Source of the DNA: Bispira polyomma
Taxonomy: Eukaryota
Length of the DNA: 64,000 nucleotides
Assembly (NCBI GenBank): GCA_965649765.1
Contig: OZ287751.1
Location: 40,610,001 to 40,674,000 of the forward strand
Reading direction: 5' to 3'
Shown here: positions 1 through 64,000 of the stretch, one piece after another
How the letters are laid out: each line of letters starts with the position of its first letter
How positions within the stretch are numbered: the first letter of the stretch is position 1
Program-made: the position numbers and the translations under genes
The notes under the pieces: generated by a model
Told to the model about the DNA's origin: nothing
Database searches by the model: none
The model's input: only the letters and a program-made list of their open reading frames with translations

Positions 1-1335
1 TATTTAATAATACTCTCACATATCATTTTTTTTTACCAGGGAAGTCTTCTGTATGTACAATTTCCTGTTATGAAGAACTGAAGGAAAATGAAATAATATT
101 TTGGGGGGAGTCGACTGCTTGCTGACAGATGTATGTTCTCGGAGTAACAAATGCCATCGGCTACTAGTCGTCAACCTAGAGGTCGAAAGGGTTCACTTTC
201 TTTCAGTGTATTTAGTTTATTTGCATTTATTGCGTATATAATACAAAAGCTAGATTAGAATAGATCAGTATGTGAATATGTTATTAAGTAGCGTTAGAGA
301 TAACCCTGAATAGTTAAGGCAGACAGTCTTAAATGCAACACTTAAGGCTGTTAACACTTAAGGGTGTTAACTTAAGGGTGTATAAGAAATGTATTTATGT
401 ATTGTATATGTACAATAAATAGCTTAAATGTGTTATTCATAACTGTATTATGTAAAATGTAATTTGGCATACGTGTATAAGGCTCTCATATAGGTCTATT
501 TGATATCTATTATAATATTTTTAATTTATTTTTTCACATGTGAACCAAGGTCGTCGAGTCTGTCAAGTGACATCAATGCATTTGAATTGTTATATAACTG
601 TGTATTAGTGTTATGTTTAACTTTTAGTCTCTTAGTTTTCTAATCGTGTATAATATCAATTATGATAAGGCCGGTCAATGACATGATGTAGCAAAGATTA
701 CACACCCATCATCATATGTTGTTATGTGGAGCAGAGTGGAAATGTTATTATCATGCATTTATATTTATATATATCGTGTCACAAAGTGTCAAAGGATGAT
801 TCAAGATAATAATCAAATTTAGATGCTTTGCCGTTCTTGTCTTGTTTACTGTGTTCATGACCTTGACCTCTTACTTAGACTGTGTTATAAACTCGTTTGA
901 TTTTATGGTTTCAAAACGTACCTGTTTGATCTGCTCTTCAGGGAAACTGATAAGTTATCTATCTATCTAGTCAAATGAACCAAATGATCTCATGAGTGAC
1001 AGTTGGATAAATTCTGTGTAATTTCTACTGTATTTTTTTATATTCAATCTAACAATGTTAAACCACAATAAACAAATTGATATGTACATATTTCGTGTCA
1101 CTATACAATTATAACAGAATTTGTATTCACATTATATACAATGTACATATATATATTTGTTCTATATACAGCAGCTATCCACAGTCCACACAAATAGTAT
1201 AGCATATATCGTCATTCAAATAAAGAAGAATGCTACAACACAGTTTACTATATGAGGACATATTATATAGGTGTTGGATCAACAATGCACTCGTATATGA
1301 CGTTTGATTTTGTTGGGGGGTTTTTCACTTCAGTG

Positions 1336-1494
1336 TCACAACAATGTCCCATTTAAGAAGATTATTATTGTAGACAAAACCAGTGACAGTAAACAGTGTC
1401 TTAATGGACTTCCAGCTGATGTTGTGTGCTGTTCCTCTGCTGCTTTGCTCTGTTCTGGTTTGAGGTTACACAGACTAAGGATACGAACAGGAAC
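1336..1494 (-). CDS. Last coding exon (6/6) of a cysteine-rich, putative GPI-anchored protein
   Basis: Acceptor atcttccag|GTT, phase 0. Encodes VPVRILSLCNLKPEQSKAAEEQHTTSAGSPLRHCLLSLVLSTIIIFLNGTLL*. Small residues (TSAGS) followed by a hydrophobic C-terminal tail resemble a GPI signal. Confidence 0.8.
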   Translation of the reverse strand, partial: VPVRILSLCNLKPEQSKAAEEQHTTSAGSPLRHCLLSLVLSTIIIFLNGTLL

Positions 1495-1977
1495 CTGGAA
1501 GATAACACATTGTGATGTAGTCACAAAGTTTTAAGTCATGGTATAAACAAAGACTTAAGGGACTTTTTAAAGACTTTAAAGTTTTGCCCAAGCAAAGTTT
1601 TGTCATAAATACATTTTATAAAGCAGGATAACCAAAAACTTAGCTGAAACAAAAGTCTTACATTAAATGTTTTATTCGGAATTCCAGTTAAAGGTCAGAT
1701 TTTCAAACTATTTCAAGCCTAACTGTACAATTCAAGTAATATTACAAACAATGCCTTGCCAACCTTATTATAATTTTGAAGGATGTAGCTTATAATATGA
1801 TTTTTACAATTTTGTCACAACATTTTGCAGTGTTTGTAGATTTTTTACAATATCCATCACTCAAATCTATCTTCCTAATATGCATATGCAGATTTTACAT
1901 ATCTATTTATTGTGCAATAATGCGTTTTTAGTTTTTTTTAACTATTAATAACTTACAGTAGGATAACACCCACTAAC

Positions 1978-2074
1978 CTGTGCATTAAGTAGGCCACAGT
2001 ACAGCTGTGCAGCATGTTGACCACAAGGACCAGTGAGGGAGTCTTCTATACAGGTCAGAAAGATGTTGTACTGG
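1978..2074 (-). CDS. Coding exon 5/6 of the cysteine-rich protein
   Basis: ccttttgcag|C CAG TAC ... GCA CAG|gttagt; 97 nt, phase 2->0. Encodes QYNIFLTCIEDSLTGPCGQHAAQLYCGLLNAQ. Phases match both neighbours. Confidence 0.85.
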
Positions 2075-2409
2075 CTGCAAAAGGTAAAGAGAAAACATGT
2101 AAAGAAGCTTTAAATTCGAAAAGCAATACAGAAAAACTACATAGATCATATACAAATTTGAATTTTATTTGGGTTTTCCATCCCTTTCAACAGTTCAGGT
2201 CATATCAGGATGGCCAGATGCAATGGTGGAAGAAACCAATGCTGAAGCCACTGTAAACCACCGACGTATGCCAAGTACCTGACAGACTTTGTCACATATG
2301 AAGAACCAAAGCATCATCTCAAAAAGAATATATACACAACATTGATTTTCTGCTGTCCTGTAACTTATTATTTACAATATCATTATTATTGTTATGTTTA
2401 GTGTTAATA

Positions 2410-2645
2410 TTATTACATATGCCAAGAAGGTTATCTTTTCACCCGTGTCTGTTGGCTGGATTGTTTGACACCGAGATTACACAAAAAGTACTAAAGTGAA
2501 TTACATTTAAATTTGGTGCAGAAATGTGGCTTAGGCCAAGCAATAATCAACCAAATTATGGAACAGAACCAGGTACAAGGACAGATCTAAACTTGTTTTT
2601 AACTTTTGTCACGGAGTTATTCACTCCACTGAGTACCCTTCTAAT
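2410..2645 (+). mobile_element. Non-autonomous Helentron-associated (HINE/DINE-1-like) element; related fragments near 15826, 19740, 20560-20690 and 26425-26665
   Basis: Starts ttattacatatgccaagaaggttat...gtctgttggctgg and ends cactccactgagtacccttcta. A reverse-complement head (cataacctccttggcgagg, preceded by gacagacaaacaaac) lies at ~20660. Family assignment is from remembered architecture only. Confidence 0.45.
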
Positions 2646-2878
2646 ATAAATTGATTAAATATATATTCTGATTTCATAGATCATCAAGTTTTCTCCCATT
2701 TCATATGTCATTCAAAGTTACTGGACGGTACAATATCAGAACAATGATTTGACATTGAAACATGTTACTGGATGTAGTTGTTCGGACAAGTGGGAGGTTG
2801 GGATATGACCTTAACTGTCATGTAGAAATGTGTGCTTGGCGGGCCACTTTTAATATTAAAATAGTAACAAAAACATAC

Positions 2879-3020
2879 GTGCAAAGGCTGTGTTTGAACT
2901 GATCCGGTGGCACCTCTGTGATCTGATGGAGAAGTATGGCCATGTCTGTGTAGAAGGTTTCCTTGCACCGTTTCACCGCTGCCGTGTGTGTCATGAAGCA
3001 GTCTTCATGGCTTTGGTAAG
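2879..3020 (-). CDS. Coding exon 4/6 of the cysteine-rich protein
   Basis: cgttgtag|CT TAC ... TGC AC|gtatgt; 142 nt, phase 1->2. Encodes (A)YQSHEDCFMTHTAAVKRCKETFYTDMAILLHQITEVPPDQFKHSLC(T). Confidence 0.85.
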
Positions 3021-3960
3021 CTACAACGAAACAATGGTGCAGTCACAGGTAAGGGCAATGTACAATTGAATGTTCTTTATATCATCCATCGACATTTCGA
3101 ATTACGGGCCAGTTTTAGTTTGATTAAGCATGTACAAACTTACATTCCCAAATCGTGCTTAGCCTTTCCAGAATTGCTCCACAAAAAATTCCATAATTGT
3201 GCAGATTACAAATTTATTCTTCATTATAATTTAACATGATGCAATTGCGGTATTCACTCAATTAATGTACATGGAATTTTAAACATGAGAAGGTTACATG
3301 AAATTTAGAATTATATCATAAATATCAAAAATACATTGTTACTTGTCGTGTGCACTATTCTTTTATATTCGTCTTCACAACAATTTTGATACAACCTCCA
3401 GGGATATTAGGTTGCAAATATACCTTTTCATGACTGCTAAGGTACAGCCATCTAGCACCAGTAACTGTCACCCCCTTAAGGATCAGTTGACATGTTTTAA
3501 CCACCTGTCAGATTGATGCAATTGTCACTCACTAGGTGGCACTGTGATCATACCGGCCTACTTTTTTTGTTACATTTTCAAGTTTACCCTAGCAACTACC
3601 TCCAATTTTCATTGTTTTTGTTTACATTTAACATGCACCATGTCTAAAAATTGACTTAAAGTTCTAATTAAAGTCATTTTCCCACACGCAAATTGGTTAT
3701 CCAAATCCCTATTTATCTACCTGTACCTGATAGCCCCAGAGATGGGGTTGAACCTAGGTCATCCACATTAAAAGACAAGTACATCACTGCATTACAATGG
3801 CAGTTTCTTACCTCTGCTCTGCCAGGGAAGCTATGTTTTTGTCTGTTTGTTCGTTACCCAATACAAAAGCTACTGAACCGATTGACATGTTGTTTTCTGT
3901 TACTTTGGGGCAATCAATTTTATAGTTTAAAACCACCACTTTGTCAAACTTGGGGTACTC

Positions 3961-4235
3961 GATTGGCCATTGATCTACACTCACCCACAAAAGAGTAAGT
4001 ATCCACACAGGGTTTGACCTAGTCCTGCTTGTAAGACTGACTGTAAGTTGGGGGGTTGGACTGGTGATAGATCTACACTCAAGCACCAAAGATTTAGTAT
4101 CCACACATAGTCCTGCTTGAAAGACCAAATGTAAGTTGGGGACTGGATTGGTCGTAGATCTACACTCACCCACAAAAGAGTTGGTATCCACACAGAGTTG
4201 ACCTAGTCCTGCTTGTAAGACTGACTGCAAGTTGG
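3961..4235. repeat. Three diverged ~88-98 bp copies of the exon 3 3' end plus its splice donor
   Basis: Motif gatctacactc...tatccacaca...tagtcctgcttg..aagac...aagttgg recurs at about 3972, 4069 and 4157. Confidence 0.85.
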
Positions 4236-4318
4236 TTCCTATGTCTAGACTGCCAACAGGAGCTTTCTCACACCTTTGATGTAATCGTTGTATACACTGG
4301 AGTGAGTTGTAGTAGGCC
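4170..4318 (-). CDS. Coding exon 3/6 of the cysteine-rich protein
   Basis: taactgccag|G GCC TAC ... TTT GTG G|gtgagt; 149 nt, phase 2->1. Encodes AYYNSLQCIQRLHQRCEKAPVGSLDIGTNLQSVLQAGLGQLCVDTNSFV, which lies inside ORF 3808..4410. Confidence 0.85.
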
Positions 4319-6207
4319 CTGGCAGTTAAACAAACACGAAAAGGTACTGTAGACACACATATATATATAATATATAAGTACATAAGATGCCATGGGAAGT
4401 AATCATACATCCAATATGTTCAATTATTTGATATTGATCTGATTATTTGAGAGTTGTAATAGTGTTGACATTAAAGTACACAAAAAAGTCTTAAATATAT
4501 ATATACATGTAGAAGTTCAAACATGTCCTTAAGAATTCATTAAATAGCAATTTCTTTTTGCTAATAATGAACTTTACTAGTTGCTAAGTTTTTCAATTGA
4601 TTTTGATCTTTAGAATTTGAAAAGAAATGAGTTCAAAGATTGAAACAACAGAATAATTTGAAAATAAACTGATTTACTTGTGTTTATTTAATGAAATTAA
4701 TAATGTAATTAATAAATTTCTAAAGCACCAAATCGATGTCCAGGCAATTTCTAAAGTGCCCCCCATGCATGGAGTTAACCGCTAAGACTAATGCAAGTGC
4801 CACAATAGCGTTTGTAAGTAAGGTGTGTAGTCTGTACTAGGTGAAACCTTTAAGGATGATGAGGCTGCCTGACAAGGTAGGACTTTAAGTTTCTTTAGAA
4901 AGCATTTAGGCTTGTCTAATTACAGATATAAGTAGAAAGCTTGTTCCATTAACTTAGAGCTGCATAAGTAAAAAAAATGACCATCAAAGTTTCTGTTATA
5001 TTTATTTTAACAAACCACATGCAATAATATAATGTAGTATTATTACTAATGATATCCTGCTTAAAGGAATTACCAACAAAATAATAACCTATCTTCCTGA
5101 ATTGGATATCTTGCCTTGGAGATGTATATAAAGCCTGGCATTAAATCCCTCATGTTACTGAAAACCCTCTATACAGAGAAATAGGCTTAAAATCCAGTGT
5201 CTCATTTTCTCCGAAGAAACTCAAGCTTAAATCCAGACTCAGACTGTATAACTCTGGTGAATGGAAATAATCTCTACTTGTGATCACTTATTTTAATTCA
5301 GCTTTCAGTGCTAAATTCAAATATGCAGTCAGATTTTAAATATCCTAACTCCAACCAATAATATGGGGGGGGTGGAGGGGGGCTTTTAAATTTGAGCTTC
5401 AGCTTGGGTCTGAGTTCAGCTTAAGATATTTTGAGAACTTAAGCTCAACCTTAAATGAAGGCTAAATGGATGTACTTCTATAATGAAGTGAGCCATACTT
5501 ATCACCCATTCATTTTTAAAAGACCTTCCATTACTGAATATCATTCTGTAGTTTTTTTTATTCACTTATCTTCACTCTCACCACAGATATATGTGGATAC
5601 CTTAGAGTTACAGTTAAGTTGACCTTCAGAATACAGTGACCACAGTTCTTTCTGAATTACACAACAACCTCCTTGCAATGTGGAAACTCGGATATATACA
5701 AATATTTTCCACACTTTATTCTAACAGAGATTTTTCAACTCTTAATCCACTCATCTCTTTTTATTACAATGATGTATTCCTGTTGTTGAGAGTTTGAGTC
5801 CTAAGTTACGCCTAAGTGTGGTGCTCTTTACAGCATGGCCATGACTTAACAGTCGTTGTCATAAAATATTATAATCATGGACATAAGATACCCCCAGATT
5901 AGCACTTAAATAGTGGATCAAAGTCACCCTTGATTTGACTCTGATTACACGGAAAATCATGGTCTATTATCTTTTTTATGGGGGACATCCTATGTATAGA
6001 CAATAAAAAAAAATTCATAAATTGGATAATTTAACATTAAAAACGGCTGCTCAAAAATTGTAATGTTATGAAACAAAAATCATGTTGAAATTTTTAAAAA
6101 ATAAATGGGAAAGTGTAATAATAGGTGTTTAATTGAAGTAGGCTAGGTTTTTTTGTTTTTATCTTTGAAAAAAGAGCGCACTTATTCTAACGTTTATTAC
6201 ATAAAAG

Positions 6208-9200
6208 CAGTGTTCGAAACTGCCGCCTGCCCGCAAGCGGTCGGCTTGCTACTTTTAAATTGGGCAGTTATCTTTACAGAGTTGCAAGCCCGCTGTGCTT
6301 GTAAGTTAAGATAAGAATTAAATTTAAAAAAGACGTTTCGCAACGGATTTCTCTTTATTTTGAAGCATCGCCATTGCTAGCTTGTCATTTTGTAAATATA
6401 GTTTCGACTCGTCAGAATTTGGGGAAATCCCCCATTGGAAACAGCGCGTAACGAAAGCTAGAAATACTTATTGGAAACGCTACAGGAAGAGCTTTTGATT
6501 AATACCATAAACAGGAAACCCCCACTGGAAACAGAGCGTAGCGAAAGCTACAAAGACTTACTGGAAACGCTACAGGAAGCGCTTTTAATGCTGACTCGAA
6601 ACATCGCGAACCGAAACTAATGGCAGTTAATGGAAAAGCAGTAGAAGCACCACCTAGCGAGTTGGTTTAGTACTTCATTTTGTAAATAACGCGGGATCGA
6701 TAGGCGGTAATCATAAGAGATAAAAGCAATCCCAGGCTTGATACAACAGCTGAATCATCATGGCAAATCAAGCCACACTTTTTTCTTTTTTGGAAAAAAA
6801 TGTTCAGGCAGAAGATCCAGAAACCAAAAAGAGAAAGCTTGAAGAACAAAAACCAAAAAAAAATCAACTGATTATGAAAAAAATATAAGGAAAAGAAATC
6901 CTAAAACCACATGGACCACAGGTAAAATGCTCCTTTGAAACAAATCTGTGTATTATGAATACACTACTACTTTTGATCATAATTCAGCCACCTGTCATAA
7001 ATCGGCAATCATACAACAAATGTGTCATAATTTTAAATTAATTACATTTGTTGGCCTAACTATACTGTACTTCCTCAAAGATTAGTATTGTGAATCCTAT
7101 AGTCCATTTTGTACCAAGACTGGGAATAATTACCATTTAAAATGTGACAGCCGATTTAAAACTGGCGGCCGAATTATAACCAGAGGCAGTACACTGTCTT
7201 TTCAGTCAATAAATATTATTAAATGAATTGCCAAGTTAAAGTGGTACAAGGTTTTAAAGTGGGTGGTCTTAATTGTATGATTGTATCCTCTGTCACTCTG
7301 TGTTTAAGGCCAGTTTTAAGGTAGGGTAAAATTTCTTGACATTTTAAACTTAAGCAAAAAATATCAAAAAACGATTGACTAAAGGCAGATTTAGTTCTTA
7401 ATACATAATATTTGTGTGTTCAAATTCATATAAATAATCAACAAAGAAAAATGGCCCGTGTAGATTTTAAACTCATAATAAAATATGCACTAAATAAAAT
7501 GTAAGGTCAACAAAACCTTATGACCTTATCATTTGTATTTTAGAATTTAATTGGCTCCTAATCAGCCCACAAGACCGGAAAATGTACTGCAAGCTATGCA
7601 GGCAGATTTACGGACCACTTGGAGAAATAAGCAGAAAGAAGGGAGACTCTAACAAGTTAACAAAAGCTGCGTCGGGAGCTTTTGTTGTTGGTTGCAGTAA
7701 TATCAAACATGATGCATTAGTTGTACATGGTAGATCAATTAGTCATAAAGATGCAGTGCAGTGGGTCAATGCTCGCAATGCTCTACCAGGAGAGTCTAAA
7801 GCCGAAAAAATGTTACAGCAAATGAACCAAAGTGTGTTTAATAAACTTGATAAATTATTTAGAAATGCACATGCCATAGCCAAACACTGTCGGCCATTTA
7901 CTGACTTTTGCTGGATGGCAGAACTTGATGAAGCTAAAGGGATTGACTTAGGCAAAACCTATCTTAATGACAAAAACTGAGTTTTTATACATTCTGTTGT
8001 GGAAATTGAGAGGCAAAAGGTCCACGTTATGGTGAACAGAGCAATGTATTTTACAATACTGTCAGATGGGTCTAGTGATGTTTCAGTTATCGAGAACGAG
8101 ATTGTTTACATACGCTTTGCAAGTAAAGGTGAAATTTACACATTTTTTGCTGGACTTGTGGCAGTAGAGAAAGAAAATGCGACAGGAATTTTTGCAGCAA
8201 TACAGAAAGGCCTGGGCTATATAAAGCCAACAGACTTACCACTTCCAGATTTGATGAAACGAGTCATTGCATATTGCAGTGATGGTGCATCAGTAAATAC
8301 TGGACAAATTAATGGGGTTATTGCTTTGATGAGGAATAAAATTGCACCAAACATTATCCTAATCAAATGCTTAGTACACCGATTGGAATTAAGTTACAAA
8401 GATGCAATGAAAGGACTGAAAATTCACGAGAAACTGATGTCAATGCTTTCTTCATTGTATGCATTCTACCACAGGAGTCCTCTAAATTGCAGTAACCTGA
8501 AAAATGCAAATCGAACTTTTGGCCAAAAGGAAGTGATGCCGCTACGTGTTGGGGGAACTGGATGGATGTCACATACTGCAAGAGCCCTCCAAAACTTTTG
8601 GGATGGATATGATTCATTTGTCCTTCACCTTGGTCAAATGTGTAGGATTTATTTTTAATATTTTACATTAACAATCATCACATAACTGTCACTTTGAAAC
8701 TTTTAAGTAACTAAGTTATAATTCAAATCAAAATTTTAAACAGAGAAACAAATCAACAGCAAAACTGAATAGCTATGGCCAACAGCCTGGCAACAGGATT
8801 CTTATACTAAATGATAAATATGCTAAGCAAAAAATGCCAATTAAAAAAACTATGCTAAATAAAATACATTTTTGATATTTTCAACAGTCTTAACCATAAT
8901 GAGTATATAAAACAAAAAACAGTAATAAATAGTAATGATTGTTATAAATAAATATAAAATAAATTTTTATCAAAAATGTGTAAACCATTCTTTTGTAAAA
9001 CCAGGTGTCTCAAGACGGTGATGGGAAAGCAAGAACTAAAGCCCAGGCTATCCTCAAGTTGATGACATTGAAAAGTGTTATTGTGTTTGGCCTCTTCATT
9101 CATGATGTCCTGGCAGTGTTGCAAGGCTTGTCAGTTGCACTTCAAGCGAAAGATGCCACCCTGCATGATTGTCATCACAGACTGAAAGTGGCGTCTGTTT

Positions 9201-11066
9201 CATTGGAAAAACTAAAATCCAGGTAAAATTGCAGTCCTGACACTCCTGTACATATGTAGAGCTGCATACAGACGTTTTTGGTTTGACCTTGTAATCTAAA
9301 ATGTGACCTTTCTAAACAATTGAAATTTATTATATGAAATTTACAGTCACAATCATAAAGTGTCAGTGCAAAAAATTAAACGCAATGAATTTATTTGTGA
9401 GCAAAAAAAAGTTTCTAAAATTTTCTGTTTACATTTAGCCCTGGGTTACACTTGCGAAAGATCGATGAAACTGTAGCCGATGACTTTATGGGTCATTCTC
9501 TGTCTGGGAATTTGATGATGTTTACATCTGCCCGAGGAAAACTGATCGAGCAACTGGTTAATTCTATAAAAACAAGATATCAAGATGTTGATGAAAATGT
9601 CCTTGGTGCTGCAAGGCTTCCATCACTCAAGACCTGGTCTGTTACTCTGGAATCTGGTGAGTTTATTATGTTTATATATAACAATTTCAAATGCAAAAAT
9701 AGTCTATAGTGAGTCTATAGTGAGCCAAAATTATGTTGGGTAGACTGGTAACTAAAAATTGATGAAGTCCATTGTAATAAGATTATAGTAAGTTAATTTG
9801 CTTGTCACTTAATATTTGTTTTATACTATGTTATATTTAGATTTTGGTGATGACCATATCTCCACAGTAGTTGATCATTTTGGTACAAATCTTCAGTCAG
9901 CAGGGGTTAATCTCCAACTCATTCAAAGTGAATGGGACAGCCTAAAGACACTGCTGTATGAAACGTATGTATACAATTAAAATGCTAAACTAAAAATATG
10001 CCTATAATATAAATACAAACGAAAATATATATATATGAATTATAAATATAATATAGTATTTTATGGTATTAATAAATATGTATTATATGTATAGATAACA
10101 ATAATATGTATAATTAAACAGTATAAATAACAATGTATGGTACAATAAATTAAAAATGCAGAAAATTGCTGGGAGCCAACAATACAAAAGTAATACCTGA
10201 AAGGAAACAGAATAAGTAACTAAGCCTTAGCTGCCTTAACTGACTCAACTTAAATATTTATTAAATATTTTTTATATTGTTTTTTCATCAAGCCAAATAC
10301 CACAAGAGTTGACCTGGCCCAAAATCAATGATGCCTATGCAGATGGTCACACAAACATCTTGCCTGTAATAGATTTGTTACTCAGTTTGCCAGCTAGCAC
10401 AGCTGAATGTGAGCGAGGTCTCTCCAGAATGAAAAATACAAAAAATTGCTATAGAAATAAGCTACATGCAACCACCATGACTGATTTGATAGCAGTGTAA
10501 CTACATTCACCAGAAGTAGCAAAGTTTGACCCTGTGCAATCTATCCATCACTGGAATGCAACATCAATGCACAAGAGACGTCCTGAGTACCGAGATCAGA
10601 CCGCCGCTACTGGGTCTGCTGATAATGAAGTCAGTATAGAATGGGCAACTGTCCCTGGGCAACTTTCAGAAGCTGCAGAAGCTGGCCCTTCTAACACTGA
10701 ACCAGATGTTGCTGAGTCAGCTGAGAATGATTTTTCAGACTACGAATCTGATTACAGCAGCTACACAGTGACAATGAATTGTCTGATGAATCAGGAACAG
10801 ACTAGCAGCATTGTAAATTAGTAACATTGTCCCTATATATGTGACATTACAGACATGACAAGTTTATAGCTTGAAAAGTAATTAGCTTGGAATAAATTTT
10901 TTTTTGATTATTATACATGGAGGCCACAATACACATATAGGCCAGCTGTTTCAAGGACTAATATTGGTCAGACTACTGGGCAGGGAATCTCTGGCCTGGG
11001 CTTGTAACTTTTAAGAGGTACCAGCCCACTGGGTATGCAACTTTTTGGTGGTAGTTTCGAACACTG
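6208..11066 (+). mobile_element. hAT DNA transposon (ZNF862-like transposase), full length with TIRs, intronic and antisense to the host gene
   Basis: TIR cagtgttcgaaact(gccgcc) at 6208 and (ggtggt)agtttcgaacactg ending at 11066: 14 bp perfect, 18/20 overall. Flanks cataaaag/ggtaaaag form an imperfect 8-bp TSD. Subterminal ~89-bp direct repeat at 6425-6590. Confidence 0.92.
6800..10821 (+). pseudogene. Spliced hAT transposase, inactivated by stops (exons ~6800-6921, 7544-8637, 9005-9222, 9439-9656, 9841-9964, 10293-~10800)
   Basis: Zn-finger-like FNWL...MYCKLC; catalytic motifs LSDGSSD, YCSDGASVN, CLVHRL and the dimerisation-domain PASTAECERG. GT-AG junctions are phase compatible except for a degenerate donor near 8638. 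Stops at 7978 and 10498. Confidence 0.85.
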
Positions 11067-12441
11067 GGTAAAAGGACCACTGTCCTCATTTATATCAGAC
11101 TTTACTACCTTCTATCAATATATCACTTACTTACAGATAAAAGACCACTCTCCTCACTTATATCAGACTTTACTACCTTCTATCAATATATCACTTACTT
11201 ACAGGTAAAAGACCACTGTTCTCACTTATATCAGACTTTACTACCTTCTATCAATATATCACTTACTTACAGGTAAAAGACCACTGTTCTCACTTATATC
11301 AGACTTACTACCTTCTATCAATATATTCCTTACTTACAGGTAAAAAACCACTGTCCTCACTTATATCAGACTTTACTACCTTCTATCAATATATCACTTA
11401 CTTGCAGGTAAAAGACCACTGTCCTCACTTATATCAGACTTTACTACTTTCTATCAATATATTCCTTACTTACAGGTAAAAGACCACTGTCCTCACTTAT
11501 ATCAAACTTTACTACCTTCTATCAATATATCACTTACTTACAGGTAAAAGACCACTGTTCTCACTTATATCAGACTTACTATCTTCTATCAATATATTCC
11601 TTACTTACAGGTAAAAAACCACTGTCCTCACTTATATCAGACTTTACTACTTCCTATCAATATATTCCTTACTTACAGGTAAAAGACCACTGTCCTCACT
11701 TATATCAGACTTTACTACCTTTTATCAATATATCACTTACTTGTAGGTAAAGGGCCACTGTTGTCACTTATATCAGACTTTACTACCTTCTATCAATATA
11801 TTCCTTACTTACAGGTAAAAGACCACTGTTCTCATTTATATCAGACTTTACTACTTTCTATTAATATATCACTTACTTGCAGGTAAAAGACCACTGTTCT
11901 CACTTATATCAGACTTTATTGCCTTCTATCAATATATCACCTACTTACAGGTAAAAGACCACTGTCCTCACTTATATCAGACTTTACTACCTTCTATCAA
12001 TATATCACTTACTTACAGGTAAAAGACCACTGTCCTCACTTATATCAGACTTTACTACCTTCTATCAATATATCACTTACAGGTAAAAGACCACTGTCCT
12101 CACTTACATCAGACTTCACTACCTTCTATCAATATATCACTTACTTACAGGTAAAAGACCACTGTTCTCACTTATATCAGACTTTACTACCTTCTAATAA
12201 TATATCACTTACTTGTAGGTAAAGGACCACTGTCCCCACTTATATCAGACTTTTCTACCATCTAATAATATATCACTTACTTGTAGGTAAAAGACCACTG
12301 TCCTCACTTATATCAGACTTTACTACCTTCCATTAATATATCACTTACTTACAGGTAAAAGACCTCTGTTCTCAGTTATATCAGACTTTACTATCTTCTA
12401 TCAATATATTACTTACTTGCAGGTAAAGGACCACTGTTCTC
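11067..12441. repeat. Tandem array, 68-bp unit, ~20 copies (exon 2 3' end plus splice donor)
   Basis: Unit acaggtaaaagaccactgttctcacttatatcagactttactaccttctatcaatatatcacttactt; acaggtaaaa at 11201 and 11269 gives a period of 68. Confidence 0.97.
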
Positions 12442-12558
12442 TAGTCAGAGAGCCCACCACTGAGATGTTACTGAGTGTCTCCATAGGGTCAATGCATTGT
12501 TCAGCCTCCAGGGCCAAACTGACCATGTCCTGACAGTCAGCTTGTGATTGTACACCAC
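12417..12558 (-). CDS. Coding exon 2/6 of the cysteine-rich protein, sandwiched between two tandem arrays
   Basis: tattttatag|GT GGT GTA ... TGC AA|gtaagt; 142 nt, phase 1->2. Encodes (G)GVQSQADCQDMVSLALEAEQCIDPMETLSNISVVGSLTREQWSFTC(K). Its middle is the only unique sequence between the 68-bp and 36-bp arrays. Confidence 0.8.
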
Positions 12559-13750
12559 CTATAAAATACAGACCAGCTTGTGATTGTACACCATCTATGA
12601 AATATACACCAGCTTGTGATTGTACACCATCTATAAAATACAGACCAGCTTGTAATTGTACACCATCTATAAAATACAGACCAACTTGTGATTGTACACC
12701 ATCTATAAAATACAGACCAGCTTGTGATTGTACACCACCTATAAAATACAGACCAGTTTGTGATTGTACACCACCTATAAAATATACACCAGCTTGTGAT
12801 TGTACACCACCTATAAAATATAGACATGCTTGTTTTTCTACACCACCTATAAAATCTAGACCAGTTTGTGATTGTACACTACCTATAAAATACGGACCAG
12901 CTTGTGATTGTACACCACGTATAAAATATAGACTCGTTTGTGATTGTACACCACCTATAAAGTATAGACCAGTTTGTAATTGTACACCATCTATAAATAC
13001 AGACCAGCTTGTGATTGTACACCACCTATAAAATACAGACCAGTTTGTGATTGTACACCACCTATAAAATATACACCAGCTTGTGATTGTACACCACCTA
13101 TAAAATATAGACATGCTTGTTTTTCTACACCACGTATAAAATATAGACCAGTTTGTGATTGTACACCACCTATAAAATACAGACCAGCTTGTGATTGTAC
13201 ACCACGTATAAAACATAGACCAGTTTGTGATTCTACACCACCTATAAAGTATAGACCAGTTTGTAATTGTACACCATCTATAAATACAGACCAGCTTGTG
13301 ATTGTACACCATCTATAAAATATAGACCCGTTTGTGATTGTACACCATCTATAAAATATAGACTAGTTTGTGATTGTTCACCATCTATAAATACAGACCA
13401 GCTTATGATTGTACACCATCTATAAAATATAGACCAGTTTGTGATAGTACACCACCTATAAAATATAGACTAGTTTGTGATTGTACACCATCTATAAAAT
13501 ATAGACCAGTTTGTGATTGTACACCATCTATAAAATATAGACCAGTTTGTGATTGTACACCACCTATAAAATATAGACCGGTTTGTGATTCTACATCACC
13601 TATAAAATATAGACCAGTTTGTGATTCTACACCACCTATAAAATATAGACCGGTTTGTGATTCTACACCACCAATAAAATATAGACCAGCCTGTGATTTT
13701 ACACCACCTATAAAATAAAGACCAATTTGTGATTCTATATCTCCTAAAAA
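12537..13750. repeat. Tandem array, 36-bp unit, ~33 copies (splice acceptor plus exon 2 5' end)
   Basis: Unit cttgtgattgtacaccacctataaaatacagaccag, period 36, with three 35-nt units near 12995, 13280 and 13388. The variant acatgcttgtttttcta at ~12824 and ~13111 shows an 8-unit block duplication. Confidence 0.97.
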
Positions 13751-16700
13751 CACAGAAGACTTGAATTCCCATACACTTTAGTTACAGAGTAGTTACCTCA
13801 CTCAATCTATCAAATAAATACCAGTATAATATCGAATGTTGGCAAAACTAGCCCACCTCAAATGTAACTAAAATGCAGACATTACATGTTCATGTCGAAA
13901 TATCAAATAATATCCATACTAAATATGTTTGGTTCTAACAAAAATAGATTTGGAGACTTAAAAACCCTTTTTCTACATTCTGTACCACAATGGCATACAT
14001 TGCATGTGTGATGATGTATCGTTCATCTCAAAAGTAAAACCTCAACCTCACATATATTATAACAGTTCAATTTTTTTTCATGCAGAATCCCTATTGGTAT
14101 TTGTATTTTAGATTTTTTTAACATGCTCTATTGATGCAAACTCTCTTCTAAAAGCACAGCAACAGAATCGGTTAACCAATAAAAAAGTCCAAAAACATAG
14201 TCAACATATACAAAAAAAACACATACAAAACATACAGCTTTTGATTATTTAGTTATTCCTCACCCTCTCTCTCCCTCCATTTATATCACATACATAACAT
14301 TATAAACTAACCCCAGTATTTATCGTTGAACCTACTTGACCACCTATCCATCCAACTAACTCTCCTAACCTTTTGAGCAGGTATAAAAATCCCCCATTAT
14401 TATTTCAAACAACAGTTTTAAAAGTTGTTAATGTGTTACATCTTTGCTGTGAGTGACTCATATGTTTTCAGACATGATGAATATTGACAATATTTTACTT
14501 TTTTGGGGGGGGGTCAGACAAACATCATATTCTTGTTTTGTAGTGAACCTTGCAGCATGTGACACATTCCCATCTTCTATTTCCTAAAGGTCATCACTTA
14601 TAGGTCTTCCGATCACCTGTTGTACACACACATTTCTTTCCACCAGACTTGAACTTTGTTCTTGCTCGTGTTTTCTGACGTAAACTGTACACCTGGATTT
14701 TATATATATATTGGTTATATATATAAATTTTAAAAGGTTAACACGTTTGACTGACATTCAGTCCGAATCTCAAAGAATAAAACCTCAAAAGTTTCAAAGT
14801 CTAAATTTATTACCTCAAGGAATATATTTTCTCGAAAATGTGTTCATACTTTAGCAGATTATACTTGGATTATGTAAAACGTCAAAGATGACAAAATTAC
14901 ACAGGCTTGTTTGAGCCTCTCGTTGATTTATTTTTGTTGTTCGACTAAGCAAAGGGTTTTTTCTCTAGGATGTGTAATTTAACAAAATATCAAACCATGT
15001 CAAGACGGGTTGCCACTGTAAATTTAACTTGCCCTTTTGCAGTAATGAATTGACAAAGGGTATGCAACAAAAAGGCCAGCATCACCTCAAAGGGTTCTTT
15101 GGTCTTAACATCAGGGGCTTGTATTTATTGAAAGTCTTAAACTTAAACTGATGCTTAAACACAAATAAAACATATAAAATAACCTAGGCATGTAACCATT
15201 CATTTTAATAGAACTTTCAGCCAGGAACTCCAATAACACATATAAAATAACCTAGACATGTTACCATTTATTTAATAGAGCTTTCAACCAAGAATTCAAA
15301 TTTGAAGGCAGATTTTTTACAAGTCCAGTGCCAGACTTAACCTACTTAACCAACATTAATGTTATTTAACATTTTACTTGTATACCTAAATCATAGTGGG
15401 GACCATTAATAGTTTTTCATGTTAAATATTTAACATTTATTTAAAAATGTGTTTATATTTGAAATTATTATAGTTTTTAAAGATATTTTAAGATAAAGTA
15501 ATATTTTAAGTTACTTTACTTTAAGTTTCAGTCTAAGTTAAAATTGGGAATTCTTAGTTGTCTGCACGTACAGGTGGAGTGTCTGATATTTATATATATA
15601 TATATCACCCTTAACCAAATGTCAAAGTTAAATTGATAGACTTGACCTATAGTCAATTCTGCAATAAAATGTTTTATGGCTTTTTGCCTATTGTCTGGTA
15701 CTGCAAGAGTTCATTGCTACCATTTACCTACATTTACTTTTGTCTTATTTTGCAAGTCATGATGATTGCTCCAGGTACTGGATGACATTTCCAACTTGTA
15801 ACTTACTACGCATGTATTCAGAATGAAAAGAGCACTCGGTAGATGACATACCTCCGCCCAAAGATGTCACAGTGACAAATCATCCAAAGATCCTACCTAA
15901 TTATGCCTAGGTGGAATATACAAGGTTCGGCCCCTGGAAAGGCTATGTTATTAAATCGAAGATAATAATCACAATTTTTATGTGTAAAAAAAGAAAGTCC
16001 AGCTGAAACACAAGGAAAAATAAAAAATACTTGTTGCTTGTTTAGGGTTTTGTCTTTTATGGGGGGGGGGGGGGGGGGGGGTCAGCTACGTCACTTTTAA
16101 TCACTCAGGTCATATTGCGATTGCCAGATTTAATGCTAAAAGAAACTGTAAAATTTGATGAACTTTTTTGGATCAGTTCAGGTTTGTATTTAAAACATTT
16201 GATCTGGGGTTGTTGTTTTTTTTTTTATGAAATAAACAATTAACTTTAATCCAGAAAAACTTGGTGGATTAAATTTGGATCATCAAGAATCTAATATTGC
16301 TGACAGGAGATGTTTGAGGGAAGAAGAAAAATACAAAAAAAAAAAACAGATCAAATATTTGATATTTTCTGATCAAGCCCCCAGGATATTTTCATTGTTT
16401 CCTGAAAAGCACAAACGTTATTAAGCCATAAGCTTCTAACCCTGTTACTTTTAGTATGTATTTATTTACAAGACATCGGTCAAAGGGAGTATATCATTCA
16501 ACTGATCCACCAAGTGACAAAGAGAAAGGACATTGAACGGAAGATAAGCATATGCATGTGCAAGTAGACGACATCAGTCAGACCTGATCAAACAGAGAAG
16601 AGCACCTTAAATGTGACAAATGAATGTATAATTATCACACATTTTTAACCTTATTATTTTTTGCACTGTCCTCTCCATTTCCAACAATGAACAAAATATT

Positions 16701-16894
16701 TTCTGGCATATCATGCAAGAAAAGACAGGTCTATTTGATTATAAAGAAAGATCTAAGCCCTTGTCTAACTCTATTGGCATGGGTATATATGTCCTTAAAA
16801 TAACTTCTAACAGATCTGTACTGTTCAAAGTAACTGTTTGAAGTGACTGATTACACCTACACCTCAATAGGAATATTCTATTTATCAGATGTCT

Positions 16895-16985
16895 GCCACT
16901 GTGGCCTAGTTGGTAACACTCTTACGAAACCCAGTCTGGGGCCACCAAGGTACAGGTAGAAGATACAGGTGGCTCAAATGAATAT
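16895..16985 (+). mobile_element. Short tRNA-derived SINE fragment; inverted relative at 29382-29480
   Basis: ccactgtggcctagttggtaacactc (A-box-like) ... ggtacaggtagaagatacaggtggctc. A reverse-complement relative lies at 29382-29480. Confidence 0.5.
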
Positions 16986-18589
16986 GAGTATGACAACCCC
17001 CTCAGTTTGATTGGGTCAATTACTTCAAACAAAATCCATGAAGGCGTTACTTAGATATTTCCAACATGGCCACGCCATTTTAAAAATAAAAAATAATATT
17101 ATGCTGTGACTGATAAAAATAAGAGAAAAACAACAGCAATAAGAGTATGATCCCCTATATTGTCATCTGTTTAGGCCACAATACTATTTTTAGTTTTCTG
17201 TTTTTAGATGTCAAGCGATATAAGAGGTTTAGCTGTGACTTAATTGGCGCCGCTGTAACATTTTTCAGCTGCAGTAGATCCTACTGACGAAATGCCATGG
17301 AGGTGTAAAAGTAAAGATTGCAGTAATAACTGTCCTCCCACTATAGATTGTACTGAGTGCCTAAACCTACCCTTCCATGTCACCGATCCCTACCTCGGTA
17401 GATTTGATATTGTATTGTATTTTACATTTTCCTTACGTCCTATTGATGTGAGGCATTTTCTAAAGTGCAACAACAGAATCAGTTGACCAATAGAGAAGTT
17501 CAAAAACAGAGCAAAGGACATAAGTAAAGATGCAGGGTGGTCCAGGGAGGGAACTAAAGGGGGGAAGTAAGTTTGAAGAGATAGGTTTTAAGCTCTTTCC
17601 TAAACCCAGAAATTGTAAAGAACCTTGCAGATGTTGATAAATGATCACCTATAAATCTCTGTATTCAGTTGACTGCTAGATGGCTGTATTTGTGCAGTTA
17701 AGACACAGTCTATTATCCACTTAAGTAGTGGTTCCATATTCAAGTTCGATCGGCAACATGGGCCCAATTTTAAGATCGTGGCAGTCGTGGCGAAAAAGGC
17801 GGAAAAATGAAAGTGTGGGGTGACCTTGCAGATCGAAGTGATTGCGTCCCGTTTTGACAGCAACGACAACATCAAACTTGAAGTCCGTACTAAAACTGAC
17901 CTAGCCTCCCGCCCTAGAATCAAATGTATTGCCAATAGGATTTGACGGATCCATAGCCTCAATCATCAGGATCAAACGTCTAAAAATCAAAGTCGGGACT
18001 GTTATGGTAAAATACCAGGAAAAATGGTATTATATTCTTTCCAACCGCCCCGCTCCGCCCTATCCCCCCCCCCCCCCAACCTAATTTTTTAACGAGCCAG
18101 TGTTAGAAGAGGCCTGGAGTGAGATAAGACCTATCAGACAGAACGTATTGACAATCCGATCAAACTTATTCACCAAAGCAGACCTTTCCATTTTTAGAGG
18201 TCAGGGAGGTGAATCGGTTTACTTTTAAAAATATCAAACCTGTTCGATCCCGACCACAGCGACCACCCCATTTTCACCCTTGGACCTCCAGACCTCAAAA
18301 TTGGCAAGGTCGGGGACCAAATCGGCAAAGTGGGACCAACATTTAAGAGAGAAGCTATGTTGCGTGTACAAATACATCATGTCTTGGATGGCCACTAAAA
18401 AATATCCACCAGTGGCAAGCTAAAGTAACCTTAGGATATTGATAAATATTGTCATTCTTAAGACTTGCTCTTCAGTGTTGTATGCTACATGACTATACCT
18501 GTGCAGGTAAAAATATGGTCCAGTCAAAATATGGTTTGACCCACCACAAATTGCAACAGTGAATGGTAAATTAGCACTTTGAGTCCTAG

Positions 18590-19498
18590 GGAGATCACAT
18601 TTATCCAGTAAAACTCTGAAAGCTGTTTCAGGAAATCTTGATAAGTAAATCAAAATTGAAACTCAACCCTGACAAAACTCTACTCTAAACATCAGAGGAA
18701 AAAGTCCTTGACTTATTTCCTACTACTCTACTTGGTAACAGCACTGTTCCTGCTGACAGGGCGAAGAACCTAGGAGTCACTTTCAACTCTGACTTCTTAA
18801 AAAGACATTTCTCATGCATCTGTCGTTCTTGCTACTGCAACATCTGAGACTTTAGTAGGAGTCGTCGGCATCTAACTCTAGAAAATGCCATTGTAGTGGC
18901 AAATGCCCTGGTATCAAGTCGAATAGATTACTGCAACGCACTACTATATGGAATTAGACAGGGCCAAATAAACAAGCTACAGAAAATTTAAATATCTATA
19001 CAGAATTGTATGCCATGCTGGTCCTCGCACTCACACAACACCTCTGCTTAAACAATTAAACTGGCTACCTATTGAGTTCCGTGATAAATTTAAGGTAATT
19101 GTCCTCATTTTTAAAACCTGTACAACAACCTGCCTACTTATCATCTATGCTGTCTCCCAGCAATCTCATCAGAGGTGGTCGGTTCTCCACCTCCGATTTT
19201 CTACCCAAAATATTGTCTGGTTCACAATAATTTTTAGTTACAGCACCTGCTGAGTGGAATAGTCTACCTACTAGTCTTCAAACTGAAAAAAGCATCACAG
19301 GCTTCAGAAAAAAGCTCAAAACACATCTGTATCAGCTCACTTTCCTGTCTTAGCATTCATCTGCTGGTCACGACTGAACTCTGATCACAAACCTTTTTCC
19401 ATCTAGCGGACTATCCTCCTGCACACTGATTAGGATATGCGCAACAGAGGATGCCTGGTCATCGATTGTGGCGCTATAGAAGTAAAAACATTTACATT
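18590..19498 (+). mobile_element. L2-like LINE 3' fragment (decayed RT C-terminus and 3' tail)
   Basis: Broken frames give LKLNPDKT, NLGVTFNSD, ANALVSSRIDYCNALLYG, LKQLNWLPIEFR, WNSLP and GFRKKLKTHLY. Tail gcgctatagaagt...catttacatt. Confidence 0.85.
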
Positions 19499-22040
19499 AA
19501 TCTAAATAGATGTTGAGCGAATGCAACCCTATGATTTGGTGATTTTATTTCTCAAATGAAGGCTGACAATCCCTATCATATAGTTTTATTATAAATTACC
19601 AAGTGGGTGCATATGATAAAACTTCTGGTAAGTAAAGAAACTAATTTCCATTGTTATATCCCGCAATAATGCACACATCCCTCACTAAATTACATGTAAA
19701 TTTGGGGTCAGTAGTTTTTATGTAATCCTGGTGACAAACAAACTGACTGACACAGGCAAGAATATACATATTTTGGGCAGAGTCAATAAAAATAATTATA
19801 ATAAGTTATTAATCACAATAATGAGTTGGTACTAATATAAATGAGAATTGTCATTTTGAAAAAGACATTGTCGCACAGTGTGACTGAACACAGCCCCTCA
19901 GTTTGGCCTAAATAGTAATTTTAAAAAAGCGTAAAATAATGGATGCTCTTTCTGCACTAGTGGGGCCGGGATCCAGGTCCCACTAGTACATCAGATAATT
20001 TCTTCATATCATGCTGAAGGGAATTGTATTAATCTGGAAGTCTCTGACCGCCTCCAGGTTCAAATATTATAAAATACTTTGGGTGTCTTTATTGGTAGAG
20101 GATGGAGCGCAGTCATTGAACTAAAATAAATCACACTGTGCTGTTTTAAATGTCTTATGTAGGAGAGGTTGTTGCTACCTACAGGTTGATTCTATATTTA
20201 GTCTTTCTTCTGTAGATTTGAATCTTTTGTCATAGCAGACAAAATATGACACCTAATTACTGGGTGTTATGGCAGAGAAGTGGAGCAAAAAATAATATTG
20301 TCATCCTATTCTCTCACTTGCTTGGCTTTGTACAATCTGAGTAACCGATAAAAAAAAGCAACATGCAATTTAGAGTTGTCAGCTATGACATACTCGTCTT
20401 TTAGTTCGACTGAAACCAAGGTAGAGACAGTGAAGTTAATAAGAAATGATTTTGTTTTTTTCCTCTAACACTGTATTATTTTATACAAGTAAAGCAAATA
20501 GAATAAAAAAAATCTGCCCTTATGCAAAAGATTCATTACAAAATGTTATGATCCTTCCTTGTGGTCCATGCCTCATCCCTTCACCAAACTTCATTTAAAT
20601 CGCTTCAGTAGTTTGTTTTGTGCAAGCCTGACAGACAAACAAACAGAGTGACAAGGGTGACAACATAACCTCCTTGGCGAGGCAATCACAATACTCAGTA
20701 TGTGAATAGGGAAACAAAACAATAAAAAATATATCATTACAAAAACTAGTGGTTTTAACACCAAAAAATAGTGTAACGGTCAAGGTCAAGGTTTTGTTCC
20801 CTATATGTTACTAGTAACAGTTAGCTATACATTACACATATATTTACTTGACTAAATTTGCTATTATGTCTTATTATATCCGCTTCAAATTGATGACTAA
20901 CTTATTAACCCCTCACTAGAAGGTCGCATTATAAAGTGGAGCAGTGTCAGCAGGAAGCATTTATCAGCATGATTTTAATCTAAACATAAGGTACCGTATT
21001 TATCAAAAGTCTTATAAACTCATGCTTAGACTCGAATACCATATACATGTATAGAGATTTCCTTATGAATGGACATAACCTAGACACGTGACCATTTATT
21101 TTAGTAGAGCTTTTGGCAATGAACTCAGATAGGTGGCCAGATTTTAGATATCTTTATTATACACAAAGACACACCAGAGCTTATTTTGAGGATAAGTTTG
21201 AAACTATGGATAAAATTCAGACCCAAGGGATTCAGATTCCCTGCTGAGTTTAGTAGGGTGAGTTTAGTAAGCTAAGTTTATCTGATACAGTTTTGAACTA
21301 TAAGTCTTTGATTTGAAAGAGAATGCCTTCATTATTACTGTTCAACCTATACGGATCATATAAAGTTTTTTTATAGAATAGAAGGTGTCCTGTAACAGTA
21401 CAGGATTTCACAGATACAAAAAAAATGTTAGAGCGTCGACGAATGGGTTTTACTTGTCTGCAGGGCTAAAGGGATTCAATTAATGCAAGGTTTATCAGAG
21501 CTAAAAGGCTAAAAGTAAATCAATTGATAAAAAGGCGCCCATGGTATTTGAGGAAATTGAGTTTATGGACGGTGTGTGTGTTTTTCCAGGGGAGATCCAC
21601 TGTAGAAATGTGGGACACTGTATAAAATATATGGTTGCTTTAAGCTCTAAGATATATACACCTGTTAAGTGTGACACTTCACCCTACCATGTATCTTGTT
21701 ACAGTAATGTCACATGATATAATACTCAACTCACAGATTATATGCATTATTTACCGTTCAGAACATTTTTAGAGGGCACCATACCAATTTAGAATAGCCA
21801 GAGGTAAAGCAAAAACATCTTAAATTTGTTTTTAATTGTAAAGGCACTATATAAAATATGTGCCCTCAAATCGGGGGCCCTTATTTTTTGTCCCCTACTT
21901 TGATAATGGGGGGGGGGGGTGTTCTCCAGTGGAATAGAACAGGTCATGTGACTACTGAAATTAAATCTTAGGATTCTTTGCTGAGGCATGTAAGATACAC
22001 ATTCCTTATGTCATATGTGATGACATTATAATTTGGTATC

Positions 22041-22340
22041 TGTGGCTTAGTGATTGAAGTGTTTGGATCAGAGGATCAGGGGATCACAGCTGCTATTCTC
22101 ACTGCTGGCCTTGGGATTGTACCCTTGGACAAGGTACTTTACACAAAGTTGCCCCTCTCTACCCAGGTGTATAAATAGATATCTATTCAGTAACAGGTGT
22201 TAGTCTCTGCACCATTTGTTGCAGCATGACTAGTGTGTCTCCGTTGGGAGCTGAGAGTGGACAATTGGAAGAACCAACGCCGGGGGTGTAAACTGTAATG
22301 TTGAATGAGACCTCACAAGGGGTGATAGCATTCAATATCA
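22041..22340 (+). mobile_element. tRNA-derived SINE with central core
   Basis: A-box-like gtggcttagtga, followed by cccttggacaaggtactttac...ctctacccaggtgtataaat, a core typical of invertebrate SINEs. Confidence 0.6.
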
Positions 22341-22563
22341 TACATTTGAAACAATGAACATTTCTGATGCTATGTTATAGGATATTCAGTTGACGGCTCT
22401 TGTCACAATAATATATTTTTTTATTTTTTTTCTAATGCTAGGAATAACCCCAAAAGTGTTTACCATAAAGACAAATCGTCTTCTGTGGAACCTGTAACCT
22501 CTTTTGCGGTAAGATACATCTTCTAAAGATACTCCACTGACGTGTGTAAGATGTCCTCCTTAT

Positions 22564-23152
22564 GGCTTGGTCATACCTACACGTACTAATGTCCCACAAC
22601 GTAGCAAAACAATATAAACTAAAAAATGTGATAGTTTTGTGTCAAAGTGACGTCATTTTTAGAAAGGTAAGGTCGATTGTGACATTTCGTGACGATGTTG
22701 TTTGGTACTTTACATGCTGATCGAGGTAAAAATCAAACACTTTACTGGTAGGATATCACTACCTACTACTACTATGTAGAGCTACTGCACTGCTACTTAC
22801 GGCTGTGTAATGCTACTTAGTGAAGCGTTCCACAACGAATACAGACGAGTGGAGACGATATCACTACTTACTGCTACTTACTGTTATGTTATGCTACGTT
22901 ATACAGACGAGTGGAGACGTCCTCAGGAAACGGAGAGCTCTGCCATGATTATTTCAAATAGTTTGAAGTAATCGTGGCAGCGGACTAACTGGAGACGTTT
23001 CCGGAATGATATCATCCGTTAAGCAACGTCACGGAATGGACAAAGCAGGATCCTCACTTTTGTATTACCTTCTACTACGTTTATACTAGGTTTCAAAACA
23101 GTTCAAAACGTCACACACACGTAGCTCCAGCGCGTGTAGGTGTGGCCAGGCT
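22564..23152 (+). mobile_element. MITE (Harbinger-like TIRs), copy 1
   Basis: TIRs ggcttggtcatacctacacg / cgtgtaggtgtggccaggct. Internal sequence matches the reverse complement of 59830-60335. Confidence 0.8.
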
Positions 23153-26100
23153 TTTACCTTGGTGGTTTATTACCTGACACGTTGATAAAAGATCAATCAC
23201 ATTACATTGCTACTACTTTAACTGCTGTAGTTGTTGGTCATTAGCTGTCTAATTGGTTTGTACTTAAAGGTACCCCCATTATCATCCTGGTCGACCTACA
23301 CTAAAGAATCTGGCCTTGGTATTATCAATATTCAATGCTTTCATTTTATTCCAAATGGCTCATTTAGTCTCACCATTGAGTAGATTAAACCTGTCATATC
23401 TCCTTGTAAATTATTTTTAACTGAAAATTAGGTGGGAGAGAAAATGATTAATGGACAAAGATGAAATATGTTTGTACTTTCAAATGTTGGTTTACTACTA
23501 ATGTTCACTTTGCTTTAATGTTTATCTTAATAAAACTGTTGCAGTAGGATTGAGGAAATGTCTATGGTTTCAGCTTTAAAATATTTATTTGTTTGTTCTG
23601 CCTTACAATTTATCCTTAAGGTACTAAAGTAAATGTATACTTATCGATTAACATATTTAGATATAGATATTAATAATATCCAATATTATGAACATAATTA
23701 TTTAATATTTATTCATATTTAGACCATACAGAAATTAATACTATTATGCAATATATATTTATTTTGTTGTGCCTGATATTTTGTCCAAAAGTAGATTTTG
23801 TTGTACTCTGTCACTTAGTTTTTATTTGACTATTTACAACAACATCTGACCTACAGGAACATCAGGCATTAAAAATTATACATTTGGTATGGAAACTGTC
23901 AAAGATTGAAATTCCATAGAAATTCCAATTATGGAAACAGGTAGCTAATCAAATATTTGCAGAAGTGTAATTATAATTGCTATTAAACCTACCAAATGCC
24001 TCCATAAGTTGACATTTTCACTATTTTATATAACAGTTCACCAAAAAAAAAACAATTTTTACTTATTGGCCGAAAAGCTAATTTTAATGACTTTTTGAAA
24101 AAACTTTGGTCACTTTTTTCGAAGCTTTGAACATATTGTATTGGATAAATTTAATAAAGGACTTGTAAAATAGAATACTTGTTGGCTTATATATTATGGT
24201 CCCTGTTTGTTTTGTTTTTTTTGTTTGTTTTTTTTTTTTTGTTTTTTTTTTGTTTGTTTCAAATATACACTTATTATGTTCAAATAGGTCTGTTTAACAT
24301 ATCATTTATCTGTGTTTACTTGTCTTATTTAACATTACCATCATTGTTCGTACTAATATAATTGTTTATTATAAAAATAAATTATTACATATTATACATA
24401 CTAACCATATCATCTAACCTGTGGATATCTGCTTCTGTATATTTCAAGAGTAAACATTCAAGATGGCCGCCATATTATTGTAACATTCTAGTATGTGCAG
24501 TGCTTTCGTTATTCTGTTGTTCTTACTATTTGTGGAAAATAGTTGTCAACAGTTGTATCAACGAATCTCCATTATTAGCATACCTTATTAGAAAGCAAGT
24601 GCTTATTTTGTATAATAGAATGTTCATAAAATTATAAAGATAACTTTAGCATAGAAAATAAGGAAATACAGATTTGTACGGAGGAAGTAAAAAATGACTA
24701 CTTAATCCGACTACTACTATCTACTTCAATATTTAAATAACTAAAGAAGTGTAGATAAAAGAGGTTCTACTGTGCAAGCTCAATTCAGTATAGAGTTCAA
24801 GGTTTAATGCCAAAATTTGATAGGACCCCAGAAGCTTTATCTTATAACACAGCAAATTTTTCCCACTTTCCAGAGTTTATGTTTTACTTAAATAACAGCA
24901 TACATTGTGTACTTGAATAAAATAAAAATCACCCCAGTTTTATGCCAACTCCTCCTGAGCACTTTTAATGATACAAACTACACAGGACGAGAAGTCTATA
25001 TTGTTTTTCATTATCTGAGTAAAAAAGGGGCCCTTCATGTAAATGCTGTTATTGTTTTATTTTCCTTTTTTATGGCAGTCTGTCACAACTGTACTAAGTA
25101 GTACTCCAATGTCTTCATCTGCCCAATTAGTGATGTCTTCTTTGTGAAAGTCATCTCACGTTTAATTATTGCATCAAATACTGCTGTGTGTTTTATTAGC
25201 TTGGGATACATGGGAAGATTGATGGATATGATGGATGGAGCCTTTTCCATTTGTAGCACTTATGAAAAGGTACACATAATTAGTTTGTTCAGCCTAATAC
25301 TAGATGGCATAACCCTACAGAGTAAAAGCTTTGTTTTATCCCCCCTCTCCCCCAAAAAAAACAAAAACTGATATATATTTAATTATGCTATAATCTTTCA
25401 ATCTAATACAATTTTAAAATGCTTAATATGTTACAGACAAATACTGAGGTCCAATAAACATAAGTAACAAATGTAGCAGATATACAAATGATTAGGTATA
25501 GGCCACCTTAAGGTAGAGGTCACAGTAGCTTGATGGCTGCTGGTTGAACACTTCATAGATATTTATTATATTACATTGTGGATTTTTCAAAATGCCTTAT
25601 TGATGACAGCTATCTTCTAAAGCACAATGTCATAAGCGAGAAAACATTAACCATAATCACAATCCTGTCCAATTGGTCATCATCAGAAGGCGATGGTTTG
25701 TTCACCTCTTGTCCAAGGATGTGTTCCCTCCAATGACCAATGTGGTCTTTCCAGGAGTCAAACTGGCGACTTTCAGGTCACTTTTTATGATCGCCACTTA
25801 TAAAGACCACTTATGGAGAAAATTGACAGAATGTGAATATAATATGTCCAACTTTTACAAAGGTGAACTTGAGAGCTGCACAGAGACTAATTTGTAGGCA
25901 GGTTAACATCATTACACTAACCAACAAATAAGTAAAAGCATAATTGCATGCATTGGTAGAAACCCCCTTATTCATTTTCTAAGAAAATGTACAGAAGACA
26001 TGGGCATGGGAGCAAATGAGAACCAAAACATGGGAACATTAAAATGTCCAACACCCTGAAGTCTAAACAATGAATTGCAACAGTCCAGCCAGTTAGTTAG

Positions 26101-29100
26101 CTATTAGAGCATTTGCCATCGCCAGGCCTTAGGGAAGGAACCTAACATACTGGGTTGCAACAAGAAAAGCTGGCAACAATCAGACTCAGAAAGGGCAGTC
26201 ATGTAAAACATATTCGGTACCAAAACTGGTTTCATTTTTGGCTATCTCATAATGTCAAAAGTCAGTTTTAACTAAATTATATTTTTTTATAATATCCACT
26301 GTATTCCTGGGTATCATCAACATAAAACATTCAAGTCTCTATGATACATGTTTATCATACTGCGGTAAATACCAAAACCAGTGTCTGGTACCAAACTAGT
26401 ACAGTGACCAAAGAGAATAAACTAGGATTACACAAAAACTACTCCACCCAGTTGACATGAAATTTGGTAAAGGGGTGGGTCAGAATCCATCAAAGTTTGG
26501 AGTTGATAAGGGTAACATGGCAGATCCATGATTATTTGGGCATAAACAAGGATGGTGCAAGACATAATTGATTCAATTTTGGAATGTACCCGATAGAATG
26601 GAGGAGCCAGGTTTTTTAGGCAAAGTGATATGTCGGAGGTATGGTATTTACTGAATGTCTCTAGATGGTTTTAGGGGTTGTTTTTTCTTCTGGTTGTTTT
26701 CAGGGGGACTTTTTAGGCAGTTCATCCCAAGATATTGCAACATCAGTGTATAAATAAAGAGTTACATATCTACTTAAACTTGAGAAGGCTCTTTAATTAT
26801 TGGAACACTTGGTTGGCTGTCATTTTGACACATTGTTTCATTGCATTTTGTTACCATCTTAGGATGTGACAAACTTTTAGTAACAGTATTTGTTTTTCCA
26901 AATAATCAACTGCAGCACTAGGGCATATATGTAGTTGTATTTCACAGTTATAACTACATTTTCATGAATAGTATAGGGTAGAATGTTTATGCATTTCTAA
27001 AATTTTCCAATAGTAATACCAGCTGAAACCATTCTGGCAATCCTAATTTAAACAAAAGCATAGTACACAGAGGTATTTGAAATTAGGTCATTTTTTCATA
27101 CAGATCAGTAAGTTTTTATGAAAGCTATTTGCAGTCTTCTATTTACATCAGACACAGATTCCATTCAATATTTCCTCATTCAAAAATAGAAAATATTGAC
27201 CTATTTTAAGACAAACAGGTTAATATATATTGCTGTTTGTGTTATGTTTATGGCCCCATCTAACATAGGTGAATTGACTGGCCGACAAGCTCGCGATATG
27301 TCTGTTTGTTGTCTTCAGTAATTGCCTCCACTCAATTGTCATGGCATGGAATTTGAAAAATGTTCAACTTCAGTTCCAAGACAACCCCTTTGAGAAGGAG
27401 ACAGTGTGGAGACAATTGCCTCCTTTTCTCATCTTTGTCTTTGTAGTTGCCACCCTGTTGCTTTGATGGCGTTTTGTTGTCCTCGTTGTCTTTTATTGTT
27501 GCCCAAACAATAAAAGCAGAAGACAGCAAGGAGACAGTAAGTGATAAGTAGGAGATATAAAAGAGACAATGAGCCGACAATGTTGTATAAATAATCGTAT
27601 TAGTGTCTCACAGTGGTCTTATCACTGTCATGCGACAACCAAAAATGGCCATTTGTGGTACCATTGTCCTATCCTTGTCTCAATTCTTTCTCACTTTGGT
27701 CTCATGGCTGTCACATCTGTGTCTCCTGGGTATCATCATACTGTCTCAATGATTGCATTGGAAGACCACTTTTGTTGAATTTTTTCATGCAACTGGACAT
27801 GAAGCATAGGGACAATTGCCAACAAATTATCACAACAATGTCGTGCATTTTTGTCATCTATGTGTGACAACAGCGGATTTCATTATTTATAGAACTCTTT
27901 CAACATAATATAACAACATTATGATGCATATAGATACTGGTATATGCTGCATACATTAATATGCATGTTTTTGTCATCAATCAACCCAGTATTATCAATC
28001 TCTGACCTCAAATGTTAGTTCTATATTTAATATTGATGACTAATTTTACACTCAATTTCCATTTGAAACACGTTTCAAATCGATTGACTCAAGTATTTAT
28101 TGATCCCCTTTGACTTTCTCTTGCAATTTACTGGTAAACAAAAGCTTTGAGTTCAAGAGGAGGCGGAGAGACAGGGGTGGGTTTTTGGTTGGCTTTATAG
28201 TTTTGCTTGCATTAAAGGTTACTCTCACTTTATTTTCCATTAAGTTTCTTGTCACATGTCAAATGATATTCTGTTTTTCTAACTGTTTCTTTTGTCAAAA
28301 AAAAATGTGTACTAGTCTCCTTTTTTAACATACAAACATTCTCACCCTAATCTAAATTTTGTCACCCAAATATCTAGTCTACAAGTATATATTCCTCTAA
28401 TAGGCTTATTTCTTTGCACAGGAAACCGAGGAATTGGTCTTAAGCTCTTCAGTGTAGTAAAACCAAAAACCTTTAAAGTGAAAATAATAGGACCATTACT
28501 GTTGTTTATAAATCCTTTGATGGCTACTTCCTGTAGCAAGGCAGGGACTTTTGATTTTTATCCTATTTTTTCTTATTTAATTTGATTTTAACAAATATAA
28601 GTGAGTTATGAGATTATGGGGTTCACCTGAGATTTTAGTCTTAACTTAATCTTAACTTTCAAATTTTTTGGGGGTCTACATTTTTTAAGAACTGTGATTT
28701 TGTAAAACTTCATTATTATAACTATAGTTACAACTGAACTAAAATTTTCTAAGACAAATATATTTATTTTTTTTGGTAAAAGCTATGACTTCAAATCTTA
28801 CCTTAAGAACTAAGACTAAGTGTAATAACTTTCGAACTGAGATATGTTACATATTTTTAGTGTAACGAGTTTTAGTGATATTAGATTATTACTATTAGTA
28901 ACTTTTTATCATTGACATACTGACAGTCAGTGTAGGATTCTCACTAGTTATAATACACTGTATATAATGGATATCCCCAGGTCATATGATATGTTTTACG
29001 GGCCCAAGAGCAGGACATTTGTCTTCTTATTCAGTATCTGCACAGTTCCCATGGTAAGATGGTAACCACCCACAAATAGAACATTTACACAATTCAGAAC

Positions 29101-30114
29101 TAATTAATTATATTATCAACAAGTGATTTTTTATCAATCCTGTCAATAAGCTGTTTAATCCTACTTCTGTGGTACTTGTTATTGGTTTGTATTCATATTT
29201 ATACCCACCATTGCATTTATTTACCTTTATCTGCTATTAGATAAACCAGCCAACCACTACCATTAACTGCCATTCCCCTGGCTTAGAAGGTAGGCTTGAG
29301 CATGACCATTTATTCATATTCCCAAGGCTCTTTAGCCTGTCACTGTGGATGATAAGATCCAATGACAGAGGGTGTCTATTTTAAGTGATCCTCATCCGAG
29401 TCACCATGTATCTGCCTGTACCTGGTCTGTATTCGTAAGCGAGTGTAAGCGAGTGTTTTACCCTACTAGGCCACAGTGGAAGATAAAACCACAGTTTCCT
29501 ACATGTAGCCTTATGAATCATACCCACATGGTAAATTGATTCAATTTGCTTCCTATTTCCCACAGTATTGTAAAATATTGACTTTAGAAAATCATTTTTT
29601 ACAACCTTTGTGATCCATTATGAATATACATGAGATTTCAAGAAGTCAAAAGAAGATATAAAAAACTGAATGTCATTTTGTCTCATAGGGAAAAAATATA
29701 GGAACTGAATTCCAATGAAGAACACCTTTCTTTCGATCTTAAATGTTAATTCATAGAGATAGTAATAACTTGCAAAATATCCAGGATATTGCACCAATTT
29801 GTTTTACAGTATATCACACCACAACGTTTGTTAAGCTATCTTAACACTATAGAATTTTTACTACACTATGTATTACTATTTTGTCATTAACACTAGAATA
29901 ACTGTAACTTGATATGATTATATAACAGATATATCACACACATCAAATGTGACTGAACAATAGATTCTTGGTTTAGTAGATTATGATTCACCTCAGAACT
30001 AAGTATTTAATGTATGATGTTTATACATTTCAAGATTCTAATAATGCTAATAATAACACCTCTAACCATTCTGGCAACCAAAATTTAAACAAGGAAATAG
30101 TCTTCAGAAGTATT

Positions 30115-30261
30115 NNNNNNNNNNNNNNNNNNNNNNNNNNNNNNNNNNNNNNNNNNNNNNNNNNNNNNNNNNNNNNNNNNNNNNNNNNNNNNNNNNNNNN
30201 NNNNNNNNNNNNNNNNNNNNNNNNNNNNNNNNNNNNNNNNNNNNNNNNNNNNNNNNNNNNN
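30115..30261. other. Assembly gap (147 N)
   Basis: Run of n. Confidence 1.
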
Positions 30262-30301
30262 CAAAACAAAAGATATCAACAAAATTATCATACAATCTTA
30301 C

Positions 30302-30425
30302 CTGTACAATGTACCATCACTATCCACACAAGCAGTAGCCTAACTGAACAAAAGCAGTTTTTTCCCCCAAGATGACACTTCTTCTTCAGAAAGGTAAAAT
30401 TACACAGATTCCCAGAATCCAACAT
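30302..30425 (-). CDS. Probable first coding exon (signal-peptide exon) of the cysteine-rich protein
   Basis: ATG at 30425; MLDSGNLCNFTFLKKKCHLGGKNCFCSVRLLLVWIVMVHCT followed by G|gtaaga (phase 1, compatible with exon 2). The hydrophobic stretch precedes GGVQS-Q, a plausible cleavage site. Assignment across a 17.7-kb intron is inference. Confidence 0.55.
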
Positions 30426-31347
30426 TATGCCTGTAATTCCTCTTTTTTCTTCTACAATGTAATGTCAAAGACTTTGACCCCCCTAACAGAAAATAAAAAA
30501 ACCACAACTAGATATATCTATATTCTTATAGCAAAAATATAGTTGTGTATAGTTTCTCAGAAATCACACACAGTTTATCATCGGGAAAGAAGAACGTGGG
30601 TTTTCTCTTTTGCTGTTCATTGATGATATTTTTACGGAAACTTTCTTGTTTGGAGGCGAGCGCTGTGTTTGTTGTTTTCCCTTGCTTTTCCCTCTTATGG
30701 ACAACGTATCATTGTTTTATGTGACGATGTAATTTGCTGCACAAGTACACACGCTGTCTCTGCGTTGTGAGATCTATGGGAGATAGTGCCACTTCTTGGT
30801 GCCTGCATCTGTAAAAGTTTATACATAGGCGTCAATGGCCGACTAGCCTTCCTTAAGGCTCATATTTTTGTCTATTTAATCAATATTATGAGTGTATTTC
30901 AGGTACTCATATTTAAGTACTGATAAATAAGTACTGCAAAGTACAGTTGTTTTCTTCTTGCCAAGAACTACTTCTTTTGACCAGGAAAGAACCCATCTTA
31001 CTCACATTACACTAAGTTGACTGAAATATCTGGTATAACACTATTATACAGACAAGACTGCTTAAAATCTTAAATTACTATTCAGGTAATCTGTGACGTT
31101 ATTGACCACCAATAATATCTTCTGGCCAGGAAAGGCAATCTGTGTCATTATGGACCACAAATATATCATCTGATCAGGAAGTAAGCTGTTACACATATAC
31201 TCGTATAAACATCTTGTACTAAATTAATACATTATCATATCTAGATAGTGTTTGAAATATTCTTGATAACACTATTACACAGACTGCCTAAAATCTTAAA
31301 ATACTGTTCGAACAATGTGTATATTTATGAACCACAAATTTATATAT

Positions 31348-32040
31348 TCTAATCTAATCTAACTATCGTAGCGCTTATCTCTGTGCTCGCAGATTCTAAG
31401 GAGCATGAGATAGAAAATCATTTCGACAATTTCATACAGCTCTTGGAGCAGGACGTACAAAGGTTGTAACAATAGAGACGCCGGAGAAAGGTAAGGAGGC
31501 TGAGGTGGAAAAGCCTTGCAAAATCGGTAGGTTTTAAGATTTTTCCGAAAACAGGCAAGTGAGGAGAAATTGCGAATATCATGAGGCAGATTATTTCACA
31601 GCTTAGGAGTATCATACAAGAAACTTTTGTTATAATGGTCTTTTTGACTTGTGAACTTATCGTACAAAGGTTAGGACACTTAAGAATGCAATTTTTCAGG
31701 CCTACTACACCTTGAATTGCGTTAACATGTATAGGTAGACAAGTAAAGACTGAAATACCGAGGGAGACCTGAATTAAGATATTTATATTACTATGGTAGC
31801 AGTCTTGAATATTACTCTATACTCAATGGGCAGCCAGTGGAGGGGTTTTTTTAAACAGGAATAACAAACAGTTATAAACTTGGACTTTCTCGTTACTCTC
31901 CAAGCCAAACTGTGTTGGACACACTGCAATTTGCACAGGTCAGTCCCAGCAACCTCTGAAAAGAGAGCTACAGTAATCAAGGTGACTGCAAGTCTGACAG
32001 AGCGTAACCTATTTTAACTGCTTCGTATTGATCTGAGAGA
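31348..32040 (-). mobile_element. L2-like LINE 3' fragment
   Basis: ORF remnant KLQCVQHSLAWRV...PLHWLPIEYRVIFKTAT; (ttaga)n tail at ~31348-31362. Confidence 0.75.
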
Positions 32041-33511
32041 CATGAAGTAAACCATTTTAAGACACTGCCTTGGAAACTAAACCATTATTAGGCATTTTGT
32101 GAAATGACTAGTGGTTATGACTACTACTCAGGGTTATGACTACTACTAGTTATTATGTGAAATGTCAATTATTAAACATACTGAAGGCTTTCGTTTATTG
32201 ACTGGAACATATAGATATTTTGACTTAGTCCCAACCTAGAGAAGAATTTGCTTCTGACAAACATAAGACTTAAGCAAGGCTAATAACTGAGAGGGAAGGG
32301 CGTGCAACACGAAGCGGGGGAAATGTGTAAGGGGGGGTGGGGGGGGGGCTTGTCTGAGTAAAGAAATTACCTGCAATCATCTTTATCTTAAAAACGCCAA
32401 CTACTCCATAACTACTTGTAATGTGACTTGTAGCACTGACCTTTTATCACAGGAGTATTTCTAAAGGTTTGTACAATTGACACACGTCTGATGTTTGGCC
32501 AACACATCATATAGACCAGTTTTTATTATGGACTATTGTATGTAATGAATGTAATGTTACATTGCATGTTTGTTAAATGCCACATAACATAATGTTTAAC
32601 TTGTTTAAAGTAACTAGAATGTTAAATTATTGTCCTTATGTTTGATAAAAAAAAATTTGCTTTTCATTCCCGATTTAGACATTTAACTTGGCGAAGCTCA
32701 AAATACATCTCTTAATGACCCTCGTATCTAAATCTGCACATCTCCCGTGACAATCTTGGCTTAAATCATGTCAATTTTAAAACTATGAATGTGAGCTCAC
32801 CGGGGAATCACCAAAAGGTATTGCCAAAAGGTCTTAGTCTCAATTCACTCTTGAGTTTAAGATTTTGATTTTAGAAGTAAATGTTAAGATTTTGGTCTCA
32901 AGTGCCACTAATAAAATATTTTTGCCTAGCGTTATCTTTGCACTTAACACTAAGACTAAGAATAGACAGTTAATTTTAAATATTTTAGATTAACTATTTA
33001 TAAGCTTAAGACTAAAAGTTGAGACTACAGGACATTTAGTGAATAGGGCACCAGAAGTATTAAGAGTTCACATCACAAGAGATGTGTGGAGCTGGCTGGA
33101 GATATTCTGAGTTATTGAGCACAAGTATTAAGGGTTTAGCCAGAGCTGTCCTGTGAGTTATGAGGTGTCCCTATTTAGCTTGTGTACGACATGTAGAACA
33201 CTCGGTATAAAGGGTTTTACAGACAGCCCAAGACACGACAAAACATAGAAATAGAAACAAGACAATATATATATTGATTATTCAGACTGGTCTCAGAACA
33301 ACACTGCACGACACTGCGATTGGCCTTGGAAAAATCTGTAACAATGTTGTGTTGTGTCGTGTGGCGGTCGGTCTGTAAAGCCCACACTGTGTGGAAGCTC
33401 GGCATATCACATGATATAGTAGCATGTATCTCTCCCATGTTTTGTATTCTTTCTCAAAGATTGTTCACATTACAGGTTACTCCGCTTTTAAAAGTTCTAT
33501 ATATTGTTCCT

Positions 33512-34161
33512 CTGAAGCAGTTTTTACAAAGAGGTCTCAAGTCTCAGACAAAAAACAGGCTCAAAGTTGAGACTTTGTCTTAGTTGATACAAAGAAAAGG
33601 TCTCACCTGAGACTAAACTGAGACCAAATCTCAAATCTGAAAATGTAAACAAAAACACATTGTTTGAATATTTGATAAAAAAAAGTGTTAGTGTTTGTGT
33701 AATATAATTTAAAAAAAAAATATATGATATACATTTTAGCAAGAAAAATAAACCTATAGTATATTAAATTATTACTTTTTAACATCAGATGATCTACTTG
33801 AGTGGTTGCTATGAAGCCCAAAAGTGTTGTAAAAGTGTCTCAAATTAGTATAGTTTTGAGGCAAATGTTTTGGTTGTTATTTATCATATAATTTAATAAT
33901 ATGTGCAGTAACAAATAACGAAATATCTCTACTTTCTTTTAAAAAAATCATAAAAAACAATAAGTATTGCCCCTATACAGATTTTTGCTTGAGACTTTTT
34001 GTTAAATACTTGGGACACCGCCAAACTGGTCTTAACTTTGGGCTGAGCCGTATTGTGAATACCACTCAATTTGAGACAATTTCTGATCTTCGATTTGAGA
34101 CAAAAGATTTAGATTGTGAGACGAAATATTGAATTAACGCCTCTTGTAAATACAGGCCCTG
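33512..34161. mobile_element. MITE-like inverted-repeat element rich in tgagac/gtctca; similar ones at ~32800-33055 and 46280-46395
   Basis: Ends tttacaaagagg...gtctca and tgagac...cctcttgtaaatacaggccctg. The 46280 element has gtattcagaaaaagg / ccttttctgaatac TIRs. Confidence 0.55.
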
Positions 34162-36101
34162 AGTTTTAATTATCACACCACTCATTGTATTCTCTTAATA
34201 GGTGCCAAGTTGTAGTAGTTTTGTCATAGTGAGCCTTTTTTTCTTTCAACATCATCTCACCATTTTTCATTATGTTTAATTAGGTCCTCCAGCAACAATT
34301 AATTTGAACAATATAAGAATTTTTTGGGTATAACATTATCTCTGCATTTTTTTTTTTTTTTTTTTTTTTTAACTTTGTATACACACGGTTATATTTTATT
34401 CAAAGCTACACACATTAATTCCATATGCTTCCAGTTGAAACCTTTTTTTTTTTCTTTTAAACATCTGCACAAAACTTTTAGTATCAAAAAAAATCTTCAT
34501 CAAAACAAAAAATTGGGGAGAAAACAATATTACAGCAAAGAAAGAAAGACAATAAATCGAGTAGCTATCAGGTAACACGTGTGTGTAATGTTCACTGGTT
34601 GCCAATTGTATAAAAACACTTCCTTACACGACGTTGTATTATTTTGATTCATGGCCATATATATATACTCCCTATTGAAAACTAAAACAAAAGAATGTTG
34701 TTAATAAGAGGTTTTTTATGAAACAGTTTCCAACAATCAGTTTTTATGATTTCTTTAATTAGTATCCCCATTTTCTGTCTGTAAAGATATGTCTTTTCAC
34801 ATTTAGTCCATTTGTTATATTCCATGGAAGATGTATTGCCTATTAGAAGTATGGGTTTGTCTTTGATATAGGTAAGTCAATCCATTGTGTTATGATACTT
34901 TGGTATTTACAACTTTAGAGTTAAACTAAAAAGAAGAGATTTCTATTATGTATTTTTCTGTTATGGTTTCTATTCTTTATCAAATCATACAGCTGCTGTG
35001 TTGATAGTTTATGAGTCCATATTGATAAAATGTTACAATAAAGGTCATTTCACAATAAAATATGGTTCCTAACACATACTTAAACTTTACTGCACTTGTA
35101 TCACCTTTGTTGTAAAACTGTGACCTGAAAATACCAACATTTCTTCTTTTTAACTGTTTGCATGCTACCTTGTTATTAGGTAGTTTACATTTTGAAAGGG
35201 GTGCCGCAGTTGAAAAGGGTGCCGCCGTCTTAGAAATAATATGTAAGGCCTTTATAGATTGGTTAGAACCAATCGAGCCATTCAAACTGAGGGGTATTAG
35301 ATTTTCGTGAATATATAGTGGCCATATCAACATTAGTGTATTTCACACTGTGTGCCTGTGTCTTTTTAAAAAGATAACTCTCGTCGGATATATGGGTTAA
35401 ACGGAAACTGTTCTTGTGAAGCCGTTTATTATTTTGTAACTACATTAGGTACAATGTTATTACCGTAAAACACAAAAAGTCTGATATTTACAAACATTCT
35501 TACTTTTACTAATGCATAAATAACATGAGTGCCTTGTGGTGAGTCTTCTTTCAGGGTAACTTGAATTCAGATACTTCAATTAGTAACCGTAATTTTTTTT
35601 GTAAGGTTTCATACACATATTTTTAGAGAGAAATAGCTTGCACCATGTTAATACTTCGGTATTGGCAGATATGTATCAATAGCCATTATTTTTTATAATG
35701 GTCTGATGCAGGATCAGAAAATAAAGCTTGATTATATATGAGAGCTTCATGAAGTAACAACAGTGCAAGTCTGATGGGCCAAAGTGTCATCAGTGTGAAT
35801 TAGTCACTTTGGGTGAGGTCAAGACTTAGCTTAGTATTTACATAAGCGTTTTCTTTTACTACATGGTTTGCTTAAAATAAAACTTGTATAAGATTTTTAT
35901 TGTTTGAAAATATCCACTAAATTAAAATGAAACACAGATAAAGCTCTAAATCCTACGGAGCCCCTTTTAGGACATGCACATTTTTTACACGCTTTGTATC
36001 GTTATGACAAGATCATACTGTTCTTTCAACTCAATTGGCTCATTATAACGAGATAGATCCTGTGTTAACAAGATCGTTTTGTTCTTCAAACTAAATTATA
36101 T

Positions 36102-38655
36102 ACCCCTGATCTACTATGCCGATTATTGCCCCCGATGATTACGATTATAAGATCGGGGTAATTATCAAGGAGGTTGTGAGATTCCAAAGACTCTTTGTTT
36201 CTAATCGGGGAGGCCACTGAGGTGTTCAAACATGTTTGATAACCTCTGCAAGCAGGGGCAAATATGGGTGGCACGGCCAATCAATCAGGGCCAATCGGGG
36301 CCAATCGTAACCTACTAACGACTTATGGTTACCTTCTAACGAGCTATCTTTTCAATCTTCCCCTAAATCATGTGAAATTCATCCCGACTTATCTTTCCAT
36401 CAAAAAGATAGTTCAGGTGCCATTAGGAATTATCTTTTCACCCCCCCCCCCCCCCCCCCTGGAGTTATTGAGTTATTTGTCAGACCCTTTGTTTTCCTCC
36501 GATTGAAAAAATAACTGAAGGATAAGTCATTTGGGAAGCCCTGATCGAAAAGATAGGTCGGGCCAAACAAAGGATAAGTTGCTGGTGCCAGCCAATTGAA
36601 AAAGTAAAGTTCTGCTCTGGCAAGGGATTGGACATGGAAGAAGTGAAGAAGTGGTTTCAGTCACAGAGGACAATCTATGGCATCAGGAAGTCCGGCCAGG
36701 CAACATCTGAGTTGAGCACTGGGTGAAGAACACTTCGACTTTTTTAAACCTCACATCTTACGACATGTCTCGAGAACGTCTGGCTATAAAGCCATCGCAC
36801 CTGCCTCTTTGTCCCGGGCTCCTGGAGAATCATCGACTCCCAAGGTGGGGTTTAAGTCAGACACAGACCAGGGCGCTGAAACAGAGATGGAGTCTTCCTT
36901 GCTGGTAGCATCCCCTGGGAGTACTTCAAAGCAGTCTTCAGTTTGTGTCAGATCAACCCCGAGGCAGCACTGTCTAATGAGCTGAAGGACATGCTGGCCA
37001 TATTGCAGGACACCATTTCAGGCTTCTTCAAGGACGCTATCAAGCCCAAAGCTGAGGGACCCAGGGGGCATTTCTCAACTGGTTGACATTGGAGGCCGAG
37101 ACTAAAATCCTAAAAGCATTTTCGACCACCCTTCAGCGTCTTGAGTTGCTGTAATTGTATTTTTATAAACCAAGTCTTTAGAGCAAATGCGTCATCTCCC
37201 AGGATGAAGTAGGGGACAGGGGCTCTGACGGGGCTAATGGTTTCAAGGGGGGAACTGATTGAGTGGTACTCTTTTTTCTCCTGCAGTTCAGATCTGTTAA
37301 AAATCTGGGCATCCGCTTGAACCTATGTCCCACAGGAAACGGTAATCCCCATCTACCTGGGTAAGCATGACAATTGAGTTACACCCCTTTTAGTTGAAGA
37401 ACTCGCTCCCACCTTTTCTCAGGCATCTAATAGCAATGTGTTTGCCATCTATGGCCCCACCCTCCCACCTACCCTCACCCACCCCCCAGGTTATTGGTAA
37501 TGTTCAACGTGTTCCAGAACATGGACTAGTCCTTCTTCTAGTCATCGGGGCTGGTGGGGCATGTGAGAAATTCTTTCTGGTACTTCTCGATGATTGCCTG
37601 GCAAACTTCTGGCACAAACTTGGTTATGGTTGACCTGCCCACTATGAATGAGTACTGCACCAATGTGTAGGACTCCCCAGTAGCCAAATGCCTCAAAGTG
37701 ATGGCTATCTTAAGTCCAGGGGTCAGTGCCTTCCTGTACCAGGTGGTGTGTCTCTGTATCCCATTCCTCACCCTCCTCTCCATCTCCTGGAATACGTCAG
37801 GGGGCATCCTGAGGAAATTGCGGTATGACTGGAGATCTTGCTGCTCCAGGCATGGCATGAGTGATGTGTAGTGTCAATGTTCTGCCCTTTCCTGAGTCAT
37901 GGCTTGATCCAGAACCTTGGCCTTGCCCTTCGTCTTCTGGCCACATGAGCCTTAGGCTGTGGATTCAGTGTTTCCCTTTGCCTTCTTAATCATCTTATGC
38001 TGCCTTCGATGTTCATATTAACCATCAGTTGTGCTTGCATGTAGGCAATTACAGCCCTAAGTACATTTGCTAGATTTATTATTCTTTGTGAAATCATGTT
38101 GATCACTTGACTTCGGAATTTAAATTGTTTGATTTAAGTTTGAACCCTCGTTTATATAGCGTTTGATTGAAACGGTACCTGCCATTTGTTATTACGAAGA
38201 TTTTGATCTAGATCAGCCATTCTATCGGCAGACTTATTTTAGTGTCCAACGACTAGATTGTAACGCCCTTACGACTTATCTTTTGGATCATAAGCAGTTC
38301 CAACAACATATCTTTGGCAATTGGGGAGGTCGGGAGCCCAAAAATGTGATCCTGACGACTACTTGGGCCGATCGATCGTAACGCTAACAACTTCTTGGGG
38401 GGTTTGGGGATTCCAACAACTTATCTTTACCAATCGGGGATGTTGGGAGCCAAAAAATGTAATCGTGAATACAAATTGGCCCAATTGATCGTAGTGCTAA
38501 CGACTTATCAGGGTGGTTATTTGACCTATCTTACAGATCGTGGTGGCGCATTTCTTCCGCCCTTTTTTAAAAACATTGCGGGGAAATGCTAAGGATTGCT
38601 CACGATTGCATAATCAGGGCCTCTCCCTGACCGTTCGTGATAGTGGAACAGCACC
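36102..38655 (-). mobile_element. Decayed PIF/Harbinger DNA transposon
   Basis: Contains a HARBI1-like transposase remnant. Right end ...gatagtggaacagcacc; the left end is only weakly complementary (13/21). It appears nested in a tacggagccc-type non-autonomous element that starts near 35953. Confidence 0.75.
36880..38097 (-). pseudogene. Harbinger (HARBI1-like) transposase pseudogene
   Basis: RRRARPRFWIKP; YRNFLRMPPDVF...KIAITLRHLATGESY...GRSTITKFVPEVCQAI (ORF 37538..37858); then AIDGKHIAI, DAQIFN, FILGDDAFAL and VVENAF, the DDE motifs, with stops and frameshifts. Confidence 0.85.
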
Positions 38656-39188
38656 AATACTGTTTTAGCAAGATAGATCCTGTGATAACAAGACTATTTT
38701 GTTATAATAAGATCTCCTGATTACATTATTTTCACAACTTCATTATCTTGTGGGAACAAGATGATAAATTGTAGGCATATAACAATCTTGTGAGAATGAG
38801 ATAATTATTCTGTGGGCCCGATATCATCTTGTGATAAAGAGTGTAAATAATCCCGATTAATATTGTAGTTACATCATATTTCTTGTTTTTTAGTATATCT
38901 GTGTTAAGAAGTTTGTAAATGCTACAAATAAAATGCTGAAAATAATATAGGAATAAAAAATACAAACAAGTGTTTTATGCGCATTTGCAAGGCACCACCC
39001 CAGTGGTGGAGTGATCAGTTCTAGGGGACCAGTCTAATTCCCGTTCACGGGGCATTGCGTAGTACTATATGAGCCTCGGCTGTCCAATTATTGATTCTTT
39101 TCAAACTCGACAGCAGAAGGAACAACTTCAACACAGAGTGCTCTCGCCTGCGAGGTCACCATAAAAGGGTGGCGAAATCACAAAGGAT

Positions 39189-39221
39189 GCATCGTGGTTC
39201 AGTGGTAGAATGCTCGCCTGC
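39189..39221 (+). other. 5' half of a tRNA-Gly(GCC)-like sequence, not a complete tRNA gene
   Basis: gcatcg-tggttcagtggtagaatgctcgcctgc matches the invertebrate tRNA-Gly(GCC) 5' part as I recall it (GCATCGGTGGTTCAGTGGTAGAATGCTCGCCTGCC) with one G missing. It ends in the anticodon; no T-arm or B-box follows. Confidence 0.8.
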
Positions 39222-39224
39222 GAG

Positions 39225-39500
39225 GAAATCATAAAGGATTCTTGTTTACATTCCTTTACAAAATTTTAGTACACTGGTTTTAATATTGATTGTGTCATTC
39301 ATATAGTATTAACATTGATCTATATTACTGTAACATTACAAAACACACAAAGGACGCGGATGAGGAAATGATAAAGGATTCTTGTTTACATTCCTCTACA
39401 AATTTTAGTACACTGGTTTATATTGATTGTGTCGTTGATATAGTATTAACATTGATTTATATTACTGTAACATTACAAAACACACAAGGACGCGGATGTT
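39225..39500. repeat. ~140-bp tandem duplication in the YR element leader
   Basis: ataaaggattcttgtttacattcc...cacaca(a)aggacgcggatg at 39231 and 39371. Confidence 0.9.
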
Positions 39501-39587
39501 TACATTTTGTCTCTATGTTTTAGTGTACTGTTTGTAGTCTTTTCTATATGTATTGTGCACTATATTACTGTAACATTACACATTACC

Positions 39588-41178
39588 ATGCCTAAAGTCA
39601 AGGTATATGGTTGTACCAAGTGTCTCACGAGGCACACTCGTCTGGTTGGCAGTAAATGCCAGGTTGGGTTGTCCGAAGATTTGATCACAGAAGCGACTGT
39701 ATCCGATGAGGAAACTGTTGAGACTAGTCCGGTTGGCGTTGATAGTTTGGTCGTGGTTTCGGGACAAATATTAGCACAACTTCAGGCTATGGGCCAGTTG
39801 ATGGAAAAACTTGACCAGCGAGTGTCAGTAACGGAAACCACTCTAGCATCAAACGTGGCTAAAACACACGTGGCTGCGGCTACTGCTTCCAGTAACAATT
39901 CTGCCAGCTCGAGTGAGGAAATAACAAGTATTGAGAACACTGTTGTCCCGAGTGTACAGTTTTTAAAACAGAGCACTAGCATTCAGAACCAAGTTGAGTT
40001 AAGGCTAGCCGAGCTCGCACACCTCAACGAGAACCCGGTTAAAGGTAAGATCAAGTTTCAAAAAGGGGGGGGGGGGGGGTGTTGATGTAATAGTGAAGCG
40101 TGTGGTTGAATGGCCTCAAAATCATGTCCTCTCCGGAAATTTTAAAGCTAGACCGTGTTATGATGACTTAGCTCTGAACCAGTGGGTCTGCGGATTCACG
40201 CGTATAATACAATACAAGAAATCCCCCGAAACCAAAGAGATCATGTTTGACTACATGGCCGGACTGATGGAGGACTCCCAGGATTTTTCCTGGGAGGCCG
40301 GCAAAGCCTGCCATGCGGTTGTACTCACAACCTTGGAAATGGACAAACTTAAATGGAGCGACGTCGTCAAAATTGACCGGCTTAGGCGGGCACATGCGCA
40401 GAGGCATGGCTCTGGCAGTGGTAGCTCCCAGGGTTCACTTGCAAAGGGCGTTGGGAAGAATCAAACGTTTACTAAGTCGGGTACAGCTAATTGCAAATTT
40501 TTTCAAGATGGGTCTTGTAAGTACCCCAGTAGTCAAAAAACAGGCACCACTTTTTTTAAGCATGTGTGTGAATCCTGTAGTGGAGCTCACAAAACCACCA
40601 ACTGTAGTAGAAAATCAGCAAAAACTAAGGGGCACTGCAGAAATGCAGTGGCTGAGAATTTTGTCCATAGTGGACAGTTTTACAAGACTGATTTTCAGGA
40701 CTTCCATTTGTTCAGCAGACCTGCTAGTATCAATTCGCATGTAAATAAAAGTAGTAGGGCGAATAAATGTAGTTACAGCGAGGTATTGAATCGAACACGG
40801 GGTCCTGACACAGCAAACAAAAGTCTCTTAAGTACAAAGTGCCCCCCTAGGGATAATTTCAATGGTACACAGCAGGCCAGGCGGGGTAAACATTTCAAGG
40901 CCGGTGTTAAAACTAATTGTCGCAAACTCATTGTACCCTATAAGTTCACCTCACACAGTACCACCCTGCACAAAGGCAAAACTAGTGGGAAAAACACTGT
41001 ACAGGGGGAAACTGAGGGCAAACTTGTGAAAGCTGTTATTGAAGATACAAAGGCACATGTGAATGCAAGCAATGACTTCACTGGGGTCCCTGTTTACAAT
41101 AGATTCGAAGTGCTACAAGATATAGACCAAATTGACATTAATGTCTCAGAGAATCCCATTGGGTTCTACTGTGTGTAA
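39588..41178 (+). pseudogene. Gag-like ORF1 of the YR retrotransposon, frameshifted at a poly-G run (~40064-40079)
   Basis: ATG 39588 MPKVKVYGCTKCLTRH...C. After the G-run: VKRVVEWPQN...WEAGKACHAVVL...W and a C-terminal Cys/His knuckle CKFFQDGSC...HVCESCSGAHKTTNC, then a low-complexity extension. Confidence 0.8.
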
Positions 41179-43119
41179 TCAAAGAAATTATGCAAAAAGG
41201 GCTTGTAAAACAGGTTCTGTGAGAAACGTTAAGGCTCTTACAGCTACAACGGCTCCTTGTAGAAGCACTGACACTGATAATATTACAGAAAGTGTTGAAA
41301 CTGACAAGTATGCTTTTGAGCTGAAGCAGAAGGTAAATAAAAGGGAACTGTTGGACAGAGCAAAAACTTGTGAAACCTACCGTGCTTGGCGTGCTCAAAA
41401 TAAAGTGGCCTATGGCTTCACACCACTGTCAGACTTGGGCTGTAGGGTGTGGGACCATGGCTCTGTAAATTACAGCTCTGACATTTTAAAGATGCATAAA
41501 TTACTGCGGGAGGATGGCAGACAAAATTTCAAAGATTTGCAAATACCGGTCCTTTCGCAGCTAAAACCCGAAAAGTGGGTTCGGTATCTTAAGAATTACT
41601 GGGATTGGCAGTTACCGTTACTTATTAAGTACGGCTTTCCCCTCGATGTCAGTCGTGATAACATTGATCAGTCACATGAAGAAAACCACAAATCTGCCAT
41701 TGACTATCCCCAACACGTGGACACTTATTTTACTGAGGAATGCAAGTTCGGTGCCATACTGGGTCCGTTTGCCAACCCCCTATAGATAACATGCACTTTT
41801 CACCCATCATGACGCGCAATAAGTCCAGCTCAGCCAACAGAAGGGTCATTGTAGACCTCAGCTGGCCTATTGGTCGGTCCATTAATGCAGGGGCTTCCAC
41901 TTCTAAGTATCTGGGGACAGAATTTTTGTTGTCCTATCCTTTGGTGGATAATGTAACTAGGGAAGTGGCAGAGCTGGGCAGAGGTTGTCACATTTTTAAA
42001 GTAGATATAAGTCGCGCATTCAGGCACATGCCTATAGACCCGGGGGATGTGGATTTGCTTGGTTTAAAGTGGGGGTCCTATTATCTGGACAGATCCCTAC
42101 CCTTCGGATATCAGAATGGGTCCACAATCTTTCAGCGAATTTCTGACTCGGTCAGATATATTATGGCACAGGAAGGCTTCCATATATACGCTTATATCGA
42201 CGATTATCTTTGCGCTGCTCTCCCCAGTAAAATTGGGAAAATATATAACAGATTACAGGCTCTGCTGACAGAATTGGGCCTGACGGTCAGTCTCAAAAAA
42301 CTTGTTCCTCCCAGTACTGAGGTTATTTGCCTAGGTATTTTGATAAACACTGATACTTTTACAACTTCTATTCCAGCGGAGAAATTGGAGGAGATCAGAG
42401 CATTATGTAAGCACTGGGAGGGTAAGAGTAATTGTACCAAGAGAGAATTGCAATCACTGCTGAGGTCCCTTCTGTATGTGTCGAAATGCATAAAATATTC
42501 TCGGGTATACTTAAACCGCATGTTGCAAATGTTGAGGGATAATCATAGCAAGAAACACTTCCCTATCAGTAAGGACTTTAAGAGAGATCTCCAGTGGTTC
42601 CTCACGTTCATGCAGCAGTTTAATGGTATCAGTTTCTTTGCTCATAGACCAACACATGCCCAGATTGAGCTGGATGCTTGCCTGACTGGGATGGGGGGTA
42701 TCTATGATAACCAAGTCTATAAGCTTAATATTCCGTCGGACATGTCTCAGGACAATATAGCGTCCTTGGAAATGCTCAATATCCTTGTAGCCTTAAGATT
42801 TTGGGCTTCGTCCTGGCAGGGCAAGCGTGTACTTTTCAAGTGCGACAACCAGGCCGTTGTCAGTGTGTTGACCAATGGTCGCACACAAGACCCACTTTTG
42901 GCAACTTACTCTAGGAATATATATATGATAGCCAGTCAGTTTGACATCGACCTAAGAGTGATTCACATACTTAAAAATAAAGTGGCTGATTTATTATCCA
43001 GATGGGACAAGACTAAGGACAATTTCAGACTGCTGCATGAATGGGTGGGCCCAGTAGTATGGATTCCCACACACAAAGACCTGCTAAATGTTGATACTAC
43101 CATAGAGCATGTATATTAA
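41132..43119 (+). pseudogene. Pol (reverse transcriptase + RNase H) of the YR retrotransposon, one frameshift near 41775
   Basis: YGFPL...NHKSA...GPF | SPIMTRNK...RRVIVDLS, KVDISRAFR, LPFG, YIDD, CLGI, then RNase H D-E-D-D motifs. Confidence 0.93.
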
Positions 43120-43156
43120 TTTTTTTTTTTCTCTCTCTCTTTATATTTTATATTAG

Positions 43157-44058
43157 ATTCAAATCCAGTGGGTGCATTGCTTACCAAGTTGGCTTGTAAC
43201 AGACTGCACACAGCTTTTGCTGCTTCTACCTGGAACGCCTACAGCAGCATGTTCAGGCTTTTTCTGGCATTCAACATCTTCATGGATTGGCAAATAAATC
43301 AGGTGAATGCGTCCCAGTTACTTGCCTACTTGGAGTTTCTAAATTTTAACGGTGTGGCTCCTGATTGAGATTTTTTCTGATCCCAGAATGGCCTATTATA
43401 TAAAGGCCCTACTGGTCAATAGACTTCTTAAGGTCAACCTAAAAAGTCTCTTCGACATCCCCCTGCTCTTGAACCTCATGGAGAAATTTTTAAAGCTGTA
43501 TATCTTACCAGTTTCTTCAATTTTCTCCGACTCTCTAACTTGTGTCCGCATTCTGTGGCTGGATTTTCACATCTGAAACACCTGGCCAGGGGGGACGTCA
43601 TGTTCAAGCCTGGTTATGTTATCATACTGGTTAAATGGACCAAAATAATGCAGAAATAAGACTCGGTTAGGTTGCTTTCCCTTCCTGCTTTACCAGGTTC
43701 TATTCTATGTCCAGTAAAGGCTATCAGGGCTGCCTTGGCTCTTGCCCCCCCTGGCCCTAATGCTCCCCTGTTTCAATACAAACTCAATTCCACCTGGATC
43801 CCTCTGACGGACTCCCGTGTTCGTAGCCACTTAAAGAACGTCCTTCAGTCGCTAAAGTTAGACAATTCCAATCTCACTTTTCATGCTTTCCGACGATCAG
43901 GTGCCACGTTCGCCTTCAATAACAATGTTCCCTTACAGGACATTCAGCGTCATGGCACCTGGACGTCAGATTGTGTCTGGCGTTATATCACTGACTCAGC
44001 TCAGGTTGGCACCCAGGTGGCTGACTCCTTCCAGGTGGCTATACAACGTCTACACTAA
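43157..44058 (+). pseudogene. Tyrosine recombinase of the retrotransposon, fragmented
   Basis: N-terminal AFAASTWNAY...F...F; FLRLSNL (catalytic R), KWTK, CPV, HAFRRSGAT and HGTWTSDCVWRY. Frameshifts and a stop near 43656. Confidence 0.9.
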
Positions 44059-44279
44059 CTTGGTATTTGGTGGTCTGGGACAATTCATGTCCCCTGTGTA
44101 TGACAGAAAATGTTTTTCAACAAACATAAATACATTTGTTTGGGGCATAAGGTAACCTTACATTTGGCTAGTACATAATGTACTCATCCGAATTTTCTAA
44201 AACCCTAATATAATTTCAGTGAATGAATTAATGCTTTTACACTAAAATGTTAAACTTAACTTTATTCAAATTATCACTT

Positions 44280-44515
44280 AGCTTATGGTAACCTCAAACT
44301 TTGCAAAAAATTATTTTCCTGATTTATGGTTACCTTAAGCACTTATGGTGCACTTTATGGTCACCTGAATTTATGGTTTCCTTAACCAGTTTATGGTAAC
44401 CTCAAACTTCAAATTATATTCCTCTTTATGGTTACCTGAAGCACCCATGGTATTTTATATGGTTACCTTAATTTATGGTTACCTTAAAATATTTGTCCAC
44501 TTTATGGTTACCTCA
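44280..44515. repeat. Cluster of ~10 ttatggtNacct motifs in the 3' region of the YR element
   Basis: ttatggt(a/t/c)acct at about 44283, 44323, 44354, 44390, 44425, 44457, 44472 and 44500, plus degenerate copies. Confidence 0.85.
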
Positions 44516-45532
44516 TGCCCCCCCTTCAAACTTAACTGTACATAGTAAATGTTAGCCTAATCTTTTACTAATAAAGGATTGTACCGCAATTGTTTCCTGT
44601 GTTCATAAGTAAACTCAACTCACTTATATGTAACTGGCCTAAAGGAACTGTTGAACAATCGATGGATATATGTAAAACAAACCTTTTTAAAAAATTAAAT
44701 GCCGATTATTTATTCAAAGCTCAGAATTTACTGGATATGAACATTTCATAAAAAAATATGTTAAGAAAACCTATTTTATTGTCATTACTCTGCTGTTTTT
44801 TGCATTAAACTTGGTTAAGATTATTAAATCTTTTCATTACAGGTACCCACTCAGGCCTGCATCAAGGATCTATCCTTTGACCCTCTGCTTCAAAGGTAAA
44901 CACTCTGACCACTAGACCACAGAGACCAATTGATATTTAACATGAATATTGTGGTATACGTGTATTAACTATTTCGTGACTGGGGAAATAGTATTCCCAT
45001 TGACTGACTGCGAGGAACTGAAGAAAAATAAACCAATGATTTTGAGGTGTCGTGTCCTGGACAACAAGATAGGTGTTGAAAGATTTATATTCAGCTAAAC
45101 ACAGAGTAGGATTTAACCCTTGCAGAACTACTATATCATTTCCTTATGCATAAAATGGCATGTTAAGAGGCATCGGTGTCTAATAACTGACTGAAAAGAG
45201 GATGACTATTAACTTCTTTAGTCTGCAACTGGGTATAGAACTCAATGCCAGAAGACTGCCATTTGAAGCCACTATGTATCTGTCTACACCTGGGTGTCAA
45301 GGCTGGGATCGAACCCAGGTCTTCTGTGTTCTCGAAGCCACAGTGCCAAATAATAGATGTTAGCTACATGTTGCATAGAAACCCAAACTACAGTTTATTA
45401 TTACAAAACTAGTACTATAATGCCTGCCATAATTTGAATCATAAATTTTTTGAAAGAGGCTTTAGTCTTAAGTCAAATGAAAAAAAAATATTTTAGTCGA
45501 TAGTACATTAGAGTATATTATAGTATTAGAGT

Positions 45533-45850
45533 ATATTATTATTATTATGCATTTTAACGTGCTTTATTGATGCTAGGCATCTTCTAAAGTGCAAGAGCAG
45601 GATCAGTGAGCCAATCATGTGAGCCATGGACAAAGTGGACAAAGCAAAGTCACAAGGAAGGATGTGTGGGTGTACAAGAGGGAAACTATGGTTGGAAGGC
45701 CAGGTTAAAAAGATAGGTTTTGAGGTTTCTCCTAAAACCAATAAGTGTGTCCGATGATCTAAGGTCGACTGGAAGACTGTTGCATAACAAGGGAGCTGCA
45801 ATTGAAAAAGCTCTGGATCTAGCCTTCCTGGAGGGTTATTGTTAGGGACT
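45533..45850 (-). mobile_element. L2-like LINE 3' end
   Basis: FSIAAPLLCNSLPVDLRSSDTLIGFRRNLKTYLF on the minus strand, with a (taa)n tail. Confidence 0.75.
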
Positions 45851-48800
45851 GCAGAGTAAAACCTTCATCTTAGCTGATAGGAGATATTTTTGGTCGAAGA
45901 AGAAATACGAAAAACAGATCAAATATTTGATATTTTCAAGTGATTGCTTGCTTTGTGAATACTTTGAAATTTTTCTGAACTTTAATATCAGTATATAAGT
46001 GTATACAGATGTAAATAATATTCTGTGTTATTATAAATAAAACAATATAAAGTTAGCCTCCTTTTATGAATACCATTTAAACCCAAAATTTAGCTAAGAC
46101 TAACAGTTAAGACTGGACTTAGCCTAAGTTTTGGCTCTAAGTCTGAGAACTTTTGTGATTACTGCACCTGTGAAAATCTTCATATATGTAAAAACGTTAG
46201 TTTAGATACTAGTATTTATGAATGAAATTTTATAAGGCTTTTGAAACACTAAAACTTGAGTTTTAAGTCATGACACGGTGCAGTATTCAGAAAAAGGTTT
46301 AGTCTAGACATTGTCCTAAATCTAACACAAAAGTAGTAGAATCTATTTTAGATCTAAGACAAATTTTTGGCTTAGACCTTTTCTGAATACGCCCCGAATT
46401 TATTAAAATCTTGGTCATTTAATTTTATGTAAAATCTTAGCCAAAATTATCATCATTTTATGTAAAATCTTAGCCAAAATTATCATTTTTATTTTGTTTT
46501 TCTTTGCTTTGGAAACTAAAAAATATATATAAGGCAATTTTTAATAAATTACAAAATTACTTATTCCCGGACAAAGTGGCTGAATAGATTTCTGGTGGAT
46601 TTACATTGTTTATGTTTACATTATTGATTATGCAATACTTAAAGGCGAGAAGCTATAAGAAAAACAGTTTTTTTTTTTAATATAAAATATACTCAAAAAT
46701 TGCAGGAACATACCATAATTTTATTCTGCATTCTATCTAAGAATGTGTATATCTAGTGCCAAGACTATCTATAAAAGACTGTTTACTGACAAGTCAGATT
46801 GATTTTCTTATTATACAATTATAAATCTAATTTATATTATTAATAATACACTGTTAGATTCATACAGATTCAATGTATTATTCCATAAAAAACATGCGGT
46901 ATACATTGTCATTAAAGTGTGACGGTGGCTTTATTACTACCGTTTAATATAATCAAATAAATATATAAAGAAGCATTCTTAATTTAATTTAAAAAATGTT
47001 TTCATTTTTGTTGGGTTTTTGTAATAGATTAAAGGTCCTCGTACACTATTAAGTTTACATAATGTGGTACCTCTTGGTGTTTATCTGTATAATATTTAAA
47101 ACACTTCTTTTACAAAATCTATTTCAATTCTAAATTGTATTGAATATTTTACCTTTTTCATGACCAAAAAAGGTCAATTGATGATATCGTTTGTCAATAT
47201 TTTTTTCAATTTGCAGTAAAATCTTTCATTATAAGACACATATATATAAATGTTCTTTTTATCAGGTAAATTAATACAAAAACTGATAGTGGACTGACTT
47301 TTCGCTGGACGTAAATTAAGGCTGATTATTGAGAGCTATAGATATATACGTGAACAAATCGTATAGTCAAATATCTACCAATTAGTCTAATAAGAATATT
47401 ATGTAGGCCCCAGTCTATAGCTATTGATCTATTATTATTGAACAAAATGTTCTTGTTTGCAGTACTGGCTAAAAAAGGTAATGCCAGCACAGCCGATAGA
47501 TTAAACCAAAACTGCCTATTCATGGTAAATTTAATGGCTGAAACTAGTAAAAGAAAGGGGGTAACCTACATTTATAAACAAAGAAGTATTGCATATATAT
47601 TTCATTTTATTTTACTTGAATAATTCTGAAGATAATTTTATTTATCTCACATTAAAATGAGTTTATTGCAGGTTTTGGGGTTGTTGTTTTGTTGTTATTT
47701 TTGTTTTTGGGTATACAGAAGTATATTATCGTCTGCTGGTCAAATGAAGATGGGACCTGGAGCTGGAAATCAAATAGAATTGCGCTGTGTTCGTCCATCC
47801 GTTCACCCAATTGGCCATTTATGGCATTTTTCTAATTATACAGCCAAAGTATTTGATATATTCTTCATGATATTATGTATATGGGTCCTTATCATGTTGA
47901 TAAAATGTATGATACAAGTTTTCCTTCAAATCAGAAAAACAAGATGGCCGTCATGGTGATTTTTTTTTCAAATATAGTCTTTGGTCATTTACAGCCGAAG
48001 TACTTGAGCTAGAATTGCCCAATTTCATATGGAGGAATGTAATATGGGCCAAAATTGAATTTTTTAATATTTTTGCAGCCATCTTAAAAATATATTACTT
48101 TATTTCAGAAATGGTAACAGATAGATAATATTTTTGGTGGCATTTTTTAATTTTATACAATTTTCATAAAATGGCTAATGTCTCGGAAACAGTTATAGAT
48201 ATTGTGCCTTTGTGAGTCAATCTTAAATCGCCAAAATTTGAATATAGAAATTTTGGTGGCTATCTTGAGGCTTTTTCGATTTTCCTAAAATGGTAAATAT
48301 CTTTATAACACCAATATCTGAAGCATACCACAAGTAAAGTGTTTAATAAACACCTACCCACAGGGGGATCATCAAAATCTTTGATTGTCCTGGTTGAATT
48401 TATTAGAAGGTATTCTGGCCATACAAATGATATTGCTTCGACAGAAGGACCTCTTGGAAACAACTTGCATTGGAAACAGACTATGATTTTTAACAACTGT
48501 ATTAACAAAGTTACACTTTAGATGTTTTATATTAATTAGGCGTTCAATTATCTTTCATATCTTATCAAAATATGTATTTGAGAATGCCTATGTCCAAGTT
48601 AACTTACCCAATCTGCACTTGTGTGGTTGATATGGTACTTTAAGCTTCATGTATTATGAGGTGGATTTCTAAGCAAGTTCATAGGCATATCTATTAATAT
48701 ATACAGATAACTGGATTGTGACACCGGTATCAAATTGAAGGAGACCCACTAGTTGCTAATAATAGAACATGCGCTCTATCACACTATGTCATTATTGTCA

Positions 48801-50626
48801 ACTAACTTGAAGTGGGTGGTAATTTTAAACCAACTATAACTAACCTAACACTAACTGTAACATAGTGCAAGTCATTCAAAATTAATTAAACTTGATATGT
48901 ATAATTAATTAAACTTTTAATGTATAAACTCTGTTTAGCTTAACTGAAGATCATCAGCATACTGTCATATAAAGCAAATAAACCAGAATTAGTAACTCTA
49001 TTTCACACATTAGACCACTACACTAAGCAGTTCCTACGGTAAACATACCCTTTGTATTTGATGTCCTGGATATAATACCATACAGTACTTGAGACACTTC
49101 ACTTTCGACTTTTCTTCAAAGACATCAAGTATTATAACCTCTTTTTGTAAGTGATAACAAGAACACAGAATGGCCTTATACCTTCCACTTTTTAATCATA
49201 TTTCACAATGTAGTTTATTGTGGCATATAATTAACCTTTGATATATGGTTTTATTGACAGAAAAAAGTTGTTAAAAAATTAGCCAAACACTTTGATGCCC
49301 TATGGATATACTACACATACAAAGATAGATTCCATACTGTATAACTTGTAATCAGGCTGACATAAAAATTCAATTTATTTACTATTTTAATGCATTTAGT
49401 TTAAAGTTTAAATAATAAAATTTTGAATCAGACAGGCATTGCTTTTGTGGGCTTAAACTCCATTTCATCTTCTAAACTTCGGTAGATACCTTTATATCCA
49501 AATTCCATTATCCAAATATTCTATTTCATAAACATATTTCCAATCCCCCAAACTTATGTTTTTCTATTGTTTTATATTGAAAAGACCATTATTCCAGACA
49601 AATGATCTTAAGTGTGGGTGCCCATCTTTTATATTCATGTTTTCAGATATACTAAAATTTATAACATTAGAAATCCAGGGTAGTATCCACCAATATGCTC
49701 AAAATAGAATTTTTAGTATTTTTAGATGTTTTTAGTACCAGCAAATCAGATTCTTCAAAACACTATCCCCTGCCAATCAAATTGTTGTTACTATTGGTTC
49801 TACTTTCTCATTTGATACACACATCAGTAACATATGATGGTAACTATCACATTTGTGATGTTAATATAATCAGAAATTACTAGTCACTGGATATTGCTAA
49901 TACTGTGGCTAATTCCCTTGTAACTAGCCACCTCGTCTACTGCAATTTCTTTCAATTTGCGGTAAAAACACCTTTTACATTAATAAGTAACAGTCCATTC
50001 AAAACTATCTATGTGTGTGTGAAGTGATTTTTTTGTGACTGGTTATCCCTACTGATGTTTCTCCATATCTCCAAAAATTCCATTAACTTTCTACTCATTA
50101 TTGAATTATCATTATTGAATTATCTTTAAAACCATGTCACGACTTTCAAAGCTGTTGTCTCTCAACAACCACCCTACTCGTTTTTCCTTTATTAACCTCA
50201 GGAGAGGAAACATACTTTGTTCAATCCACCAAAAGGGCTGGATGTTGAGTTTTCTCAATTGTTGCCCCTCTGTTTTGTAATAGTCTAACAGTTGAATTAA
50301 GATCACTAGAAACACTTTATGGGTTTAAGTCAAAACCAAAAACCTATCTCTTCAAACTCGATTCCACCCACCCCCTTAGTTCTCTTCTTGTACATCCAAC
50401 ATCTTTCCTTACGACCCTGGCTATGTTTTAGACTTATCTATTAGTTAAATAATTCTGTTGTTATGCTTTAAAAGATCGCATTCACATCAATGAGGTGCAT
50501 CATAAGAATTTAAAAAAATACAATATATGTTTATGTAGAGCTATTTACAATTGGGGTAAAGTATCTTTTGACGAAACATACTATGCAGACTGTGTGACCA
50601 TTAAGCCTTCTTCATATATGTAATAC

Positions 50627-50868
50627 CCTAGCGGTTAGCAAGCATTGCGCTTCACAATCACTGGTCTCTCACCTCTGGGTGGCGTGAGTTCGACTCCCGT
50701 CTATGCCTATGTGGGAAAGGTGGTAGTTCCTTACTGTGGGCCGTTGGTTTCAGTGCAGAACCTTGATCAACTGTATGCAGTGTTTCCTACAGTGTTTCCA
50801 ACTACCCGTCCCAATATAACCTAAACAGGTACTAGAGTGAACATTAAATATCCCAATTCAAATTCAAA
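50627..50868 (+). mobile_element. tRNA-derived SINE, copy A, slightly 5'-truncated, with TSD
   Basis: cctagcggttagc (A-box) ... gagttcgactccc (B-box); (aaattc)n tail. TSD ttcatatatgtaatac (50611-26) / ttcatatttgtaatac (50869-84). Confidence 0.85.
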
Positions 50869-52223
50869 TTCATATTTGTAATACACAAAGCAAGATGTCA
50901 TATAGTAAAGAGAAGTAGCAGTTTTTGTCATAACCCCAACATTTAAGGTAGGTTTTTAACCCACATCGACTACACCTACTTCTCTATCCATATTCAAGAT
51001 GGCTGACATAACAACAATACATTTCATTGTCACTTTATACAGTGATTTCTTTATTTAAATTTCTCTCTTACTTTTCTATGTATTTTCTCAAACTGGTTCA
51101 GAAAATTGATACTTTTATTACTGATTTGTTTTATCTTTGGTATAGTTATAAATATAGATACTTCATTGATTATATTTCTACGAGTACTTAGTCGTTTTCT
51201 CTTTTATTTTTTTAACACAGATTAATAGACAGAGAGATTAATATTAATAGAAATTAAAAAGAAAACAGGCCATATACTGTAAACACCACATAAACCAGAA
51301 GATTTTGCATATGGAAAGTATAACTATTCAAAATAAATGTAATCTTTTTTTAAATTATTTATTTAAAAAAATCTCAATGTATTCAGTTTAGAAATGAAGG
51401 CCCAGATCATTTCTTATCGGATCTTAATTCATTGGAATTACACATATAGAAGTAAGAACAGGAGAGAATGTGAGTCATATCACATTTCATTGTCCTTTAT
51501 CAGTGTGTCAATGTTGTTGGATCCTAGTAACTATACATAAAACACAAATTTATAATCCTGTTCTTAAAAAAGACCCAGGTAACTTAAACCAGACTTTATC
51601 CTCCATATTATATATATAATTTTTTAAAATGACTCCATTGCAACATACATAAAGTTCATGTCAAAAAAAATTGTCTTCTCCCTTTGTATATGACACTTAA
51701 TTTTTAATACATTATTTTAATTAATTCTTACTATTTGATCAATAACTTAATCTTTAAAGTGATTTCTTCGCCAGTTTTAGTTTACCATGTATAAATCAGC
51801 AGTTATAGCCAGCATGTCCTTCAATGCTCGTTATCTCTGTAGTATACAATACACACATTATCTTATGTAAATATATGTATATGTTGACGATAAGAATCAG
51901 CTAATAAGTATGTTGCACAACAAAGACTGCTTAGATAAGGGATAAAAAGACCCTACAATATTTAATACTAGAGGATGTGCTTGATGAAAATAAAAAAAAA
52001 ATCTTTGTGACAGTGTTCTTTAGCCGTGTTCTTTAGGTTTTTTTATTTGTTTTTTTTCCTGCATAGGACACAGTATCTTACGGAGCCCGTGTTAGGACAT
52101 CAATCTATCTTTTCCTCTTTTTTATCATCTTTTGCTTACCAGATAATTAAAATAAAGTGTTAAGTGCCAAATCGAAATGAAATAAGTTGTGTACACAAGA
52201 TGATGTCGTGAGCATGACTTACC

Positions 52224-52587
52224 ATTATTATTATTATTATTAAATGATTTACATAGAGCTTTTTTGATATGGCATCCCCTAAAGCAAATAGTCCTACAAC
52301 ATTGCCTGTAGGCAATCAGTAGGCATCAGTAGGCAATGACATGTTCACATCTTGCACAAGGATGTTATCCCACTACTGAACCTAGGGGCTTCAGCGGGAG
52401 TTACACAGGGTACCTTCCGATCACCAGACCCTTTTCCCCCACTGAAACAAGCGGCCCACAGTAAGGAACTACCACCTTTCCCACATAGGCATCGATGGGA
52501 GTCGTACCCACGCCAGCCTATCCCAGAGGTGAGAGACCAGTGATTGTAAAGTGCAATGCTTGCTAATCACTAGGCCACCGCGGCCCC
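52224..52587 (-). mobile_element. tRNA-derived SINE, copy B: same head as copy A, different tail
   Basis: Minus strand ggggccgcggtggcctagtgattagcaagcattgc...gcctatgtgggaaaggtggtagttccttactgtgggccg, then an unrelated 3' part ending gctctatgtaaat...(taa)n. Confidence 0.8.
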
Positions 52588-54508
52588 CTCAGACAGCTTA
52601 GTATTGACCAAAGTAATTTTAAGGAAATACTTAAGTAAATGTAATGTGTTTGGTGCCTAATATGAAGTACAATGTGCATTGTTACTTGTGCCAAAAGGAC
52701 TATCAAAAGGAAGATCAAAAGTTTGAACTTTTGAATCAGTTACCTTTCTTTTAAAGAGCAGTAGCCATATATTATCCAAAGATCTCAACAAGCTTAAATC
52801 AGGCTCAAGTCTCCATATCTCTGACAAGCGTTTAGTTAAATCTAACTTTATGTGTGAATTCAGCACTAGAACTTCTATTCAAAGAAATGGTAACAAGTAT
52901 ATATAGGTTTATTTCTGGATCAGGAGCTTCCAAAACCTTCACTCCTTGAGTTTGAGCCTTAGCTTTTTTTTTTTTTTTTTTTTTTGGGGGGGGGGATGGG
53001 AAGAATATCGACGTTGGTTGATATTTAGTTATTTTGAAGCATCATCTAGTACATAATCTATTTATTTGCGATACATTTTATAACAAAACAACAGTGACTA
53101 TATAATTATTTAGCTAATTTACACATACATCACATGAAATCACAAAACAAATAGATGGAGTAATAATATAAAGATGGTAAAGTCTCCAACAGAATCCCTA
53201 TTTACTCAAATATGTGCAAAGATTTTTGTTTGTTTGGATATTAGACGTTATTAAAATAAAACAACAATATAAAATATTATAAAACAATAATAGAATAATA
53301 CAAATTCTGGCGAGAGAGAGAAACACCTATTATTCTCCTCTCACTATAAAATATTTGGATAACATAAGTTTGGATAATAAAGGTTCTGCTATATAACGTT
53401 ATGGCATTATGAACATGTAATGCTAATATACAGTGAAAAAAGGTAACTACTAGTTACTAACTGAATCTGTATATAATAAATATTACTAACACTCTAAAAA
53501 AATCCTGACTTCTAACTGTGACATTATGTTCCATTGTTCCATTGTTTTTATTCTCCACTCCATGTAGAGTCCCAATGCCCAGAGTTTAAAACTCTAAGTA
53601 GAAACTTCAATAAATACTTAGTATTTTATACATTTAACATTGACACTATAGCCAAATGAAGTGCGTAATCTTGAGTTAAACTCTACTTGTTACTTATATT
53701 TACACGATGTCCTTAACCCCAGTTTGTAACCTTGTACCTGTCTTATACCTTGATCTCATTTATACAGATGACCATTACGAACTCACCACGAACGTCTTCA
53801 TATCCATCAGTGACTGTACGTTTCAAGTTTGTTTCAGGTACACCTACATTAGGGGCACTTCAGAACCCTTGCTGAAGTGGGTTATTTGTTATTGTTTGTT
53901 ATGTCTTCGTTTCTCATTAGTGGGTGTTATAGTGGAGGTATGTATAACTTTTGCGGCAGGTCCGTTTTGTTTTATTTGAAATACACCTCAATTCATAGCA
54001 GTGGGATTTTGGGGGGTAATCTAATCATCTATACATCGAGGAAAAGCCACGAACCAAAATTTAACGAAAACCGACAAATGTTCATTAAAATAAGACCGTG
54101 CCTATAATTCTATAGCCATTTGTCTAAAGATGGCCGCAGGTGATAGAATTCGTTTCTCTGTGTATATATGTGTATATTTAAGGGTCGAAATATGGTTAAA
54201 CCTTGAATGCTTGAAAGGGACATGGCACCTTTCATTTGACCAATTGCATCATTTTTAAAGTGATTCATTCACGACGTTTTACTGTCAGCAGTTAGTCAGC
54301 ATGCCCTTCAATACTTGTTATCTGTAGTAGAATATCATCTTATGTCAAGTACCTATTTTTTGATGGATATGACAAAAGATAAGAATGATGTTACAAAATA
54401 ATAACTGCTTAGGTCAGGTAAAAAACCAATACACTGGATGTACTTGATAAAAGAGAGGAAAGTCTTTTTAACATTACAAAAGTAGATTCTCTTTGAAGTT
54501 CATAAATA

Positions 54509-55389
54509 AAAGATAACCAAATTATTGCATTCGTTGTCATTAAAATAATGATATATTCAGTGTTCACTTCCTTCAAATATGCAATTTTGAAAAAATGTCT
54601 ACATTTCCTGATCCATAAGATACACACCAATGATATTTTTGTCAGTTAGTAAGCCAAAGATAACCAAATTGTTGTGTTCGTTGTCATTAAAATAATGATA
54701 TATTCAGTGTTCACTTCATTCAAATATGCAATTTTGAAAAAATGTCTACATTTCCTGATCCATAAGATACACACCAATGATATTTTTGTCAGTTAGTAAG
54801 CCAAAGATAACCAAATTGTTGCGTTCGTTGTCATTAAAATAATGATATATTCAGTGTTCACTTCCTTCAAATATGCAATTTTGAAAAAATGTCTACATTT
54901 CTTGATCCATAAGATACACACCAATGATATTTTTGTCAGTTAGTAAGCCAAAGATAACCAAATTGTTGCGTTCATTGTCATTAAAATAATGATATATTCA
55001 GTGTTCACTTCCTTCAAATATGCAATTTTGAAAAAATGTCTACATTTCCTGATCCATAAGATACACACCAATGATATTTTTGTCAGTTAGTAAGCCAAAG
55101 ATAACCAAATTGTTGTGTTCGTTGTCATTAAAATAATGATATATTCAGTGTTCACTTCATTCAAATATGCAATTTTGAAAAAATGTCTACATTTCCTGAT
55201 CCATAAGATACACACCAATGATATTTTTGTCAGTTAGTAAGCCAAAGATAACCAAATTGTTGCGTTCGTTGTCATTAAAATAATGATATATTCAGTGTTC
55301 ACTTCCTTCAAATATGCAATTTTGAAAAAATGTCTACATTTCTTGATCCATAAGATACACACCAATGATATTTTTGTCAGTTAGTAAGC
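54509..55389. repeat. Tandem array, 147-bp unit, 6 copies, with trimeric higher-order structure
   Basis: agataacc at 54511, 54658, 54805, 54952, 55099 and 55246. Confidence 0.97.
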
Positions 55390-55802
55390 TATAGCATATA
55401 TTGGAAACATTTGAAACATACAACTGAGCAACATCCACTACAAAAGCTTATGAAAGAAGTTTTTGCAATCATTTTTTTCCATCTTTTAGATATGAAGGTA
55501 CTAACATATGCGGAAAAGTATTCTGCAAGAGATATTATTAATAACATTTACTCTCAGATGTACTTATGTTGACCTTGTGTCTTCCTTCAATTAAGCAAAT
55601 ATCTCACACTCAATCATTCAGCTTGTTAAAGCCATACCATTTTCCCCTGTCAAGGTTATCTGAACAATGCATAGCAATTCGGAATGAAAGTCTTGGCGCA
55701 CACAAAGATACACTCACACATAATAGATTTTTCTACATATGAACCATATCATTACTCCTAGTTTTTTACTATAATTTATAAAACATTTGATTTTTTTTCA
55801 TT

Positions 55803-57083
55803 TTAGGAAACCTGCTGTAAAAATTCAGTGTATTTCTTTTCACAAGCATGAACCTTTTCTACAAAGTAGTCCACGTTTTTGGTACTTTCCAGCAAATCCG
55901 CTTGAACAAGACACATGTCTTCATATTTGGCAGTGTTCTTCAAAAGGACACTAGTGAATTCTGATTGGTCACCATCACTATGACGTAAAAGACGCAAGTC
56001 CACTATACTGTCGTCATCCGTTAGCCGAATGTTGTCGTCGAAGATGATATGTTGAACGCTATGGTCGTGGGTGTCCACCCAAAAGGGCTTTCCACAGGTA
56101 CTGGAATACGAATTGTTTTGCCAGTACAGGAAATCATCCACAAATGCATTTATCCCTGTCTGTTGACTTAGAAACTTATACATTTCTTTTTCATCTGTGA
56201 CGAAATATTGCTTGTCGCCTTGATTGATCTCCATTTCGATGTGCCCATTTTTCGGGCGTCGTATATGGCCTGGTTCCAGGTTGACTTCTATATCTGGCAA
56301 ACTGGGGAAGTCCACATGGTTCCCTTGCAGGCTATGGTCGATGGCTTTAAGCACGTTTGGGGCATCCATCCCATATGTACGGACCACAATAGCAAAGTCT
56401 CTGTTAGTGTCATGGAGATGCTGAATCAACTGAAACACGGCTGGCAGGATATAATGATACAGCTTGCCATCCTGCCCTTTCATTGTCAAAAGGTTATTGC
56501 TTTCTTTGTGTGACCATTGGAAAGCTTTCAATGCCTCGTCAAAATGGGGCCTGAAGTCCTGCCCAAAATCTTCTCGGGTAAAATCGCCGGTGTGTTGCCT
56601 GAGCAACCCTCGGTCCGTAGGCGTACGGACTAACTTCTTCTCTAGGTGTTTGTAATACGTAATACAGTTGGCCTCTGGAGCAGTGAGAGAGGGCTGCTTA
56701 CTGACCCACTGCCAACTTTGATCTTTCTCCTCATAACCCCAAGTCACACCGGTCAAATAACCGTTCAAAGCCTGCTCGACACCAATGGCCGTCACTGAAT
56801 CTGCCACAAGGATCGTATTTCGCACGTCAAAATGGAGTATTAACTTTCGACGCGATAACATCAGCGGCTTTTCTGGTGGGATTCTCCTTCCAGTTTTAGT
56901 ACGACAGTGTCTACCAGTGGGCGACTGGTCCTGTTTTGGTGAATCCCTCTGTAACTTACTGTCCGTTCTGTTATTAAATTGGAGATGATTTCGAGGTTGT
57001 AAGACAGCGGCTTTGCCAGATATTCCTTGTCCTAAAAGACTCCCATTTTCCATTCTTTGGGGACAACGCTTTTTGTTTTTCAT
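55803..57083 (-). CDS. Uncharacterised intronless 426-aa protein with HAD-like motifs (recalls the zebrafish si:dkey-32e6.3-type family)
   Basis: Intact 1281-nt ORF, GC-richer than its flanks. Motifs RKLILHFDVRNTILVADS, FAIVVRTYGMD, CGKPFW and QHIIFDDNI. Family link is from memory and unverified. Confidence 0.88.
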   Translation of the reverse strand: MKNKKRCPQRMENGSLLGQGISGKAAVLQPRNHLQFNNRTDSKLQRDSPKQDQSPTGRHCRTKTGRRIPPEKPLMLSRRKLILHFDVRNTILVADSVTAIGVEQALNGYLTGVTWGYEEKDQSWQWVSKQPSLTAPEANCITYYKHLEKKLVRTPTDRGLLRQHTGDFTREDFGQDFRPHFDEALKAFQWSHKESNNLLTMKGQDGKLYHYILPAVFQLIQHLHDTNRDFAIVVRTYGMDAPNVLKAIDHSLQGNHVDFPSLPDIEVNLEPGHIRRPKNGHIEMEINQGDKQYFVTDEKEMYKFLSQQTGINAFVDDFLYWQNNSYSSTCGKPFWVDTHDHSVQHIIFDDNIRLTDDDSIVDLRLLRHSDGDQSEFTSVLLKNTAKYEDMCLVQADLLESTKNVDYFVEKVHACEKKYTEFLQQVS

Positions 57084-57949
57084 TTATTTTTTTTATGCCT
57101 TTTTCCTCCCTTGGAGAACATAAATTAATTGGCATCAATATTATATCTATGTTTGTCCTTTATGTTATATTTTTATAACAATTTATTCCGCCGTTAGTAA
57201 TGTGTCTGTTTTTATTACACAAGAATTAGTTTTCCCACCTGGAGCCACAATTAAGATATATATATATATATATATATATATATTTCACTATTTAACTGAT
57301 TGCACAACTCTTATTGGTTGTCATATAGAGTTCTCTCTAGTTGAACTATATATCATAACTACCCATATGTGCTTGTACTTTGCTGGGTTTTACCTGTGAT
57401 CAATAACTTTCTCTATTTGCTCCTCCACAAAATAACAACTTTGGACTTGCACGGCTTGTTTATCTGGATGAAGGATCGATCCAGATAATAAAACATTCAG
57501 AAGAAATGGCTAACCTGAATAGAGATATTAATGGGTCAATAACATGGCTGCCCATATATGGATCAGCTGGAATATTACCTGGCAGTATAAGTAGATCACC
57601 AATACAAAGTAACTCAGGTAGTGTTAATAATTATCATTATTCCTTTGCAAAGTTAGTATAACACCATAAACATACATTGTCCAAATCCACTCAGAATCTG
57701 TCTAGTCTTTATGTAGGGTTTTTTGGTGTTATATAGATGATACAAAATGTAATATTAGTTTAATATATATTTATATATATACACACATATATAAATCACC
57801 CCACTTATAAACGAAGTTGTATATAGTTGTACTAGTTCTACCTATACTTATAGGAAGCGAAGTAATAATGAGTTAATTGAAGTAGTAAAAAATCTAAACA
57901 AACAAATGTATTAACAGGTCTACGCTGAATCCCATGTTTTATATTGTAA

Positions 57950-58700
57950 GCCCATTCAATGTCCTTCGCGCGCCCAGAAATGGGGAAGGTGAACAAACAG
58001 CTAACTATAATCTTGTGTGGGAGTGTCGCACACATTTTTGACGTCACTTCTAAAAATAGAATTGTATCCAACCTCTTAAAACCAACTCAGACCCAAATGA
58101 CATGCAGAGGTAATTGTTTACGGTAATTTTCAGTGAATCTAACGTTGCTATGCAGAATTATTGTATTCTGATACGGAACTATCGATGGGGTGTGAGATTA
58201 ACATCAATATTGCATATAAAAGCAAAATTAATGCTATAAAATGAGTCACGTCAATTTACGGGAATTTATATCCCATACATATTTATTATTTTACATCATT
58301 GTACAAGTGGAATATTATAACAAGTGAATAAGCTTAATTCCAGATCCGTCATCCGACGCCCGTTTCCGTCATCCCCAAAAATTTAATACTAAGAAAACAG
58401 AGGAAAAGGATACACCTGACCGACGTCACCTCGGAATCGGGAGCCAAGTGTTCAAAATCAGTCCAACATCGATCTTGTTTTTGAATGACAAACGGGAAAG
58501 TGAAATAATTTTATTCTTTCTTTCTTTTCCAAACAGGAATACTACAAAAATTCGCCAGTTTTTTGGATGTAGTTTATCTGCAAATTCGGACATCGGATGA
58601 CGAAAACGGACGTGGTATGACAGATTCGGACACAAAATCGGCCAGGTATATTTGCCCCTTAAGCGTGATTCTTGATCGTTATTCTGTGTAATTGAAAAGT
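57950..58700. promoter_or_regulatory. CpG-enriched putative promoter / first-exon region upstream of the 426-aa gene
   Basis: Local CpG excess, a CRE palindrome tgacgtca at ~58039, tgagtca at ~58242 and repeated cgtcatcc motifs. No transcript evidence. Confidence 0.35.
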
Positions 58701-59829
58701 TTGACTACCCACTTGTTCAATGATATTATTTTAGTCCACAGTGCCATGTATACGATTTACGACAACCGACGACTGAGATGCGACAGGGATTTTTTACCTC
58801 TTCAAAAAACAAAAAAAAAATTTAATTTGTTTTCATGTATGCAGCTGCTAATTACTACACCTGGAGACGTATTCGAAATCCAATGGGGAATATCAATATT
58901 GGTGATCTAAATATATAACATGCTGGAGCCGTTTATGTAAGACTACCAAAATCTTATTTTGCTATCACCAATCTATAGTTGGCTGTTTATATATTCTCTG
59001 AGACATATTATCATTTTGTTATTCAACTAAAGTTAGTAGGATACTTCTTTTGAGAGCTCAATTTAATAGTTGAGTTTTTTTTACCATTTTGAAAAGGGCG
59101 CTGCCATCTTAGAAATGTGTAAGGCCTTCATAGATTGGTTGGAAGCAAGCTAAAAACATCTGATATTTAAATGCAGTTTATTCAGTAATTTTTCATATTG
59201 TCGTCACCTCCTCAGCAACCAATGTCTGACCCAACAGGCTCGTTTTTTTGTGTCTCCTGTTGTGTGACTTCTTCCAATGTATTTAAGAACAGCTAAATTA
59301 TTTCTCATTATAACGTTAATTAAGTTTATGTACCCTGTATACGTTGAACTTGATATCCTAATTGTAGATTCATCTTGCTAACTATGACATACCAGGAGCT
59401 ATGATGTCTTGAACAAAAGTTAAAATCCTATAGCTTAATGTAATTCCCCATAGCTGAATTCACGCCTCTGTTCCCCTGTATAAATTGAAGTTGATGTCCC
59501 GATTGTAGATTCATCTTGTTCTGCGCACCATGATATACCAGCAACTAAAGGTGGCCTGAGCTGAAATCAAGCCTATTTTATACGATTCTAACTCACCCGA
59601 GAGGAGTTACCAGGACAGAACTTTATAAGATTGTATGGCCGTGTCATAACTGTAGAGTAACTGTGGTTTCCCCATGATACCTGTGGTTTCCATTTGTAGA
59701 CCTGTCTCATACATGCTTTAACATATATAGCCACACGGTCCCACATTGCTGGAAAATGTGTCAATAATTTCTTCAAAGGTCTATTGCCTGGTGCCTCCTT
59801 GTAGTAAATGTTAGGCCACTGTTACATAT

Positions 59830-60335
59830 GTCCTGGTCACACCTACACATTCTACAGCTACGTTTGTGTCACGTTGTATTAATTTTGTTCTGTGACATTT
59901 CGTTTGCTGTGACGACTGTTTCAGAATGTTTGAAACAATCGTGTCACAGTTCCCATTACTCCCGGTTTCTCTGTTCATCCCGGAATGTTTTCGAAAGTAG
60001 CATAGACGAATCAGTAAGTAGCAAGAAAGTCCCAGTAAGTAATGATATTGTCTCCACTCGTTGTATTCATCGTAGAACGTTTTACTAGGTAGTAGTAAGT
60101 AGCAGTACAGTAGCTCTATGTAGTAGTAGGTAGTGATATCCTACCAGTAAAGGGTTCGTTTTTTTTCCCCGCTCCGTGTGTGTAAGTACCAACATCGTCA
60201 CGAAACGTCATGAAACGTCACAATCGACTCCCCCTTTATGAAATTGACGTCACTTTGATACAAAGCTACCACATTTTCAGTTTATATTGCTTTTCTACAT
60301 TGTGGGACGTTAGCAGGTGTAGGTGTGACCAGGCC
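59830..60335 (-). mobile_element. MITE (Harbinger-like TIRs), copy 2, inverted relative to copy 1
   Basis: TIRs gtcctggtcacacctacac / gtgtaggtgtgaccaggcc. Shares tttactggtaggatatcactacctactacta and caaagtgacgtca with copy 1. Confidence 0.8.
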
Positions 60336-60529
60336 AATAACAACAGCTACATCTTAACACATCTCAGAGTGCTATGGGTTGCAGGCTGAAAGCAATTTCA
60401 AGGAGGTATGACAGACAGAAAGACAAGTGACAGTACCTTCTGCTACTCATTGTACCGCCTTTTATATACTGCTAATGTGTGAACGGTGCATAAAGGAAAA
60501 AAAATTCAAAAAAGATAGGGCATACTAAC

Positions 60530-62900
60530 TATAAAAAACTATGGATGCTTCTATTGTATGTAAATGTGCCAATTTTGAATTTGACTGAAGTTGAACAGGA
60601 GCCAATATAGTTTTTCTGAGCTAACTGTTCCACATTCAAAATAGATCTGGAGCAGCCCCGATTTAAAGGATCTTGGTGGCACCCTGCTGAACCACCTGGA
60701 GTGATGATCAAAGACAGAAAACACTCAAAATATTTAAAAATGCTATCAATAATCCGGCTTAGTCAGTGCCCCCCCCCCCCCTCTCAAATCGTAAAGATTA
60801 GTCTGGGTGACCTCCCCGATCCTAAAGATCAGTTATGGGTGACCTGTCGATCCTGAAAATCAGTTCGGGTGACCTCCCTGATCCTAAAAATCAGTATGGG
60901 TGACCTCCACGATCCTAAAAATCAGTCTGGGTGACACCCTTGTTTGACTAATCTACTCTGTTTGACTAGGTTTTTCGGTATAAAAGAGCATTTTTCCTAG
61001 GTTCCAGACAGTCGAATTTTTCCCCAAAGAGCAATATTTACAATCAGGGTGTCACCCCAGTTGATCTTAACAATTAGTGAAGCTATCCCAGTTGATCTTA
61101 ACAATCGGGGAAGCCACCCAGCTTGTTCTTTACAACAATGAGGATTCCACTTTGTTGTTTTAGGGAGATGGGAGGTGAAATACACCCAGAACAGCCGGGG
61201 TGGCATTAGAGTTACTCTGGGCTACTCCCGATTATCCTGGCCCAGAGGGGGGTAAAATCTCCAATCGGCCCATTTTCTGAACATGTTTAGAAACTTCATG
61301 ATTGCGTAATTTGATCACCGGATCACCAGGATTACGAACCCTGACTGTCCAGATCAATCCTGGAGCTACAGGATTACGCCCGGGGTGCCCAAAATCTGGG
61401 CTGCTCCTGATCTATCTTGACAGTGAAACAGTAGTTGCTATATAGTTTAAATGTGAGGAATCGGTAATCATTTGACAAAAAGGAATGTTGAACACACTGC
61501 ACTCTTTTTAACTCATGGCTGGACAGAATAGCTACAGTAACAAGTGCATTTGCTAGCATGGCATAATATGCATTCTAGCAGATTTGCTGACTTTTGAGAC
61601 ATCATCAGACAAAAAACATGGTGGAGTCGAACACCACATTAAGATTTCTGGATTGAGTAGATCGGGTAACCTGGTTTCCCAGGAAGTTGGATGAACAGTA
61701 TTAGATGGGGAGATTTATCTACAATTTGTTTGAGAACATAAACATCTGATGTCATCAAGGCAGTTAGTGAATTGGCTATATTTAACAAAAGTTGTTTCAG
61801 ATGTTTAAAAGTGCATTTTTAGTTGAGTTATATTTCCTATGAGCTGACTATAAGGAGGAGTAAGTTTTGAAGTTACTCTTTTCAAACTTCAGAAAACAAT
61901 TTAAAACAAGTCTGTAATTTTTTAGGCTTGTTTGAAGAAGCGAGGGCTACAAACTGGGAAGCATTCATAATGAAAATTATTGGGGTGACCGAAATATCAG
62001 TGTATTTAAGGACAAAACCATATGTCATGGGTCAAGGGAATGCGACTTTTGTTTTAGCATTTGAACAGGACTTATTGATTGTAGTAACTTAAGTGTTGTT
62101 GCGAACTCTGTTGTAATAGTTGAACCATTTTAAGAACAGTGTATATATTTAGGCTAAACTCTTTTTTTGCGCTTAAAAAGCGCTTGTAATAATAATATAA
62201 TCTTTAACCCATCGAGATATTTTTCGTTTTTGAGATGTTTTCTGACAATAGGGGCAAGGGAATTCAAAGTGGAATGTTATTGTAAATAACGGGCATCACT
62301 GGATTTCTGAGAATTAGTGATGAGGGTTGATTTAAAATCACGTTTGATAGCTTATTTGTGTTTTATTAAATTTATTAAAGTGACTGTCGCAGTGGGATCA
62401 GTTTTAGGTACTAGCTAATTAATTTTGGGACTGGTTAACAATTAGTCAGAAAAACCTTCGATAGCATGGATATTTTCTTAGCTGTAATTTTCTGATAAGG
62501 TCCATTCAATTATATGACCATGTATCTAAGTTGGCAAATTCAACTTTTGAATTAAAAAAATCAAGGAGAGATTTAAAATTTGACAATATTCGATGCTGCA
62601 TTAAATTGCAAATTGAAATCTCTGCCCACCATTAATTTATTGGTAATGGGGAGAACATTACTAAGTAATAATTGTAACTTGTCAAAAGAAAAACCTTAAA
62701 ATTTGTAGATTGGGGTTTGTAGACGTTGGGTAAAATAGTAATTTTATGTATGGTGTCACTTGAGAGGTAGCCAACAATACTGTGTGTGCAGCCTGGTAAG
62801 GTGGTCTGTTAAAATCACATTATTGCCCTCTCTTTTATCTGTCTAAATATATGGACGTATATCCCGGTATATACTACAAATGTTTATGGACAGTATTTTA
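60530..62900 (-). mobile_element. Decayed L2-like LINE (endonuclease remnant plus RT C-terminus, RT core missing), split by the MITE
   Basis: Minus strand: DFNL near 62615, CLDDI near 61755, RNLNVVFDS, LANALV...LKRVQCVQH, then the MITE, then KLYWL...VKFKIGTFTY. Confidence 0.65.
60620..61435. mobile_element. ~810-bp MITE with ~40-bp TIRs and an internal ~31-bp tandem repeat (60799-60940), inserted in an L2 fragment
   Basis: Left end ctgttccacattcaaaatagatctggagcagccccgattt versus the reverse complement of the right end ctgtttcactgtcaagatagatcaggagcagcccagattt. Confidence 0.85.
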
Positions 62901-63204
62901 AATCAAATACATCAGAGACTACAATTGTTGCTCAATATTAAGGTGTTTGTTACAAATATGAAACCATATATCATAGTGTTCTGTTATTTTGTCCCAAAGG
63001 TGTGAACTTATTTAGATTTGTGTGAAAATAAATTCTGAAGCCAGCTCAAGCCTCATCTGATTCTGTGAAAAAAATGGTTTACCAACTCTGTTGATATATG
63101 GCAATATCCAGTACATAAAAGTATTTCAATTTTCAGTGCAATGCTTTAAAGCCACTATCAATAACATCAGTAACAAAGAGTTACCACAAGATTTCTATAT
63201 AACA

Positions 63205-64000
63205 GGAACAAGAACAAAAACAAAAACTTTATTTGTACTTTAAGGCCTCAGGCCGATAATACCTTTACAGTAACATTACTTAAATAAATACATCCTTTAA
63301 TTTTGGTTCAATGTGTACATACATTATGATAAGGCATTTAATAATGTTTACATCTTAACACATTTTACATTTTTTGTCAATAAGACTGATTACAAATCTT
63401 GCATATACAATTCTTTTATTTCAAAACTATGATATAAAATACATGACAAGTTAGAAATTCTAGATGGGTTCTGAGATGACATTATATTTAAAAAATTTAA
63501 CTAATTGCAATTTGAGGCATAAGGGATATATTTATCTCTTAGTGATTTATACAAAGAGCAAATACTAATCATATGAAATTCAACCTCTACATACTTCAAA
63601 CTTTGTTGTTCACAAAATACACATAATCTCAGACTCTAAGGAACATTTTTAAGTCTGTCAACATTAAGCCTATGATTAAAACAGCGAAATTTTGTTAGGG
63701 CAACTCTATGCTTTCTTATATTAACAACAGAAAGGTATTTTCAATTTCAAACAAACTTTTAAATTTACAATAATGATATAGTTTGTTACAATTTCTAAAA
63801 CTGCCATGCCATTCTTGCATGTAGCTATGTTTAAGCCTTTGCTTAAAAACAGATAAAAATTGTTTGGTTTAACCAACACCTTGGTTTATAAACACAATAC
63901 CAAAACCATATCGAAATAATAAATCTTTTAACATGAAAACCCCAATTTTTTCTACCAACTTCACACAGATTATAACTCATATTATAAGCACTTTTTGGTA
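63205..64000 (-). mobile_element. Non-LTR retrotransposon 3' end (RTE-X/Proto2-like C-terminal Cys/His motif), possibly running off the window
   Basis: Minus strand RVALTKFRCFNHRLNVD...RLCVFCE...VEVEFHMISICSLYKSLR, followed by ggcctgaggcc...aataaag(tttttg)n tail. Confidence 0.7.

Follow-up and report, generated by a model that had tools for sequence, protein, structure and literature searches.

Exon 2 of a predicted gene in the 64-kb window (the whole stretch of DNA that was analysed) lies between two arrays that, as read from the sequence, are "mirage" minisatellites, in which the repeat unit straddles a boundary between an exon and an intron of the host gene. Every unit contains an exon edge together with the adjoining splice site, extra copies are found on the intron side only, and arrays of this kind sit on 8–10% of exon-intron junctions in a sample of dynein genes from the same genome. 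We consider it probable that the arrays consist of locus-specific copies, in tandem, of the acceptor and donor junctions of exon 2 itself, that they are neutral by-products, and that the spliceosome would skip them. The locus is an ordinary but large mirage pair, a large new example of a known repeat type; the main value lies in the junction bias that was measured.

Exon 2, its two arrays and the host gene

The preliminary description had placed a 142-nt exon 2 between two arrays derived from its own junctions, and this proved correct. The two flanking arrays, one with 33.3 copies of 36 bp and the other with 20.3 copies of 68 bp, are the largest of the window (Table 1). The acceptor unit comprises the last 15 intron nucleotides and the first 21 nucleotides of exon 2, and the donor unit comprises the last 25 exon nucleotides and the first 43 nucleotides of the following intron. 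One intact exon 2 is left: the arrays end inside it, at 12538 and 12441, the extra copies are intronic, and the frame stays open. AG is kept in 28 of the 32 upstream acceptor copies, and GT in all 18 pattern-matched donor copies. The acceptor array includes three 35-nt units and an 8-unit higher-order duplication (four identical unit pairs at lag 8 and none at the other lags from 1 to 12), which shows past unequal exchange within it. A search of the 1.035-Gb genome that skips simple repeats and common words matched each array only to its own locus; within the reach of that search, each unit is locus-specific and not a dispersed satellite. The two arrays likely arose independently.

Table 1. 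The host gene, its junction arrays and the transposon in intron 2 (positions within the window)
Feature	Position	Strand	Description
Candidate first coding exon	30302..30425	minus	putative; signal-peptide-like hydrophobic stretch, phase-1 donor score 12.1
Decayed distal acceptor	13744..13760	minus	acceptor score 10.8; upstream unique intron continuous with it
Acceptor array (mirage)	12538-13734	minus	period 36, 33.3 copies, 88% matches
Coding exon 2	12558-12417	minus	predicted; 142 nt, AG...GT, phase 1 to phase 2
Donor array (mirage)	11067-12441	minus	period 68, 20.3 copies, 91% matches
hAT-type DNA transposon	6208..11066	plus	13-17 bp terminal inverted repeats; 8-bp flanks identical at 6/8
Coding exon 3	4170..4318	minus	149 nt; open frame, splice sites
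Exon 3 donor triplication	3979..4198	minus	87 + 98 nt spacing, about 82% identity
Coding exon 4	2879..3020	minus	142 nt; length and phases as exon 2; homolog P0123
Coding exon 5	1978..2074	minus	97 nt; open frame, splice sites
Last coding exon	1336..1494	minus	hydrophobic C-terminus and stop

The decayed distal acceptor is likely the ancestral end of the intron, beside the original branch-point region. Each acceptor unit holds 15 intron nucleotides, so the presumed acceptor of exon 2 would lie 1.2 kb from its original branch-point context. At the other edge, the authentic exon end (12417-12424) carries C where 13 of 18 donor copies carry T; the T makes a second GT 4 nt upstream, an out-of-frame competitor that the real end of exon 2 avoids. 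Three DNA runs of a single study, possibly on the assembly's own sample, have contigs that contain pieces of both arrays with 0–3 differences. These contigs break within the arrays, without joints, and none covers exon 2 itself, which makes them uninformative as to the exon.

Exons 2–6, all with canonical sites, join into a single stop-free frame of 229 codons, while the other two frames contain many stops. Their splice scores are ordinary by matrices trained on the same genome, and the AG and GT of exon 2 fall at the 80th and 54th percentiles among 605 dynein splice sites. The predicted product appears to be a secreted protein, rich in cysteine, that is built of two similar modules and ends in a hydrophobic tail, possibly of the GPI type. 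One of three matches to exon 4 was kept, P0123 (48% identity across the whole exon, same extent, E 5e-5); the other two, P0121 and P0122, were driven by repeats and discarded, and an alignment search with exon 4 found no homolog among 147 candidates. No homolog of exon 2 was found (4 candidates examined), exons 2 and 4 gave no BLAST alignment with each other, the atlas matches of exon 3 were all below 0.9 and unnamed, and Pfam returned no family above cut-off for exons 2–5 searched singly. The search for paralogs of the host gene gave no convincing case, its one match (E 0.53) containing a stop. The prediction of exon 2 rests on its reading frame and splice sites.

The hAT-type transposon, in intron 2, has inserted into the final donor unit, so this unit is likely older than the insertion. 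Its transposase is broken and intron-containing, with matches to PF25431 (E 1e-8) and PF05699 (E 1e-4), a C17orf113-type zinc finger and a hAT dimerisation domain, and its depth in the DNA contigs is several-fold or more above single-copy. Upstream, at 13621-17470, the depth of the DNA contigs is about half that over exons 3–6 in X1 and X2, and X3 also shows a reduction; this may be a haplotype-specific stretch of intron 1. Further along the window, plus-strand ORFs at 39200-44100 resemble gag, reverse transcriptase/RNase H and tyrosine recombinase of what we take to be a DIRS/Ngaro-type retrotransposon, and broken minus-strand ORFs at 36787-37873 resemble what is presumably a PIF/Harbinger transposase. 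An intronless minus-strand ORF of 425 codons (55806-57083) matched no Pfam family above cut-off, and an array of 6.0 copies of 147 bp with 97% identity (54509-55389) lies just downstream of it.

Junction arrays in the dynein heavy-chain genes

The background frequency of such arrays was measured in dynein heavy-chain genes of the same genome. Thirty-two matches were grouped into 19 loci, of which 18 were used (the C3 locus was left out), with 70–130 kb taken per locus. Exons were located by an iterated profile built from homologs of a dynein of this genome, whose best named matches are from a priapulid, molluscs and a lancelet (76–77%). The 709 adjacent exon pairs yielded 605 contiguous, resolved introns (602 GT, 3 GC; 654 kb), and 104 pairs were dropped. 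Arrays were those reported by TRF with a period of at least 15.

Arrays cross 100 of the 1,210 junctions, 49 donors and 51 acceptors, and a further 223 are purely intronic. Uniform placement of the founder unit predicts 29.9 junction arrays, a 3.35-fold excess (z 13.9; z values treat arrays as independent, and the bootstrap given below is the safer figure). The fold is 3.48 in 463 high-confidence introns and 2.94 once sequence shared between loci is masked, a masking that is incomplete (35% of intron masked, with only 1.8 Mb compared). It is 3.95 for arrays of at least 4 copies and 2.16 for those with fewer than 3; 3.77 in long introns and 1.85 (z 5.8) in short ones (collapsed, <600 nt); and 3.05 for arrays of at least 90% identity against 2.37 for those below 85%. 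A TRF-free 24-mer test gave the same picture, with repeats at 120 of 1,210 junctions (9.9%) versus 3.0% of unique deep intron, a 3.3-fold difference with a locus bootstrap of 2.1–4.8 and a higher junction rate in 15 of 18 loci. The 24-mer profile has its maximum at the junction and is at background again by about 80–100 nt, and array edges are also more frequent at 5–100 nt into the intron (6.7 vs 3.8 per 10 kb). Only one wholly exonic array was found in 104.6 kb of exon. There is no acceptor preference among the dynein junction arrays (51 vs 49).

The junction bias is thus supported as a statistical pattern in this sample of one gene family with homology-based annotation, at about three times uniform placement or deep-intron controls. 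The preliminary description had suggested junction-centred duplication and a check for enrichment of arrays at exon-intron boundaries; the excess is there, and the suggestion stands as a pattern, although not as a demonstrated mechanism. A shortage of periods divisible by three was considered as a junction trait (19/100 divisible, p=0.002 vs one third) and rejected, because intronic arrays with a period of at least 30 give 32/133. Donors with arrays score higher than donors without (10.1 vs 8.8, p=0.018), a difference that carries little weight since site-picking favours the best nearby copy.

The rate of junction arrays is regional. Heterogeneity among loci is strong, from 0 to 21% of junctions per locus (0/100 to 16/78, p=5e-7): C6 (20.49 Mb) and C5 (30.26 Mb) have none at 100 and 92 junctions, and C8 has 16 at 78. 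For the gene in the window, the preliminary description had counted three amplified junctions among ten. The triplication at the exon 3 donor, with copies at 4169, 4082 and 3984 and GT lost in the middle one, is confirmed; the total of ten holds only if exon 1 is the putative exon in Table 1, the better of two candidates from a scan of everything upstream. Three of ten has P=0.04–0.07 at the background rate, calculated post hoc, and is near the rates at C8 and C4c (13/70). By eye, the dynein gene at G000:C4:72580001-72710000 has more junction arrays than the nine counted, introns beside unfound exons having been dropped. On C4 near 72,694,000, a dynein gene contains a 69-bp acceptor mirage of 5.9 copies within a 194-codon open frame, like the 36-bp array.

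Against this background, the double-flanked layout of exon 2 is not special, since arrays on both flanks occur at chance frequency (5 of 519 internal dynein exons vs 3.5 expected under independence, P=0.27). What stands out is the size of the acceptor array. Six of the 100 dynein arrays have at least 15 copies, all of them donors; the largest, at C1:24424021-24430436, repeats 41 bp 157.6 times over 6.4 kb. The maximum among the 51 dynein acceptor arrays is 13.8 copies, and the 33 of exon 2 are extreme by comparison. Ten of these 51 have fewer than 20 intron nucleotides per unit, as does the exon 2 array. The nearest copy is in frame and stop-free in 4 of 49 dynein acceptor arrays; exon 2 has eleven AG-bearing copies of this kind beside it. 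These traits of the acceptor array weigh against the neutral account.

Origin and fate of the copies

We propose that a short duplication straddling the junction would arise more often at exon edges than elsewhere and would survive since one intact exon remains, wholly exonic duplications being purged. The array could then expand through unequal exchange or slippage. Splicing would take the first donor and the donor-nearest acceptor via exon definition, and the surplus splice sites would drift.

The dynein arrays document such drift. Among donor copies 447 of 481 keep the dinucleotide, as do 139 of 155 at acceptors, and when copies are compared with one another, matched by base and by array, minor alleles number 22 against 21.9 expected at donors (73 columns) and 11 against 12.5 at acceptors (56 columns). 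Splice dinucleotides in the copies therefore vary as often as neutrality predicts, a result that speaks against selected decoys; across the dynein arrays, splice signals are not conserved above the neutral rate. An apparent conservation of GT/AG (donor mismatch 0.028 vs 0.116) was discarded, as it was measured against the constrained authentic copy and is gone in the copy-versus-copy comparison. In 43 of 49 and 40 of 49 arrays the authentic site equals or exceeds the mean score of its own copies, and the adjacent copy is no weaker than those farther away (p=0.77 and 0.49). The intron share is larger in acceptor units (median 36 nt, vs 23 nt in donor units, p=0.001) and the exon share is equal (32 vs 32), which would fit a filter for keeping a branch point.

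As to the cause of the excess, we favour a bias of origin over one of retention, and tentatively suggest that exon edges in this animal may be true hot spots for short tandem duplication, with a rate about threefold that of deep intron and the same for donors as for acceptors, hence a mirage on about a tenth of all junctions. Survivors would be filtered by selection, with acceptor units needing more intron. A candidate cause, and a guess on our part, is repair or recombination that begins within the conserved exon and slips at the point where the intron, being polymorphic, no longer offers homology.

If duplications instead originated uniformly, the junction excess would reflect turnover of the deep intron through young insertions and deletions, together with anchoring beside the conserved exon. 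The reduced excess in collapsed introns, the incomplete masking and the array edges raised inside the intron all agree with such an origin. However, arrays of at least 90% identity are at least as enriched as those below 85%, the reverse of what retention alone predicts (identity being a rough proxy for age); short introns are still enriched; and the profile peaks at the junction itself. We regard a uniform origin as unlikely.

It is much less likely that the gene is dead or exon 2 unreal, so that its arrays would be unconstrained. Five exons with canonical sites form one long open frame, exons 2 and 4 are alike in length and phases, the homolog of exon 4 has the same extent, and both arrays stop inside exon 2. 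These features outweigh the failure to find a homolog for exon 2 or 3, the lack of significant similarity between exons 2 and 4, and the transposon in intron 2.

The consequences of using the copies as splice sites bear on a further proposal of the preliminary description, that the arrays are a regulatory system of decoy U1 and U2AF sites that tunes inclusion; it is taken here as a selected system in which array length tunes inclusion of exon 2. Use of any downstream donor would read through the authentic donor into a stop at the next codon, and among the 18 donor copies scored, 5 tie with the authentic score of 9.4 and 13 are weaker. Among acceptors, the nearest 12 copies are in frame and stop-free, 11 of them with AG; farther up, the three 35-nt units shift the frame and one unit contains an in-frame stop, so that distal acceptors are frameshifted or reach a stop. 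Skipping of the 142-nt exon would itself shift the frame. Retention of the dinucleotide in most copies, at exon 2 as in the dyneins, and reported effects of some human repeats on splicing (CBS and 6-16 in the accessible part of PMC1557585; also, in the part seen, PMC10078293) would accord with decoys, but that retention equals the neutral rate of same-base neighbours, a comparison made on dyneins. Exons with arrays on both flanks are at chance frequency, and dynein genes carry such arrays on up to a fifth of the junctions of a locus. These comparisons do not support the decoy proposal, and we consider it highly improbable.

Several acceptor copies score 9–10, near or equal to the authentic 10.3, and the four nearest score lower (5.2–8.0). 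The 29 full-length units contain 27 distinct variants, 18 non-synonymous and 8 synonymous; the 27th was scored as a stop and reads as lysine, since the units that carry it also have a change next to it. The proportion of synonymous variants equals the neutral expectation of 0.29, so the acceptor array is not evolving as protein: there is no synonymous excess, and the frame is not kept throughout. That the proximal acceptor array is translated, so that repeats of 12 residues follow the signal peptide, is the least probable reading, for its open in-frame copies with scores near the authentic one are set against this absence of coding constraint, the frame-shifting units and stop farther up, and the lower scores of the four nearest copies.

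One property of the acceptor unit deserves mention. It reads AG|GT and is thus formally also a donor; AG|GT is present in 20 of 32 copies and at the authentic site. Where AG is kept, the donor scores are 3–5, in the lowest few percent of the genome's donors, and no new intron is evident.

Relation to described junction-spanning repeats

In the accessible parts of PMC3087553, PMC3902484 and PMC1557585, mirages are described gene by gene, and the background rate measured here may matter more than the locus. No genome-scale enrichment test of junction-spanning arrays was found in the literature searched, whose scope excluded most subscription papers. An excess at junctions that is threefold and symmetric, in arrays whose splice signals drift neutrally, points to a bias, in mutation or in retention, at the edges of exons. 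Such a bias is relevant to how introns grow and are gained, and to errors of gene annotation in genomes of this kind. With its many near-identical sites, the acceptor array is also a natural system for assaying how a 3' splice site is chosen. If exon edges are indeed hot spots, its 33 near-equivalent acceptors, away from the original branch point, would make a ready test of last-acceptor choice.

The exon 2 arrays belong to a repeat type already described in the available portions of PMC3087553 and PMC1557585. Lancelet globins and Adh3 carry tandem duplications of 5' and 3' exon boundaries, which apparently do not disturb splicing and whose origin is called unclear in the part of PMC3087553 at hand; troponin C and PGBD5 were added as cases, also with splicing reportedly undisturbed (PMC3902484, in part). 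The amphioxus examples (Adh3, BflGb6, BflGb9, troponin C, PGBD5) share with the exon 2 arrays boundary-spanning copies at both 5' and 3' edges, locus-specific units, and AG/GT kept in many but not all copies. The 10–72 bp range of units in Adh3 includes the 36 and 68 bp found here. BflGb6 has 3–6 copies, whereas exon 2 has long arrays at both edges (33 and 20). Normal splicing and length polymorphism are reported for amphioxus.

Human junction-spanning VNTRs, as covered in the accessible part of PMC1557585, include F7, CBS, 6-16, LMNB2 and PDGF, all at donors: F7 IVS7 has 5–9 copies of 37 bp, CBS IVS13 has 15–20 repeats, and 6-16 has 25 pseudo-sites. F7 is spliced at the first donor only, and two pseudo-donors are used in human CBS and 6-16. 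The 68-bp array resembles these VNTRs in that its first unit spans the boundary, the donor is repeated and copy numbers are similar. Exon 2 differs in also having an acceptor array, and the type occurs here on about 8–10% of sampled junctions. Finally, intron gain through a duplicated AG/GT proto-splice site, as modelled in the parts seen of PMC3265369 and also PMC3087553, starts from the same AG|GT configuration as the exon 2 acceptor unit, which is distinguished from it by very low donor scores and by the lack of an evident new intron.

Follow-up and report, generated by a model that had tools for sequence, protein, structure and literature searches.

A 5' half of host tRNA-Gly(GCC) in the leader of a young subfamily of Ngaro-like retrotransposons in Bispira polyomma

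The element and its leader

The window, as the whole analysed stretch of 64,000 nucleotides is called here (positions 40,610,001 to 40,674,000 of contig OZ287751.1, assembly GCA_965649765.1), carries a tyrosine recombinase (YR) retrotransposon with a half of a host tRNA-Gly embedded in its leader (Table 1). The element encodes RT/RNase H and then a tyrosine recombinase, the match to the latter lying below Pfam's curated cut-off; the gag-like ORF has no Pfam match, and no methyltransferase domain was matched in Pfam by five frames of the window and five of copy L044, in which RT/RNase H forms one frame of 745 aa. Repeat structure and domain order fit a Ngaro-like element, an assignment drawn from these two sequence features.

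Table 1. Features of the element and its leader, in positions of the window
Feature	Position	Strand	Remarks
A1 split direct repeat, 149 nt, element 5' end	38986..39134	+	Repeated as A2 in L049 and L053; TATA-like motif at ~39066
Second, partial tRNA-Gly piece (tRNA nt ~20-34)	39135..39151	+	Differs from the tRNA by one mismatch and a 2-nt duplication; adjoins the same GAGG
Type II-derived leader patch in type I backbone	39152..39300	+	Diagnostic sites
S1, left copy of 14-nt direct repeat	39175..39188	+	Sequence
tRNA-Gly(GCC) half, nt 1-34 lacking one acceptor-stem G	39189..39221	+	Contains A-box; in 13/13 copies
Two tandem leader units of ~140 nt	39222..39498	+	Second unit starts GGAT/GAGG, no tRNA between
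S2, right copy of 14-nt repeat	39226..39239	+	13/14 identical to S1; GAGG (39222-39225) between half and S2
gag-like ORF	39588..40630	+	Frameshift at poly-G run near 40065-40079; start homologous in sister subfamilies
RT/RNase H ORF	41126..43119	+	Two frames here; RVT_1 E=1.6e-11, RVT_3 E=5.9e-6
Tyrosine recombinase region	43150..44058	+	Broken here, start approximate; Phage_integrase E=2.2e-4
B repeat, ~583 nt, 3' end of this copy	44069..44651	+	B1 (~585 nt)/B2 pair in L049 and L053; 3' junctions

As a correction to the first-pass annotation, the element ends in this copy lie at 38986/38987 (5') and 44650/44651 (3'), and the half is therefore internal, ~200 nt inside the element. The element ends share ~1 nt with their targets, and 38986 marks the point from which the copies have unlike 5' flanks. 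The full arrangement A1-ORFs-B1-A2-B2 is present in two of 13 copies (L049 and L053), in which A1 recurs 5.8 and 5.4 kb downstream as A2 and a spacer of ~690 nt lies between A2 and B2 (6931-7619 in L049). Eight copies, including this one, from which A2, spacer and B2 are missing, have A-ORFs-B only, and three are cut off within pol. Eight of the ten copies with a 3' end, that at 44651 of the window among them, stop exactly where A2 would begin; such A-ORFs-B copies could come from recombination between B1 and B2 or from integration of a shorter circle. Inside the B repeat of the window (44150-44520) there is an array of short GGTTACC/GGTAACC palindromic motifs. Just upstream of the element, at 36000-38700, lies a minus-strand ORF (37538-37873) with a putative likeness to a Harbinger/PIF-type transposase, with subterminal motifs repeated at 36043-36347 and 38257-38703.

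The half reproduces the host tRNA-Gly(GCC), as encoded in the same genome, without a substitution, short of one G from the GG at nt 6-7. The reading of the first-pass annotation, a tRNA-Gly(GCC) 5' part cut in the anticodon, is thus borne out by the sequence and by the host genes alike, and the poor match to the host tRNA that it had allowed for does not appear anywhere over nt 1-34. With the anticodon of the 71-nt host gene placed at nt 33 by ARAGORN, the half ends at its 3' side on the middle anticodon base, and at its 5' side on G+1, the mature 5' end, to within one base, as the preceding T also occurs in the empty site and leaves -1 undecidable. Its two ends being on RNA-processing sites points to capture of an RNA, and the half is RNA-derived and fixed in its subfamily. 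For the exact part of 28 nt, ~4e-10 matches would be expected by chance (64-kb window against ~60 tRNA types). The sense orientation and the distance of ~370 nt to gag reported earlier also hold (367 nt to the gag ATG at 39588), as do the positions of ctcgcctgcgagg, which occurs at the end of the half (39213-39225) and alone at 39143-39155.

Both junctions are bridged by contigs of two public runs, which come from one study, possibly on the assembly's own sample, and are thus not independent; an assembly artefact is rejected for the half. The 3' half of the tRNA, which could not be located at first, is missing from the element in all 13 copies: no exact word of 10 nt or longer was found in their 10-kb stretches, two full-length copies included. 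A scan of 38500-45000 against Rfam (E up to 10) gave seven weak matches and did not detect the half, and no significant RNA fold was seen for 39095-39260 (z=-1.28).

The order of the leader is partial tRNA piece, GAGG, 19 nt, 14-nt motif, full half, GAGG and 14-nt motif, whilst the nearest tRNA-less leaders, of type II, read GAGG, 19 nt, one 14-nt motif and an A/T-rich unit. The 14-nt motif is single in 19 of 21 tRNA-less leaders and was not recognised in the other two. The same 21 donor-type leaders lack the partial piece and the motif ctcgcctgc, and the base before their GAGG gives no terminal base matching the 3' end of the half (21/21). Since ctcgcctgc is absent from the empty leaders, the upstream motif is tRNA-derived, a second copy of the junction between tRNA and GAGG, and was not the site that drew in the tRNA. 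The left boundary of the recombinant patch falls at this partial piece, which is found in 12 of 13 copies (L050 has deleted it) and nowhere else in the genome.

Two leader units are present in nine of the 13 copies, and traces of both remain in the four copies with a single unit, so the two-unit state is likely to be ancestral. The half may have gone bluntly into a repeat that was already there, and the start of the next unit with no tRNA is consistent with this. No intermediate form of the leader that would order capture, recombination and duplication survives in the assembly.

Diagnostic sites, compared across four type I and seven type II loci, are 23 type II to 3 type I in the patch, and 97 type II to 349 type I over A, gag, RT and YR (Fisher p=4.9e-12). 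This pattern of sites indicates that template exchange between subfamilies took place where the tRNA pieces sit, presumably with the RT as its agent. The subfamilies that exchange the leader segment at 39152-39300 are ~75% identical in RT. Leaders of sister subfamilies (L093, L094 and L105) are independent tandem arrays of a unit of ~105 nt.

Distribution of the half and host tRNA-Gly genes

Contrary to what would be seen if the half were peculiar to this copy, a possibility that the first-pass annotation had raised against itself, the half is present in 13/13 close genomic copies of the subfamily. These represent ten independent sites, since four of them share one 5' flank. The four (L046, L047, L048 and L050, at G000:C2:18.11-18.34 Mb) lie in a segmental duplication with that common 5' flank, and three are cut at the same point of pol. 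Genome-wide scans with three exact marker patterns return the same loci, one pattern finding 12, as L050 has deleted that motif. The subfamily forms one clade, supported at 98/100 in an RT tree of 10 rows and at 100/99 in a gag tree of 12 rows, with terminal branches of 1–2%. The deleted G is common to all of them, which together with the single clade argues for a single origin of the half.

No tRNA piece was found in the leader of any of 68 other related loci, which are a sample of the top RT and DNA matches among 16,179 first-look candidates (eight from a leader search and 60 from RT or leader-motif matches) and include some without a complete leader and several near-copies of one family. 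Comparison of these loci by BLAST with a partial set of 37 host tRNA sequences, 13 of them with ARAGORN labels, gave one 16-nt match only, far from any leader. A scan for the D-arm motif, which detects 13/13 focal copies and 36/37 host tRNAs, gave 18 matches in the 68 loci where 23 were expected, with no convincing tRNA in a leader; three of the matches look like SINE heads and lie in flanks. Seventeen further short leaders, nine of which overlap the 68 loci, yielded matches at chance level only, a locus without the anchor motif having been dropped. Some of the relatives without a half have long open RT frames. The idea of a family-level priming device does not agree with this distribution. 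In a sister-subfamily copy (L023, ~2140-2300) a tRNA-like SINE is apparently inserted in gag.

Capture in a single copy was considered and rejected on the presence of the half in all 13 copies, and a SINE head was likewise rejected, as the half has an A-box without a B-box and is fixed in the subfamily. The same features bear on the earlier proposal of a borrowed Pol III promoter that would drive or insulate transcription of the element. The A-box within the half is intact, as such a promoter would need; however, no B-box within one mismatch occurs in the 395 nt downstream, so that the A-box stands without the second part of a type 2 promoter, a T4 run at 39264, 43 nt downstream, would end the transcript, and A1 already has a TATA-like motif. 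This use of the half is highly improbable.

The host genes are concentrated in an array at G000:C9:8193001-8303000 (L173-L183), with ~92 tRNA-Gly(GCC) genes in tandem at a spacing of ~965 bp, many of them with substitutions and many paired with a tRNA-Asp(GTC) gene on the opposite strand. All 92 array genes keep their 3' half and the seven dispersed genes are whole. Neither the form short of one G among the array genes nor an RT in the 110 kb of the array was found. Searching the genome with a 23-nt part of the half, allowing up to two mismatches, gave 110 matches, namely 90 array genes, seven dispersed genes and the 13 element copies (ten of the 110 lie beyond the matches listed, equal to the ten array matches counted beyond that list). 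For this tRNA, therefore, free-standing halves number 0 among 110 matches in 1.04 Gb.

Many bacterial integrases break tRNA genes in the anticodon loop, and the break in the half falls there as well, which had led to the suggestion of an att-like relic left by a recombinase that integrated into a tRNA-Gly gene. For this subfamily the suggestion can be set aside. The element ends lie 200 nt upstream and 5.4 kb downstream of the half, with ~1 nt in common with targets, the 3' half is absent in 13 copies, and the host tRNA-Gly genes are uninterrupted, with no RT in their array. Additionally, 23 flanks gave one weak match of 15 nt to tRNA-Thr (E=0.028), away from the junction.

How the half may have entered the leader

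The half is very probably the result of a one-off capture without present function, when all routes are taken together. Among these routes it is judged probable, if by a narrow measure, that the half was written into DNA once by the element's own RT, probably through template jumping, and then spread as a functionless passenger. The template would have been a processed tRNA half that was packaged along with element RNA of two kinds. While making the minus strand, the RT would have switched at GAGG from the element RNA to the half, read it over its whole length and returned at GGAT, and a slip between the two GAGG sites, later or at the same time, would have given the upstream partial copy. The position of the half inside a patch that recombined between subfamilies suggests that template switching did happen here. 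Moreover, the only capture of a tRNA-Gly(GCC) half detectable in 1.04 Gb lies in the leader of a retroelement, as would be expected of the element's own RT more than of a LINE aimed at random. An insert in an active element is more likely to survive, and this argument from the lack of orphan halves is the weaker for it.

Across 11 copies, two duplicates having been dropped, differing cells make up 9/363 (2.5%) of the half and 69/3310 (2.1%) of its flanks (p=0.57), a comparison that over 33 nt has little power and is mostly a measure of post-insertion decay. In this low-power test the half is thus no more conserved than its flanks. In seven of the 13 copies the half has no substitution against the host tRNA despite later or concurrent rearrangements, something that weak selection could also explain.

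The flanking 14-nt repeats speak against the element's own RT, as they are 13/14 identical with a gap of 4 nt and would pass the filter of 8–35 nt for target site duplications (TSDs) and of 15 nt for gaps published for tailless retropseudogenes (available text of PMC5322556). The half could then have been inserted by the endonuclease and RT of a LINE through target-primed reverse transcription into a copy that founded the subfamily, and would be a passenger in this case too. An insert of at least 30 nt, 3'-truncated in a loop and without a tail, is in keeping with a LINE, as are direct repeats of a motif that is single in nearly all tRNA-less leaders. On the other hand, GAGG stands between the half and the right repeat, and the end of the half shows no terminal match to the base before GAGG in 21/21 empty leaders. 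In most empty leaders a GC of 2 nt precedes the 14-nt motif, which equals the minimum of the published range of 2–18 nt (same text of PMC5322556), but it counts as a target match only if GAGG is a later addition. The tRNA-less GGAT/GAGG of the second unit suggests that the repeat may predate the insert, the genomic matches hold no free tRNA-Gly half, and the class is described, in that text, in therian mammals. A LINE is accordingly an unlikely agent.

Priming offers a third route. The half would have started plus-strand synthesis at GAGG on the minus-strand cDNA, survived RNase H and become part of the DNA by copying, and its embedded copies would now provide annealing sites of 33 nt and of 9–13 nt for the half. 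Copia and Ty5 are primed by a half-tRNA cut in the anticodon arm, with an antisense primer binding site (PBS) for initiator Met that is conserved across the family. Here both tRNA pieces are sense and the palindrome offers only 5 complementary nt, although sense is the orientation in which a retained plus-strand primer would be left. The two pieces also share their last base and its junction to GAGG. The A1 repeat is followed directly by the partial copy, and the second 140-nt unit opens, to within 1 nt, on the first base past the half. Annealing through the microhomology ctcgcctgc, as first proposed, fails on the 21 donor-type leaders, which have no pre-existing annealing site, that motif being missing and no terminal base matching in any of them. 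Relatives with long open RT frames carry no tRNA piece, and the conservation of the half, in the low-power test given above, does not exceed that of its flanks. Finally, a 2',3'-cyclic phosphate, which cannot be extended, is frequent at the end of 5' tRNA halves. A captured primer is therefore rated as quite unlikely, even with the primer of DIRS-1 stated to be unknown (available text of PMC7192593).

There is a slim prospect, in addition, that Ngaro particles package 5' halves of host tRNAs which their RT uses as plus-strand primers or template bridges, and that this subfamily froze one of them in its leader. If true, the subfamily would have gained, immediately behind its terminal repeat, a site to which the tRNA-Gly half anneals perfectly, and the half would be a first material sign of the way in which DNA synthesis is primed in YR retrotransposons. 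Priming would matter more than a passenger, with the primer of the DIRS order stated to be unknown in the source just named, but the family-wide comparison argues against it.

Retroelement cDNA is captured at double-strand breaks in yeast, and host repair may similarly have used the half or its cDNA to mend such a break in a copy or a circle of the element. Blunt junctions with 0–1 nt of microhomology and templated duplications nearby would fit end-joining. Repair of this kind is nevertheless very unlikely, as it leaves unexplained why the only capture sits in a patch recombined between subfamilies.

As a passenger, the half is a modest but clean fossil, which shows that a reverse transcriptase in the germ line of the animal met a cleaved half of tRNA-Gly. 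The patch around the half indicates that Ngaro-like subfamilies exchange leader segments, and the half itself serves as a diagnostic marker for one young subfamily.

Comparison with known systems

The att sites of integrases that target tRNA genes differ from this locus in that here the element end does not abut the half and the far end is without the other half. Half-tRNA priming in copia and Ty5 is alike in that a tRNA cut in the anticodon arm is associated with a retrotransposon leader, but the copy here is of Gly, in sense orientation and restricted to a single young subfamily.

Ngaro-like elements are described with split direct repeats A1...B1-A2-B2 and the order gag, RT/RH, YR, at least in the main texts of PMC9210276 and PMC4157794. 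The element studied here has the same split repeats and gene order, with no methyltransferase match; it differs from those descriptions in the spacer of ~690 nt before B2 and in that most copies have A-ORFs-B only. The word tRNA is absent from the main text of both papers and of PMC7192593. In the part of the literature covered, mostly at the level of abstracts and including PMC5006619, no report of a tRNA half inside DIRS or Ngaro elements was found.

Tailless retropseudogenes are described as L1 products of therian mammals, with 2–18 nt of target complementarity (Noll et al., 2015, PMC5322556; Schmitz et al., 2004, cited there). As far as the available text goes, they share with the half a 3'-truncated tRNA that ends in a loop, the lack of an A-tail and the flanking direct repeats. 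The locus studied here shows no target match or a minimal one, its TSD is questionable and free-standing halves of tRNA-Gly are missing from the genome, so that it is at most a candidate member of this class.

A close parallel in mechanism may be the chimeras of tRNA halves and LINE-1, which in the available text (bioRxiv 10.1101/2025.02.02.635956) comprise 21 loci where tRNA nt 1–37, mostly antisense, head a truncated insertion at its 5' end. For the chimeras in the same orientation that text proposes ligation of RNA or a switch of template. Both cases have a 5' tRNA half fused to a retrotransposon by reverse transcription, but here the half is sense, lies internally in the leader of a YR element and has spread to at least ten independent sites. 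The capture of tRNA halves, known for mammalian LINE-1, would thereby be extended to a YR retrotransposon that was still mobile afterwards.
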